A stretch of 64,000 nucleotides of DNA, taken from the NCBI GenBank assembly GCA_053919585.1, contig CM132819.1. The stretch is one strand, 5' to 3'. Within the stretch, counting starts at the first letter, position 1. Each line of letters begins with the position of its first letter. The position numbers and the translations under genes are program-made. Shown in pieces: positions 1 to 64,000 of the stretch. The stretch is from Euprymna scolopes (lineage: Eukaryota). The notes under the pieces are model-generated. The model had not been told where the DNA came from. It saw only the letters and a program-made list of their open reading frames with translations, and did not search any database.

Positions 1-339
1 ATGGACCATACAAAAACAGACTAACACCCAGGTATACATGCATACATAAACGCACATGGTGCATGGTTAAGGTTATAGTTAGATATTTGAGGATTTATCA
101 CACCCCTTCCACCCTTAACTTCGTCCGAAATGTCTCAGAGCAACAGCTTATTTTCTTTCTTGAAAAGAGCTTCATATTCTTACTTTTCATTTTCCTAATA
201 TCCGCAAGGCCAAGTACATTCTTTTTACGTCTGCCATTTCAGTTTTAAAATGACTACCCTCCACATGACCCCCCCTCCTCGATCTCCTAGCAAACTTTTC
301 CCAACTTCAGCTGCTATCAACTCCCCAGAGGATGAAGAC

Positions 340-830
340 AATTAGGGGTTCTATTACGACACTCGTCGTCACAGTTTATGTTAATTTTTGCAACATCCAT
401 CTCACTTCCCGCATCAGCAACCAAAGCGATGTGGTGGTAGTGAATTGGGTGATGGAGAGTGATGGAGTTGAGGATGTGCTGGTTTTTGAGCGGCGTTGGG
501 AGAATGCGGTATCTTCCTCATTATAAGACACTTTCACGTTTGTGATCGGGACTGGATGGTGTTGTTCCAAACCTCCCACCCTCAATCCCTTGAATTACGC
601 AGGATGTGGGGGTGGCAAATTATAGTTGAATGACACAAATGTGTAAGCCTCCAAAAACACATGGAAACACCAGTAAAAAGATTCCTGCTCTAACAATTCT
701 TTAATTCTCCCCTCGCGTGTGATTGTGCATCTTGTCAGTTCAACTCAAAAGGGCTATATTGCAATTCTCCAGAAACTTGGCGGCTTTGCGAGGAACCGAT
801 CGTTGTAGATTATAAAATAAATCTTTCGTT
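340..830 (+). mobile_element. Highly decayed, internally deleted Tc1/mariner-superfamily transposase remnant
   Basis: VM.SDG...VFE remnant, PTLNPLNY (SPDLNPLDY-like) and an RNLAAL-like C-terminal remnant. Confidence 0.5.
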
Positions 831-3446
831 CTTTGTTTTTTTTTTTAATAAAATAAATTAAATTTAATGAAAAAATATATTTTTTTTATTTTTAAAGATA
901 AAATTTGATTGACAGAGAGTTTGTCCGAGATTTGTCTCTAGAGAAATAATTTAATGAATTGTGGTGCAGCAATGATTTTTTTTTTAATTCCAGTTTTAAA
1001 AATACAAAATAAAAATTTTAAAATAAATTTGAATTTTGCAAAGAACCTTGGGTTATAGGTTGAAAATTGTTTTAAAAACATTTACAGTATTGTCCTCATC
1101 AACAAGGTTTCTCAAGGGGGTCTGGAGCTGTTTTCAGGAGCCACAAGGCCATATTTGAAAAATGGAGAGACTACAGAATATTTAAGCCCGACAAAAATAT
1201 ACAAGTATTTTGTAATTAATTATTATTTACAATTTAAATATTAAATTTATTAAGTGAAATATAAAATTATTTTTTTTATTATATCTTTCCTCTGATCTTA
1301 GGCAAAATGGCTAGTTGGGATTAAATTTTTTCAACCTGCTATATTAACTAATTGAAAACATGTCAAACCAGAATCACTTATCGATTATGGAGGAAGAAAG
1401 CTATCGATGACAAAAATAAAAAAAGACCGACTTTTCATTACATGTTAAATGCTCATTAGTTGTACAAGTCGATGTTTATCATTTTAGTATTACATGTGTT
1501 GGATTATATTTCTCCATATAGTTTCATAGTCGCACTAATAGTAAACTCGTATTTCTGGACTTACAATCATGTAGAACATAAGAGAACTAAGTCGTACAAC
1601 AGTAGACCCATCTTCTGGTACAACCAATTATCTCAAAACCCGGGTCGCAATAATACTATTAACCGGAAATTAAGGCACCATTGTACATATAAAAAAGACT
1701 AAAATACCTTGGCCATCAAGTAATAAATAGTAACGTTAACGAGGACAATTTTTCAAAGCTATACAATGTATCTTGCTTCATTTAAAAAATGATTAAATTA
1801 TAATAGGATTTTTGCCATTTTAACTAGATAAAGTTTTCAAATAATCCAGACTTAAACTATTTGTGATAGAAGAGAAGTCATAATTTTAAACGATGAATTT
1901 TCGAATTTTTTTTTTTTGGGGGGGGGGTCATTATATTTAAAAAAAAAATCTTTTCCCCAAATAAAATGTAAAATTAGATTAAATCAATAAAAAATGTTTT
2001 AAATACGGTAAGCAAAAATAAACAAAAATCAAATTACAAACAAAACAAAAAAGCAAAACAAAACAAACAAAACTTTTAGCATTAATATTTTATATTTTGT
2101 TCAGAAATTAAATATATTTATCAACTACTTGAAATAAAACTTAAGCTTGAAATTTTAGGTGAAAAAGTATATATATATTTTATAATTGCAGATATAAATA
2201 AAGAAAATAGAAAATAAGCCTTAAATCGATTATGTATCAGTAACTCAAGCATTTCTTAAAAGAAAAAGGTGTCCTTCTAGAAAGTCTGTGAACAGACAAC
2301 CTTTTTTTTTAATAAAGTCACCTCGCTATTGGAAAGATAAATGTTGAATCTTTCTGAAAATCTATCAGATTTAATATCAGAATATATATAAAATAATCTG
2401 TATATTAATACGATAACATGTTATTTTTTGTGTCATGCTTACATCTTTGTCTTCCGAGTCACAGTCGTTTAACTTTTATTACCTTCCATTTCTTGTAATA
2501 AATAATTTTATCAAGAATCCTTCATAAGTTTTGGTTCTGAGTCAAGTTGATGCACCCAAGTCATATGGATATATTTGCTTTTATTTATGAAATCACAACT
2601 TTATAATATGCAAGAATCCATAGGAAATTGACTATAAAATATATATACGGAATTAAATTAAAATATGATATTAAAGTGTATTTTATGACTAGGCTACGCC
2701 AGGCGCCCCTGCTAGCTTAGATAGATATTTTGCAGTTTTAACAAAAGAGCTACAATAATATCAGGGCGGTTCCATTTACGCTGAACATCCACAGAATGCC
2801 AACACCAGTATATTACATATGAAATGGTCTGCAGTAGAATTTCCACATGTCCTGCTAGTATGACGTTAATCAGATATTTATTTCTTGACTATTTAAAAGA
2901 TACAGATTAACTGCAAAAATTAGAAACATATACATCCAGCCTGACGAATATATTATAATTTCAAGAATTCAAACTCTCTGATCATACTTTATGTTAGTTG
3001 ATTTCAGGATAAAAATATTTTCAAAAACTAATATGACAGACATATTTTAGTAATCCGTTTCTTAATGTCCTTCATATTAAAATAAAATATAAATTGTAAG
3101 AAGGTTACGTATTAAGTTAGTATATTTAGTTAATATGAGAAAGATTTCATGGAAAAGTCCACGGTTACTTGTATTTTTTTTATGGTGAAAACAATTGTGA
3201 ACTTTTGAAGAAAATAATCACATATTTATTAATTTCAAATGATAGCTATCAAATATGAATGTGATTTTATTAAAATCAAAAAAATAAAAAGATTTTTTAA
3301 AAATTAGTCAGGTCAACAGAATTGTTATTTTAAAACAATTCATTTTAAAATGTGTAAAAACGAAATTTTTATACATCAGCAATACAATTTTTACTTTCTT
3401 CGGCGATCGGTGGATCTAATTTATTATGAGTATTGAAAGTGAATAA

Positions 3447-3560
3447 GCATGTTATACGTATACGTTTACACACAGGTGCTTATTACATCATCGAAGTTAA
3501 GCAAAGTAGAGTATATCATTAGCAGATGGGTGACCATTTAAGAATACCAGCCACTGCAAC
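3447..3560 (+). pseudogene. 5S rRNA-derived sequence (5S pseudogene or SINE3 head)
   Basis: TCGAAGTTAAGCA (A box), GATGGGTGACC (C box) and GAATACC occur in 5S order and approximate spacing; otherwise diverged. Confidence 0.65.
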
Positions 3561-4929
3561 CGAGCTATGCAATAATTGCAAAAACCTAACATCGTTATAT
3601 CTCCTGACTGGGATATACATACGACTGGGGACCGCTTGTGAACTTGAAAATCACGTGAAACTTCATTCTTTGGCGGAAGCCGGTTCAACCCAGTTAGGGT
3701 AAATGCCGTTGGCTACAATATCTTTATTATTATGTAGATGTTGTAGCCAGCTTAGTCTAAAGTAGTGAAGGTAGAAATGAGGCTTAGAGTGATTCGGATG
3801 TAAAATAAAAAATATAAAAAAATCTCAATTAGACTAATTATAATTAACATTTGTTATTGAATAGGGAGGTGACTTTATTGTCATATTAAAATAAAGATTT
3901 TTAAAGATTTTTTTAAAAAACAAACAAACATAGCAAACAAAAAAAACAAACAAAAAACAAACGTTAATTGCCAAATCTTGGTTAAGTGTTATAGAGTAAA
4001 ACAATTTTGTAAGTATTTGTAAATAAACAGAGTACCGTTTGGTGCAATATTAGTAATATTGGTTATGATACAAAGTGCCCCCTAAATATACCAGCCACGA
4101 TATTACGTTAATAAAATTCATAATCCATTCGGTCATCCATCAATAATTGGTGCAGATAAACTTTAGATTTAATCCAAACTTATCCAACAAAATTTGTTTT
4201 ATCATAGTTTAATAATATACATACACATTCGTTGTCGTCTCATCAGTAATATATCATTCTAATGAGCTTCACACTCTCCGTACCAATACCCCCCCACACA
4301 CACCAAAACAAATATACTACATCTGTTCGATTATCTAAAAGATAATCTATCACAAATAATCCTCAAATTATTCTTAAACTAAAAATCATCACAGCCAAAA
4401 TCAGAGCATCACCAATTAAGAAGTGTGGTGGAGAGTTATAGACAGTTTCTGTTAGACATTCACGACTGTAACAAGCCAATTATAAACAAAAGTTTATTTG
4501 CACATAATGATTGAATTACAAAATGAATTGTGAATTATATAAACGATTCTATAGCTAGCATTTTAATAAGTGGGAGGAGCAGTATCACCCTGTATTGAGT
4601 GTTAAATTGTTAGAGGATAAGGTGTCAGTTTCAAGCATACCGACAATATAAGAATATTAAAAAATCACGTGTTTTCAGAACATTCTAAAGATTAGAGAGT
4701 TTTAACTTTCATTTAGTGCGTTATAAATCAATTATTTTGGATTTTAAAAAACTAAATACCAAAAAGATAAGTTAGGAAATATGATCATTTTATATATGAC
4801 TAAATAAGTTTGTTCTAAGCCTGCTTCTCTGTTTGGAGTCAGTGTATTCACTAAATAACCTAATGCTGTTTTTACACACACACATTTATATGCATATGAA
4901 AATTTTGGAAATATTCCAAGGTGATGGAG

Positions 4930-4969
<40 letters not shown>

Positions 4970-5245
4970 TTATAATTATTGAATAATGTCAAAGTATTTA
5001 AATTCCTTTTTAATTATTTTGTTTACATTTATTGTTGAACTATTTGTTTCCAGCTTTGATTTAGATAGAGCATTGTCATCCGATCGGCAGCCATGATTAG
5101 TAATGAATGTTTTGCCAACGAGATTACAAAAGATAAAAAAAAAGCATTTAATAGATTTCTATTATACAAAAAAAAAAAAAAACAGATTTGTGCATGTTTG
5201 CCAAATTTGATGATGCTTTCGGAATGTTTTTTTTTATGAATTTAC

Positions 5246-5313
5246 CTTCGCCTTGTGTGTACTGCAGGGTATCACATTCGCTCACCGTCTTTTCGTTGCA
5301 ATTGTTTCGATTT
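5246..5313 (-). CDS. Eph: Eph receptor exon: juxtamembrane (RNRNNCNEKTVSECDTLQYTQGE)
   Basis: TTTTCTTTTCAG acceptor, AAG|GTAAAT donor; 68 bp, phase 2/1; from memory resembles the S.CDTL.Y..GE juxtamembrane motif of arthropod Eph proteins. Confidence 0.88.
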
Positions 5314-5879
5314 CTGAAAAGAAAATGAAAGTTTTACATTAAATGTGATACATGCACGTTATTTTGTTAATGTGGATACGTGAAAATTACAGTTTTCTAA
5401 AGAAAAAAAAAACATATTTTGAAAAGTTAGCACAAGAGAAGTGGAATCTAGCTTGCAAAAAACGCTAAGTATACCTGTCAGTATTTCTCGGTAGAAATGT
5501 GTAAGACTATTCGCAATACACTGACACTATTTTTTTTTTTAAAACATGTAATGCCTGAAAAGATTGATTCCAAGAACTGAACAGAATAATTCCCGAGCTG
5601 GATAGCAAAGAGCAACTATTTGTTTTATTGGCAAGGTCGGATTCTCCACTGGTTTAATTATAAGACGTAATTGGCCGAGTTATAGGTGTGTCATTTGTGT
5701 AAACAAGTTAATTTAAAAGATAAAAGTTTGGGAATAAATCTCAATAGGAAAGTACCAGAGCTCAGATAGATTGGAGAAAAACCGGGTGAAATTCAATCTT
5801 TTGTTGTATTTATAAGCATTAGGTGCACAAAAAGTAAACTGAAATTACAGATAGATGAAGAGAGGACAATCAGTTTACG

Positions 5880-6400
5880 TAAAGGCAATAGAGATTGATG
5901 AGAACTCAGATGCGTACAAAGTATTTTTGGATGGTAAAGCTATTGCAAAGTTTTGTTACCTTGGTGATGCCATTTGAGCACAAAGTGAAGCAGATTTTTG
6001 TGAGTGCAAGCGTTATGAGCAGATGATGTATGGCAGAGAAAGCTGGCCAATGAATGTAAAGGACATGCGGTACATGGAGAGAAAGTAAATAAGAATTCTA
6101 CGATGGATAAGTAATGGGAATCTTAAAAACAGGATCAGAGGAAAATTAAATCTGGATAATATAGGGAGATTTGAGCAGAACAGGAGACATTGATTTTATA
6201 GTCATGTTGAAGAATGAGTGAGAGTTATTGTGTAATTAGATGTAGAACAGGTAAGGTAGGAGATCCAGTTCCCAAATGAATGTCAAAAGTATGCAAAGAA
6301 ATGATTCAAATTGGAGTGAGAGAAAGAGGGATACATATCTGGCAGGAGATAGTTAGGAAATCAATTTATTAAAACCGTCCATGTAAAATAGACCTTAGCT
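5880..6400 (+). mobile_element. Decayed RTE-clade LINE 3' fragment
   Basis: KFCYLGD, MMYGRESWPM (YG.E.W motif) and a W.GHV-like remnant, with stops and frameshifts. Confidence 0.65.
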
Positions 6401-6479
6401 TTATATGAGAATGGCGGTAATGATAGGAGTTGAAGTAATATTATCCTATGTAGAAATGAAGTGTTTCAAGAATTCTTAC

Positions 6480-6591
6480 CTTCTCAAGAGAATGATAATC
6501 ATGATGATGGCAATAGCCATGCAAAGAATGACAGCCACTACGGAACCAGCGATAATTCCAATCGGAGCATTGTTATAAGGAGGTCGTCGTA
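6480..6591 (-). CDS. Eph: Eph receptor exon: transmembrane helix (IRRPPYNNAPIGIIAGSVVAVILCMAIAIIMIIILLR)
   Basis: AACAG acceptor, AG|GTAAGA donor; 112 bp, phase 1/2; about 25 hydrophobic residues followed by Arg. Confidence 0.93.
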
Positions 6592-7381
6592 CTGTTATTA
6601 GTGAAAAATAAAAACAGACATTAGTAAATCCAGTAAAATAAGATTTCAATTAAAAAAATATTGATTACTTTTCGAAAAAGGTTTAACATTAACTTAACCA
6701 TTATTTCAACAACTTTAGAATAATTATATGTATTTTTTCTTGTCGTAACTGACACATTGAACATTATTTTTCTTTAAATTAACTATCATTAAAAGGTATT
6801 TGTTTTCAGAACTTTTATTAGATGAAGATATATAAATTATATTATTTCAATTATTTGAGCTACTCTTCACATTTTTTTCATTTTCTTAACGTCTCAACAG
6901 ATATAACCTGCCCATATTCAGGTGCATGTTTTTAAGTTGGGAATTTTTATCTTAAACTCTGGAATTTATATGGAAATTGAACCTTTGGATTTATTGTTAA
7001 TCAGCGACTTTAACCACTGCCCCATTGTTTTAGATGGAATATGCCTGAATTAAAAATGTGTCTAAATAAATCTCTCTCTTTCATCTCTTATTTATATATA
7101 TATATATATATATATCACAAGTTGAAAAAGTCAATAAAGTTTTCGATCGTAGGTTTTGAAAACGGCCGAGTGCTGAGGAATCTGTTTCTGACAATCGGAT
7201 TTCACCCAAGTCCAGCATGAAACCTGGGTAAACTATACAGACACAAATATCTAATTTTTATGTAAAATTTATATGTAGAAGTTCAACTGTATTATATGAA
7301 CTGAAAACCAATATTTTTTAAAAAATGTTCTATATAAAGGAGAGATGTTACACTCATATATATTATCTAATTATATTATAT

Positions 7382-7437
<56 letters not shown>

Positions 7438-8439
7438 TGTAAATATAAATGCCTTTTCCTTAACACAAAGGTGTATTTTCTAATTCGAAAGTGTACAGCC
7501 AGAGCTCAATTTTAAACAAATGTAAAACTTCAGTTATTCAGGAAACTGTTGTGGTCCTGGTTAGGGGGTCACAATATTAAGGTGAAAGAGTCCTGGTGTT
7601 CACTCCGTTTAAACTGCGAGTGAGCTCTTCCCTCTTAGTGCCAGACAGGTCCACATCATGAATATAAGATCGTCAACTACTCCAGAACAGAAATCATATT
7701 CAATATATCCACCAAAACACTTATTTTCAACAAAACAACCAAAAATGAAGTATTTCTCTTATTTCTCTTTCAAAAATTTTTGAGGACAAAAGGAATATGG
7801 ACATGAACATTGAATGCTTTAATTTTTTTTTCAGTTAGACTGGTGAATATTTACAAAACTTATGGAATCTCAAGAAAAAAAAAACTCAATATTTCCTATA
7901 CAATAAAGATGAGATGGTCAAGACAATTGTTTTCAAATAAGTGGTTTCGTGTTTGAATGTTGATTTCTGAATAAGTAAGGTTTACATGACATATATATAT
8001 AAATTCTAAAATATGTTACCAAGTTTACAAATTGAGTAATTATGTACGCTTAAAGCAAGTATAAATATTAATATTATAGGACAACTAACCAGATGTTTTT
8101 TTTAAATAACCCTTATGCTTAATATTCGAGAGATCATTGATATCAGAAATTGCATTTAAAGTAAATTAGAACTTTCAACAAATTTATTATTTGACAAGGA
8201 ATACAAGTTGAACACTTAAAATTTTTCCTTATATTATAGTGTCAAAGAATTTCAACAAATAGGAATAGGAAAAAAAAATTACAACTTGTAAATTAATTTA
8301 CAAAGTTTCAATTCAATTTCTTATTTATAAGAAATAAAGATAAATGTAACTATTTCCCTACATTTGAAACCTATAAAGATAAAACAGCTCCGTGTATTAG
8401 ATAGTACAATTAAATAAATATTTAAAAAATTGATAAATA

Positions 8440-8700
8440 TTTTAATACATTACAATATTTGTTGATCCATGAAAATTCCAACAAGGAAATTATATTTGAA
8501 AATCCTTAACCCATGGATTTTCGCAAAAATCTTTTACAAAGGATAAAATACTCACCGAAAAAAAAATGTACCACTAGTTGGCAAAATTGTGAAAATATAT
8601 AAATAATATAACTTTGAAAATGTATGGGTTAAATATATTATTATAATTCTTGGTTTTCATTTTTGATGGATCAATAAATATTGTAATCTATTGAATTTTA
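8440..8700. mobile_element. Degenerate MITE/foldback with long imperfect inverted arms
   Basis: ATTACAATATTTGTTGATCCATGAAAA...TTAACCCAT pairs with ATGGGTTAA...TTTTGATGGATCAATAAATATTGTAAT. Confidence 0.55.
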
Positions 8701-9539
8701 CTTTTCGTCATCTATTTCTCTCTCATATATATATATATATGTTATTTGTTTTTGTAAAACGTTTGGAATGAATTCAATTAAACGAAACTGCACTTTTACC
8801 TAAATGCAAGTTGGGAATAATTTTCTCTTTAACCAATTTGGCACCCTCATATGGGGAGCGGCATATATATATATATATTTTTTTTTTTGCAATATATATA
8901 TATATATAGTTCGGATTTTTAATTCATATGCATTCCTAAAATTCGCAAAATATAAAGTCGCATTTCAAATTGAATTAAGACATATCTTTAGTTTAAAATT
9001 ATTACACTTGAAGACTTCTGTCGAAGCGATCATTGTAAACGCTGTGATAACATGACAAATAATGTCAGTTATTTGAACAGGGCTCGGAATGTTAATGGCT
9101 TTTCAAATGTTACGGCAAAATAGAATTTAGAGAATATTATTTAATTTTTATGATTTAATCAATTAGGATAATTGAAGAATGTTGTGAAAACAGCTGTAGA
9201 AAAGGCAGACAACTGTGTCTTCACGAATCTAATATTCCTTTGTGATAAGCATGACATTTTTTTGAAACGCCGAAATGCATCTGCACATGTTTTAATGCCT
9301 AATTAATCAAAATTATTAATAATAAGGAATCCATGTAACTACAGCTGTAAAAGCACAGGCGGCCATGCCTTTAATGAATACGTCATCAGAAGAATTGACC
9401 GGAATAAAGCATTGGACGCCAGGCAGAATTATCATTACATCAGATAAAACTGTACTTGCAGCAGCTCCATTATGATGAAATAAAAGATTCAATGGTTCTG
9501 AATTTTTCAGATGAGGATAAATAATTCGTATTTAAATTA

Positions 9540-9910
9540 TTCGGATTTCGGCTCTCATCTTCACTGTATTTTGAGGTTTCGGTCGATGTAACTTCCGGTC
9601 TTCTTCGGGTGTATTTTATTGATCTTTGCATATCTTTCTATCTAACTCTGGAATCTGCACAGAATCGTTTATTTAATCCACGAGGGTGGCAGTCTCTCGT
9701 TCAGTAAACGATGACTTGGTAGAAGATCGAAATAATTCATATTATTTGGATTCTTCCGACTACTGTTCTCATCTTGAGTGTCATTTTCCAAAGAATCCAA
9801 ATATAAATAACCAACCTTCATTTGAGAAACCTCGATAATTCACACTTGTATTTTGAGTGGCGCACAGATTGAGGATTAAACCTTCAACCTACAGAAGAGT
9901 TACTCACAAC
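9540..9910 (-). mobile_element. Family D composite repeat (hammerhead-like motif, body, B-box-like segment)
   Basis: Shares segments with 53920-54240, 26950-27130 and 34500-34640 (for example ATTTAATCCACGAGGG and TGAGGATTAAACCTTCAACC). Confidence 0.5.
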
Positions 9911-11247
9911 TGAATTTTCAGTTAATATTAATAGATTCTTAAATGAAGTAAAAATTAAAAAATACTGGAAGCTATATTTATTAAAAGCCAGCAAACTACA
10001 CTAACATTATTATAAGAATAAAACCATCAGAACATTTTATCCTGTCGTGCTAATTCTGGCGTCCAGGATTATAAATTGCAAACGTTTTTCTAGAAACGTA
10101 GTGGTTTGTTATTTTATTATCTATAGACGTTATATACTTACTGTCGGCTATTTTTTTTTGAGAAAAACCCTTTATTCTGTTTTGTTTTTCTTTTCATTTG
10201 TTTTCATCAAGATGATTCAACGAAGAATCGAAAATGCTAGTGATACATATGGAACATTCATAGGTTTGATTTAGACCAAAAAAAAATGATTAGAAAAATA
10301 TAAGGTATAATTAAGCAGTAAATGCTGTTATTTTTAACAAAGTTTGCTTAAAATTACATATTAGGGCGTGTGTGAAACTTTGATCCGGTGTCATGCCAGG
10401 TTATCAGCAATGATTGTTCAACATTTCAGAACATGCAAAAGACAAAATCTCCAGACCGAGAACTCGTTCTCTTCTAGCAATAATTGCAACTGTGTTTTTA
10501 TTCTGCGCTGAACACAAAGCATGTAATCTTCAAGTAACTAATTGAGATGGAGCCAAAGCGCGAAATTTGGTGAGTCTTTTTGCAAAAGTAAACTCGTCCT
10601 TTTGTTCTGCCATTTCAACTTCCTGCGATACAATTAGGCGGTGCCATGAAGAAAACCAAAATTGAATAAATAAAAATGAAAGATTTGAAAATTGTTGGCA
10701 GTTGTGAAGAGCGCAAAGAAGAAAATAAAATAGCGCAGAATTTTATTCATCATTTGCCAACTTGACTACTGCTTTATAATCAAAGATCGCAGAATTTTGA
10801 AAAAAGAAATAAATTATCTCGTAATCTAAAAAAGAAAAATAAATAAAAGCATCGAATCAAAATCACCGCTACATAATCAGAAAGTGAGGCTTCATCTTTG
10901 AATTCTTGAAAGAGGATGTCTCAATAAAAATTCTTTAAACTTATAAAGTTCCCTATAATTTCTTGCTGTGGGTGAACGCCATTAATTTTTTTTTTGTGAG
11001 CAAATTTCATCTTTCTTTGCCACATATGCATGCATCCTTGCAGATAAGCATCACTCCGATATCGTGTTGACCAATTAAAGCTGTTTCCTTCCAAGAACTT
11101 CCTATCCGTGGACGATTAGCATAAGACTGCTTCCCTGCTTACTAAAGTTTAAAATGAAGATTTTGAGCAATTGCTATATTTCACAAGGAATTATTGTTGA
11201 TTTTTTAGCATGATTGTAAAATATTAATGCTATAAATTTTGCTCTCT

Positions 11248-11283
<36 letters not shown>

Positions 11284-11394
11284 AAGTAAGGTGTGTTTAT
11301 GCGGATGTATCAAATTCATTTCTAAACTAGCATATGCACACACACACGATTCGTTTAAAATCTTTTTAAATAAGATTAGAAAAAGCATACTTAC

Positions 11395-11467
11395 TACTGA
11401 AGGCATGAGTGGATGCTGTGTACAGTTCACTGTAATGACCCCAACCTTTTTGGGTTTTTCCACGAAC
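11395..11467 (-). CDS. Eph: Eph receptor exon: end of FN3 domain 2 (VRGKTQKGWGHYSELYTASTHAFS)
   Basis: Polypyrimidine tract plus AAG acceptor, GTAAGT donor; 73 bp, phase 0/1; VR..T..GWG..S completes the FN3 fold. Confidence 0.9.
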
Positions 11468-11531
11468 CTTAAAGACAAAAAAGAAATTGATTTAATAAAA
11501 TGTAAGACTTCGATCATTTTAGGATCATTAA

Positions 11532-11667
11532 ATCAATAATACATGATGAAAAAATATAAATTAATCGTTAAAAGCGTTGTTTATCAATTAGTTCTAAATG
11601 ACAGTATTCGGAAATTGAAGGTCCAATCCGTATTAGAGGTTATAAAAAGATGTATAATATTAATTAA
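11532..11667 (+). repeat. 136-bp segment duplicated in inverted orientation at 16223-16358
   Basis: Ungapped alignment with 5 mismatches counted by eye. Confidence 0.92.
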
Positions 11668-12396
11668 CAATGTTAACCAATAATGGCGGATGGAATGGAA
11701 ACAATCTACCGCCATTGGTCAAATTAAAAGTTCTATTCGAAATTCCATACTTATTCCCACATTCGACATATGAATTCCAGAGTTTAAAGGATGAACCTGA
11801 AGAATGTTAGAGATTACAATAGCCGAAAGATTTTGAATATAAAAAAGATTAAAATAGTCTGAAATCTCCAAAACAATACATAGAAAATTTTATTTCTATC
11901 TAATATCCTCGGTGTCATAACTATACCCCACAATATTATCCAAGAAAAAAATGAATAGATGGCAACAAATTTTGATTTCATGTGAGAGAGAAATCGTTGA
12001 TTAAATTGTGTAAGCTATTACATATTAGGTTAGTTGCTGTGTTTAAAAAAAACTCAGAAGAAAAGCTTTTTAAAATGTCCCCCAACATGTTTTCGGAAAA
12101 TTTAAAGAGTGACATGAGGAATTTAGTGGTTGAAAAATTTTTTTTCGAATCCATTAGATGAAGAACTTCAGAATTGTGCAATTCTGCAAACGGACGAAAC
12201 AAGAAAATCTAGACTGATAAATTCTTTAGATGCTTGATCAGGACAGACTGACAATAGTTTTGAAGCTGAGGGGCAGGGGAAATGCGGAGATTGCAGGGTA
12301 GGGGGAGGAACACAGAAAGCCGAAACCTGGGGAAGTCAGAGCTCTGCATGATTAGAGTTATCCTTTCACTATCTGTGACTGAAGTCTTTTACAAAT

Positions 12397-12524
12397 NNNN
12401 NNNNNNNNNNNNNNNNNNNNNNNNNNNNNNNNNNNNNNNNNNNNNNNNNNNNNNNNNNNNNNNNNNNNNNNNNNNNNNNNNNNNNNNNNNNNNNNNNNNN
12501 NNNNNNNNNNNNNNNNNNNNNNNN
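12397..12524. other. Assembly gap (N run)
   Basis: 128 Ns. Confidence 0.99.
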
Positions 12525-12728
12525 TTTTCGATATGATTCTGTTTATTTCTAAGATATCAACCCTCACAAGCATCCGAGAAGAGGTTAGTTTATTGATAAT
12601 TGCCTAACCAGGTAATGCTGACAGACTGCACAGGCATTTCTTGTAGGCCAGAGTGTATTTATTCTATTATGCTGGCTTATAACCTGTCTCACCTCACGAC
12701 AAGCGAGTAAAGAATAATATAAGAGAAA

Positions 12729-13786
12729 GAGCAAGTGAGAGAGATGAAGATAGAGCAAGTGAGAGAGATGAAGATAGAGCAAGTGAGAGAGATGAAGATA
12801 GAGCAAGTGAGAGAGATGAAGATAGAGCAAGTGAGAGAGATGAAGATAGAGCAAGTGAGAGAGATGAAGATAGAGCAAGTGAGAGAGATGAAGATAGAGC
12901 AAGTGAGAGAGATGAAGATAGAGCAAGTGAGAGAGATGAAGATAGAGCAAGTGAGAGAGATGAAGATAGAGCAAGTGAGAGAGATGAAGATAGAGCAAGT
13001 GAGAGAGATGAAGATAGAGCAAGTGAGAGAGATGAAGATAGAGCAAGTGAGAGAGATGAAGATAGAGCAAGTGAGAGAGATGAAGATAGAGCAAGTGAGA
13101 GAGATGAAGATAGAGCAAGTGAGAGAGATGAAGATAGAGCAAGTGAGAGAGATGAAGATAGAGCAAGTGAGAGAGATGAAGATAGAGCAAGTGAGAGAGA
13201 TGAAGATAGAGCAAGTGAGAGAGATGAAGATAGAGCAAGTGAGAGAGATGAAGATAGAGCAAGTGAGAGAGATGAAGATAGAGCAAGTGAGAGAGATAAA
13301 GATAGAGCAAGTGAGAGAGATAAAGATAGAGCAAGTGAGAGAGATAAAGATAGAGCAAGTGAGAGAGATAAAGATAGAGCAAGTGAGAGAGATAAAGATA
13401 GAGCAAGTGAGAGAGATAAAGATAGAGCAAGTGAGAGAGATAAAGATAGAGCAAGTGAGAGAGATAAAGATAGAGCAAGTGAGAGAGATAAAGATAGAGC
13501 AAGTGAGAGAGATAAAGATAGAGCAAGTGAGAGAGATAAAGATAGAGCAAGTGAGAGAGATAAAGATAGAGCAAGTGAGAGAGATAAAGATAGAGCAAGT
13601 GAGAGAGATAAAGATAGAGCAAGTGAGAGAGATAAAGATAGAGCAAGTGAGAGAGATAAAGATAGAGCAAGTGAGAGAGATAAAGATAGAGCAAGTGAGA
13701 GAGATAAAGATAGAGCAAGTGAAAGAGATAAAGATAGAGCAAGTGAGAGAGATAAAGATAGAGCAAGTGAGAGAGATGAAGATAAA
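12729..13786 (+). repeat. 24-bp minisatellite (GAGCAAGTGAGAGAGATRAAGATA), about 44 copies
   Basis: Direct tandem array; G-variant block then A-variant block. Confidence 0.97.
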
Positions 13787-14389
13787 GCGGGCTAATAGGA
13801 ATATAATGCAATATATTAGACAGTGTGATTCATTTTAAGATGTGTGAGTTAGTCTCACTTTTGTGGATTAAAAAACAAGAGCGCAAAACATAAAATCAAG
13901 ACAAGGAAAATATTTTATTAAATTTAATCAAATGTACGCAATTGCAAGTCAAAATGAGAAGTTAGAAATTCAATCTCTTAATGGCATGCGAGAAGAATGA
14001 AGAAAAATTCAAATAGGTAATTGAAAATTGACTTTGCTAAAATAAAGCTAGACGTATGTATTTGTGTTGGGTAAACTATGAAATTAATTAACTGATCATT
14101 ATACATTTTCGAACATGGCTGCATGGCGTGGAGGTGGGTAATATGAGCTATATTTAGTTTTTGGCAAATGGCAACTAAAATCATTTGTGAAAATTCGGAT
14201 ACCTTTGATTTTAGATAAATTTTCACTTAAGATAAATTAATATATAAACATTAAAATTTCTTTCGAGTACTTGGAAAGGATGTTTAAGACAAAGGTACAG
14301 CCTCTAAGTCATATTTTTTGTATTAATTTTGCCCAATACTAATCATACAAGGTTCTTTCAATTACAGTTCCTTCTCAACATTGCTCATA

Positions 14390-14878
14390 TTTTAGACATT
14401 TTCTTTTCTCTTCCTTGCAACCTCTATCTCACAGAAGAGATGTTGTGAGTTTGTCTCAGATGTATCGTTATTTTCATGGCAAGTGCTCGACTGAGCTTCA
14501 ATCTATGGTCCCCCCTCGCCAAACTTTCACAAGAAACACTCGTCTAGCTGTAAACACTATCAATAATTCCCCCCACTTTTTTATCTGTGCCTAAACCTAA
14601 ACGTAGATTCCATGAACAAAGCTTCTTTCTTAGAACTGCATGCCTGTGGAATTGTCTTCCGTTTTCCTGCTTTCCGGCTGACTACAATATGGTCGTGTTC
14701 AAGTCTAACGTAAATAAGTTCTTGATGAACCGTTCCATATAAGTTATCAAATTTACCAAATTTTCATTACTAATGATTACTATATTGTCCAATTTCTACT
14801 GTACACTCTTTAACCCTTATCCTTGAGTGGCCTCTTGGCCTTGATAATGTGGTGATGCCTATGTAAAAAAAAAAAAAA
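14390..14878 (+). mobile_element. Same CR1-group LINE family, 3' fragment with poly(A)
   Basis: Colinear high-identity reverse complement of 56612-57085; ends TATGTAAAAAAAAAAAAAA. Confidence 0.85.
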
Positions 14879-15961
14879 GAATCAAAATACTCTAACAAAC
14901 TTTGATCAAATTGGAATAGGAATTCTAGGCAGAGTTTAGCAGGAGTATATCTTGATTTTTATCTTCGGAAGTGATAATAAAAGTGGTGCAACACGGTTCT
15001 GTTTGAAAAATTATTTTTACCCGCCCTGTGACTGGTATTTTTCTAATTTTTTGTTTAAAATATAAAGAAATTTAAAAAATAGTGTACGAGATTTAAGACC
15101 TTTAATATAGAAAATGAACATCACAAAGTTAGCTTTTTATATCTGATTCAAGTCAATCCTTTTACGTTTTTAAAAAAAGAAACATAACAGCTGTGTTTAA
15201 TTTTTTATAAAGCTTTACTTAAAAAAAATAAATAAAAAATGAGCATCTTTATCAATCTCCCAATCACGAAAAAGAAAGAACTCTTTGATGTGTGAAGTCC
15301 AGGAAATAAGCTAAAATTTCGCAATTCCTTTAACAAGATAAATTGTATTATTACTATTATTACCAACATTCTCAAAGATTCAAAGTAATTTTAATCAAAA
15401 CTTTTATTTCATTTTATTTATTTTTTGGCTTTGAGCTGTCTGCTTCCCATATACCCAGCTCGAACCTCCACCATGACATTCCCTGTCGAGCAGAGAGAGT
15501 CTGTAATTTGCAGATGAGTCATAAAGATGAATCAATTACTTAAAATATTCCTTCTTGAATTTTAAGAGCGGATGGAAGGGGTGGGGGTTAGAGAAATGGT
15601 GTCGGAACTTCAGCAAACAACTCCCGCCAAAACTATCATTATTCTGGGTCACTTGCATTTCGACTGGTCTTCATGGCAAGAAGGCGAAACGGCAAATCAT
15701 CTGGACAAAAAGGTCGCCACAGATATTCCTTCAGCATGAAAGACCGCGAAACAGGGGAGCGGGAAGGAGAGGAGGGATGGGAATTCATTCAGTTAGAGTT
15801 TTATTAATATTGTTATTGCTAATATTGTAATAATATTTTGCAATCATGCGATATGAGAGGTGTCTTTTATGTTGATGCATATAAAATTGGGCATGCCTAC
15901 AGGAGAAATGAGAAATGAAGGAAGAGAAAAAGATCGTGTGTGAGACAAAGAGCAAGAAACG

Positions 15962-16037
<76 letters not shown>

Positions 16038-16163
16038 ACTACTTAATTTACTCAAATAAAATTAATATACGAAAGTATAGATTTATGCGTAAACTTTATT
16101 TACTTCAAAAGTGCTCAATACGTAGGTAGAGCTAGTTAGTAAGTTATAAATGTATATGACGAT

Positions 16164-16216
16164 TAAGCTACACTGAATATTTCGCATTTCATCCACTCTA
16201 GAATTCTTCAGGCTTA
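16164..16216 (-). ncRNA. Type I hammerhead ribozyme (family B), left arm of an inverted pair
   Basis: Minus strand reads TAAGC CTGAAGA ATTC-TAGAGT-GGAT GAAA TGCGAAATATTCAGTG TA GCTTA. Confidence 0.8.
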
Positions 16217-16357
16217 TAATTTTTAATTAATATTATACATCTTTTTATAACCTCTAATACGGATTGGACCTTCAATTGCCGAATACTGTCATTTAGAACT
16301 CATTGATAAACAACGCTTTTAATGATTAAGTTATATTTTTTCATCATGTATTAATGA

Positions 16358-16410
16358 TAAGCCTGAAGAATCCTAGAGCAGATGAAACGCGGAATATTCA
16401 ATGTAGCTTA
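16358..16410 (+). ncRNA. Type I hammerhead ribozyme (family B), right arm of an inverted pair
   Basis: TAAGC CTGAAGA ATCC-TAGAGC-AGAT GAAA CGCGGAATATTCAATG TA GCTTA; core intact, some stem mismatches. Confidence 0.75.
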
Positions 16411-16464
16411 ATCGCTATATACATTTCATAACTTACTATATATATATATATTCACACAAGTAAA

Positions 16465-16564
16465 CGGTGACTTGTTTCGGGGTTCGAATCATGCTAGTAA
16501 TTTAGTTGGTTATTTCTACACTGATGATTTTACAAAGATGAAACTCACACACATATATGTCTGT
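16465..16564 (+). mobile_element. B-box plus hammerhead element (family C)
   Basis: GGGGTTCGAATC B box at about 16478, then CTACA CTGATGA TTTTACAAAGAT GAAA CTCACACACATATATG TC TGT. Confidence 0.6.
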
Positions 16565-17363
16565 TTATTATACAAACATTGGTTGCATATGTGCATACAT
16601 ATTTCAATGGAATCCCAATTCAAGACCACTTAATCAGACCAAATCATTGAATTTACATCTAGGAAACCAATCTATGCAACGATAATATATTATTAATTAT
16701 TCATAACTCCATTTTGGCTGGTTTTATAAAGAGTATTAATAGAAGCCGTCAAATTTAACTTATAATTCCTTTCTACTTATGATGGCTAACTATAGCGGTC
16801 CGCTTGACATAAATAGGATTTATTTCTCATCTTATTGAAAATAGCCGCATTAAGACGAATGGAATGGAGTTAAAAATGACGCTTTATAAAGAGGTTCGAA
16901 TCGTTCAACTGTTTTGATCTTATATCTCTACGCTAATTATTCCGCACGGATGAAACGTCTGATAATTAAATATTTATCACTAAATGCTCTCTATATATCG
17001 TTGAGACTATAAATGAAGCACGTTCCATTAGTTGCTAGTGTTTATATAAGCATTGAGATTTCACTTTTCAATGATGCCTACCTTACATCCCAATTGTTAG
17101 AATCACCGACTACCAATTATAGGTTCGATTCGGTCGAGTAACATAAAAGAACTACGACAGAGCAAAACAGTGTGTTACAGTAAATACTGCGTTTCTTAAG
17201 ATAAAATGATCAGAGTGCTCAATTTCTTTTATAAGTGCATAATATATACATATGATTACTATAAAATAGTTAAAACTATAGACTTTATATCAGACACATT
17301 CCCAATGAGTAGAATTTCACGTCCCCTCAAGAAACCACTCGTGCATATATTCCTGTTATAGTC

Positions 17364-17399
<36 letters not shown>

Positions 17400-18900
17400 T
17401 AAGAGCTTTTATACAGGAAGAGTTGGAGAACTAAGGCAGAGTAGAATTAAGACGAGAATCTGTTGGATTTATATGCAAATAATATTTGAAAGTTGCCAAC
17501 ATGTTTGGCATTTATTCCCCAATAACATTTGGTGGACGATGCAAAAACAAATCCATTTTTAGTTAAAATAGCAAAGTTGGCAGCAAAGAACCCTTAACCA
17601 GAAAATAAAAAAAATAAAAAATTTTTACAAAAACATACCAGCAAATGCTTAGATTGATTGAAGATATTGTTTTATTATTTGCTAGTAGATTTTAAAAGAA
17701 AATGTTTTGATTCAGTAGAATAAGAATAAAGTTTTTCGTTTTCTGTAAAATGGTAATTCCAGAGAACAGGAAGAACATTAAGAGAAAGAATCATAGTAGG
17801 CGATGTCTATTTCCTTTCAGTTTACTTCTGCCATATCCTGGCAACTCTTGCTCAGCTATCATTCTCTACATATCCACTTTTCTTCTCTCTCGCTCAACAC
17901 AGTACTTCTTTTCTCCTCTATCTCTGCACATCTACTTCTTTCCTTCCCTCTCTCTACATATAATTCTTTATTTGCTATATTCTTACGTAGTTTATAATAT
18001 TTATATAAACATTGAGACTTGTTTTTTTATCTGTGACTTATCTACGAACACCGAAGGCTTAACATCACTGATTAATAAGAAAATGTTTTTGCTTAGATTC
18101 TTTTCTTGCTACAAATCAAGAGATGTGATACAGCGAAACACTACATTATTATAGCTAGAGATCCACATTGACGTCTTTAAAAAATACGGCTATTGGCTGG
18201 GGATAACATGCACACACCATGAGTGATATAATTGATCTGCCATTTTAGTATATATATATATATATATATATTAGTAGCAGGGAAACTCAAAGTTATCCGT
18301 GACTAAATAAAAATTAATGAATATTCCACACTTGAAATACTTTCATTATTGGCAAAATCGCTCATTTTTCAATCAAATTCACTGTCTGCTAAAGGCGGGG
18401 ACTTGGCGTGGTGCATAAAAAAAATGCTACACATGCCTTCCTTCAGTGACAGGCCACAATATGTTGTCTACATTGCACTGTAGAGAACCTACTGTTGGTT
18501 TATCAAATTATTTTATATAATGGCTTGAATAAACGTTTAAAAGGCAAAAATCAAGTATCATTGTAATTTATACTCTAAACAAACATTCATTTCGAAAACG
18601 CCCGTCATATCAAAGAATCTATTGCTGATTTTAGACTCTATGGCCCTCTGCTTGTGCGATGATGACACTTCTCGAATGCACTTGTGATGTTAGGCTGTAT
18701 AAGGCTGTTGACTTTTTTCATAAACAGACTGTTCGTTCTTTAACCGATTTTTTTTCAATTATCGATACTTATCAGAGGCATTCTGATACAGCCTCTATGT
18801 AAGAACACTCCCAGACACAAAGTAATCTTGTGAGCAATACAAAAATCGGGCCAGTCGTTTCAGATTTAATAGGAACTGAATGCACGCAAAGATAGAATGC

Positions 18901-18935
<35 letters not shown>

Positions 18936-20319
18936 CACATACACTTGTGCACACCTACATATTTATTTCTATTAAATTATATAAGTGACTCAAATATCAA
19001 GTCCAGTTCGAAATTCCCAGAATATTACTAACTATGCCAAAACGCATAAAGAAGGCCAGAGAGTATGAACGCCGAATCGTTAACATAAAGATTACGAAAA
19101 CAAGCTGAAATATGTAAATAATAGCAATATCTAAAATAGAGGATTAGTCTGCTTCAAATATGGGCTCTTGACATAAATTGCCTGCACTCTCTTGGGGCCG
19201 ATTTGATAAGTTGGAAAGCCGTGAGGGCACATCGAGAGAACCTTGCTTTTATTTGTAGACACACAAGCTTATGGTAGAGGGGAGCTAGCTAAAAAGCAAA
19301 CAAAATCTGATGAAATGGGCATGGCCTCTCCCCGTGGAATCGCCTGCAGAATATGGCTATGCTATAAAATTCTTCTCCATTTTGATCAGAATATTTCTAT
19401 CTTGCTTGTCAGGAGTTTTGTAATATTTTAAAACTAAAATGTGTCAGGTTCAGTAGCCCCTTCTAAAAAAAGGGGGCTCTATTCAGCAACCGCACGCTGT
19501 CACTGATAGCAGAGACTGTCAAATGTAGGATTTGTAGGCAAATGAGGAGAAGGAAATTTGATCTTCAATAATTGTTCGCTTACAGAGGGACTGACACACG
19601 TCTTCACCAATGTCAGTTGTCAAGGGACCTGGCTTGAATTTTTTTTTTCCTACAGAACATTGCTGTAGAACTAACAGTTTCTTTCCTTTATCCATCACAG
19701 ACAAAAACAAACTTAAACAAAACATGTCAGTGTAAAAGAAGAAAAAAAAGAAAATGATTGCTAAAAGCCACAAGAAATATTCCAGACAGCGAAAAAAGTC
19801 ACAATATTTTGACAATGTGGCCATTATCAAGACTGGAGTATGCATCTTATGATGTCTTTTAGGAGTTCTCGGTAAGGAAACATTGGGCCAGATTGAGGTG
19901 GGTCGGGTACTGGAAGCATATCTAGTGCGTAGAGTCAACAATAAGCTTAAGCACAATAACACTTCTATGACGTTACTATAACTTAAGTAAAGAAAATAAA
20001 TATGCACAAATGTTAGTTACGAGTTGTATTATTACGAATAATATTCTCATTTTGGTTGGTATTTTTACAACGTTTCAGCCGATGTTATTTTCAATTATCT
20101 TCATGTACATCTTTTCGAACCTAGAAAGCTTTATATTGAACTCGGGAACTTATACTTGATTTTGAACTGAACTATATTTAATACACAGTGGTTGATTGTT
20201 CATAATCCATCAGCCATGACACGATAATTATTAATGACCAGACAAGGCGACAGGGGAGACAACCAAGAAAATATCCGAGGTTAAATTCATCCCAAAGCAG
20301 AAACACTGGCTTGCTAGGA

Positions 20320-20357
<38 letters not shown>

Positions 20358-21322
20358 GTATGTTAATTTGGGCATAAATTATTGGTTTGAAAATATTGGT
20401 TCTTTTTCACCAATTGTCATAAAATTTAAACCATAAAATAGTATTATAATCTTCTAAAAGCCTTTAAATTTTCATGTAGTTTCGACGCATAGAACCAAAG
20501 ATATGAGGATTTCAATATTCAATTTGGCAACGAGTATAAATATGTCCATATATAGATATACTACTTTTGAAAGCAATTTTATGTGTGAAATCTCGGCAAC
20601 TACTGATAGGAATTTAACAAATGAAGGCTCGTTGGAAAGCTAATGATCTGAATTGTGTTATATGATTTGTGACATTTGTCGGTACGGTCGCACATTACCG
20701 TTAAAAGTTAAATGAGCACCCACTTTATGGCTACCTTGGCTATAAAGTGGAGGTTCATTTTACATTTATTTTAAAAAAGTTATCCCCTCACTTTATCATT
20801 CGGTCATACTTTGGAAACTACTAGTTTCCTGGGATTTTTACAATTATTTTCATTTTCAGCACAATCGAAAATCTATAATAGTGGTAATTTTAAACGATTT
20901 TTTGTGGGTCGAAAGATACTGCACACTTACCAATATTTCAATATTAGTCATTTGTTTTCCTAGTTTTGCATATGAATTACAAAATATCGGATATTTCCCC
21001 AAAACCTCTGCCTTTGAGGGAAGGGAGGCAAAACTTGCTGCTAGGGTTTCAAATGATCTGAAATAACAGCAAGGGGAAACTGGATTCGAAATATTTCTCA
21101 TATGTTATATCTCTCCTCTTTTGGAAAAAGGATAGGATTATGAACAGCTCCAGTATCAAATAAGCTTCATACACTATGAAATTTACTTGATCTACGAGAA
21201 CCAAAGTGGGGAGATATAATATATGACACATTTGGAATCAACGTTGCTGCTATTTCAGATCGTTTGACACCATAGCAGCTACTTTTTGTTCCCCCTCCAT
21301 TAAGGCCAGAGGTTTGGGGGAA

Positions 21323-21374
<52 letters not shown>

Positions 21375-22279
21375 GCATACATACCCACTAACAGGTCACC
21401 GGACTTTTCCTGATGGTCAAATATGATATTTTGCTTCATGCAGATTTCGTATTTGTTACTATAGAGCTCAGTCTCTATTGATTATATTGTACCCAATATA
21501 TAGTAATGATTTCAAAATTGGAAAAATAGGACTTGGGTGCCATCACCAAGAATAAAAACATGACTTTCTAGCCTTTTTTCTTACTGTATGAACATGTATG
21601 ATGGATATCAAAACTCTAAAAATTAGCCAACTTTAACGTATAAATGTACACTTGTGCATGCATAGAGAAGCATTTTAATTCGACTTAAGCCTGCGAAGTT
21701 CCAATTTTTTTTCAAGTTTGACCCTTTAAGAGCCGTTTTTACCTGATAAAAAACAAGTCAAATTTTATCTACTGGTCCAAATGCTCTATGTTTAAAGTTT
21801 CAAGTCTAAGCCAAAAATTGACAGTAGTTTGGTAGAGACAATTCTTCATACAGACAAGCTCAGTTATATATAAACATTTCAAATGTCTTTTTAAATGCAA
21901 TTATGTTTCTGTATGTATTGTATCAAGTCACAACCAAATTTAATGAAAATGATTCATCCAAAATACAAATTGGAGATTTCATATAATCAAATGTTGCAAA
22001 CAGTAATATATGTATTTATATATGTACAAAAGAGCAGGTTTTAGAGCTTATAAATATACACATAAAGACCTCAGAAAAATGAGCTACAGAAACCTTTGTT
22101 TCATTTCCGAGAAAAGGATCATATTCATGCATTTAGCCGGATGCGTTTCTGCGGGAATAAAAAACTTCTTTGAATTTTATTTTTCACACATGCATTGTAA
22201 TACTAAACTAATAATATATGAAGCATTGTTGAAATAAATACTGAAAAATAAACTTAAATAGTCCATTCTCTCTAATCTT

Positions 22280-22722
22280 TCTCTTAACGACCAATGAACA
22301 CCACAAGACAAAATGCAATTCTTTTTTCCAACAAGATGGCGGTACATGCCACACGTCTCAAACATCACTGACACGAGTTCATGACATGTTTACGGAAGAA
22401 AGAATAACAAGCAAAGGGCCACCATTTTCCTCGGATTTATGGGATTTTTATCTTTGCGGGATTTTAAAACAAAAATGTATGCGACTAATCCTCATAATCT
22501 AGACCAACTAAAGGAGAACTATACCAACGCAATCAGGAGAATCACCAGAGAATATCTACAGGCAATATCTGCAAACGTTGTTAAACGTGCTCATAAATGC
22601 ATAGATGGCAACGGAGAGCACTTCCAGCATCTTTTATAACACTGCGGGTTATTTAAACAATAAAATAATGTTCCTCTTCTCTACTACATTTTCGGCGCTA
22701 CTTTATAAGTGTGGCAACCCTG
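22280..22722 (+). mobile_element. Tc1/mariner transposase 3' fragment with right end
   Basis: FFQQDGGTCH, then K..YATNP.NL.QLKE...AI..I...L......VKR...CI..NGEHFQHLL; ends GGCAACCCTG followed by TA. Confidence 0.85.
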
Positions 22723-23284
22723 TATCTAAATTTTTAATGCCTACAAAAGACTAATATATGTATTTTATATGGATGTTTGCCATGTGCACAAGCAGAAAAC
22801 GGTGTTAATAGGGTCTGAAATGATCGAAATATATTTTTTTTTATATTTGAATATTTGGGAGAAAATTAAGAATAGAACCAAAAATTTGTATTCCGTTTTC
22901 TAAGACTAAGTGTACCAATATGGTTATATTTTATGTTATTATACATCAAAATCTAATTGTCATCTTTGGACATTTCTTATCCGAGAATGGAAAAAAAAAT
23001 CATTGTTTTTTTTTTGTAAAAGGAGAAAACTTCTCCAGAAATATCAAAATATCTGAAATATAAAAAAACATAGAATCTATTGACATTAAGTGAAAGATTT
23101 TCTGGTAAGTTTTCGAGGGAAATATATATGTATCCAATTATTTCTTCTTGTTTATCTTTTTTTATCGTTTTGTCTTTCAACACTACAAAAATCTTTATTA
23201 AATAATTATTTATTTACCAGTAATGCTTCAAACAAATAACTATGCTCTTATATAAGAAATGCATAAATAGTTTTCATGTCTTAC

Positions 23285-23496
23285 CTTAAATGTGTATTTG
23301 GCATCCCTTTTTAGACCTTTGAACGTATAATTCTGATACACAGTCAAAATACGGGTGACATTGTTCCGATTATCATTCGGATAATACATCACCTCATACA
23401 TCTCTATCTTGCTATGAGGAGTTCGTGGGTTGTCCCAAATAAGGATCAGATCAGTGCCAGTTTTCTCGTGCCGGATATTCACAGGTTTTCCTGGAA
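23285..23496 (-). CDS. Eph: Eph receptor exon: most of FN3 domain 2 (VPGKPVNIRHEKTGTDLILIWDNPRTPHSKIEMYEVMYYPNDNRNNVTRILTVYQNYTFKGLKRDAKYTFK)
   Basis: TTGTTTAG acceptor, AAG|GTAAGA donor; 212 bp, phase 1/0; FN3 W..P, YEV.Y and GL....Y.F motifs; lies inside ORF 23240..23521. Confidence 0.95.
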
Positions 23497-24204
23497 CTAA
23501 ACAAAAACAGGACATAATCAAACAATAGAAAAAAGATATTTGAGGAATTCAAATTTCGTACTAAAATTGATAATTTAACGTTGAGTTAAACCAAGAATTG
23601 CATTGGAAAACAAACGTTATTAGACTAATTAGAATTGCTGTTGTTGATCACTTTCTTTTCCTTTTATCCATCTCTTGTTCAAAACTGATCAGTATAATTT
23701 CTAATAACCTTGATAATATTTCGTTTCTTATCAATAAAAACTTTATCAGTCATTTTGATATTTTTTATTAATAAAGAAACGAAATATAATTTTTAACATC
23801 TGTCGTCTATATTTTGCAGTTGTGCAACTTTTCGTTTACTTTTCGGCACGTTCTAGCAATTTTGCATAGATCATATGAAATAATTACAATGATTATAAGA
23901 TTTAATATTAATAAATTACTGTTTAATTTCAGTTTGGATGATCTGAAATCTTTTTCGCTGGTTGGCTGCTGCTGTTGTGCCATCTTTATTTGGTGAATTC
24001 AGCTTCTTTTGGGACACTGTATATTTTCGCTCTTTGCATGAGATTGCTTCATGCCTTTTCTTGAGCTTTTTCCATAAAATATGCTTCAATTTATTGTATT
24101 GTCAGATGGTTTACAGGTTTATTATTCATTAGCCTGGGTGTCCAGCGTTGTCCGGGTGTTTAGAAGTGTGTGTTGAGCAAAAAAAAAGGGGGGGGGTTGT
24201 AGGC

Positions 24205-24553
24205 AGACAAGCTCGAACCCGTAACGCGAAGGAGGAAAAGAACGTGGAAAAAAAGTGACGTCTTTGCCGTTGCATCCATCACCAAGCCGGAAGTGGCGAA
24301 GGTTTAAACTAGGGGATGACTTTCGAAAATATCGGCGAAAAAGGCGACCCATCCTGGTAAAAATATGTCCAGTGAACAAAGTGAAAAAAAAAATTGTCGA
24401 ATTAATGTTTTTAGCCAATTTTTCGATCTTTGTCCTCCGAAGGGTTGAGCTTCAAAACGATAACGATCCCGTGAAAACCGGTCGCCTCTATCGAAAGTTT
24501 TAGGCATATATACATACATACATAAACAGACATGTGACATTTATATTATAGAT
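24205..24553 (+). mobile_element. Probable non-autonomous Helitron/DINE-like element
   Basis: Starts ACAAGCTCGAACCCGTAACG and ends with (CATA)n, ACAGACA and TTTATATTATAGAT; GC-richer than its flanks. Confidence 0.45.
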
Positions 24554-24619
24554 TATTAAAACACATTTACAGAGAAACTATAGAAAAAGGATAGCTAAAA
24601 GCAAATTCATATTCATACT

Positions 24620-24960
24620 TTGAGAAATATATAGTTAAGTGTTAACTGTCATTCCGTCTTTAGTCGATTTCATTTTAATTATTCGTTTTAAGTGTCCGTT
24701 TCACACGCTGACATGTGTTGGACAGCTTTTAGAAATTGATTTCCACACTAATCATTGTTTGATCAGATCTTTATTGCAAGTTTATGTTCATTACTTCTGC
24801 CTATATTTTCCTTAACTTTCTCCTGTGATTAATAATTACTAATCACAATATATTCCCTATATCTTTGTAGACTTAATTTTCTGTGTTCCTCCTTTGCCGC
24901 AATTTTTTAACTTTGTTCTTGAAAATATCTTAATGCTGTCAAGGGAATAGATAGACCTCC
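24620..24960 (-). mobile_element. Decayed RTE-clade LINE 3' tail
   Basis: GTCCGTTTCACACGCTGACATGTGTTGGACAGCTTTTAGAAATTGATTTCC is similar to the tails at 38790, 44030 and (inverted) 6350-6400. Confidence 0.5.
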
Positions 24961-26149
24961 GTCGAGAAATCTTTGTGTGAGGAACAGTTATAATGTTATG
25001 TAATCATTACGTGATGAATCACGTGATAAATATTTAAGCGTTGTCAAGGTCATAGAAAATAAAACCAATGAAAAGAAAATCATTTGAACTGTAAAAAGAA
25101 AAATGTAATGAAAAAGATGAAGTTAATATTAGTTCAAAGAAAGATTAATCAAAATTATATTTGGTTCCTTCAAATAGAAAATTTAAATAAAACCCATGAA
25201 GGAATATTTTAACACGTGCCTATCAAAAGATCACAAAAAGAAAACGTTCATTTTTATTTTTTTGTTTTTTTAGAAAGATTGGCAGAGGCTTCAAATCGTG
25301 TAAAACAGTTTTATGTTTGTATGAAAAAGTTAAGGTGAAAAGGAAAATTACATTTGTCTTTAAAAGATTAAACAGAAAAAAACGAATAGTGAAAAATAAA
25401 AAAGATATGAAGAGAGAAAGGCGAAAAGTTCTAGCTTCATCTTGATTTCATAGAAGATGCATTTCTTGGAAAATGGTTGTAATTGAATCCATTCAGAATA
25501 AAGTGGATTAACAAATTATCTTTATGGGATCTTTCGGCTTTTTTGAGGGTGCCAACACTTGGCACATCCTGAAATACTTTGAGATTGCCCTAAAAGGATG
25601 TTTATTCTTTCGCACCTTCGATGTACAGAAAGAGAAATCTGTACTAAGCGTTACTCTCTAATGGATGGAAGAAGTTAAAAGAAGAAAAGAACGTCAGGAG
25701 CTTTAATTAGAAAAGCTGTACTTAGAACCAATTTTATGAAAAAAATAATTCCAAAATATTCACGATAAATAGCATAAATAAATTATTTCACATATAAAAA
25801 TTGTCTACTTCAGAAATTTAATGAAACTACAGAGAACATATTTCAACTTAATTATCCAGAACTTCAACTATTGCCTCTGCAATCTAAAGGCCATCAACAC
25901 CTTCCCTCTCCATGCTATAGTTAGTTGGGAAACAGTTACATGGTATTGTATTCTGCAGACGGATTGTCTTTGTGCATAAGTCTTTTAAGTTTTAGGTACA
26001 CAAGAAAATAGATCTTTCTTTTTTACGGTGGTTGTAGATACGAGTTTTTATTGAAAATATTGTACAGAGAGAAACGAAAGAGTGGAACACCTATGGAATT
26101 TTCTTTCTTTTTTTTTCGCATTATAAATATTTTATTAATGCGAAAGATT

Positions 26150-26302
26150 NNNNNNNNNNNNNNNNNNNNNNNNNNNNNNNNNNNNNNNNNNNNNNNNNNN
26201 NNNNNNNNNNNNNNNNNNNNNNNNNNNNNNNNNNNNNNNNNNNNNNNNNNNNNNNNNNNNNNNNNNNNNNNNNNNNNNNNNNNNNNNNNNNNNNNNNNNN
26301 NN
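26150..26302. other. Assembly gap (N run)
   Basis: 153 Ns. Confidence 0.99.
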
Positions 26303-27310
26303 CTATATGCATATATATGTATGAATAAATATATGAACTTAAACATATATTTGTTTTCTATACAAATGACCATGTTTGCATGTGTGTGAAGAACAGTCTC
26401 TACCAAATACTGATAATTTTTGGTCTGCAAACTTAAAACTTGATACATAGATGATTTAGATAGGTGGAACAAATTCAATTTATTTCAAAATATCTCGGAT
26501 CAAAATTGCAAAAAAAATGGATCTTGGCAGATGGAAGTTGACTAAACTTGTATCTTCTAAACTTGCGCACATATACATTTATATGTAAAAAGTTGGTTAT
26601 TTTTTAAAGTTGTCTTATCCATCTGCCTTTATTTAAGACGGTGTCAAATAAGGCTTTGGTTTATGGCTCCAAAGCCATTTTTTAAACTTTTGAAATCAGT
26701 ACTATACAGTATCAATAGAGAATTGGTTTTATATTAATAAATATGAAATCTGCATGAATTAAAATGTCATATTTAAGCATAATTTACGACCCAGAAACGC
26801 TTGGTGGCGTGATAGTTTTAATATATATTCAAGTACACACCACAGTATATGATCGATGTACAAGCTTTTTAGTGTTTATTAAATTCTCTTTCATTTCCTA
26901 TTAAAACTTTTCTTTCAAGGAATCAATCAACTGCATAATATTTATTACTTAGCACCGTGTTAATGGAGGGTGAAGGTTCAATCTCTAGTATAGGCATTAT
27001 TAAGTATACAAGGTCCTGTTCGAAAATTCCATACAATTTGACATAAATATACACCTAGAAAAATGTCGGTGGTTTCATCGGCCGGAACGTTGAAATTACT
27101 ATCCAAGATGAGAACAGTAGTTCAAATAACGTAAGTCCTCATCTAAAACAAATCCGAAATAAAATTAAATAAATCTAGATGAATTATTCGTTTAAGGGCA
27201 ACAGTAATTATGAAATACAGTTGCTCGGAAGTGAGAAAAATTAAATGAATTTCTTTCTAAAAAACATTGTAAGAATCTCAGTAAGACACTAAAGAAATAT
27301 ATGTATTTGA

Positions 27311-28360
27311 TTCTTAACAATAAGGACAGGGGAATGAACAGTCAACTAGGACCGACAAGTCACTAAGGGAGATTATGTTTTTGTATGAATCGACTTGGTC
27401 TAACGCACAAACTGTGATGGGGAAATCGTTTAAACAAATATGTTGGAGGTTCCAGAACACAAAACTGTCAACTAATCCCCTGTTTCTAAAACGCACCTTA
27501 TGTCTTATTTCTTCTTAAGGTGCCTTTCTATAGCTGTTACTTCGTTTATAATAAAAAGAAAGGTGCGTTCATAATTTGGATCTGAAACTATGTTAATTCG
27601 TATTTCTTAGCTTCGCTCGTAAGTGATTATCCTAAATATTATTCGACAAGCACCAATGAATAACGAAAAGTCTCAAAATTAAAAAAGAAAAAAAAACAGC
27701 CAATTATATATAATTACTGAATTTATATCAACACTATATATTTCAAAGCATATATATCTGATAATATTGTCTAAATTGTTTCATATAACAAGCTCAATGC
27801 AGTGGTTTCCGGCTTCAGAGCATAAACCTTACTTCCTATTTATTTACCTTGCCACGAGGAAAAATTTAGACAAAAGATCGGTTTTTAATGTGGGAAAAAT
27901 CCAGCTCCTCCAAGGGAACACTTGATTAAAACAAAAAAATAAAAAATGACATCAATCTTGAAGGACTTCATGAGTTTGGAGCCAATAGAGTTTCGTTTTA
28001 TTTATTTTTAATTAATAGTGCAGTAAACATTGAACCCTCAGACCCAGAAAACTCATTTAGCAGTGATTATTGACTTATACTCTTATCTGCGATGCTACAT
28101 GTCCATGCAAAAAATTTCAAAACGAAAATAGGTTCAGATAAATTATGTTTTATTTTAAGAGCATAATTTATAGAAGATTTAACATCTAGGAAACAAGTTA
28201 GAATTACTGCAAGCTTCTTAATAAGACAGTAAATAGATGTTTTTAATTCTTGCTAATAAAGGATCGGAAGATGGGCAGTCAACTAAGACCGACAAGTCAG
28301 TAGGGGTGACTAAGTTTTTGTAAGCGTCGACGTGGTCTAACGCACAAACTGTAAGGGGGC
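27311..28360 (+). repeat. Dispersed direct repeat pair, about 110 bp (27311-27425 and 28247-28360)
   Basis: Both copies share CAGTCAACTARGACCGACAAGTCA and GGTCTAACGCACAAACTGT. Confidence 0.8.
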
Positions 28361-28689
28361 CAGGAAATCACTTAAACAACTGGCATCTCAGAAACTATGT
28401 TGGATTTTCCAGGCTCAAAGCTTTACAAAAAACCGGATTTGTTAGCAAATGGAAAATGAAATAACTACGGAAAGCCCCTTTAAGAGCATTTACAGAGAAG
28501 ATTAAATCAGAATTTTTACTCGTGAAAATGATCTCAGATTAATAAGTACAGTCTTTTGGAATTTAATAATTTTTATTATTTGGATTATTTAGACTACTGT
28601 TCTAATCTTGGGCGTATCTCAACATTCCAGATTATCACATTACTGAATTTTTGAGATGCGGATTGGATATTTGTAATATTTCGATCTTC

Positions 28690-28763
28690 CGATTACTATT
28701 CTCATCTTGAATTTCATTTTTGCGGCGTTTCAGTCAATGCAATCAACCTTCTTCAGGTGTATC
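28690..28763 (-). mobile_element. Family D Penelope-type hammerhead-like repeat
   Basis: Minus strand reads GATACAC CTGAAGA AGGTTGATTGCATTGACT GAAACG...CAAGATGAGAATAG. Confidence 0.55.
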
Positions 28764-29772
28764 TTGCTTGTAAGATTGCTTGTAAGATGCAAGGATTTAT
28801 AAACGTAAATGTAGATACAATAGAAAACCAGAATCCATCTTTAGAACCATGTAGACTTTCATATGCATCAAGTGTTTGAGAAATTAATGTAGCTTTTACT
28901 GACGAAACAAGCTATCTTGGAAACGACTTATATTACATAGAGCCGACATGTAATGTGGCAGGATGCGGGTGGAAGGGGTGGCTTGTGGCCTTTCGGGAGT
29001 GCATCATAACACGAGCGGTCAGGATTAGGCTGGCAGAATAAAGCGTGAGAAGCCACTAAACGGGAACGGCATGTGTCTGGAGAAATATTGGCACCAGCTT
29101 GCCAGAACGAAAATGGATGTCAGTTGCCGCTGTGCAAACAGAAAAGGATTTAGTGTAGAGACGCGGCTGACGAGTATGGGAGGTTGGAACCCTTCTGCGT
29201 CCAAGCTAACCCAAATGGACCAAGCTAAAACACTCCCCCTGCTTGCAGGCTTTCAAGCCACAATCCTCAAAATGTGTAATTAAATAAGCTGACACAAATC
29301 GGACGGGCAGAGAAGCGGTGTAAAAGGTAATGGACTAAGTTAGAAGTTTGTAACTTTTAGTGGGCTCGATTGGAAATGATATTTGAAAACGATATGCCAA
29401 CACTTCTTAGGGAAATATTAAAATAGAAGAGATATAAATTAGTATACTAACAGAAAAAGACGTCGTAATGAAACTATAAAAGGATGTAAATAAAAAAAAA
29501 ATGAAAAAAGGATTAAAAAGAGACGTTAATGAAAACAATAATAATGAAAAAACAGTAATGAAAGAATAACAGATGGTAATAATAAAAAAGGAACGGTAAT
29601 ATAAAAAACGAGACGGAAACGAAACAAAAAAGAAAACGAGACAGAAACGAAAACAAAAAAAAGCAAATGAGAAATGACGCCCCCACCAAAAAAACGAGGA
29701 AAAAAAAACAAAAAAAAAAAAAAAAACAGAGGCAAACAAAAACAACAAAGGAAGAAAAAACAAAGAAAAAGA

Positions 29773-29940
29773 GAACGAAATTTATACCAAGAAAACGAAA
29801 TTTATACCAAGAAAACGAAATTTATACCAAGAAAACGAAATTTATACCAAGAAAACGAAATTTATACCAAGAAAACGAAATTTATACCAAGAAAACGAAA
29901 TTTTTACCAAGAAAACGAAATTTATACAAAGAAAACGAAA
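29773..29940 (+). repeat. 20-bp minisatellite (GAAAACGAAATTTATACCAA), about 8 copies, in an A-rich low-complexity tract
   Basis: Direct tandem array. Confidence 0.95.
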
Positions 29941-31619
29941 GAAAAAAAAACAAAGAACGAAATTGAAAAAAGAAAATTTAAAGAGGAAAAAATAAAAAGA
30001 GGAATAAAAACGAATGGAGAAGAATATGAAGAAAAATAGAATTAAAAAACCAGTAGTTACGTAATTACAAAATATTTTACTCTGCAACTAAAAAAAAAAA
30101 ACACTAAAGAAAAAAATCCTTGCTCTTAGAAAATTAGTTACAGGTACCCCCCCCCCAAAAAAAAATAAGCTTACAAATTCCCAACTAGCATTCTCCAACC
30201 CCGCCTGCCAATCTATCAACAGTATCAGTTTTAGAAACATGGATAGTTTTCAACTCAAATTACCAGCAAAGAAGATGTTTGCATCTCCAAGAAAAGATGC
30301 AAAGAATTAAGATGTTAGCCTCAATGCCCTCCGTTCTTAACCATTCTTAAAAGTCGACGAAAATAAACGCCTTGACAAACAATTTAGTTTTTGACATCTT
30401 TCTTCTGCTCGACGCTGCATTATTTAGAATTCTTTAGAAATGTTCGACATTTGTAGCCATTTAAAGTTGGCTTGTAATCGACTTGAAGATGACACACTAT
30501 TTTGTAGGAATTCGTTTAACAATCTTTTTGAACAGCCGATTTGTTTTTCTTTGCAACAACTTTCCATATATAAAATCAAGTATTAAGAGCAGAGAGACGC
30601 AATCAAATAAGTATAGTTGATATATGAAAATGTAAACTATAGTGCGTCCGTAATAATATATACAACATGATAAATTAAAAAGTTGACATTTCTATTTGTG
30701 TGTAGACAAAGAGTCAGAGATAATCCAGAGTTGATCGATGACGTCATGCTTAATTACGCCATCTGCAGATTTTCTAACACCCATTTCCACAGATCACAAA
30801 ACGATGACGTAATTTAGCGTGCAGGGGACAAAACACCACCCAAAAGAGTTTAATAATATACAGATATATTAGACTTAACTGTATAAATAAATGCGCTATA
30901 TATAAGTGAACGTGTCTGTCTGTGTGTTTGTGTACATTTCCCTACGCAATAACTGTCAATTTCTAGTCTACAGACTCGAAATTTAGTATACAGGGTACTG
31001 AGATTTGGGAAAAGCTTTGTAACTCGTTTTCGACCAGAAACTTGGCTGGAGAATATTTATCAACTGGGTCAAGAAAGAATCTACTTATACAAAAATGCAA
31101 TAGAAGCCAACAACAATTAATATAGTTTGGAGATAGTTCTTCTGTAACTATAAATATTGACGTGAATAAAGATATTGTTGGGGGTACGAGATATTCTTAT
31201 GTATGGACAACAGGGTTTTTTTCGGCTTGAATTATATTATTGTTGTTGATTGCATATTTATTATAGTTTTATTCTTTATAAAAAAGATTTTCAGGATATA
31301 GCTTATATGGTGGAAATTTGACTTATTTTCTTAAAAAATGTATTTTATTCAATTTCTTTTATACAATTAAATGCAATTCAAAAGTATTTTGCTGTAGTAA
31401 TATAATGACTAGGGCTGTGGCGAGAGGATATCTTATTGTTTTGATTCTCAAGACGGACAATCAATCGAGAACAACATCACTATCTAAAAACATAGGATAT
31501 TAACCAATATATACTCGAGAGTCAAAATATTTTGTTATAGGCCTAATAATGACCGACAAACCAATATATGCAGCAGTAGTATGCGATATATATATATCAG
31601 TCTCTTTAAGAGACTTGTT

Positions 31620-31910
31620 TCTATCACCGAGCACTTTCAGTTGTAATAAAGTCGGTCAACTTAGCTCATATGTGCAGATCGTCATATAATTACATCACCG
31701 ACTTACGTTAAAAATATTTAATAAGAATTACTGTTTAAATTTCAACTGTATTTCTTGCGGTTGACGGGTCCTTGCTAATGAAGCCAGAGATGACCTACTG
31801 ACGGGGGTCGAATCTCTCGACTGGCATTAATCGTGACACCCTGCACTAATGATTCACGAAAGGGTGAAACACTAGTGTCTGTAGATATTTATTAATTATT
31901 ATAGTAAATA
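31620..31910 (+). mobile_element. ~290-bp SINE/retrozyme-like element (family C) ending in a hammerhead with a mutated core
   Basis: Similar along its length to 59740-60050; B box GGGTCGAATCTC at about 31805; CTGCA CTAATGA TTCACGAAAGGGT GAAA CACTAGTG TC TGTAG at 31841-31884. Confidence 0.7.
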
Positions 31911-31992
31911 TATACTTTTTAATTTTCTTCCTTTGAAAATTGTAATGCTGGGTATGGAGAAGCCAAAGCCGCTGCAAACATTGCCTTGCTTT

Positions 31993-32544
31993 TTATTGAA
32001 ACCAACCGTGAGCTGTTTTTAGTATCTTCCCTATTCCCTTAAGTGCAATTGTCTGGATCTTTTTTGCACTTTGTTCACCAAGAATATTAGTTAGGTAGAA
32101 TTTCATGTTTTTCTTCATAAGCCCTGTAGCACCTATAATAACTGATATGATTCATATCTCCCTAAGATTCCAGTTTCTTTTCATATCATACATGAGATCT
32201 TGATATTTGGTCTGTTTCTCACTTTCAGCTCTGTTCAGACCTACACTTACTTCAACCAAGGTTGCCACTCTTTCTGACTTATTCCATATAACTATGTCAA
32301 GTTTGATAGCAGCATTTTCAAGGTAGGTGGCTGTAGGGATTACATGATCATAATATATGGTATATAAGTCATTTCCAGCTGTTCTTTCAGGTTGATGTTC
32401 CCAGGACTTGCTGCCACACTGGATGATTAATTTTTTACAGATGGTCCAGTGGAGGTACTTACATACTCCATCATGTCTCGCTGTGTAGTAGTCGTCCCCT
32501 AAAAGAACGTTGACACTTGATACCTGATAACTCATCCTTTTCAT
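31993..32544 (-). mobile_element. 3' fragment of an RLE-type non-LTR retrotransposon (R4/Dong/NeSL-like), pseudogenised
   Basis: YTARHDGVCKYLHW, (P>L)DIVIWNK..VEVSV, EK.TKYQDL, then past one in-frame stop IISVIIGATG...IQTIALKG; restriction-like endonuclease C-terminus. Confidence 0.85.
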
Positions 32545-33227
32545 ATTAATGGACTAAATTATGATGAATAAAAATCTGCATGATTTATTGAATCGTGTAA
32601 TGTTCACAACAGGAGTTAAATAATATTTTTTCCCTTCATCCATGGAGTTTCGAAAATGTATACTGTTCTCAGAGAAAATGAATTGCAAAGTAAAGTAAAA
32701 GAAATATCTTAGTATAAAGTTTGAAAACAATTTATTGTAGTTATAAATAATGATCGCAGGGGTAGGAGGAATGCATATAATTTGAATTTAAAAGCAATGT
32801 TCAATGTATTGATCTCAATTCATTTCCAAAACTAAACTAAAATTTCTTACAACTTCTTGAAGTCTTAGAGAGTGTACCTCATGAAAATAAATTAAAGTTG
32901 CTTTTGACGCTTCCAATGGCAGAATAGAAACCATATTCTGCTTTTGAACAGCTGATGTTCAATGTCAAGTTTTATTCGTCATTATTGAAATTTTTTCAGA
33001 TAATAATGTGCTATCTAGAACATTAAGCATTATTATCAAGATGGAATCTGAATGAGAATATTGATATTTTCATTTTTGCAATAATATAATATACATTCTA
33101 TACACATATCTATAGAGCTAATTAATCGTAGCAGATCCGATTGAACAGTGTAAGCTTGTGTGTTCAATCTTAGCTATCGCTACTCACATTTTCTATTTAT
33201 TCTTTTTTGGACTTTTGAATATTTAAT

Positions 33228-33256
33228 CCCGGGCAACGCCAAGTAGAGACAGCTAG
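33228..33256 (+). mobile_element. Helitron-type 3' terminus (GC hairpin plus CTAG)
   Basis: CCCGGGCAACGCCAAGTAGAGACAGCTAG; related ends near 2689-2715, 45465-45487, 48094-48121, 48468-48493 and 54805-54830. Confidence 0.55.
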
Positions 33257-34087
33257 CATATTAGTTTTAATGTAATTCAGAGCACTTTGATAAAATATAT
33301 TTAGCATTATATGTTAGCCACTATTGCATGAAGAATATATCAATTATAATGAGAGAATACGTGCTAATTATACTCTAATTAAGGAAGTGATATATAGTCG
33401 TTGGAATGGCATGAAATACGATCACACGTAACGCATGGATAGTTAAATTGGTTACTTTAAAATGGGATTATTGATTAAGATAAAGGACGCCCAAAGCGGA
33501 ATATTAATTACATGAATGTTATCTTGTGATCTATATATAAAATCAATGTTTGATTGTGTGTAATAAAAACTGACAACAAAATATTCAAGAACATTTCAAT
33601 ACAATCAAGTTTTTCAGAATATAAAGACGGTATTAAAATCGTCTTAGGATTCCATCTGGCCTCATTAAGGACAATTATCGGTTTGATAGATGAAATTAAT
33701 CAAATATTAGAATGTAAAGAAAGAAAATTAATTTATTAAAAGGAGGTTTTAAAATCTAACAAAAATATTTCAATGAAGGATATTATTAAAAACGGTTTAA
33801 ATATTTAAATAATTATTTTTATTGCTATTTTTAAGAATTAAAATATAAAAATCTTTGCATGCGTCTGCAAGTAACATTCATTTTGTTATAAGAACATTGC
33901 ACTAACAATTTTTGGTGTTACTAGACCACATGCACCATCACATTGCATCACAGATGTTTTCTCTGCTTAAAAGAAAACAAAAATAGTTATATAGAATTAT
34001 GTTTTTGAATTTTTAAGGAGGAGGTGATTATTCAGACTATTGCTTTCATCTTCAGTGTTATTTGCATAACTTTTCGATCGGTATAAC

Positions 34088-34498
34088 TAGTGATGAGACG
34101 ATTCCAATATTTTTTCCGATTCCGATAAAATTACTGATTCCGTACTAAATTCTCGATTCCAATTTTTTATAAATATTCCAATATTTAACTATAAAAATAT
34201 TATCTTGTCTCGATTACTGTAAAAACACATCTTAAATGTGCATATATTTTCTCAAACGTAAAAACGCACTTGTGTGGAGATTATATAGAGATTTTAGTAT
34301 TACTGGAAGTTTAAATCAATATTATTTTATTATTACTAAAAGCAGTGGAAGATGTTTCTGAAACCAAAATCAAACAAAAAAGATAATTAAAGGAATCAGT
34401 TTTGGCATCGGAAAATAGGCGCAATTTTTTCCGATTCCGATACCCCAAAAAGTTCCGATTTTTCCGATTCCTAATTTCGATTAATCATACTAACACTA
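34088..34498. mobile_element. Non-autonomous hAT-like MITE nested in a family D element
   Basis: Ends TAGTGATG...CTAACACTA; 8-bp imperfect TSD GGTATAAC/GATATGAC; many subterminal CCGATTCC repeats. Confidence 0.7.
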
Positions 34499-36528
34499 GA
34501 TATGACCTCTGACCTTCCCCAGGAGTACCTTATTGAATGCGGAGTACGCACGGAATTTTAAATGAAACCCATTATTTATTCTGAATAGCAATTATTTATT
34601 AACAGAGGTAGATTGCTCTTATTCCGTCTGACCTCTACCTGCATCTGGCTGGCGAAAAAAAGACGATGCTACTCTGGTGGATTCAATAAAGTTTTCAGTT
34701 AAAAATTCTGAAGATTCACGAGCTGGAGAAGGTAGCTGAAACGTGTGAATAATACTTAGATGAGAACAAATACTCAAATTTATATGGTGTTAATGAGTAA
34801 GAGCAGGAGTTTGTTTCACAGACAATAATAAAATATGTTTTTATAGTAAATAAAAATGTTACTCTTTTAAAAATATTTCTGTACGGCAGAAATAAAGGTG
34901 AAATGCTTTTCATTTTAATCTTCAAATAATCAATCTTTGTATGCACTGATAATCAGAAACAAATAGATTAAGAAAATTAAAAAGGGTAAAATTCTGGAAT
35001 ATCGAATGGTCGATAGAATGGAAATCTAATTGAAACGAATATCAAATTAATAACTTCAACGAGAAAACAATGTTTAGTGTCGACTTGCAGAAAGCAGACA
35101 TTTTTGGTATCTGGATTCTTGGCATGAAAGAAAAAATATTTGGTAATTTCATTTAAGATTTATCAAGATGGAATATCTTAAGAGGGAAATAATTCTCGGA
35201 ATACCGAGAACGTGTGAAATATTTGTTTCTGCAAAGGTTTAAATGTTAACAAGGATCAGGAACTTCTTAAAGGCAGTGACCAACAAATTTCACCTTCAGA
35301 CAAAGAGCAATTTTATTGAATTCATTTGGATATTTTTTTCTACGTACGTAAATCTGTCTGTTTTATCCAGGAAATCTTCCTAGGAAATTCAAGATAAACT
35401 ATCATCAACTCTATAAGAAAGACCAAGGAGTACTTTTATATTAATAAAAATGTGGCACTATATCAGTGCTGCTGTTCTGGTAGTTGCTTACGCACCCTCC
35501 CCCTGCATGGCCAGGTGGTGATTTGGCCGTAGGCGGAGGAATACACAGAAATGAAGCCCTATAATTCTCTTTCTTTTATCGACCTCTTTCTGTCCGGACG
35601 GTCATGAGGTGAGCACGCATATTTCTGTCTCTCCATAAATGAGGGGGTAGGGGCCTCTCCCTCAACACTAGTTAGGATAGGTTAGTTTTGAAGAGCCTAT
35701 TGTCTAGTTTTAATTGTAAAAATTAATTATAATTTCTTTATTGTATTGTAATATATATTTTTGTAAAATAAATAGTTAAGATTAAATAATATATATTATA
35801 ATTGTGTCGCGTGTCGTTTTTTTTGTGTCTGTCATAAATGTCTTTGTTAAAGAATGAGGCGGCCCTGAGGAAAAGGAAGATTTCAACCCGAATGCAACCA
35901 AAGGTCAAGACGTTTTCCTGGGGAAAGGAGCCACACAGCCACATCAAACACTTCAGGTATGATTTTTCTCTTGATACTCCGACCTTAATGACTGACCCAT
36001 CTTCACATAATCCTGGGACCGTTTCTGAGACATAATGTATGTGTGACACGTGAGTGGGTCACGAACCAGTGATCGGCTGATCGTGTTATAAAAATATCAG
36101 TCCTATCATAGAAATTAGCATGTAGAAACATACGTTTTTGGTCCCCGAACCAAACCGCTTCAAATAATGGGGAGAAACAAGGAAGAAAATAACAATCCAG
36201 ACAAATTCTGATATTCTTATATTGCAAGTATGCAAAGGCTTATGACATATTGAGAAAATCAACCCTGTTGTTTTAATCTGGAACCAACACGGGATGATCG
36301 CAGTTGTGAAAAGGAAGTTAATATCACCATGAACTGACAAGATAGTAGTTCATGTTTAAGTTTCGTTGGATCCATTGCTGCCACAATGAAGCTTTCCCTC
36401 TGTTCATGCAGAGAAACCAATGCCAACAATTCATATTCATATGAAATTACGTTTTTAGCATCAAAATGAAGACAAAGATTAAAACCAAAGAATATTTCCT
36501 GCTTAAATGTGATCAAAACTGAACCTAC

Positions 36529-36653
36529 CTGAAGCATCAGTGACAACTGTTATGTTGACGCCACGTAGTTGTTTACTGACTTGTGACACTCCATTCTCAG
36601 CTAAAATTTGAATAATGTACTCTTCACTTGGAATAAGGCCAGTCAAAGTAACA
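36529..36653 (-). CDS. Eph: Eph receptor exon: second half of FN3 domain 1 (SVTLTGLIPSEEYIIQILAENGVSQVSKQLRGVNITVVTDAS)
   Basis: CTTTGCAG acceptor, CAG|GTAGGT donor; 125 bp, phase 2/1; A.NGVS motif of Eph FN3a. Confidence 0.95.
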
Positions 36654-37511
36654 CTGCAAAGAGAAATTCAAAGGAAAATATTTCTGAATTAACTATTTTC
36701 CAAAATAGGAAATCGTATCTCAAACTAAACTAAAAATAAATAATTTGAAGAATTTTAAAACGTTCTGATAATATAGACATTATATTGAACAGTTTAAGAA
36801 GGGTCAAAACTAATGATCAGGTTTATGTAGACTAAAAAAAGACTGGAGAAAATATTAGTTTCGTGTATACCATTTAGCTTTGTGAGAAAGATGACCTATT
36901 TAGCATTTGTAAGGGCATTTACATAGAAATAAAAAAACTGTAAAGGTAGTATCTGCTTGGAATATTAAGATATCTCGAATTTTCTTGTTTATTGAGCAAA
37001 GATATTGTATTGAACAGTGTATGAAGAGTCCAGGGTATTTTAATCACAAGAGTATAAATGATCAAAACTAATAAAATATGTTTTGGGGATCAGTGAACCA
37101 AGCAAAAGAGATAACAATCTTATACAGTTTTTAATTAATGGACATTCTCCAAAAGGTAATTATGACGAAGAATTTGGGGGTTTTATTTAAGTGGAAGTTT
37201 GAAATTCCTGGCATCTATATTGAAGATTTTGTATTGCGCTGACGATATATTATATTTGAAAATAGATTGCTAGGATATAAGGAGAATCAGAATTTATAAT
37301 TTTCTAGTACATTTGTATGATTAAAATAAATGCTGCTTTGAAAAGTTATGTGCTGGTGTATGCTTTTAATTTGAAAAAATGTTTAGAATTTTAAAACTAT
37401 CTCTCATATATATATTAATTCTTTGGAATATAAAGTAATATAATAGGTATATATTTTTAGTATGTAGTTCAAGAGTAGCATAAACGTATCCCCATACTAT
37501 AAATGTGTGTG

Positions 37512-37579
<68 letters not shown>

Positions 37580-37685
37580 ATGTGTGTGTTAGAGAATACA
37601 TGTACAAGTTTCTCATCCTCTACTACCATGATCTGCATAAGCGTTCAATACATTTGCATATAGGTGGAAGAATAAGTGGAAGTAC

Positions 37686-37866
37686 CTGTTGTTAACAAAT
37701 CCTTTTATTTGTGGATAATACTTCACATGCTTGTCACATTTGGGACAATTCACGCGATAACTGAGGTCGGTCCGGCCTCCATTGCTTTCAGGTCGACGCC
37801 AGGACAAACTCACAGAGGTCGTATTTACTTTTATAATACGTAGCTCTTGTGGGGGAGATGGAGGTT
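37686..37866 (-). CDS. Eph: Eph receptor exon: first half of FN3 domain 1 (QPPSPPQELRIIKVNTTSVSLSWRRPESNGGRTDLSYRVNCPKCDKHVKYYPQIKGFVNN)
   Basis: TTTTTCAG acceptor, AG|GTACTT donor; 181 bp, phase 1/2; Eph-type PPS.P...W..P...GGR.D..Y...C motif; in frame with the previous exon. Confidence 0.95.
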
Positions 37867-38769
37867 CTGAAAAAGGAAAAAGAAAAGAAAAAAATTGTAA
37901 AGTTTCATTTCATTTTGTCAAAGTTTGCTTTAAATCTAAATTACATACATGTGCTTTACCAAAAAAAAAAAATAAATAAATAAATAAAATAAATGAATAA
38001 AAAAAATAATATTAATCAAATTCTTGGTATTCCTCGGTAAGAGAGCTTCAGTTGGTCAGTAATAATTCTCTTTGATTATTTAATAACATTTTCTTTACTT
38101 GTATTTACTCCAAACAAAGTACATAAGACATAAGAGCTTACTATGAATTAGGGACCAGATTTATTGGGACACTAAATGTGGGGAGTTGTGCAACGAGATT
38201 TAACGTCAAATTTTTGCATGTGAATATTCAAATTTGTACAATTGAAGAAACAAAGCAAAGAAGGAAATTACAAAGGCAAGCAATTTGAAAATAGAAACTA
38301 TCTGACATCTGTGAACACAGTAAAGGGGTGAGATTTTGCTGACTTGAGGAGAGAATAGTAAAGAATAGTAAAGCGATTTCGTTTGAACTAATACCACTGA
38401 ATTAGTTGTAAAAAAAAACCAAAAAAACCTGATGAAATGGAACTGAAGCTGGGGCTTAGTACACAATGCGAGACCTATAAGATTAAAGATATTTTTGGGG
38501 GGGAGGGTCATATCTAAGAGGATAGTGGTTGGTGCACCAGCGCAGATGTAGCAATTTTATGGGGGACTAGTGATCTTGTAGAGATGTAGGGCACTGGTGG
38601 GAAATTTTCTAGTATAGTTGGATGACAAATAAATTCACTTTACTGGTAATAATATATTTTAACAAAAATATATTTAAAAATATGAATAAGATCGTTTAAA
38701 AAATTTGATTTAAATAATATCTGACTGTCGTTAGTTATTCAGATATCATTAAGGATCATCCCATTATAA

Positions 38770-39260
38770 TCATAATTATTTCAATGTCTGTTTTACATGT
38801 TGGCAAGTGTTTGGCAGCATCTAGAAACTGACCACGAAAATAAGCTGTCTTTGGCAAATTATTTAGCCCTCTTTCTCTCAAGTACATCGTTCTTACTTCT
38901 TCACATGTTTTTCTTGCCCCATGACACCCCCAACTGATCCAACTCCCTTAATTCTCTATCAATCCTTTCAGTGTGACCATACTATTAAAGGCTCCTGTTC
39001 TACACACATCTGTCCATATTGTCCAAATGTAGTTTTCCTCTAAACTCGTCAGATATAAGGATGTCTTTAATCGCATTATACAGTCACATTATCATTTTCA
39101 CGTTTATTTATTTATTTTTTCATACAATTCACGTCCTCAAATTAGTGACCAGGTTTCGCTGTTATACACGCTGAATACACATGCCAGATTGACTCTTCAC
39201 TTAGTCGACCCTGAAAACGCATCACTAGAACCTCATAAAAAATATGGAAAAATGTAGCAA
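38770..39260 (-). mobile_element. Decayed RTE-clade LINE fragment
   Basis: AGTGACCAGGTTTCGCTGTTATACACGCTGAATACAC matches about 44203-44247; 3' tail GTCTGTTTTACATG is shared with other copies. Confidence 0.55.
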
Positions 39261-41625
39261 CGTCTATCTATAAGAATTTGACAGATGGGGTTTTATTTAA
39301 TTCGAAAGCCACTGCGTAAAGACAAATGAAAGGAAATTTCAGTTGACCAATTCTCCGTTTTAATTCAAATTTTGAAAAAAACCTTCATAAAATATGACTA
39401 AACTATTTTAAATTCAAAAAGTAAAAATATTACATGCATAAAAAAAATGTATTTTAACACGTTCATTTATGAAAAATCAAATCAAATTTTTAATCAACTT
39501 TTTAATCTCCTACATGATCTTCATTCTTTTAAATATTTTTGTTGAAGCCTCGCTAGTTTAATATTAGTCACATTTCACACTTGCCATCGATTTGAAAAAG
39601 AGAAAATTCATTGAAAAATAATTTAAATTTAAACAAATATAAACAGAAAGAAGCAGAAATTTACACGAAGGAATGGTTCCAAAAAGATAATTCACTCTGT
39701 AAATCTGGTTTTATCCTTGAAAGAAAAAAAATGAAAGCGAATCTCAAACCGCCTTCCCCCTCTCTCCTATAAACTCTTGAACATCAAAGAGGCCGTCAGT
39801 GTATCTGCCAGATGTAGGCAGAGATGATGCAGTTCTTTGGATAGAAGGAAGAAATTTGAAAGCAAGGGGATGAAGAGAAAGATGGTGCCCTCAATAGTTT
39901 CAATGCGAGAGCTACTGCAGAAGAATATCAGCTGCGACGATGCTCGAGTGATGCAGGAGAGGTAAGGCGACGTAAAGGGGTAAGAGGGGGTCGGTGCACT
40001 GTACTTCCCCAAAAAACACCTGCTATCAGAGAATAGATGCTAGGTTGGTGAAGACTGAAGAATACAGGAGGCAAAGGAGAAAGAGAAAGAAATTGCTGAA
40101 GCTTTCTTGCACTGATATTGTCACACCAATGTGCGTTGCCATAATTGCGTTATATTGAACCACGAATTTGATTGAAGAGCCTTCAAGTGAATTCAATATA
40201 TATTTGGATTTTGCTTATTTTCGTTTTTTTTTTTTTTTTTGCGGGTATCTATTTTTTATTTATTCTCAGCTAGCAAGAGAAAATTCTTTTGATTTTGTTC
40301 ATAAGATTTATATTAGTTCTGTGAATATATCACTATCTCTTTCCTCAAATATGGGGAAGGTAATCCTTAGGAAGATTGCATCATGACCTCAGACAGATAC
40401 ATTATCCCTCACTCCACTAAGAAAAATGTAAATCCTATGAGGATAGTATCATGATTGGACAGATATTACAATAACCTCACATCACCACTCCAAAAAGGAG
40501 AAGGTAACTTATAACCAAACAGATACTACACTACCTTTACACCCCAAGACAATGCCTAAGATGATGTCGTGACTGCAGAATAGATACTGCAGTATCCTCT
40601 TGAATTGAACATTTGAAAATCATACAATAATTATAGTATGCTTTAGGTTTTAGACAAATACAAAAGTTCCATTAGTAATAAATATTACACTTTTCCAAAC
40701 CAAAGGAGAACATAATGCCTAGGAATGTACATAAATGAGCATATACTACATACACACTCTTACAGGAAGAGGTAATACCTGAGGGACGGTATCATGACGC
40801 GAAGCAGATACTATAGCACGTCACCCTCTCCAAAATGAGCGTTTACAGTTATTACATAAGTCTGATAAACTGCACTAAACCTTAAAATATAGTACAATAG
40901 TATAATTAATCGAAGTAATAGCAAAGTTTTGGATTCAGACGAATACAAAATTTGTTATCAATCGGTTTACACACCAGTTATTAATAGTTATTGCTCACTG
41001 GCAATAACAAGTTCTCTGGATTTTCAGTGAGAACAAAATTCTCCAGATTTCACATACTCTCTACAGCTTTCGATACCGTTGAAAATCTTTTATTGTTTTT
41101 GCAACATCCGTTTACCATTTTACCCCGATAACAACCATTGATGTTTTCTGTAACTTGAGTGTCAATAACTTTCATCAAGACTCCAGTGCTGTTCACATTA
41201 TTAGGGAAGCATGGATAGTGTTCTCCCTTCTTGGTCATTGCACTGTTCTTGACCCTTCACAATCATTTTAAATGGTCATCACACTCGAGGTTGAGCTTTC
41301 ATGTAGGATAATTAACTTAGCACAAAGCATTACTATTCATGATTAGCACAGTTCTATGGATAAGTGTTCATGCAATATAGAGATAATTTCTCTTATTGTC
41401 GGTGGGCACATAAAACTGCAGGAATAAATTGTCCAACTGCTGATAAGAATTTCAAGTAATCTGGCGATCGAGTTTCAAATCTTTGTCCAATGATGTCTAG
41501 CCACATTGCAGAGCAATGATATAACGAAACAGCCATCTGTGCATATATAGCGTAATGGTTAGGAGCATTGACTGTCATACAGACGGTCGGGTTTCAATCC
41601 TAGCTTGAGGTAGTTGCCTGTCTAG

Positions 41626-41669
41626 CCGCACTGATGAGCTGTGAAACAGCGAAACAGTACTGTATGTGG
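41626..41669 (+). ncRNA. Type I hammerhead ribozyme (family A, copy 1), intact core
   Basis: Stem I CCGCA/TGTGG; core CTGATGA (41631); stem II GCTGT-GAA-ACAGC; GAAA; palindromic stem III CAGTACTG; GTA triplet with predicted cut after 41664. Confidence 0.88.
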
Positions 41670-41886
41670 ATGATTATAATGCTCCTCATCTTGAGTTGAG
41701 CATATTGAGAAATGATACACGAATTACCATTAGCATATAAGCGACGCTGAGGTATTTTGGACGATGTAAAAACATTGTTAAACTCACTACTCGCTCAGCA
41801 GCCGCCAATAGCATAATGGTTAGGAGCCTTGACTGTCGTACAGACGGTCGGGTTTCAATCCTGGCTTTAGGTAGTTGCCTGTTTAG

Positions 41887-41930
41887 CCGCACTGATGAGC
41901 TGTGAAACAGCGAAACAGTACTGTATGTGG
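41887..41930 (+). ncRNA. Type I hammerhead ribozyme (family A, copy 2), intact core
   Basis: Same sequence as 41626-41669, 261 bp downstream; predicted cut after 41925; followed by (TA)n. Confidence 0.88.
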
Positions 41931-41932
41931 GG

Positions 41933-41977
<45 letters not shown>

Positions 41978-42417
41978 TTCGCACTCATAAGTTAATCTCA
42001 AGTAAGGAGATAATGATTGCCACTTAGCGTAAAACATTACTCTTCAAAATAGAATCAAGTTTGTTTGTTGTCCGTACTCTAAACAAGTAGAAAATAATTT
42101 CTTTGTCACATGGCCGGTTAAACGATTTCAGCTTGAAACATATACTGTGTCTCACCACACTAAAGAACCGTCATACAACTATGAATAACTATATATCACG
42201 TGTGCGTACGTCCATACGAATGTATACTTACAAGATACACAAAATCTTAAATCATACACAGACAAATATCCCTATGTACACACAACTAGAAATAAGGATC
42301 ACGTCACGGTGAACAATTTTTACTTCATTTAAATAGTCAACAAAAAAGAATGCTTTCTTAAAATTAGTTCACAAGGAGAGTATATAATATATATAAATAT
42401 ATATACACATATATATT

Positions 42418-42450
<33 letters not shown>

Positions 42451-44019
42451 GGAAATGGTCCAGCCAAGTGTAATTCTAATGGCTTCCTCAATGAAAAATA
42501 TATTCATCTAGATTTATTGAAGCAGAGTAAGTAATTTGCTGGTTGACTAAGCCCATACCAAACCCTATCTAAAAAGGGAATAAAAGAAAGAGGAACATGA
42601 CCAAAGTCATTCGCTATGGTTGGATAGAGCTGGAATTCACATAATATCATGGATATATATATATATATATATGGTTATTCAACTAAGCATAAAGCAGTTG
42701 GTTGGGTGCAGAGGAAAGCTTATTGACCTCTCTACACTGGAATGGCTCCTGGACCTGGTCCTTCTTATCTTTGTGTGCGCAGACTTGCTGCTTCTCAGCA
42801 CCCAGTAGTGTGCCCCACCCATTCCCATTTTAACCAGACGCAGCCCCCCCTCCACTCCCGATAAAGGTCCTGATTTATTATTGGTGAACCTAATGTGGCA
42901 GCATGTTTGGGGGGGGGTAAAGTTTAGAAGAAAAGACCCAAAATGATTAAAACATGAGAAAGAAGGAAAGAAAGGAAAAGAGAAGTGCATGGGATGGGGA
43001 GGGTGATTTAAGAGACAATAGAGAAAGGGAGTAATAAAGGGGGAGGGGGTTGGTGAAATGTGTAGGGTGAAATGAGGATGATATTCTGGAAATGCCAGCA
43101 AGTTCAACAGGTCAACCGAGAATGGGTAGGAGGGATAAGGAATCTAATTTGTTTACTTCTAACACAAGATCAACTCCTTAGATAATTTGAAAGGGTGGAT
43201 GGAAAAGGGAGGATGAAGGATGGCAACACCATGAAATAGGAAAACATGTAGAGGGGAGGGGGAATAATTGGTTACCCTCGGCTAGCCAAGACCCATCAGT
43301 CTGTGTCAACGATTGCTTAGAAAAATGTTTTTATTGAATAATTTGTTTCAGGAGTTTTTTTTTTTCTTTTAAGCATGAATTTTTAAGTAATACATAGTGT
43401 CCCATAATAAACTGTCCATTTTCAAATTTGAATTACTATAAAAATAGATAGAATATTTTGGGACACACAATACTTATCTCACATAGGAAAACCACAACCG
43501 TGACTTTCTTTTTATAATTGATCTCATATTTGAAATATTTGTTTCAAGTCAAAAATTTAAACTTTACGATTTTTTATAAGTATTTTACCAAAGAAAACTT
43601 CCAACCAACCTGCACCGGCTGGAGAAATACTGTCAGTATTATTTACGAAAATTTGCATTTTTCTAAGATTTGGTTATTGCTTCCAGGTTCCTTTCAGAAT
43701 TACAACAAGCCTAAAGTAGCAGAAACATCTGGTTGTCGAGATCTTACGGTGATGTCATTACCCCCCCCCCGGAAAAAGGGCATAAGGGAAGAATATGATC
43801 TCTGGTTTTTAACAGTGTTCGAGTTAATCCTTGCACAACCTCGAACAGGAACCTAAAGCACACGCATTCGTCAAATTTCTTCCTATGCTTTCGTGAAATA
43901 AAAAAAAATAAAACTGGAAATAAATCTTCCAAGACGAGATGTCAAAACGAAATATATATAGACAGATTTGTACGAAATTAAAAAAAATATAAATACACAT
44001 CATTATCAAATTCTGTGTA

Positions 44020-44340
44020 ACTTCAATTTTACATGCAGCATGTGTCAGATAAGTTTTAGAAATTGACTTCCAAGCTAAGAGATCTGACCATATCTTTATC
44101 TTTTTCCCACATTTACCCTTTTCACTTCTCTTGAAGATTGGTGTGCACATTCGTCGTATTATTTTTCTATTTCTCTCCATGCAACGCACGTACTTAACCC
44201 TCACTGACCAGGTTTCACTATCATGCATCATCACACTGAATACACATGACTAATAGACGCTTCCCTTGGTCCACAATGGTAACACTGCATTTGAACTTCA
44301 TCAAACAAGAGGAAACATCTAGGTTTCACTTCCATACAAC
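44020..44340 (-). mobile_element. Decayed RTE-clade LINE fragment
   Basis: MMHDSETWSVRVKYVRCMER..IIRRMC in ORF 43824..44234; same family as 5880-6400. Confidence 0.65.
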
Positions 44341-44941
44341 ATAACTAGGGCTAGGACAACAGCGTATTCTTTTCAGTAGTTTAACTCAAGTGTATATCCG
44401 TTGATATCTTATATGCTTTTATATAGAGTGACGTGGTTCTCGGTTGATTAACCGTGTCTAACTGTGTCGGATATATACTCGAGAGTCAAAACAATGAAAA
44501 GAATATTCTGTTGTCATACCCTAATCCTAACACATAGCTAATAGAACAAACTAACACCATGGATTAAAGTAAGTGTTCTGCTTGAAATGCCATACAGACT
44601 CCAGAGTTTGACAAAGATTCGAGTTAGACAACGTGCAATTGAGGGTTGGAGGTTGCATAGCCGAAATGTGAAATTACCATCCAAGATGGGAACAATAGTC
44701 CAAATAATCCAGATGCGAATTGATTAAGAATTTCTATGGGACAATGAAAGCTGAAATCTATTAAATAGATAATGTTTCAAAATTGATTAAAGCTTGAAAA
44801 GTCTCAAACAAAGAGGTAGAGTTTCTGTTAGAGGTGATTGCTTCAGGTGCAAGTGACGTATATATCCCGGGTATACAAGGCAGAGAAGAGGGAATTTTTA
44901 CTACCAGAGAAAATGCAATACAATAAAATGAATGAAAAATT

Positions 44942-45004
44942 ACGATACCATAATTTAAAGGTGACAAAAAATAACGATACCATAATTTAAAGGTGACAAA
45001 AAAT
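44942..45004 (+). repeat. 32-bp tandem duplication
   Basis: ACGATACCATAATTTAAAGGTGACAAAAAAT starts at 44942 and again at 44974. Confidence 0.9.
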
Positions 45005-45488
45005 TAGTTGTAACGATGCCAACGAAAAGTAAAATGAGAAAAAGGAATGAAAGTCAATAGTCAACGGATGTAGCTTTGAAAGCAATAACAAAAGTAATGG
45101 GATTTACAGATTTGATATTAATTTTTTTCTTACTTTTAGATATAAAGTAAATGTTCTCTTTAAGGATTCTGTTGTATTTTCGAAAAGGTTTTTCTATAAC
45201 TAACAAATTAATCCTGTGGGATTTTCAGAGTCAGTCCCAAATAGCATTTAAACTGGAAAACTCACCAATTTTTATTCGCTATTGTTGTAACATGTTATTG
45301 GCAAGATAACATTTTTTCTGAAAGTTATTTGTTAATATGAATTTTTTTAAAACAATTGTCTAAAAATCAGCAGGGTGGATAACTCCTCAGACTTAGTATA
45401 ACATGATTTTTCTACAATAAGTTTAAAAATGTAAAGACTAATTAAAAGTAAAATAATTTTACATCACCCTGGATACGTACAACTAGTG

Positions 45489-45535
<47 letters not shown>

Positions 45536-45834
45536 CAGCTGTGAGTATTGACTATGTTGATCGGCTCAAATTTGAGTATGAATTTTACCAGCAATTACTG
45601 AATTACAATATTCGACGAGCGCAAAACCATGTAAAAACCTGGTTTTTGCATTTTAAAAACATTTCATACATTTAAATACTATACATCATTATTCTGCATA
45701 CTAATTGGAGACAAAAGATAAAGCCAGAGGGGGGAAAGAGAAAATGGGTAAAAAGAGAGAAAGAAGCCATGAAAAAGAAGGCACAGAGAACGAGAGAGGA
45801 ATAGAGAAAGTAAGAGTTAAAAATAATACATACA

Positions 45835-46490
45835 ATCAGTAATTCTGCCATCTTGTAGGGCTTTCCTTATCACTTAATAATTTCCTTTATTTTTTTATCT
45901 TGTCTAATACTACAACTCGATTATTTTAAAACATAAGCCGTTCTATTCGGATTCCGTCTGTTATAAACTTTGCACTCTCTCTGAAGCAATCGATTATTTT
46001 TCACAAAATTAAAATAACTTATTTTGCAGACATTTTAGAATATTTTAAAAAATATTTCACAATTTTAATTAAATTAAAAAAGTATTTTAAAATAAAACTT
46101 TAAAAGAATATCTTCCATATTGACACTAGAATAAACTGCAAGCAGGAGTTAATTATATATTTATTGGCTGCTTCACCCTAACCCTTTAGACAGAAGTTAA
46201 AATCTGGACTTGGTCTGAGAAAAAAGAAATTGTGCGACTAGCAGAAAAGAATCAAGGATATATCAGTAATTCCGAATAGAACGGCTTATGGTTTAAAATA
46301 ATCGAGTTGTAGTATTAGACAAGATAAAAAAATAAAGGAAATTATTAAGTGATAAGGAAAGCCCTACAAGATGGCGGAATTACTGATATATCCTTGATTC
46401 TTTTCTGCTAGTCGCACAATTTCTTTTTTCTCAGACCAAATCCAGATTTTAACTTCTGTCTAAAGGGTTAGGGTGAAGCAGCCAATAAAT
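45835..46490. repeat. Interleaved inverted repeats A-B-A'-B'
   Basis: A 45835-45951 is the reverse complement of 46271-46387 (117 bp, 2 mismatches); B 46159-46274 is the reverse complement of 46375-46490 (116 bp, 1 mismatch). Confidence 0.92.
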
Positions 46491-47283
46491 TAACCTCGTT
46501 GAAGGAAGAGACTTAAGATCTATTTATGGTAAGTAACGGGATATATGTAGGAAACTGTCAGGAATATTATTCAATGCCTCATAAATCGGAACTTATTTAA
46601 ATCCTCAATTATTTAAACAAAAAAAAGTATAACATTTATATATTAATAATGTCACAAAAAATTTGATAAAATCACTATGACATCATAGGTTTCAAACATG
46701 GTTTTGTTTATGATATTAACTAGCCGTCTTTGCTATCTTCACACATATCTGATCAAATTCTAAAATATTAGAAACTTTGGTAAGGAGTATGAATATAAAT
46801 GTGTTCAATAGTTTAAGTAGAGCGGTACTGGTAATATTTTTATGATTTATATTGACATTTTAAGATTTTGATTGAAGAGTTTCTTCTGGAAATAGCATAT
46901 GATAAAAGATTAGGCTGTCTGAGGATGTTAACTTCCTGGCCTAAAATGCACCAAACATTTCTGATTTTATTTGCCTTTGCAATACTTAATCACGTCCTGG
47001 AAAGTAAAAACAAAAGCACCATTTCTTTTTTACGAAACAACCAAACAGCATGAGTCAATATTAGAAGATATAAAAATTGAAGCATGAATTTTTTTTTTTT
47101 AATTGCTGAGTTCGACATTAACCTTAAAATAGTTGATATACCGTTAAACAAGCAATTTTCTTGAGGAGATAGATAGACAGAGAAGGGTATATCAGAAAAA
47201 GAAAATGAAATGGGAGGTAATCAGAGCAATAAAAGGAAGGGGAAGGAATTACCAGCAATATAAAAAGAACGTTGCGACTAAAA

Positions 47284-47322
<39 letters not shown>

Positions 47323-48214
47323 AAGAAAAGTCTAATAAGATACGAGGAAGGAATCGAAATTGGTGAACAAGAAATTATTTTTATTCCGATTCTCCAGCGT
47401 TCGCACTCCAACCTTGTTTGGTGATATGAATACAAAATTCAATTTGTTGTTTAATTTTCTGAGACTTCCCCAACACACAAGACATGCATTTAACTCTAAT
47501 TAAGGTCACAATCAATACGCTAACCTAATTTGCTCAGAACACAGGCACAACTACCAATCGAACTCAGTGTTCACAAAAGATGCGAAAGAAAAATTAAACA
47601 AAATAAAAACAGCTGATTCATTTTTTGCATTGAGGCCTAATTTTGTCACTTTCAAGCAAAGTATAAACTTTACAAAAAATAGGTTAATCGAAATCATATT
47701 GCTGCACTTGGGGACAAAAGAAAAAAAATCGACAGAAACTTCATAAAAAAAGTTACTTGGATTTTTTTTTAAATCGTAACAAGGAACTATTTTTAAGTAA
47801 ACAGCATCTGTTCTTGCCTAATTGTTACACATATGAAACATTATAAATCAGCTGGTTTATTCAACATTTCTTGGGTATAAAGTATGTTTAACATCTTCTA
47901 TATAAGTAAAATCAGTCGAATGATATGTGGTATGGATAGTTACAATAATAAAAGCCACAATTATTTTAGTTAGTGATTTCTACATATATTAGCAAACTTT
48001 ATTGAACGAAATTGCGTTGATTGTAATATTTATTTCTGATCAATGCACACATACACATATAATTGGGAATGCATAGAGGAAGTAAAAAGCCTTCCGAGGA
48101 AAGCTGGGTATGTATAGCTAGTATTTAATTAGATTTTTTTAATGAAGGAAGGCCATATTTCTGTGTGTGTATGTTTCCCACACGGAGACACATATATAAA
48201 TGAGAGAGTAACAG

Positions 48215-48264
<50 letters not shown>

Positions 48265-48331
48265 AATAATTATATATATTATATATGTGCATAGAGATAA
48301 ATTGTATATGAGAAACCCAAGAGAGACAAAG

Positions 48332-48332
<1 letters not shown>

Positions 48333-48402
<70 letters not shown>
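48333..48402. repeat. (TA)n microsatellite, representative of more than 20 in the window; (TG)n at 60070-60115
   Basis: Other TA tracts near 4932, 7095, 7385, 11252, 15964, 17367, 18903, 20323, 21329, 37517, 41936, 45490, 60721, 63549 and 63902. Confidence 0.95.
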
Positions 48403-48405
<3 letters not shown>

Positions 48406-49668
48406 AGAGAGAGAGGGGGAGAGAATATAGCATTTTTTAAAAATACTATTTTCTTATTCTCCACTACAGGCAACGGTGGGTAGCCGTTTTAGTCACAACA
48501 AGAGCCAATCAGCCGGCTCTATTTATGCTGGTATTATTAGCCATCAGCGTAAAATTACAAGTGGCTGTAAATATGTGCCTTTTAATTAATATGGAAATTT
48601 CACGAGAATAATTACAACAATTTTTACAACTACCAATGCCCCAGATATTAGAGGTGATTAGGGTGAAGCCATTCCGGTCACTTTTGTAATAGATGGTTGG
48701 TTAGTGTGTCACGTTCGTAAATCAACGACGTTTTCAGCCTTACCTCTTGACCCTTTCGCTATTTAGAAACAGATGAGCCGATGACATGGATGAGAACATC
48801 TCTTCAAAATGGCCATTCTTTTATGGAAATTTGGTTCTTTTTTATTTTTAGACTTAACTTTTGTTTCTTTTTTGTGAAAAAAAAAACAGATAAAAAATAA
48901 TAAAATGGGAATCGGAAAAAAATCTTAACAGAAATGAAAAAGAAATGTCGGGTAGAGGATTGTATAGTGCAGTGTTTGGCTGGGGTAGATGTGGAAATTC
49001 ATGAATTTTTAATTTGGTTTTAACGAGATTTGAAAAATCACTCAGCATGACATAACGTGTGATCTGTTTCGAATAGAACAACAAAAACTAATTTAAGAAA
49101 AAATAAAACAGTGACATCAAAAGACTAAATGTAATGAAGGTGGCAAATATGAAGAAAGATAAATTGAAAGGTTACTTATAAGGTGGGAATAGAGAAAATA
49201 CAAATTGTTAGAGATGACTATCCGCAGAGCGAAAAAGAATTAAGATGAAGACAAAAAAAAACGTACAGTAAAAAGAGGTTTTGTTTTACGGTATATAAAT
49301 TAGTTTCGGATTTATTTAATGTCGTCTCCAGTCATTCTGTAAACTTTTAATGCTTCAAGTTGTTTATATCTTCAAATTTCATTCATGGTATTTGGTTTGG
49401 TTGTTTTGTAGAGAAAAATTTTCTAATTCGCTTTGCAAAAATTTTTTTAAATAAAAAAAAAGAAGAGTTTTGCAAAAGAAAACAAAAAAAAAAATATCAA
49501 TGTTCGGTGCATTTTAGATAAGAGACACAGTAACTTAAATCTGGTAGCACCAGAAAAGCGTGAGAGGAAACCTCCGTAACAAAAAAAAAGAAACTAGACT
49601 TCGGTAGGTAGAAAGAAAGAGGTAGGAAGAGACAGGAGACATCCGGTACAGAGAGAGAGAGAGACAAA

Positions 49669-50096
49669 GGTGGGGAGGACTCTGGTAGGAAGAGACGTGG
49701 GGAAGACTCTGGTAGAAAGAGACGTGGGGAAGACTCTGGTAGAAAGAGACGTGGGGAAGACTCTGGTAGAAAGAGACGTGGGGAAGACTCTGGTAGAAAG
49801 AGACGTGGGGAAGACTCTGGTAGAAAGAGACGTGGGGAAGACTCTGGTAGAAAGAGACGTGGGGAAGACTCTGGTAGAAAGAGACGTGGGGAAGACTCTG
49901 GTAGAAAGAGACGTGGGGAAGACTCTGGTAGAAAGAGACGTGGGGAAGACTCTGGTAGAAAGAGACGTGGGGAAGACTCTGGTAGAAAGAGACGTGGGGA
50001 AGACTCTGGTAGAAAGAGACGTGGGGAAGACTCTGGTAGAAAGAGACGTGGGGAAGACTCTGGTAGAAAGAGACGTGGGGAAGACTCCGGTAGAAA
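49669..50096 (+). repeat. 27-bp minisatellite (GGGGAAGACTCTGGTAGAAAGAGACGT), about 16 copies
   Basis: Direct tandem array; 9-aa periodic ORFs. Confidence 0.97.
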
Positions 50097-50204
50097 AGAG
50101 AAAACCTTCGGTAGAGAAAGAGAGGAGGAGGAGGAGGAGGAGGTCTCCATTCGAAAGAGAAAGAGGAGGAGGAGGTCTCCATTCGAAAGAGAAAGAGGAG
50201 GAGG

Positions 50205-50875
50205 AGGTCTCCGGTAGAACGAGAAAGAGAGAAGGAGGAGATCTCCGGTAGAACGAGAAAGAGAGAAGGAGGAGATCTCCGGTAGAACGAGAAAGAGAGA
50301 AGGAGGAGATCTCCGGTAGAACGAGAAAGAGAGAAGGAGGAGATCTCCGGTAGAACGAGAAAGAGAGAAGGAGGAGATCTCCGGTAGAACGAGAAAGAGA
50401 GAAGGAGGAGATCTCCGGTAGAACGAGAAAGAGAGAAGGAGGAGATCTCCGGTAGAACGAGAAAGAGAGAAGGAGGAGATCTCCGGTAGAACGAGAAAGA
50501 GAGAAGGAGGAGATCTCCGGTAGAACGAGAAAGAGAGAAGGAGGAGATCTCCGGTAGAACGAGAAAGAGAGAAGGAGGAGATCTCCGGTAGAACGAGAAA
50601 GAGAGAAGGAGGAGATCTCCGGTAGAACGAGAAAGAGAGAAGGAGGAGATCTCCGGTAGAACGAGAAAGAGAGAAGGAGGAGATCTCCGGTAGAACGAGA
50701 AAGAGAGAAGGAGGAGATCTCCGGTAGAACGAGAAAGAGAGAAGGAGGAGATCTCCGGTAGAACGAGAAAGAGAGAAGGAGGAGATCTCCGGTAGAACGA
50801 GAAAGAGAGAAGGAGATCTCCGGTAGAGCGAGAAAGAGAGAAGGAGGAGATCTCCGGTAGAACGAGAAAGAGAGG
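50205..50875 (+). repeat. 34-bp minisatellite (CCGGTAGAACGAGAAAGAGAGAAGGAGGAGATCT), about 20 copies
   Basis: Direct tandem array. Confidence 0.97.
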
Positions 50876-51411
50876 GAGAGCGCAAAAAAGAATGCAAACA
50901 ATAGGAGAAACAAAAACTATAAAACAATCTTTTTTGCCGTTTTCTTATTTGTTCAGTAATTATTCTTGCGAGATTTTGAATGTGATTTGATTCCGTTCCG
51001 ATGAAAATGTTGCCTTGCTCACCTGAGAAGTGCCAGAGGATGTGTCGAGCATTTCAGGTGTTAACTACGCGTCGGTCATAAACAGAAGAGCGATAGGAAT
51101 GCTTTAGAAATATTTGAGATGGTAAATGACAAAGGGAAAATAATCACTTACGGCCGGGGGCTTGAGTGAACAAGGAATCTTTGATCGGCTATTCACATCG
51201 GCCTCTCCAGGAAGCAAGGCTTCTCTCTGATCAAGTGTCTTATACAACAATCGGTGAAACAATAAACAGAAACGTCTTGAGATGGAGGAGGTGGTAGGTA
51301 GATAGCAGAGAAAGAAAAGAAAAGTGAATCTCAGAGAGGGAAAGGTACAAATGAGAGAGATAAAAGAGTAGCAAAGAGAAAGGAAGATGAAGATATTTAA
51401 AGAGAGTAGTT

Positions 51412-51838
51412 GGCGAGATCGAGGGGAGGAAGCGAGATCGAGGGGAGGAAGCGAGATCGAGAAGACGAAGCGAGATCGAGAAGACGAAGCGAGATCGAGA
51501 AGACGAAGCGAGATCGAGAAGAGGAAGCGAGATCGAGAAGACGAAGCGAGATCGAGAAGACGAAGCGAGATCGAGAAGACGAAGCGAGATCGAGAAGACG
51601 AAGCGAGATCGAGAAGACGAAGCGAGATCGAGAAGACGAAGCGAGATCGAGAAGACGAAGCGAGATCGAGAAGACGAAGCGAGATCGAGAAGACGAAGCG
51701 AGATCGAGAAGACGAAGCGAGATCGAGAAGACGAAGCGAGATCGAGAAGACGAAGCGAGATCGAGAAGACGAAGCGAGATCGAGAAGACAAAGCGAGATC
51801 GAGAAGACAAAGCGAGATCGAGAAGACAAAGCGAGATA
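51412..51838 (+). repeat. 19-bp minisatellite (GCGAGATCGAGAAGACGAA), about 22 copies
   Basis: Direct tandem array. Confidence 0.97.
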
Positions 51839-53086
51839 GAAAGGTGGAAAGGATACCTTCACCCGATTCTTTACACTATGAATATATAATTTACCTTCCT
51901 GAAATAATTATTCAAACTAAGATGCTTATTATAATTGAGACGATTTTAAATGATTTCAATAGCTCATCTAAATGTGAGGAGCTTATTTGAAAATGAGTTA
52001 TGACTTATGTTTAAAGTTTCCTCATTTTTTATTTATATTTTTTTTAAATATGACTATACAATAAAATATTGATTTGTCTGATGTATTTTTATTTAGACGT
52101 TATATGAGACATCCGACAAGATAACTTTATGTATTTAATATACATATAGTTAAAGTATAGAAAGAAAGGGATATATAGGAATACAAAAGTGAGCAGAGTT
52201 TTGCATATAACTAAGTGGTACAAATCTCAAATGCAAATGAGCCAACGTTCTTCTTAATCTATGGCAGTTATATGAAGTATAAAATAAAAAAAAGCTTTGC
52301 TTTCGGAAGAAGCTATCACAGAAATAGCTTGTCAATAGTAAAAGACAACATTGTTTGATGAGAGGGGAGGTTTTATTTACCTTGTACTATTTAAACACAG
52401 TAGGACGGGTTCGGTTTGTTCAAAAGACAAATATTAGGGATGACAATATTGACAAAAGAAGGGCAGAAAAAAAGTAGTGTGTGTAAAAGGGGCTTTGAAA
52501 GCCGAACCATCACTTTGCGCCACCAATTTTATTTTATTTTTTGAAAATCAGGTTATATGATAATTTGAAAGTGTCATGGCCGACTAATTAAATGGGAAAT
52601 ATATTTAAGGAAAGAATTTGAATTAACATGTTTGAAGATCTGTATTTACAGTATTTTTTTTGGACAAATTTAATTTTCTATTTGATCATACACATTACTA
52701 TACTCATTTTATTGGTTTGTCTCACGATGCTCTACCTTCCCCTCTTTTCAAAGTTCAATTTTCTGTAATTGGATTTTTTGTCAAATTCAGAAATAAATAC
52801 AGACAACCATGACAAGGTAAAAGTGCTAATGAATTATGCTATTAATAATTATCGCTTGTAGTAAGGGTTACACCTCCAATCTCCAGGAGATTGTCGCTCA
52901 GAACTGATTGGTAAACAATGTTAATATTTGTTGCTACATTAACAAATTTAGTATGAATTTTGAGTTCAAACAATTTGTTTAGAGGTCTAATATTACTACT
53001 TATTTTTAATTAAGTTTGACTTTAAGGCCCTTACTATTTTATTCAATAATCTAATTTTAACTTTTAGTAAGAAAATAAATATGTAA

Positions 53087-53120
<34 letters not shown>

Positions 53121-54154
53121 TCTCATTTGCGTGATGATGCCGAATTCTTAAGAGTTCCAGCTGAAACGTCTCAAAGTTTAGCTAAACATGTGTATAAACA
53201 TACACACATATATATATACATACACTACATAGTAGAAACTGCATTAGCTTTTAGAAAATATCTAATTGCAAAACTATATACTTATTTTGAAAAGGTACGA
53301 AGGGTAGACGTTCTCTCATTGTAGAAAAAAAATCTTAAAGTTATCCAAAATGCATAAATTTTTAAACTATCAGTGTAGATACATTCTAAGTAAGAAACTA
53401 AAAGATTAAGTTAGTAAACCGCAAAAGTGAACTTGCTATGAATTGTAAGCATAGAATAAACTTTTCTTTAAGATACCTACTAAAAATAACGTCATTAAAA
53501 ATTTTGAACGAAAATAAACCCAACAATAACTATCATAGCTGATGTAATTAGTCTCCACTTAACATGATTGAAGTTCACATTAGTGAGAATCAGTTATACT
53601 GGATTGACTAATGGGAACAAGAGATGTGTGTGATTAATGTGAGTGGGTATAAAAATTGATTTAATGGAAGATGAATATAAAAATGAATATAAAAGGGATT
53701 CTGAACGTTAATTTTTGTAAGTTGCCTGAAGAATTCCTCCACAGAATGAAAGAAACGTTTAAATGCAATATTTGCGATTTTTTTTGGATGTACTTGATCA
53801 TTTGCACTGCTATACTTATCCTGAATGTTATTCAAACAACGTTACAGCTAACGTAACCTCTGAACTTTTTTAAGTGTATCTTGTCAAACTGATAAATCTT
53901 GCTGCAAAACTCTAGAATCAGCACAAAATTTCGAATGAAACCAGATATTTAATCCACAGAGGTAGAACTCTATCGTTTCGTCAGCCACGATTGAATAGAA
54001 ATCTAAATTTGGAGTTGTATTTTTGTAATGCCTGCACTGAGGATTGAAGCTTCAACCCTTAAAAATGTGGCACTTTCAATTAAACTTTACATGGTATATC
54101 TGTTACACCTCGGGTTCTATTTCAAGTTCCATGCAGATTCCCGAGTTCGACAAG

Positions 54155-54240
54155 ATACATCTGAAGAAGCCCGGAGTTATATCGGCTGAAATGTGTGAAT
54201 AGCATGCAAGATGAGAACAGTGTTCTGAATAATCGAAATA
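54155..54240 (+). mobile_element. Family D Penelope-type repeat with a minimal hammerhead-like motif (representative copy)
   Basis: ATACAT CTGAAGA AGCC...GGCT GAAA followed by an AAGATGAGAACAG tail; related copies near 9570(-), 11797(+), 20070(-), 27051(+), 28730(-), 34050/34510(-), 34708(+) and 44640(+). Confidence 0.6.
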
Positions 54241-54338
54241 ATGCATTTATGTGCAACTTACTTGCAATATTTTTATAATTTTTTTGTACATACAATATGA
54301 CATTTGATCATTATATAAAGTTTAAAATTTGTACTTAC

Positions 54339-54494
54339 GGGTACAAGGCAAGGATCTGTCATCATCTTTGTGACGATAATACTGGTCTTCGCAAGTGCAT
54401 TCTTCAGAACCTTCCATGTTCGCATAAGAAAAAGGTGGACATTTCCGACATAATTCGTTTGAGGCATGCCATTTGTAAGTTCCAACAGGACATT
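54339..54494 (-). CDS. Eph: Eph receptor exon: Cys-rich/EGF-like module (xCPVGTYKWHASNELCRKCPPFSYANMEGSEECTCEDQYYRHKDDDRSLPCT)
   Basis: TTTCAG acceptor and GTAAGT donor; 156 bp, phase 1/1; CP.GT.K...C..CP..S....G...C.C...YYR......PCT pattern is typical of Eph receptors. Confidence 0.95.
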
Positions 54495-56610
54495 CTGAAA
54501 AATAAAGATATATTTAGAATTTTTGAATTGAATATCTATTATATAAAGTAAAGTTGGTCTCTTAATTTTCATAATTGCTAGCTTTCTACCAGCAAAATCA
54601 ATGCTTGATTCTAGCTCGTTTGTTTTCGTTAATCATGAAAGCATGTTGATAAATCAGAAAAATATAATTTGATTTACTTTCTAGAATATACTTTTACTGG
54701 ATCGGAATTATTTCTATATGGATGACACATTACAGGATATAACTCGATATTCCTTATTACAAAGTTACCTTCATTTATTTACAACAATGAAAAGTGAAAG
54801 AGCTCTGGGCAACGCCAGGTAATATCTACTTTATTAGCAAAATGGTGCATTTGTGTACACAGACATTCATATTCACAAATCATACTAAGCTTTTCTCTAT
54901 CAATCTGATTATTGTTAAAGCTACATTACTTTTCTGACATATTACAAACAAGGTTTTTTACTTACCATTTTATTGCAATGGGAAAGGCATTTTTTTGTTG
55001 TTACGAAATGATAATCAACATCTATGAGATTGGCTGGCCGAGTTCAGATTTTGTAGCAAGTGAATCGTTAATCGTTCAATACTTATCACATGTGTATGAA
55101 TATCATTTTACCCCTCATCTATACCTTCCCCATATTATTTTTGAGAACTAGATCCGAATATAGCACAATTCCATTATTTCAAAAAGTATGCATTAGAACA
55201 ATTTAAGAATGTTCATTTTTGCCTCCGTTTGCCTAACATAAAACTTAATTTCCGTGGACAGACTTTCTTTCTAAGAAAGTCTTGTTTATATAACCCATTA
55301 TCACCGGACTGCTTCAATCTGGGTTACAAGTTGATAGTCTTCAAATTTATTACCAAATACTCAACATAAAACGTCCTGATAGGTAATCAAATTTTGTTAA
55401 TTTCATTCATGATTTTCAATCCCTTCATATTTTTCACCATTCAGTAATCTATACATTTCATCAAATTTTATCCTCGAATAGCTTTTAGCGTTGAGAAATA
55501 TTGACAAACAAGTAAATTTATACTGCATCCATATGCTTGTTTTTTTCCAGTACTTTAACAAAGTGTGCACTCAAAGTAAGTACCCACGACCACCCCAACT
55601 AGCAGCGAAATCACACCCCTTCAGTGTAGAGATCTCCAGATGCCAAAAAGCTTTCTACTCTAATAACTTGTTTCGTTGGCCAACTTGCCTTTGAAATTCA
55701 CTTCCTGTTTTCTGAATGTGCAACATGAAGACATTTAAATGTTATGCCCACAAACACATTGCTGCATAACTTACAATACCGCTTCTAAATCTATTTCCTA
55801 ATCCTAATAGTCCTTACATTTCGGTGGTAATATGCCTTGTTTGAGGTGATTAATTTTGTTTGAAATAATTAAAATTTATTAAATTTATCTTGAAATGTAT
55901 TGCGACAAAAAATATTGAGATTAGAAGAAAATAATTGTTTAAAAGACAAAACAAATAAAATTTAAACGAAGAATAAAATATGACTTTTCATTTTTTTAGT
56001 AAGACCTTTAAATGTATAAAATACAAAAGAATAAAAATTAATTTTTGTTTGAAAACGAAAAGAAAGTCGTAATTTAGAGAAGGGGAGATGGACAAACTAA
56101 AAATTCTCACGAACAAGAATCACATAAATCATGAGCTTGGGAAAACGCGAGAAATGTCACCTAAAGACAGTTTTAGAAAATGTCTCCCTTTTCTTGCAGA
56201 CGGAAGAAAAATGGTTTAGTTGAAGGTTTGGCAAGCAAACCAATGGATTTGACACAGAATTATTTGTTCTGAGCAAACGCAAATACTACAAGAAAATTCC
56301 AGACTATCTTTATGATTTTATTCTACATTTTGTTTATTTTTCAGTTGGCACTAGGGAAGTATGCGAGATAACTAAATGGTCCATTTGTTTACAAATGAAA
56401 ATTACATCATAAATAAAACGAATTAACCTTTTATACGAATACTTGATAATTTATGGATTTTGTTGCATTTCAGAATATTTTTAGAAAAGAGACTGAATTG
56501 TGTAAGACCATGATTGTTTTATTAGAGTTTATAAAAGCAATTATGCTACATATTAAGAAAATTTTAGTATTCCAATTTTAAACCATTTGTAGTATTTTAA
56601 AAAAAATCAA

Positions 56611-57275
56611 CTTTTTTTTTACATAGGCATAACCACTTAGCAAGGCCCAAAGACCACTGGAGGACAAATGTTAAAAAGTGTACAGTAGTCAATTTGACAA
56701 TATAGTAATCGTTAGTAATGGAAATTCGGTAAATTTGTAAACTTAAGTGGAACAGCTCATCAAGAACTTGTTTATGTTGGACTTGAAGACAAGCATATTG
56801 TAGTCAACTGGAAAGCAGGAAAATAGAAGACAGTTCCACAGGCGTGCAGTTCTAAGAAAGAAGTTTTGTTCATGGAATCTAAGTTTAGGTTTAGGCACAG
56901 ATAAAGAGTGGGGGGAATTATTGATAGTGTTTTCAGCTCGAGTGTTTCTTGTGAAAGTTTGGCGAGGGGGGAATGGATTGAAGCTCAGTCGAGCACTTGC
57001 CATGAAAATAACGATAAAGCAAAAACAAACTCGCAACATCTCTTCTGTGAGAAAGAGGTTGCGGGGAAGATAAAAGGATATCTAAGAGGCTGCAAAGTCT
57101 ATTTTGAACTCTATCAAAGCAGGAAAAGTCATTTCTAGCAGCTCCTGCCCAGATGTGGCAACAGTACTCCATCCTTGGACATGTCTGGCTCTTATATAGG
57201 TAGAGAATCGCATCAGCAGTGAGATATCTACTGGATCGAACACCAAAGTGCAAACCAGTTCCTTGCCGACTATTA
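56611..57275 (-). mobile_element. 5'-truncated CR1-group (L2/Crack/Daphne-like) LINE with poly(A) tail
   Basis: LYLYKSQ..P.MEYCCHIWAGA...DRVQ...QPLSHRRDVASL.L.YRYFHG.CS.EL, typical post-RT region; T-run at 56612. Confidence 0.85.
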
Positions 57276-57632
57276 AAGTGCAGATCTGTTTCAAAGTATA
57301 AAACAATTTCTTACCGTTAACCAAATATCAGAACTATTTCTTAAGATTTGTGAGATTGTCTACAATTATTTTAACCATAGCTTAACGAAAGTATATAAAT
57401 AAAGTGCATTTAAAGGGTAGCTTATTTTATATTAACTAGCTTAATGCTATCCGAACAGAAGTTTAAAATTCTTTAACACACAAAAAAAGTAGGTGTGTGA
57501 GTTATGTAAGTTAAAAATAAGATTGAATATTCTGAAGACACATCCAGTCAACCAACATATTTGCCAATGAAAATGTCAGACTTACGCAGTACAAAGCAAA
57601 TAGATTGAGAGCTAGGCAGACACATTAACTAA

Positions 57633-57675
57633 ACTATTTCTCTGGTCTTTTGGCTAAGATCAAAATGTAGTATCT
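57633..57675 (+). pseudogene. U2 snRNA 5' fragment (about the first 40 nt)
   Basis: TTCTCTGGTCTTTTGGCTAAGATCAAAATGTAGTATCT matches U2 TTCTCGGCCTTTTGGCTAAGATCAA(A)GTGTAGTATCT; similarity stops just after the branch-point recognition region. Confidence 0.85.
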
Positions 57676-59134
57676 ACTTGGATACTACATTTGGATGTTT
57701 TCTATCCTATCCGTGCCCTTATCTACTGACGAAATTTTATTTTCAGCCTTATATGGCGTGTCACTTTTTGGGAGCTAGATTTTCCCCAGGTTAAAACATA
57801 CCCTGTATATCTGCTCTCGATGAAAATAAAGTAAATAGGGATTAACTAAAGGTAGAGGTACAGTTTATTAGAGCTGCATAGACAAGTCGAAAAATGCAGT
57901 TATGATATATAATGTTAAAACCCTCCTCTCCCTATGTTAAGAATGGATTGATCTGTTTGAGGATACCTAATTTTCCAGACAAATGGACAGTAGAATCAGG
58001 AAGTCAAACTAGCAGACAATAACTAACAAAAAAAAATGCTATTTTTAACATGACAGGCTAATGAAAATATTATGTAAAAGTATAGACCATTAGAGAAACA
58101 GTGTATTATAATAACGACGGCTGCCTCTGGAAATGCTCTTTCAAACGTTACAGACTGACGGACCGAATATTTTATTGAGATACTCAGACGTATTTAAAAT
58201 TGAAGCACAATCTGTGAAAACTGAATTTAGAATATAAAAATTTAGAATGGAAAAACTAAGAAAAAAGTTAAAAAAAAAAAGGTTTGTCAATTTGATTTCC
58301 TACAATATTCAATTATTCAAATCGGAAAATTCCAATTTTCCTACTTTTATTTTTGGCGCCATTGCTTTTTATTTATTGTTCAACTGACAACTTGGGAATC
58401 GTAAACTTCCACTCAAAATAAACGACTAAGCAATTTGAAGATGAAAAGAGATTCACACAAAGAAAGAACTTGGAGAATTTAAATAAAAGAAGAATGGTCG
58501 GAGAGCTGGTGGCAGGGGATTGCCATAATCATAGCATGTTTATCAGGTTTTATAGCGAGAATGTGAGGGCAAGAGAGGCAGCTTGCTTTGCTTAATCAGA
58601 CTTTTTTTTTTGATACCCCCCAACCTTGCTTTCTCATCAAAATATGTGTTCTGATAGTAATTATTACCTAATGAAATTCAGAGTTGAAGGGAAAAAAGCT
58701 AAAAGCATGGAAAGAAATAGCAAAGAACTTTGGATTTCAACCGTTCCTTATTAGAAATCGAAACAATTGAGAACAGAAGAAAAAAAATCGATAAAAAGAA
58801 CTTTTCAAAGATTTTCAATTCTGAAAATATAGTATTGCCCCCCCCCCTCCAATTTGAAAATTACCGTAAACGAAAACAAATTACATCTTTACACTTCTTT
58901 TTGTTGAAACATTTTCAATTAGGAAATTCAAGTTTTTTTTATATTTTCATTTTAAAATTGAAAATCTTAAATATTTAGCTCTCATTTTGTTTCTTTGCTT
59001 TATGACCCAATTTATTTAAATCTGAAACAATTACCATTGCAAATTATTATTAGAACACAGACTGCTATTTTGCCAGTAACTGAACAGGAATATTGGCTCA
59101 AATTTCCAACTTTAGTGCTCAGCTGAGCTTTAAT

Positions 59135-59450
59135 CTTTGCCTTTCCTCTGCAAAACATTCACAACAAACTCGCGCTAAGTTAGAACCGTTGTCAATAATT
59201 TCCTCCACTCTATATGCCTAAATCTAAGCGTAAATTCCATAAACAAAGTTTTTTTTAACGACTGTTCGCCTCTAGAACTCTTTTGCTCTGGATCTCTTTT
59301 CCATCTGAATGTAACACTCGTTTTTAAGTTCAATATAACAAGTTCTTGTTGAGACGTTCTTTTAAATAATCAAGTTTTACTCAATTGTCGACTATCTTAC
59401 TCTTATCTGTGTGTGTTCTTCAGGCCTTAAGCGGTGACTCCACTGTACAA
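59135..59450 (+). mobile_element. Older fragment of the same LINE family
   Basis: TCAATAATTTCCTCCACTCTATATGCCTAAATCTAAGCGTAAATTCCAT aligns with about 14560-14615. Confidence 0.65.
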
Positions 59451-59614
59451 CAAAATCACTTAACATCTAAATACCTTTGTTGAAGACTTTAATATCTGTT
59501 TAAGATTTCGCAAAATCCTGATTTTTATCTGGTTGTTTTTCATAGCACGTATCAGCAGATGAACGACATTTTGATGAATTTTTATAAAATTCATATCAGG
59601 AAATTATATTATAT

Positions 59615-60050
59615 AATACCCTAACCGGCTGTAATCGTAACTCCCTGTATTGATAATTCCTGAAAGGATGAAACACTAGTATCTGTAGGTATTAAAAATA
59701 ATTCTAGTAATAATTATGTTATCCCCTTTAAGAACTTTGTTCTTATTGTTGAACACAATGTTGAAATAAGTTGGTCACTTAAGCTTACAGGCGCAGATCA
59801 TGTTATAATCATAAGATCACACTAGCCGACTATGATATTCACACTTTATATAAATATTAATTTCAACTGTATTTCTTGTGGTTAACGTTGGGCCTGTGGT
59901 TTTTTTCCTTGCTAATGGAGTTAGAGATGGCTTCGTGTCCGGGTTCGAATCTCCCAACTGGCTATAATCTTAACTCCCTACACCGAGGATTCCCGAAAGG
60001 ATGACACACTAGTGTTTGTAAGTATTAAAAATAATCATAGTAATAATCAT
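59615..60050 (+). mobile_element. Tandem family C element: two decayed hammerheads 333 bp apart
   Basis: Motifs CTGTA TTGATAA TTCCTGAAAGGAT GAAA CACTAGTA TC TGTAG (59645) and CTACA CCGAGGA TTCCCGAAAGGAT GACA CACTAGTG TT TGTA (59978); B box GGGTTCGAATCTC at 59941. Confidence 0.7.
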
Positions 60051-60066
60051 ATCCATCTATTTATCG

Positions 60067-60117
<51 letters not shown>

Positions 60118-60410
60118 CTTCCCTGAATTAACTTGGATGTGTTTATTTGTTTTTCTGATAAAACGAACACGTTGCTTGGAGTAAACAACATGGATAAACG
60201 TTGTAACTGTCCACTGTTCTAGGAACTTGACAAATTTTTTTTTCGTAAATTGTTATAAAATATGATATCATTTTAGATTTAATATTTTTTTCTAACTTTT
60301 ACGGAATATTTGAAAGGTTTACTTTGGCATTGGAAACTTTCTTATTCAAATCCAGTTGAACTATAGCAAATTTGCTTTTTATATTATTACTCATACACAC
60401 ACACACATAT

Positions 60411-60573
60411 ATCATAATTTAGGAATTTAAAATTTGTGATTTGAAAAAGTTAAATTTCAAATATACAAATTTTATTGTCTGCGAGACAAATACAATATAG
60501 TGCATACAATAAAATTTCTATATTTGAAATTTAACTTTTTCAAAGCACAAATTTTAAATTCCTAAATTATGAT
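60411..60573. repeat. Long near-perfect palindrome: 72-bp arms, 19-nt loop
   Basis: 60411-60482 versus reverse complement of 60502-60573; 3 mismatches. Confidence 0.92.
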
Positions 60574-60716
60574 TTACTTGCTCTATCAAGTATATTGAGC
60601 AATCTTTATTTAGCTGGGATGGTTTTATATAAAATATTACATCCAATAATATTTCGTAAGACCGATACTCACTGGATTTGCACACCAGTAGGTTTATTGT
60701 ATTTCATTATTCTGAA

Positions 60717-60779
<63 letters not shown>

Positions 60780-60859
60780 ATAAAAACTCAATGTTGGCGC
60801 ATGATGTTTGTGTGTTCCCCAAAAAAAAGAAATATAAGAGAATCTACACGAAATCTTCA

Positions 60860-61280
60860 ACTGTATCATACAAAATTTACAAGAGATGACCATGGAAGTG
60901 TTCCATAATCTCTTAGTGTAATCAACAACGACTATTTTCACTTCATTATATTCTTGGTCTTTCTTTGTAAATTGAACCTGCTATCTGGACTGTTCTATAT
61001 TTACCAACTCAAGGATTAACATCTATTCTTTCAAGTTGACCACAGCATCGAAGTCTCTTTGCACACATCTCTCTATACTGTCCAAATGAAAACCAAGTCT
61101 TATAAATTCACTTTACACATCTATATCATAATTTACACATCGTTTTTCTCAGGTGAACACGTATCCTTAACTCTCACTGGCCCAGTTTCAGTCTAATACA
61201 TCATCCTGCATACAGTTGCCGGAATGACTCTTCTCGTTGGAATTGTTTATTAGTAATGACAGACGGTCCCTGAACCTACT
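60860..61280 (-). mobile_element. Decayed RTE-clade LINE fragment
   Basis: CCTTAACTCTCACTGGCCCAGTTTCAGTCTAATACATCA is homologous to about 44192-44230; WFSFGQ-like remnant downstream. Confidence 0.55.
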
Positions 61281-63545
61281 TCTATTTACTCCCTTATTCT
61301 TTCAAGCACATTAGTAGGTATTCCACCATGTGATCCCATAGTATCACAAAGGTAACAACAGTTTGATAACCTCAATACATGTCCAGGCTTTAGGAGCACC
61401 TTATATATGAGAGTGTACATTGAGCTATCAAATGTTACAACAGTGTTGTTGAGGATAAGCTCGATATTCAAAAGGATCTCAAAGACTTGGATGTTTAGAT
61501 AAGATTTTTTTGTTTGACAATCAGGCAGTGCCCAATCAAACATTTGCTACTGCTCAGACCTTAGTCCAATTGCCTCCACTAGTTATAAGCCAATGCTGGC
61601 AAAAGTTGCTAGTGACAGGTCTTGCTTGGGTAGGGAGAAAAAAATTCTAGATAATCTGGCCGAGACGCAGAGGGGAGAGTTGAATGTTGACTCAGCCAGA
61701 TGGTGGTGACAGTCGGAGGAAACAAAGAAAGATAAACATTAGAAAACCTGTCTTCCTAAAAACTTGCGTCCGGGTAGTGGTGGTGAAAGGTATATTGTAG
61801 GAATAGCCATACATGAGTAAGGGTCTTCTGTACGCAAGATATTTGTATGTTTCAACTGAAGTAACTTTATGATTGGCTGGAAATTAGATATCATTTACAT
61901 TGATAAATGGAAACCGTTCAACTCTGAATATACTTCATTAAATCCTATTAGTAAATTATGCAACATTTTCTTTAGTAATTGAATAACATGTGCTATTATT
62001 TTTATTTATTTTTTTTTGCTTTTTTAATTCTTCATGGCTATTGCTTTAATGTCTTGAGTGATGATCAAACGACCTAAAACATAATTTTCTTGTTGATTGT
62101 TGCACGTTCAAAAAAGAGAAGCGTGCAACATATTAAGGAGATAGTGATTTATATCTAACGCTGGCTCTTTTGTTAGCAAATAAGTAAAGAAAACTTACAA
62201 AGAGAGTGAGAGCTATTTCTCTTAGCTGTTTTTTAAAAGATGTTTATTTAAAAATATCTCCATATTAGCAAACTGCTAAACCAGATTAAGTATTTTTAAA
62301 TAAATTGTAGCAGAGGACATTATTTTGATGCGAGTGCCATGATATAGCAATAACAATTGAAACTTCGCTAAACAAAAGTTTTATTTCTAAGAATAAATGT
62401 TATTTAGTTTCAAATTTTCAAATCCGGATAAGAATTTTATATTTGCTATTATCATGGAAATTATTTAGTACTTAAGGAATGAAATTAGGTTTGCCTGCGT
62501 GCTGTAGATTAAATAACAGTATATATGAAACTACATACTCATATCTAACTGTTTTGTTCTACATACTAGAGAAATAGAGGGGAAAATGTCACCAAGTTAA
62601 TGCCCTTCAACCATCAAAATGAGGAAAATGACAGCATTTTGTTGATCGCTGTCCTGTTTGGCTCCCTCCCACGTTGTCATATAACGGCCCTTGCAAAGCT
62701 CTAAAGCGGGAAAAAATGACTTATGTTTGGCTTTTTATGTTTTTATTTTCTCTTGGTCTCTGTGAGCGTTCTGTTAGTCTGCTGCAGTCATTTATTATAT
62801 TTTTTTATTGTGTTTTGCTTTTAGGTGTGTAAAATGTCAGAACGAGCCAGCGAGAAGGATCCTATTTCAAGAGGGGTTACCCTATGTTGCTTTAGATCGA
62901 CTGTGTCCTACACTTCACCCCCATCTGTCCTGACTGCAAGAATGACCTTTTAGCAGGTAGGAAGGAAAAAGGTCTGCTTAGTTGGGTGATCAGGAACCGG
63001 GCGATGACAGTAATAGTGTGCCGCTTTGGGCTTTCTGCACACACACATAAATAGTATTCCCACTTAGAGAACAGTCATAAAAAACGCTGCAGACAATAAT
63101 ATCATCCTACCATGCTGAAGTCTAAATAACTTTGTAAATACTATATATATAACCCCAATTTTTACACATTGTTTGAATAATTGTGTGCGGAGGAGTTACT
63201 GTAATTAGCTGTATCTACCTGATGCAGCCCCGATACAATAAATTCGTTAGTTTTTAACTCATTTGCATATTATAAAAACCGATAGAGAAAAAGGAAGGCA
63301 ATTTGTTTGCAATAAAATACGAATAATTTCCTTTATAAATTGAAACTTTTAGGTTATACTTAAAAATGATTACCGCTATTCCTATTACATATATATATCA
63401 CTTCTAGTTTTACCTTAATTTATGGGCATGTTTATTCCCGTATATATATATATGATCGTTCAATGTATGGCAATCCTTAATTTACATACTTCTCACTATC
63501 TGTTAATTTCCTTAAATTAATGAAACAAACATTTGTGTAACTTAC

Positions 63546-63598
<53 letters not shown>

Positions 63599-63612
63599 AT
63601 ATATATGGCGAT

Positions 63613-63666
63613 TAAGCTACACTGAATATTCTGCGTTTCATCCAACTATAGGATTCGTCAGGCTTA
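63613..63666 (-). ncRNA. Type I hammerhead ribozyme (family B), intact core
   Basis: Minus strand reads TAAGC CTGACGA ATCC-TATAGTT-GGAT GAAA CGCAGAATATTCAGTG TA GCTTA; stems I, II and III all pair. Confidence 0.88.
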
Positions 63667-63893
63667 TGCGCGAATTCTGTGGTTGCTTCTTGTTTTTATA
63701 TATGTTGAGGATTTCTAGTTAGCCAATCAGCTTTCTAGTATCCACCTCGCCCCTTCCTATCAGCCAATGGGCATGCATTTTATCAAACAAAGGATCTGTT
63801 TTAGAACTAGGTTAGTGCTTTTAGGTAGACGTTCTCTTTTTTTCCTTTTTTTTACATATAAATATACCTATGTGTACACACATACATGCACAT

Positions 63894-63946
<53 letters not shown>

Positions 63947-64000
63947 TAAAATGACCAACAAAATACGTTTCAAAACATGATATACAGAATGTAAAAATGC

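What the first reader, a model, noticed from the sequence alone, without database searches (positions are those of the whole stretch)
16137..16438. Back-to-back hammerhead pair enclosing a segment copied from elsewhere in the same intron
Seen: what looks like a MITE has inverted arms that are each a family B hammerhead, pointing outward on opposite strands. The 136-bp interior (16223-16358) is an inverted ~96% copy of 11532-11667. The family B copy at 63613 has unrelated sequence next to it, so the ribozyme module appears portable. Known: Penelope-like elements have hammerhead-bearing pseudo-LTRs that can be inverted. Inference: this is either a ribozyme cassette that captured local DNA by template switching, or a bidirectional element in which transcripts from either strand get a ribozyme-defined 3' end.
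Basis: partly seen in the sequence, partly recalled or inferred. Interest (0 to 1): 0.85.

Follow-up and report, generated by a model that had tools for sequence, protein, structure and literature searches.

The report
Inverted hammerhead retroposon pair with borrowed filler
This is not a MITE but one copy of a roughly 10,000-copy hammerhead-carrying retroposon that always inserts into TA microsatellites as two copies joined head to head; this copy is unusual only because 140 bases copied from 4.6 kb away in the same gene fill the gap between the two halves.

Summary
The sequence facts hold. Two inverted arms (16137-16217 minus, 16357-16436 plus) each carry an outward-pointing type I hammerhead motif. 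The stretch 16219-16358 is an inverted, ungapped 95.7% copy of 11532-11671, and the 5.9-Gb genome holds only these two near-identical copies.

The interpretation mostly fails.
- **Boundaries.** The element runs from 16038 to 16436. It includes a 99-nt one-sided "tail" and lies between (TA)n tracts.
- **Family.** All 24 sampled relatives have the layout (TA)n, arm, centre, arm, about 104-nt tail, (TA)n. The genome has at least 6,408 exact back-to-back pairs and 9,085 arm-tail junctions.
- **Published match.** Head-to-head 5'-truncated copies, a tail at one end and a (TA)n target are the described scar of Penelope-like retroelements.
- **The 63613 copy.** The sequence next to its ribozyme is the family's normal body, so the ribozyme is not a portable cassette.

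The foreign centre is genuine local capture, rare but not unique. The two arms belong to different sublineages. I infer that two separately made cDNAs were bridged by synthesis on a nearby template, either DNA or Eph pre-mRNA.

The hammerhead core is strongly conserved across copies, but no Rfam model matches it and RNA reads show no cleavage ends. Earlier notes of this scan (s1-280695, s1-247316) describe hammerhead elements inserted as inverted pairs elsewhere in this genome.

The parts
15964..16037 (.). Left (TA)n microsatellite, the target of the insertion
   Evidence: Read directly. In all 24 family copies examined a (TA)n tract follows the tail.
16038..16136 (-). One-sided tail of the element. 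It is about 104 nt in the family; this copy has a 4-nt deletion and one substitution.
   Evidence: Alignment of 24 tails. 9,085 exact arm-tail junctions occur genome-wide. RNA reads show the 4-nt TAAG difference at 16096.
16137..16217 (-). Left arm, next to the tail: the 3' 81 nt of the family B unit with a hammerhead motif. Core CUGAAGA and GAAA; stem II AUUC/GGAU; stem III AUGC/GUGU. Predicted cut between 16169 and 16168 on the minus strand.
   Evidence: Its nearest relative is an arm in L004 (2 differences), not its partner arm (10 differences).
16218..16356 (.). Foreign centre (filler). 16219-16358 is an inverted 95.7% copy of 11532-11671. One extra A sits at 16218, and 2 nt (AT) overlap with the right arm.
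16357..16436 (+). Right arm, without tail: hammerhead motif of a weaker subfamily variant, with stems II and III reduced to 3 bp by C.A mismatches. Predicted cut after A16405.
   Evidence: Its nearest relative is an arm in L006 (3 differences).
16437..16451 (.). Right (TA)n remnant of the target microsatellite
11532..11671 (+). Donor of the filler. It spans the edge of an old dispersed repeat plus about 35 nt of locus-specific sequence.
   Evidence: Old-repeat homology continues to about 11874, beyond the copied piece. The first ~35 nt are not shared with the old repeat copies.
63598..63667 (-). Hammerhead of a full-length family B unit, used as the reference for the family's normal body
   Evidence: Its minimum-energy fold is the three-way hammerhead junction.

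Best explanation
The feature is one insertion (16038-16436) of an abundant non-coding, hammerhead-bearing retroposon ('family B'). The family lands in (TA)n microsatellites as two 5'-truncated copies joined head to head, with 3' ends outward and a constant tail at only one end. That architecture is the one published for Penelope-like elements, whose protein cuts and extends both DNA strands and starts reverse transcription at two internal sites.

In most copies the two halves meet directly, usually at the short palindrome GCGC, or within their own body sequence. In this copy the two halves come from different sublineages of the family. They were joined through a 140-nt stretch synthesised on a template 4.6 kb away in the same Eph-receptor gene, with 0-2 nt of microhomology at the joints.

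Shown: the family architecture, the copy numbers, the donor and its direction, and the lineage mismatch of the arms. Inferred: that the filler was taken up during the insertion itself, and whether the template was DNA or nascent pre-mRNA. The hammerhead motif is a conserved part of the family, but nothing shows that this palindromic copy cleaves.
For: - Architecture. In 24 of 24 copies found with a query that did not include the tail, one flank is (TA)n and the other is the same ~104-nt tail followed by (TA)n.
- Centres. They vary from 0 to 201 nt and are normally 5'-truncated family body, often symmetric about short palindromes such as GCGC or TTTTAAAA. Both outer ends stay intact, as expected from two syntheses converging from outside.
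- Copy numbers. 6,408 exact pairs have a 0-30 nt centre, against 3 for the control pattern. 276 have a 121-150 nt centre, against 0. 9,085 exact arm-tail junctions exist. Only 649 tails are preceded by a base other than the arm's last A.
- Literature. Penelope-like insertions have an inverted 5'-truncated copy, a tail at one end and a (TA)n bias (PMC8557442). The purified protein cleaves and extends both strands, and its two internal start sites define the tail (PMC11167929).
- Donor. Only two near-identical copies exist in the genome. The homology is a discrete 140 nt. The donor locus carries the wider old-repeat context.
- Arms. Each has 5 derived states and they share none. Eight other copies with 5 or more derived states per arm share 2-7.
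- Age. The tail has 1 substitution and 1 indel in ~100 nt. This copy therefore looks young, which is compatible with 6 differences in 140 nt between filler and donor.
- Hammerhead. Core columns deviate in 0.56 copies per column of 74, against 4-5 for stems and loops and 17 for the free position N7. 92% of stem cells pair, against 26-37% when partners are shifted.
Against: - No autonomous Penelope-like element with the same 3' end was sought, so 'Penelope-mobilised' rests on architecture alone.
- The tail is ~104 nt, not the published 30-40 nt.
- The timing of the filler is not fixed. A later break at the palindrome centre could give the same picture.
- Public reads do not independently confirm the filler allele. 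One run of uncertain type (X1) covers the right flank at depth ~5 but shows no depth on the filler. Word searches found only 2 of 12 sampled words in low-coverage runs.
- Rfam hammerhead models do not match.
- The arm sample is biased at columns 11-19 for 15 loci that were chosen by an anchor pattern.
Confidence: 0.6

Rival explanations
1. Later repair. An ordinary short-form pair (arm-GCGC-arm) was already here. Its palindromic centre broke, and the break was mended with a templated insertion copied from DNA 4.6 kb away by microhomology-mediated, synthesis-dependent end joining.
For: - Both arms are complete exactly to the usual boundary, as if only the 4-nt centre had been lost.
- The joints have 0-2 nt of microhomology plus one extra base.
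- Long palindromes are known to be fragile (general knowledge).
- Filler-donor divergence of 4.3% does not exclude a later date.
Against: - The two arms share none of their 5+5 derived states. Arms of ordinary diverged pairs share 2-7. The starting element would therefore already have been atypical.
Confidence: 0.2
2. One reading: a MITE-like DNA element, or a portable ribozyme cassette, with hammerhead-bearing terminal inverted repeats that picked up local DNA.
For: - The arms are inverted, and a TA dinucleotide flanks each arm at 16137-16138 and 16437-16438.
- The interior is local.
Against: - The true element is asymmetric, with a 99-nt tail on one side only, here and in 24 of 24 relatives.
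- The TA 'duplication' on the right cannot be told from the (TA)n target. On the left the TA lies inside the arm, next to the tail rather than next to flanking DNA.
- Centres are variable 5' truncations of a retroposon body.
- Single copies with full body and the same 3' end exist in L023, L024, L026 and at 63.6 kb.
Confidence: 0.03
3. One reading: a bidirectional element in which transcripts from either strand are trimmed at their 3' end by the outward-facing hammerhead.
For: - Both arms keep the catalytic core and the GUA cut site.
- The family as a whole conserves the core.
Against: - Any RNA holding both arms is predicted to form a long arm-against-arm hairpin of -127 kcal/mol, z = -12.5.
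- Neither arm alone adopts the hammerhead fold as its minimum-energy structure.
- Three polyA RNA runs show no preferred molecule ends and no reads on the filler.
Confidence: 0.05
4. Two unrelated insertions, at different times, on either side of a 140-bp segment that already lay between two (TA)n tracts. Alternatively, an assembly artefact inside a palindrome.
For: - The arms come from different sublineages.
- Some pairs keep (TA)n between the arms.
- Run X1 shows no depth on the filler.
Against: - Both arms stop at exactly the family's usual inner boundary, and the pair obeys the one-tail rule.
- No (TA)n lies between the arms and the filler.
- A mis-join would be 100% identical to its source, not 95.7%.
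Confidence: 0.1

Closest known systems
Penelope-like element insertion structures and their non-autonomous derivatives (Evgen'ev & Arkhipova 2005; Craig et al. 2021, PMC8557442; Frangieh et al. 2024, PMC11167929)
   Same: An inverted 5'-truncated copy joined head to head, an extension ('tail') at only one end, a strong (TA)n / AT-rich target bias, and a hammerhead motif in the repeated part.
   Different: - There is no reading frame, so the element is non-autonomous.
- The tail is ~104 nt rather than 30-40 nt.
- Exactly one tail was seen in every sampled pair.
- No autonomous partner was identified here.
- This copy has a foreign centre.
Animal non-LTR retrozymes and Schistosoma Sm-alpha type hammerhead SINEs (Cervera & de la Pena 2020, PMC7229834; bioRxiv 10.64898/2026.07.22.740005)
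   Same: A short non-coding mobile unit with a type I hammerhead and a high copy number. Mussel hammerheads likewise lack most of the conserved nucleotides of the archetypical tertiary contacts.
   Different: Retrozymes are head-to-tail tandem repeats that can release circular RNA. This copy is an inverted pair with no second ribozyme in the same orientation, so it cannot release a unit-length RNA.
Filler DNA and templated insertions at retroelement 5' junctions and double-strand-break repair sites
   Same: A discrete stretch copied from a nearby template, with joints of 0-2 nt microhomology plus one untemplated base.
   Different: At 140 nt it is long for end-joining filler. It sits at the meeting point of two converging retroposon halves.
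MITEs of the Tc1/mariner (Stowaway-like) type
   Same: Small size, inverted arms and flanking TA.
   Different: The true termini are asymmetric, the centre is variable, the 3' end is retroposon-like, and the target is a microsatellite.

Membership tests
Hammerhead ribozyme, type I | Conserved core CUGANGA ... GAAA and a UH cleavage site | tested here: met
   Both arms and the 63613 copy have CUGA[A/C]GA, GAAA and GUA followed by G. Among 74 arms the core columns deviate in 0.56 copies per column, against 17 for N7.
Hammerhead ribozyme, type I | Three helices around the core, kept by base pairing | tested here: inconclusive
   In the family 92% of stem cells pair, against 26-37% with shifted partners, and changes are mostly wobble-compatible. 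The 63613 copy folds to the junction by minimum energy, but the family consensus and both window arms do not, and z-scores are weak. Position 10.1-11.1 is A-U or G.U; by general knowledge G-C is the usual pair there.
Hammerhead ribozyme, type I | Match to a curated Rfam hammerhead covariance model | tested here: not met
   No hammerhead hit at gathering score in the 64-kb window. None at E<=10 in 1-kb, 0.7-kb or 86-nt searches.
Hammerhead ribozyme, type I | Self-cleavage | tested here: inconclusive
   Three polyA RNA-seq runs show no place where many molecules begin or end. Such libraries do not preserve cleavage ends well.
Penelope-like (PLE-type) insertion, non-autonomous | Inverted 5'-truncated copy joined head to head | tested here: met
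   There are at least 6,408 pairs with short centres.
Penelope-like (PLE-type) insertion, non-autonomous | Tail extension present at one end only | tested here: met
   24 of 24 sampled pairs and 9,085 arm-tail junctions. The length is ~104 nt, against the published 30-40 nt.
Penelope-like (PLE-type) insertion, non-autonomous | Insertion bias for (TA)n / AT-rich DNA | tested here: met
   (TA)n lies on both outer sides in nearly all sampled copies.
Penelope-like (PLE-type) insertion, non-autonomous | Shares its 3' end with an autonomous PLE (RT plus GIY-YIG endonuclease) of the same genome | not tested
   No search for the autonomous partner was made.
MITE (Tc1/mariner-like) | Terminal inverted repeats at the true ends of the element, plus a target-site duplication | tested here: not met
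   The element extends 99 nt beyond the left arm, as the one-sided tail, so its true ends are not inverted repeats. The TA on the right cannot be told from the (TA)n target.
Animal non-LTR retrozyme | Head-to-tail tandem units, each with a hammerhead, able to release unit-length or circular RNA | tested here: not met
   This copy and the sampled pairs are inverted, not tandem. Earlier notes of this scan report tandem families elsewhere in the genome; that was not tested here.

The most novel reading that the evidence does not exclude
The filler was reverse-transcribed from the host's own nascent Eph pre-mRNA. The cDNA primed on the minus strand at the right (TA)n ran off the 5' end of its retroposon template, switched at an AT microhomology onto intron RNA made 4.6 kb away, copied 140 nt, and was then joined to the opposite cDNA. 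If so, the foreign centres of these pairs would be a natural record of Penelope-type reverse transcriptase switching onto local host transcripts. In the 121-150 nt size class about 8% of the listed pairs carry such a centre, which scales to roughly 20 genome-wide. This would also be a route for copying intron sequence in cis.
Probability: 0.2. Interest if true: 0.55.

Novelty: new member of a known kind. Interest (0 to 1): 0.3.

Why it matters
The finding looked like a new kind of mobile ribozyme cassette.

Three modest points remain useful.
- The family gives thousands of natural examples of the poorly understood two-strand, two-start-site insertion mechanism of Penelope-like elements. Every sampled pair has exactly one tail.
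- Rare pairs with foreign centres, such as this one, record what the insertion machinery or the repair machinery copies when the two halves fail to meet. Across many copies this could show whether the template is RNA or DNA.
- The family is a hammerhead variant that the curated Rfam models miss, although its core is clearly conserved.

Tried and rejected
- **Rfam.** Searches at gathering score and at E<=10, in 64-kb, 1-kb, 0.7-kb and 86-nt stretches, gave no hammerhead hit.
- **MITE reading.** Rejected once the flanks of 24 relatives showed the one-sided tail.
- **Simple snap-back (hairpin) origin for this copy.** Rejected because the centre is not palindromic and the arms share no derived states.
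- **Dating the filler against the arms.** I first thought the arms (12% apart) were older than the filler (4%). The arm differences turned out to be sublineage markers shared with other loci, and the tail has only 1 substitution. The age argument therefore does not separate capture at insertion from later repair.
- **Polarising the filler-donor differences.** Using old-repeat copies as outgroups was uninformative.
- **Excess of transversions as a sign of an error-prone polymerase.** The filler has 5 transversions among 6 differences, but 68% of singleton changes in the arms are also transversions, p = 0.38.
- **A second 'local capture'.** The centre of L049 matches a site 1.2 kb away at 84%, but it is a piece of a repeat with at least 1,589 candidate matches, some of them closer, so it is not local.
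- **Independent read support for the filler allele.** Inconclusive.
- **Exons between the two sites.** Four minus-strand reading frames between 11.7 and 16.1 kb, picked by GC content, had no Pfam match.

Full report
**1. What is in the sequence**

The two arms are real. The repeat finder gives 16148-16221 against 16353-16426 at 88% complementarity. BLAST extends them to 16137-16221 on the minus strand and 16353-16438 on the plus strand.

Read outward, each arm has the order:
- a stem I strand (AUAAGC);
- CUGAAGA;
- a short hairpin;
- GAAA;
- a second hairpin;
- GUA, followed by GCUUAAU, which pairs back to the first strand.

That is the layout of a type I hammerhead. The predicted cuts are after A16405 on the plus strand and between 16169 and 16168 on the minus strand.

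The interior is an inverted copy of an upstream stretch. Positions 16219-16358 match 11532-11671 over 140 nt with six mismatches and no gaps. Nothing else within about 2 kb of either site is shared.

**2. The interior is a local copy, and the 11.5-kb site is the donor**

A whole-genome search with the interior found 26 candidates, and all were scored. Two are near-identical: this one and the one 4.6 kb away. The other 24 are 75-88% alike, so they are copies of an old dispersed repeat.

At the 11.5-kb locus, homology to those old copies continues to about 11874, well beyond the copied piece. The first ~35 nt of the copied piece are locus-specific rather than part of the old repeat. The element's interior was therefore copied from this particular locus, not the reverse.

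**3. It is not a MITE**

A genome search with the 302 bases returned more than 3,596 first-look candidates for the arms.

In 24 sampled copies the arms are always arranged minus then plus, with 3' ends outward. The flanks are not symmetric:
- one side is (TA)n;
- the other side is always the same ~104-nt sequence, beginning ACTAGCTCTACC and ending AAGTAGTT, and only then (TA)n.

In the window this tail is 16038-16136. The element therefore really spans 16038-16436 and sits inside a (TA)n tract, 15964-16037 on the left and 16437-16451 on the right.

The centres range from 0 to 201 nt. They normally consist of family body sequence truncated from its 5' side and joined head to head, often symmetrically at a short palindrome such as GCGC or TTTTAAAA. 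The outer ends are always intact, and all variation is at the centre.

Pattern counts give the scale:

| Pattern | Count | Control |
|---|---|---|
| Exact back-to-back pairs, centre 0-30 nt (mostly GCGC) | 6,408 | 3 |
| Exact back-to-back pairs, centre 121-150 nt | 276 | 0 |
| Exact arm-tail junctions | 9,085 | 0 |
| Tails preceded by a base other than the arm's final A | 649 | 0 |

**4. The 63613 copy**

On its sense (minus) strand, the sequence upstream of this ribozyme reads ...CAACCACAGAATTCGCGC, preceded by ...GGTGGATACTAGAAAGCTGATTGGCTAAC. This is the same body found next to the ribozyme in the single copies L023, L024 and L026, and in the long centres of the pairs.

It is a full-length family B unit, not evidence for a portable ribozyme module. 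What the window's pair lacks is that body.

**5. Comparison with published biology**

Craig et al. 2021 (PMC8557442) describe Penelope-like insertions as follows:
- they are highly 5'-truncated;
- they often have an inverted 5'-truncated copy immediately adjacent;
- a 30-40 bp tail is often present at only one end;
- some clades have a (TA)n insertion bias;
- hammerhead motifs lie in the repeated part of canonical clades.

Frangieh et al. 2024 (PMC11167929) showed that a purified Penelope-like protein cleaves and extends both DNA strands. It starts reverse transcription at two internal sites of the RNA, and the sequence between those sites is the tail.

The family here shows all four architectural marks. 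Two syntheses converging from the two ends of a broken (TA)n tract would explain the intact outer ends, the variable centres and the one-sided tail.

I did not look for the autonomous partner. The tail here is three times longer than published. Membership therefore rests on architecture.

Earlier notes of this scan (s1-280695, s1-247316) describe hammerhead-tailed elements inserted as inverted pairs elsewhere in this genome.

**6. Why this copy differs**

About 4 of the 50 listed pairs in the 121-150 nt class have foreign centres. Another three keep (TA)n in the centre. A foreign centre is therefore rare but not unique.

The one other foreign centre I could examine (L049) is a fragment of a repeat with at least 1,589 candidate matches, not a local copy.

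The window's arms are odd in a second way. Each has five derived states relative to the family consensus, and they share none. Eight other pairs with five or more derived states per arm share two to seven. Each window arm also has a closer relative at another locus (2 and 3 differences) than its own partner (10 differences).

The tail has only one substitution and one 4-nt deletion. The copy therefore looks young, and the arm differences are inherited sublineage markers rather than decay.

Together this suggests that the two halves were made from two different template RNAs and were bridged by a 140-nt filler. The joints show a 2-nt AT overlap on one side and a single extra A on the other.

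**7. DNA or RNA template**

The host gene is an Eph receptor on the minus strand. Its ligand-binding exon lies 11.7 kb beyond the window's end, and its transmembrane exon lies 21 kb before the window's start.

The orientation allows an RNA route. A cDNA primed on the minus strand at the right (TA)n, after finishing the right arm, could continue on Eph pre-mRNA and would produce exactly the observed strand and direction.

A DNA template fits equally well. The orientation match is worth a factor of two at most.

A later break at the palindrome centre, repaired by templated insertion, also remains possible. The unmatched arms argue against its simple form.

**8. Is the hammerhead real?**

For:
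- Among 74 distinct arms the nine core columns deviate from the consensus in 0.56 copies per column. Stems, loops and the 3' part deviate in 4-5 copies per column, and the free position N7 in 17.
- 92% of stem cells pair, against 26-37% when partners are shifted.
- Differences between sublineages fall on N7 and the two loops.
- The 63613 copy folds to the three-way junction by minimum energy.

Against:
- No Rfam hammerhead model matches at any threshold tried.
- The first pair of stem II is A-U or G.U, whereas by general knowledge G-C is the usual pair.
- The family consensus and both window arms prefer other folds, and the z-scores are weak.
- Fifteen of the loci were chosen with an anchor covering columns 11-19. 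The six core columns outside the anchor still average 0.67.

For this copy specifically:
- The whole element is predicted to fold into a long arm-against-arm hairpin of -127 kcal/mol, z = -12.5.
- Three polyA RNA runs show reads from family members on the tail and arms.
- Those runs show no reads on the filler and no preferred molecule ends.

The idea of ribozyme-defined 3' ends on both strands has no support.

**9. Verdict**

This is a new member of a known kind, with a modestly interesting filler. Independent read support for the filler allele could not be obtained.

Noticed in passing
L003-L030 and window 16038-16436: Every one of 24 sampled head-to-head pairs has exactly one tail, never two and never none. 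The query used to find them did not include the tail. If the two reverse-transcription start sites were chosen at random on each strand, this would not be expected.
   Followed up: partly
family alignment, loop III columns 47-50, equivalent to window 16393-16396 in the right arm: The middle of the 10-nt loop of stem III (AAUA, with a near-invariant U after it) is as conserved as the catalytic core: 0 deviations in 74 arms across four columns and 1 in the next. It may serve in a tertiary contact or as a protein-binding site.
   Followed up: no
L049:1510-1642: Another back-to-back pair has a 133-nt foreign centre, of which 115 nt come from a different repeat family with at least 1,589 candidate matches (best 89%). 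This could be a switch onto an abundant RNA or a nested fragment.
   Followed up: partly
window 16148/16400 joint and 16448 loose end: In RNA run X24, 152 reads join 16148 to 16400, and 243 reads leave at 16448 into one specific sequence (agreement 0.97). Some other, rearranged family copy seems to be part of a well-expressed transcript.
   Followed up: no
window 16234-16338: Run X1 (contigs; RNA or DNA uncertain) covers the unique right flank 16465-16560 at depth ~5 with no differences, but shows no depth on the filler. This could be a coverage hole or a polymorphism.
   Followed up: no
window 63540-63870, minus strand: A full-length family B unit lies between (TC)n(TA)n and (TA)n tracts, in the sense orientation of the Eph pre-mRNA. 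Its hammerhead is the best-folding copy seen.
   Followed up: partly
G000 C4:103195338-103195476 and C8:32001926-32002065: Some pairs keep (TA)n microsatellite between the two inward-facing, 5'-truncated halves, as if the two strand insertions had been resolved separately.
   Followed up: no

What the first reader, a model, noticed from the sequence alone, without database searches (positions are those of the whole stretch)
41547..41930. tRNA-headed hammerhead dimer that could release a 261-nt self-cleaved, circularisable RNA
Seen: two ~123-bp direct repeats, each with Pol III A/B boxes in a tRNA-like head (CTGTC loop, Asp-like). Each is followed by an identical intact type I hammerhead (CUGAUGA, GCUGU/ACAGC stem II, GAAA, palindromic CAGUACUG stem III, GUA cut). 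Predicted cut sites at 41664 and 41925 are 261 nt apart. The tRNA heads differ at several positions while the two ribozymes do not differ. Known: tandem type I hammerheads a few hundred nt apart define animal non-LTR retrozymes, schistosome SMalpha combines Pol III boxes with a hammerhead, and minimal hammerheads with palindromic stem III can work as dimers. Inference: this may be an undescribed Pol III-driven SINE-retrozyme hybrid family in this lineage.
Basis: partly seen in the sequence, partly recalled or inferred. Interest (0 to 1): 0.9.

Follow-up and report, generated by a model that had tools for sequence, protein, structure and literature searches.

The report
Hammerhead-ribozyme SINE-like retroelement, decayed copy
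This is one ageing copy of a very abundant, non-coding jumping element that pairs a tRNA-gene-style promoter motif with a self-cutting hammerhead RNA; the design is already known from blood-fluke SM-alpha elements and animal "retrozymes", so it is a real but ordinary example in a new host.

Summary
Two 132-nt direct repeats lie at 41547-41678 and 41808-41939 (93% identical, 261 nt apart). Each ends in a complete type I hammerhead, with predicted cuts after A41664 and A41925.

It belongs to a dispersed family:
- The 34-nt ribozyme occurs 8,364 times exactly and 31,243 times with up to 3 mismatches; the reversed control gives 0.
- The standard unit is 284 nt. The window copy lacks about 22 nt of body and has gained a TTTT run.
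- Copies share one fixed 3' end (cut site, then UGUGGAUGAC, then (TA)n), have variable 5' truncation, and run from under 1 to over 3 units.
- Units within one insertion share private variants.

These are the marks of Penelope-like, target-primed reverse transcription of an RNA longer than one unit. A Penelope-like element (reverse transcriptase plus GIY-YIG) that also ends in (TA)n is very abundant here, but it shares no sequence with this family.

The "tRNA head" has only A-box and B-box-like motifs; ARAGORN and Rfam's tRNA model reject it. Pol III transcription, cleavage and circles remain untested.

The design matches schistosome SM-alpha and animal retrozymes, so this is a new member of a known kind. 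The scan has already reported the same family elsewhere in this genome (s1-288415, s1-244821, s1-244820).

The parts
41460..41546 (+). Relic of an older, 5'-truncated family copy (B-box-like segment plus a decayed hammerhead whose core now reads CATTGCAGAG). It ends in a short TA remnant that directly abuts the younger insertion.
   Evidence: family D3; 77% over 39 nt, E=0.001; alignment A2.
41547..41619 (+). Head 1, which is the 5'-truncated start of the insertion. A-box match at 41548-41558, B-box-like motif at 41590-41600, then a linker.
   Evidence: Not called a tRNA by ARAGORN or Rfam.
41620..41674 (+). Hammerhead 1, type I. Helix I 5' strand 41620-41630; core CUGAUGA 41631-41637; helix II 41638-41650; GAA 41651-41653; palindromic helix III 41654-41663; A17 at 41664 (cut between 41664 and 41665); helix I 3' strand 41665-41674.
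   Evidence: The core is identical to the family consensus.
41675..41793 (+). Non-coding body of the unit. It lacks about 22 nt at 41748/41749 relative to the 284-nt consensus and carries a TTTT run at 41755-41758 that the consensus does not have.
41794..41880 (+). Head 2, complete. It includes the 14-nt leader CAGCAGCCGCCAAT that head 1 lacks. A-box at 41809-41819, B-box-like motif at 41851-41861, then the linker.
41881..41935 (+). Hammerhead 2. Core CUGAUGA 41892-41898, A17 at 41925 (cut between 41925 and 41926), helix I 3' strand 41926-41935. This is the fixed 3' end of the element.
   Evidence: 27 of 30 family loci end at this position.
41936..41975 (.). (TA)n microsatellite at the 3' junction, the preferred target or tail of the family.
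   Evidence: Contig loose ends at the same junction in sequencing runs.

Best explanation
The stretch is one insertion, 1.45 units long, of a dispersed, non-coding, non-autonomous retroelement family. Its standard unit is 284 nt; the unit here is 261 nt.

Each unit, read from the ribozyme cut site, consists of:
- a structured body;
- a head with A-box and B-box-like motifs;
- about 30 nt of linker;
- a minimal type I hammerhead.

Inferred life cycle:
1. A genomic copy with at least two hammerheads is transcribed. The promoter could be the head of the upstream unit (Pol III, as proposed for SM-alpha) or read-through from outside.
2. The two ribozymes cut. They may act as a double hammerhead through the 10-nt palindromic helix III. 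This releases a unit-length RNA.
3. The RNA can be circularised by a tRNA ligase, as shown for other animal retrozymes.
4. A reverse transcriptase supplied in trans copies an RNA longer than one unit, either a circle read round and round or an uncleaved multimer. The likeliest source is the abundant Penelope-like element, which has the same (TA)n preference. Priming is from a nicked (TA)n target at the UAUA just past the cut site.
5. The result is copies with one fixed 3' end, variable 5' truncation and 1 to 3 or more tandem units.

Shown here: the anatomy, the copy number, the insertion signature, shared variants within insertions, and the presence of a matching Penelope-like element.

Inferred only: Pol III use, cleavage, circles, and the identity of the mobilising enzyme.

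The window copy is old and decaying neutrally, although both of its ribozyme cores happen to be intact.
For: Copy number and family:
- 6,860 first-look candidates for the dimer.
- The 34-nt ribozyme occurs 8,364 times exactly and 31,243 times with up to 3 mismatches, against 0 in the controls.
- The standard unit is 284 nt and occurs in 2- and 3-unit arrays.

Insertion signature:
- 27 of 30 loci end at ...GGATGAC followed by (TA)n.
- 12 of 30 also have (TA)n at the 5' side.
- 5' ends fall anywhere in the unit, or extend into a third unit.
- Copies shorter than one unit exist, as do two tail-to-tail insertions in one (TA)n.

One template per insertion:
- Units of one array are 98.2-99.6% identical in 4 of 5 arrays and share private variants.
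- Units from different arrays are 93-98.6% identical.

Ribozyme:
- All core positions are present.
- The minimum-energy fold of two ribozyme segments together is the double hammerhead, with a 10-bp helix III and both helices I and II.

Unit RNA structure: folded as a circle, z = -3.6 for the window unit and -3.8 for the consensus, against dinucleotide shuffles.

Candidate partner:
- 15,396 first-look GIY-YIG candidates.
- Its copies also end in (TA)n.

Published marks of Penelope-like elements are 5' truncation, partial tandems, (TA)n bias and a hammerhead near the 3' end (PMC8557442). Retrozymes have been argued to be non-autonomous Penelope-like derivatives (bioRxiv 10.64898/2026.07.22.740005).

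Head module: the spacing from B-box to hammerhead is kept in three different families within this window.

RNA: family sequences are present in poly(A) RNA-seq assemblies, 316-398 contigs per run.
Against: - No sequence is shared between the element and the last ~1.4 kb of the dominant Penelope-like element.
- No autonomous element carries this ribozyme. Only 260 exact sites lack the family linker, and those listed (first 100) look mostly like truncations or internal deletions of the family element. The partner is therefore assigned by insertion pattern alone.
- The head fails every tRNA test. Its B-box departs from the consensus at two key positions.
- Rfam hammerhead models score below their threshold.
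- The free-energy gain on dimerisation is no larger than for shuffled sequences.
- The active monomer fold lies about 3.5 kcal/mol above the minimum-energy fold.
- The RNA evidence consists of contigs only. It cannot show ends, strand or circles, and DNA carry-over or intronic read-through is not excluded.
- The ribozyme is not significantly better conserved than the rest of the unit among copies.
Confidence: 0.8

Rival explanations
1. It is an ordinary tRNA-derived SINE mobilised by a LINE (non-LTR element) whose reverse transcriptase makes or recognises a (TA)n tail. The hammerhead is only a passenger, or serves as a 3'-processing signal. The tandem units arise from template switching.
For: Box A/B motifs, short non-coding units, high copy number, 5' truncation and a simple-repeat 3' end are all typical of SINEs.
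Against: - (TA)n flanks both sides in at least 12 of 30 loci, so it is a target rather than only a tail.
- Multi-unit copies with a fixed 3' end are the Penelope-like and retrozyme signature (PMC8557442).
- An abundant Penelope-like element with the same (TA)n habit is present.
- I did not look for a LINE partner.
Confidence: 0.1
2. The template for reverse transcription is never a circle. Copies are made from uncleaved linear multimer transcripts that run into the donor's own (TA)n flank. The hammerhead plays no part in propagation, or even hinders it.
For: - Genomic copies extend 10 nt beyond the cut site into (TA)n, so the last ribozyme of the template was uncut or religated.
- Naiad-type Penelope-like elements proliferate without hammerheads (PMC8557442).
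- There is no evidence for circles here.
Against: - Circular RNAs are documented for other animal retrozymes (PMC7229834).
- Units within one insertion share private variants, as rolling-circle copying predicts. A homogeneous donor array would give the same pattern.
- The UAUA microhomology at the junction fits priming on either kind of template.
Confidence: 0.25
3. The dimer is a local DNA-level tandem duplication (satellite-like), not a retrotransposed copy.
For: Two head-to-tail repeats at one locus; hammerhead satellites are known in newts and crickets.
Against: - There are thousands of dispersed copies with unrelated flanks, an identical 3' end and graded 5' truncation.
- The window holds only this copy and one adjacent relic.
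Confidence: 0.02
4. This particular copy has been co-opted by the host, for example as a source of a regulatory circular RNA or as a cis-cleaving element in a host transcript.
For: Both ribozyme cores are intact although the repeats are 7% diverged.
Against: - At about 3.5% divergence per copy, the chance that both 34-nt cores stay intact is about 9% (my own calculation), so this is unremarkable.
- 7 of 30 sampled loci keep two intact cores.
- The body carries a deletion and a new TTTT run.
- Substitutions are spread evenly across the family.
Confidence: 0.03

Closest known systems
Schistosome SM-alpha / Sj-alpha SINE-like elements (Ferbeyre et al. 1998 and Laha et al. 2000, as summarised in PMC6765202 and PMC2770079)
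   Same: A short non-coding unit in which a tRNA-type Pol III promoter region lies just upstream of a type I hammerhead. Tens of thousands of copies. Units occur in tandem, so the upstream unit can drive transcription of the next one. After cleavage the promoter and ribozyme sit at the 3' end of the released RNA.
   Different: - The SM-alpha head is recognisably tRNA-Gln-derived and is called by tRNAscan-SE (PMC2770079). This head fails ARAGORN and Rfam's tRNA model.
- The ribozyme sequences are unrelated.
- Helix III here is a short palindrome of the dimer-prone kind.
- This family has a strict (TA)n target and a fixed 3' end 10 nt past the cut site.
- The host is a different phylum. Earlier scan notes say mollusc; I did not verify this.
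Metazoan non-LTR retrozymes (Cervera and de la Pena 2020, PMC7229834; review PMC7761336)
   Same: Type I hammerheads in tandem units of 150-400 nt. Non-coding, GC below 50%, structured unit RNA, co-occurrence with Penelope-like elements. A weak or palindromic helix III, as in the amphibian examples that need dimers.
   Different: The review states that metazoan retrozymes show no promoter and no conserved motif pointing to a mobilising element. This family has box A/B motifs and a clear (TA)n and 3'-end signature. Circular RNA is not shown here.
Non-autonomous derivatives and pseudo-LTRs of Penelope-like elements (PMC8557442; PMC4209133; bioRxiv 10.64898/2026.07.22.740005)
   Same: 5' truncation, partial tandems, insertion into (TA)n, a hammerhead near the 3' end, and head-to-tail multi-copy insertions.
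   Different: Described non-autonomous forms share their 3' ends with an autonomous family. Here no sequence is shared with the dominant Penelope-like element, and no autonomous element carries this ribozyme. The hammerhead has a real helix III (3-4 bp) rather than the helix-III-less minimal form.

Membership tests
Hammerhead ribozyme, type I | Conserved core: C3 U4 G5 A6 N7 G8 A9, G12 A13 A14, the A15.1-U16.1 pair, and H17 not G | tested here: met
   CUGAUGA, GAA, A15.1/U16.1 and A17 are present in both copies and in 8,364 exact genomic copies.
Hammerhead ribozyme, type I | Three helices around the core, with helix I open (the 5' and 3' ends lie in helix I) | tested here: met
   Helix I is 5 bp plus a 3-bp distal segment. 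Helix II is 5 bp with a GAA loop. Helix III is 3-4 bp and palindromic. The designed fold scores -9.1 to -11.3 kcal/mol. The two-strand minimum-energy fold is the double hammerhead.
Hammerhead ribozyme, type I | Score at or above Rfam's gathering threshold | tested here: not met
   No hit at gathering score. The best is Hammerhead_3 at 22.4 and 18.7 bits against 48.5. Short palindromic helix III variants commonly fall below these models (my own knowledge).
Hammerhead ribozyme, type I | Mg2+-dependent self-cleavage at H17 | not testable with these tools
   Needs in vitro transcription.
tRNA-derived SINE | Head derived from a tRNA (cloverleaf or clear homology to a tRNA) | tested here: not met
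   ARAGORN finds nothing in the window or in 37 loci, even at 70% of its thresholds. Rfam's tRNA model gives no hit at E<=10. Only the T-arm-like segment and the box motifs remain.
tRNA-derived SINE | Internal Pol III promoter: box A and box B at tRNA-like spacing | tested here: inconclusive
   Box A matches 10 of 11 positions. The box-B-like GGTTTCAATCC departs at two positions. The gap between them is 31 nt. Sister families in the window have the canonical GGTTCGAATC at the same distance from the ribozyme. The consensus has no T4 run, but that is not statistically unusual. Function is untested.
tRNA-derived SINE | 3' tail shared with a partner LINE, or A-rich | tested here: not met
   The 3' end is a hammerhead followed by (TA)n, with no poly(A).
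Metazoan non-LTR retrozyme | Non-coding tandem units of about 150-400 nt, each with a type I hammerhead, dispersed in the genome | tested here: met
Metazoan non-LTR retrozyme | Unit-length circular RNA in vivo | tested here: inconclusive
   The family is present in poly(A) RNA-seq contigs, but contigs cannot show ends or circles, and a tandem reference hides back-junctions.
Metazoan non-LTR retrozyme | Co-occurrence with Penelope-like elements | tested here: met
Non-autonomous Penelope-like element | Insertion signature: 5' truncation, partial tandems, microsatellite (TA)n target | tested here: met
   Same (TA)n ends in the autonomous element.
Non-autonomous Penelope-like element | Sequence similarity of the 3' end to an autonomous family | tested here: not met
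   No match to 30 loci of the dominant family. The ribozyme is exclusive to this element.

The most novel reading that the evidence does not exclude
This may be a retrozyme family that carries its own Pol III promoter and its own priming site. The head of an upstream unit would transcribe the downstream unit. The ribozymes would release a 284-nt RNA that is circularised. The UAUA box 11-14 nt past the ligation junction would then anneal to a nicked (TA)n target, so that a Penelope-like reverse transcriptase copies the circle by rolling target-primed reverse transcription. If so, this would be the first animal retrozyme for which both transcription and mobilisation can be read from the sequence and tested directly.
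Probability: 0.25. Interest if true: 0.6.

Novelty: new member of a known kind. Interest (0 to 1): 0.3.

Why it matters
Reviews of animal retrozymes state that these elements show no promoter and no motif pointing to the enzyme that moves them (PMC7761336). This family offers both kinds of clue: box A/B motifs at a fixed distance from the ribozyme, and a sharp (TA)n and fixed-3'-end signature shared with a resident Penelope-like element. With about 31,000 ribozyme copies it would be a convenient system for testing Pol III-driven retrozyme expression and circle-templated reverse transcription outside flatworms.

It also suggests that SINE-like elements may be under-counted in automated repeat annotation of large invertebrate genomes. 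The single copy in this window has no special importance.

Tried and rejected
- Rfam at gathering score found no ribozyme or tRNA. In E-value mode there were only sub-threshold type III alignments. These alignments use an upstream GUC that cannot form a helix I hairpin, so I rejected the type III reading.
- ARAGORN at 100, 90, 80 and 70% of its thresholds never calls the head a tRNA. I dropped 'tRNA-Asp-like'.
There were only 260 hits, and those listed were mostly truncated or internally deleted family copies.
- BLAST of the unit against 30 Penelope-like loci found nothing. A regex scan of those loci found no canonical hammerhead downstream of the open reading frame, only a near-core variant in the 3' untranslated region.
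- The dimer free-energy advantage is not different from shuffled sequences.
- A conservation test of ribozyme against the rest of the unit across 23 independent units was not significant.
- Laying reads gave contigs only, with no molecule ends.
- Taxon identification by protein atlas was uninformative. The host is therefore given only as an animal with a 5.9-Gb genome.
- Ferbeyre et al. 1998 could not be read. SM-alpha details are taken from PMC6765202 and PMC2770079.
The result is unaffected.
Full report
**What is in the sequence**

Window 41547-41939 holds two direct repeats of 132 nt, at 41547-41678 and 41808-41939. They are 93% identical with a start-to-start spacing of 261 nt.

Each repeat ends in a hammerhead that I can place base by base:
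- Helix I 5' strand: GUC-UA-GCCGCA.
- Core: CUGAUGA (41631-41637 and 41892-41898).
- Helix II: GCUGU/ACAGC closed by GAA.
- G12-A14: GAA.
- Helix III: the 10-nt palindrome ACAGUACUGU, which folds as 3-4 bp.
- H17: A, at 41664 and 41925.
- Helix I 3' strand: UGUGG plus a distal GAY.

The ends lie in helix I, so this is the type I topology.

Rfam does not call it at gathering score. In E-value mode it gives 22.4 and 18.7 bits against a threshold of 48.5, aligned to the type III permutation. That alignment uses an upstream GUC, but the 8 nt between that GUC and the core cannot form a helix I hairpin. I therefore keep the type I reading.

**The head**

There is a 10-of-11 match to the textbook box A (TAGCGTAATGG, 41548-41558). 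Thirty-one nt later there is a box-B-like GGTTTCAATCC (41590-41600).

It is not a recognisable tRNA:
- ARAGORN finds none in the window or in 37 family loci, even at 70% of its thresholds.
- Rfam's tRNA model gives nothing at E<=10.

The 'Asp-like CTGTC loop' is not supported. The family consensus folds that region into a long hairpin.

Two other hammerhead families in the same window, at about 59880-60045 and 16460-16545, carry a canonical GGTTCGAATC at the same distance from their ribozyme cores. The head-linker-ribozyme module is therefore shared and probably descends from a tRNA-type SINE head.

**It is a family, and this copy is a variant**

- The dimer has 6,860 first-look candidates in the 5.9-Gb assembly.
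- The 34-nt ribozyme occurs 8,364 times exactly and 31,243 times with up to 3 mismatches. The reversed control gives 0.
- Many exact copies sit 284 nt apart in pairs and triplets.
- The standard unit is 284 nt.
- The window unit lacks about 22 nt of body at 41748/41749. It has a TTTT run at 41755-41758 that the consensus lacks.
- Just upstream, 41460-41546 is a much older 5'-truncated relic of the same kind of element. It ends in a TA remnant. The younger copy therefore landed in the tail of an older one.

**Insertion signature**

In 30 loci with unrelated flanks:
- 27 end at the same base, 10 nt past the cut site (...GGAUGAC), followed by (TA)n.
- 12 also have (TA)n directly 5'.
- The 5' ends fall anywhere in the unit or reach into a third unit.
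- Copies shorter than one unit, and two tail-to-tail insertions in one (TA)n, also occur.

The internal unit junction reads GACUAUAR and the terminal one GACUAUA(UA)n. The junction with the target is therefore ambiguous by 4-5 nt. This fits priming by a (TA)n 3' end on the UAUA of the RNA (inference).

The terminal 10 nt are exactly the 3' strand of helix I. Every insertion therefore ends in a complete ribozyme.

In five multi-unit arrays, units of one array are 98.2-99.6% identical in four cases and share private variants. Units from different arrays are 93-98.6% identical. The units of one insertion therefore come from one template.

**Who moves it**

- The genome has 15,396 first-look candidates for GIY-YIG, with many open frames of 804-808 aa.
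- One open reading frame has RVT_1 plus a C-terminal GIY-YIG domain. It resembles clusters with the same domain set. This is a canonical Penelope-like element.
- Its copies also end in (TA)n.
- Published marks of such elements are 5' truncation, partial tandems, (TA)n bias and a 3' hammerhead (PMC8557442). A 2026 preprint argues that animal retrozymes are their non-autonomous derivatives (10.64898/2026.07.22.740005).

Against a simple derivation:
- The unit shares no sequence with 30 loci of this element.
- Only 260 exact ribozyme sites lack the family linker, and those listed (first 100) look mostly like truncations or internal deletions.

The partnership rests on insertion pattern alone.

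**Ribozyme and RNA properties**

- The active monomer fold scores -9.1 kcal/mol for the window copy and -11.3 for the consensus. The minimum-energy folds score -12.9 and -14.7.
- The minimum-energy fold of two segments together is the double hammerhead, with a 10-bp helix III. However, the energy gain is not larger than for shuffled sequences.
- Folded as circles, the window unit and the consensus are more stable than dinucleotide shuffles (z = -3.6 and -3.8). One young unit is not (z = -1.4).
- Poly(A) RNA-seq assemblies of one study, and several runs of uncertain kind, hold the family. These are contigs, so they show neither ends, strand nor circles, and DNA carry-over is possible.
- Runs of three other organisms held almost none of the family's words.

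**Selection**

- Across 23 independent units, substitutions per non-CpG site are 5.8% in the body, 5.4% in the head and 4.5% in the ribozyme (p = 0.22). The copies decay neutrally.
It is what dead copies of any retroelement show, so it says nothing about the source copies.
- In the window, the 48-nt ribozyme block is identical in the two repeats while 9 differences lie elsewhere. This is nominally unlikely (about 0.02) but the block was chosen post hoc.
- 7 of 30 sampled loci also keep two intact cores.

**Comparison with known systems**

The closest published design is schistosome SM-alpha/Sj-alpha. It is a tRNA-derived Pol III head followed by a type I hammerhead, in tandem units, in tens of thousands of copies. 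The upstream unit is thought to transcribe the next one (PMC6765202, PMC2770079).

The family also fits the definition of metazoan non-LTR retrozymes (PMC7229834, PMC7761336), except that those are described as lacking promoters and mobilisation motifs.

I found no paper describing such elements in this host. The giant squid genome paper merely counts 235 Rfam hammerhead hits (PMC6962438). A cuttlefish genome paper reports almost no SINEs in decapodiform cephalopods (PMC13218726). I could not verify the taxon of this assembly.

**Earlier scan notes**

The same family was reported elsewhere in this genome with the same verdict (s1-288415, 284-bp array; s1-244821 and s1-244820, 286-bp units). 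Sister families were also reported (s1-244819, s1-288414). My tests were run independently and agree.

**Verdict**

This is a real hammerhead dimer in a real, very abundant SINE-like retrozyme family. It is a new member of a known kind. This copy is an ageing deletion variant of no individual importance.

Noticed in passing
window 41460-41546: An older, strongly decayed 5'-truncated copy of the same kind of element (B-box-like segment plus a mutated hammerhead) directly abuts the 5' end of the studied insertion. The younger copy apparently landed in the older copy's (TA)n tail.
   Followed up: partly
window 59615-60050: A second head-plus-hammerhead family (333-bp period) with a canonical B box (GGGTTCGAATC). 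Its ribozyme cores are altered: UUGAUAA in one copy, which looks like the published U3-A8 covariant, and CCGAGGA in the other. The B-box-to-core spacing is the same as in the studied family.
   Followed up: partly
window 16460-16545: A third element with a canonical B box about 40 nt upstream of a CUGAUGA...GAAAC motif. It ends in (CA)n, and its helix II is weak.
   Followed up: no
window 16150-16215 (-), 16350-16415 (+), 63608-63671 (-): Copies of another hammerhead-like motif (AAGCCUGAAGA...GAUGAAACGCGGAAUAUUCA...), here as an inverted pair and a single copy. The same motif occurs inside one Penelope-like locus (L066, position 1979).
   Followed up: no
L052, L057, L045 (G000:C2:14893471-14896722 and others): The dominant Penelope-like element has an open reading frame of about 806 aa with RVT_1 and GIY-YIG, over 15,000 first-look candidates, and often occurs as inverted pairs. 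Its ~560-nt 3' untranslated region contains poly(A) tracts and a near-hammerhead core (CUUGAAGAAGCCCG...CGGGCGAAAC) about 75 nt before a 3' end that runs into (TA)n.
   Followed up: partly
G000 sites listed, e.g. C4:33399329, C6:45080273, C9:4271471: The same 11-12-nt deletions in the linker or helix I 5' strand (GGTAG|CCGCA and GGTAGTTGC|ACTGATGA) recur at several unrelated loci. Either these are sub-lineages that still spread without the distal or whole helix I strand, or they are recurrent microhomology deletions.
   Followed up: no
L035 (G000:C1:58530500-58532200): A two-ribozyme copy with a 234-nt unit. It lacks 50 nt spanning part of the head hairpin, the B-box-like motif and the linker, yet both ribozymes are exact.
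   Followed up: no
L037:680-1220: Two independent family insertions lie tail-to-tail in one long (TA)n/(GA)n/(TAA)n microsatellite. One of them is only about 100 nt long (head 3' half plus ribozyme).
   Followed up: partly
window 41612-41664: Upstream CUGUC and downstream CUGUA can both pair with the ACAG that follows the GAAA. That is why Rfam aligns the motif as type III. This may give a competing inactive fold.
   Followed up: partly
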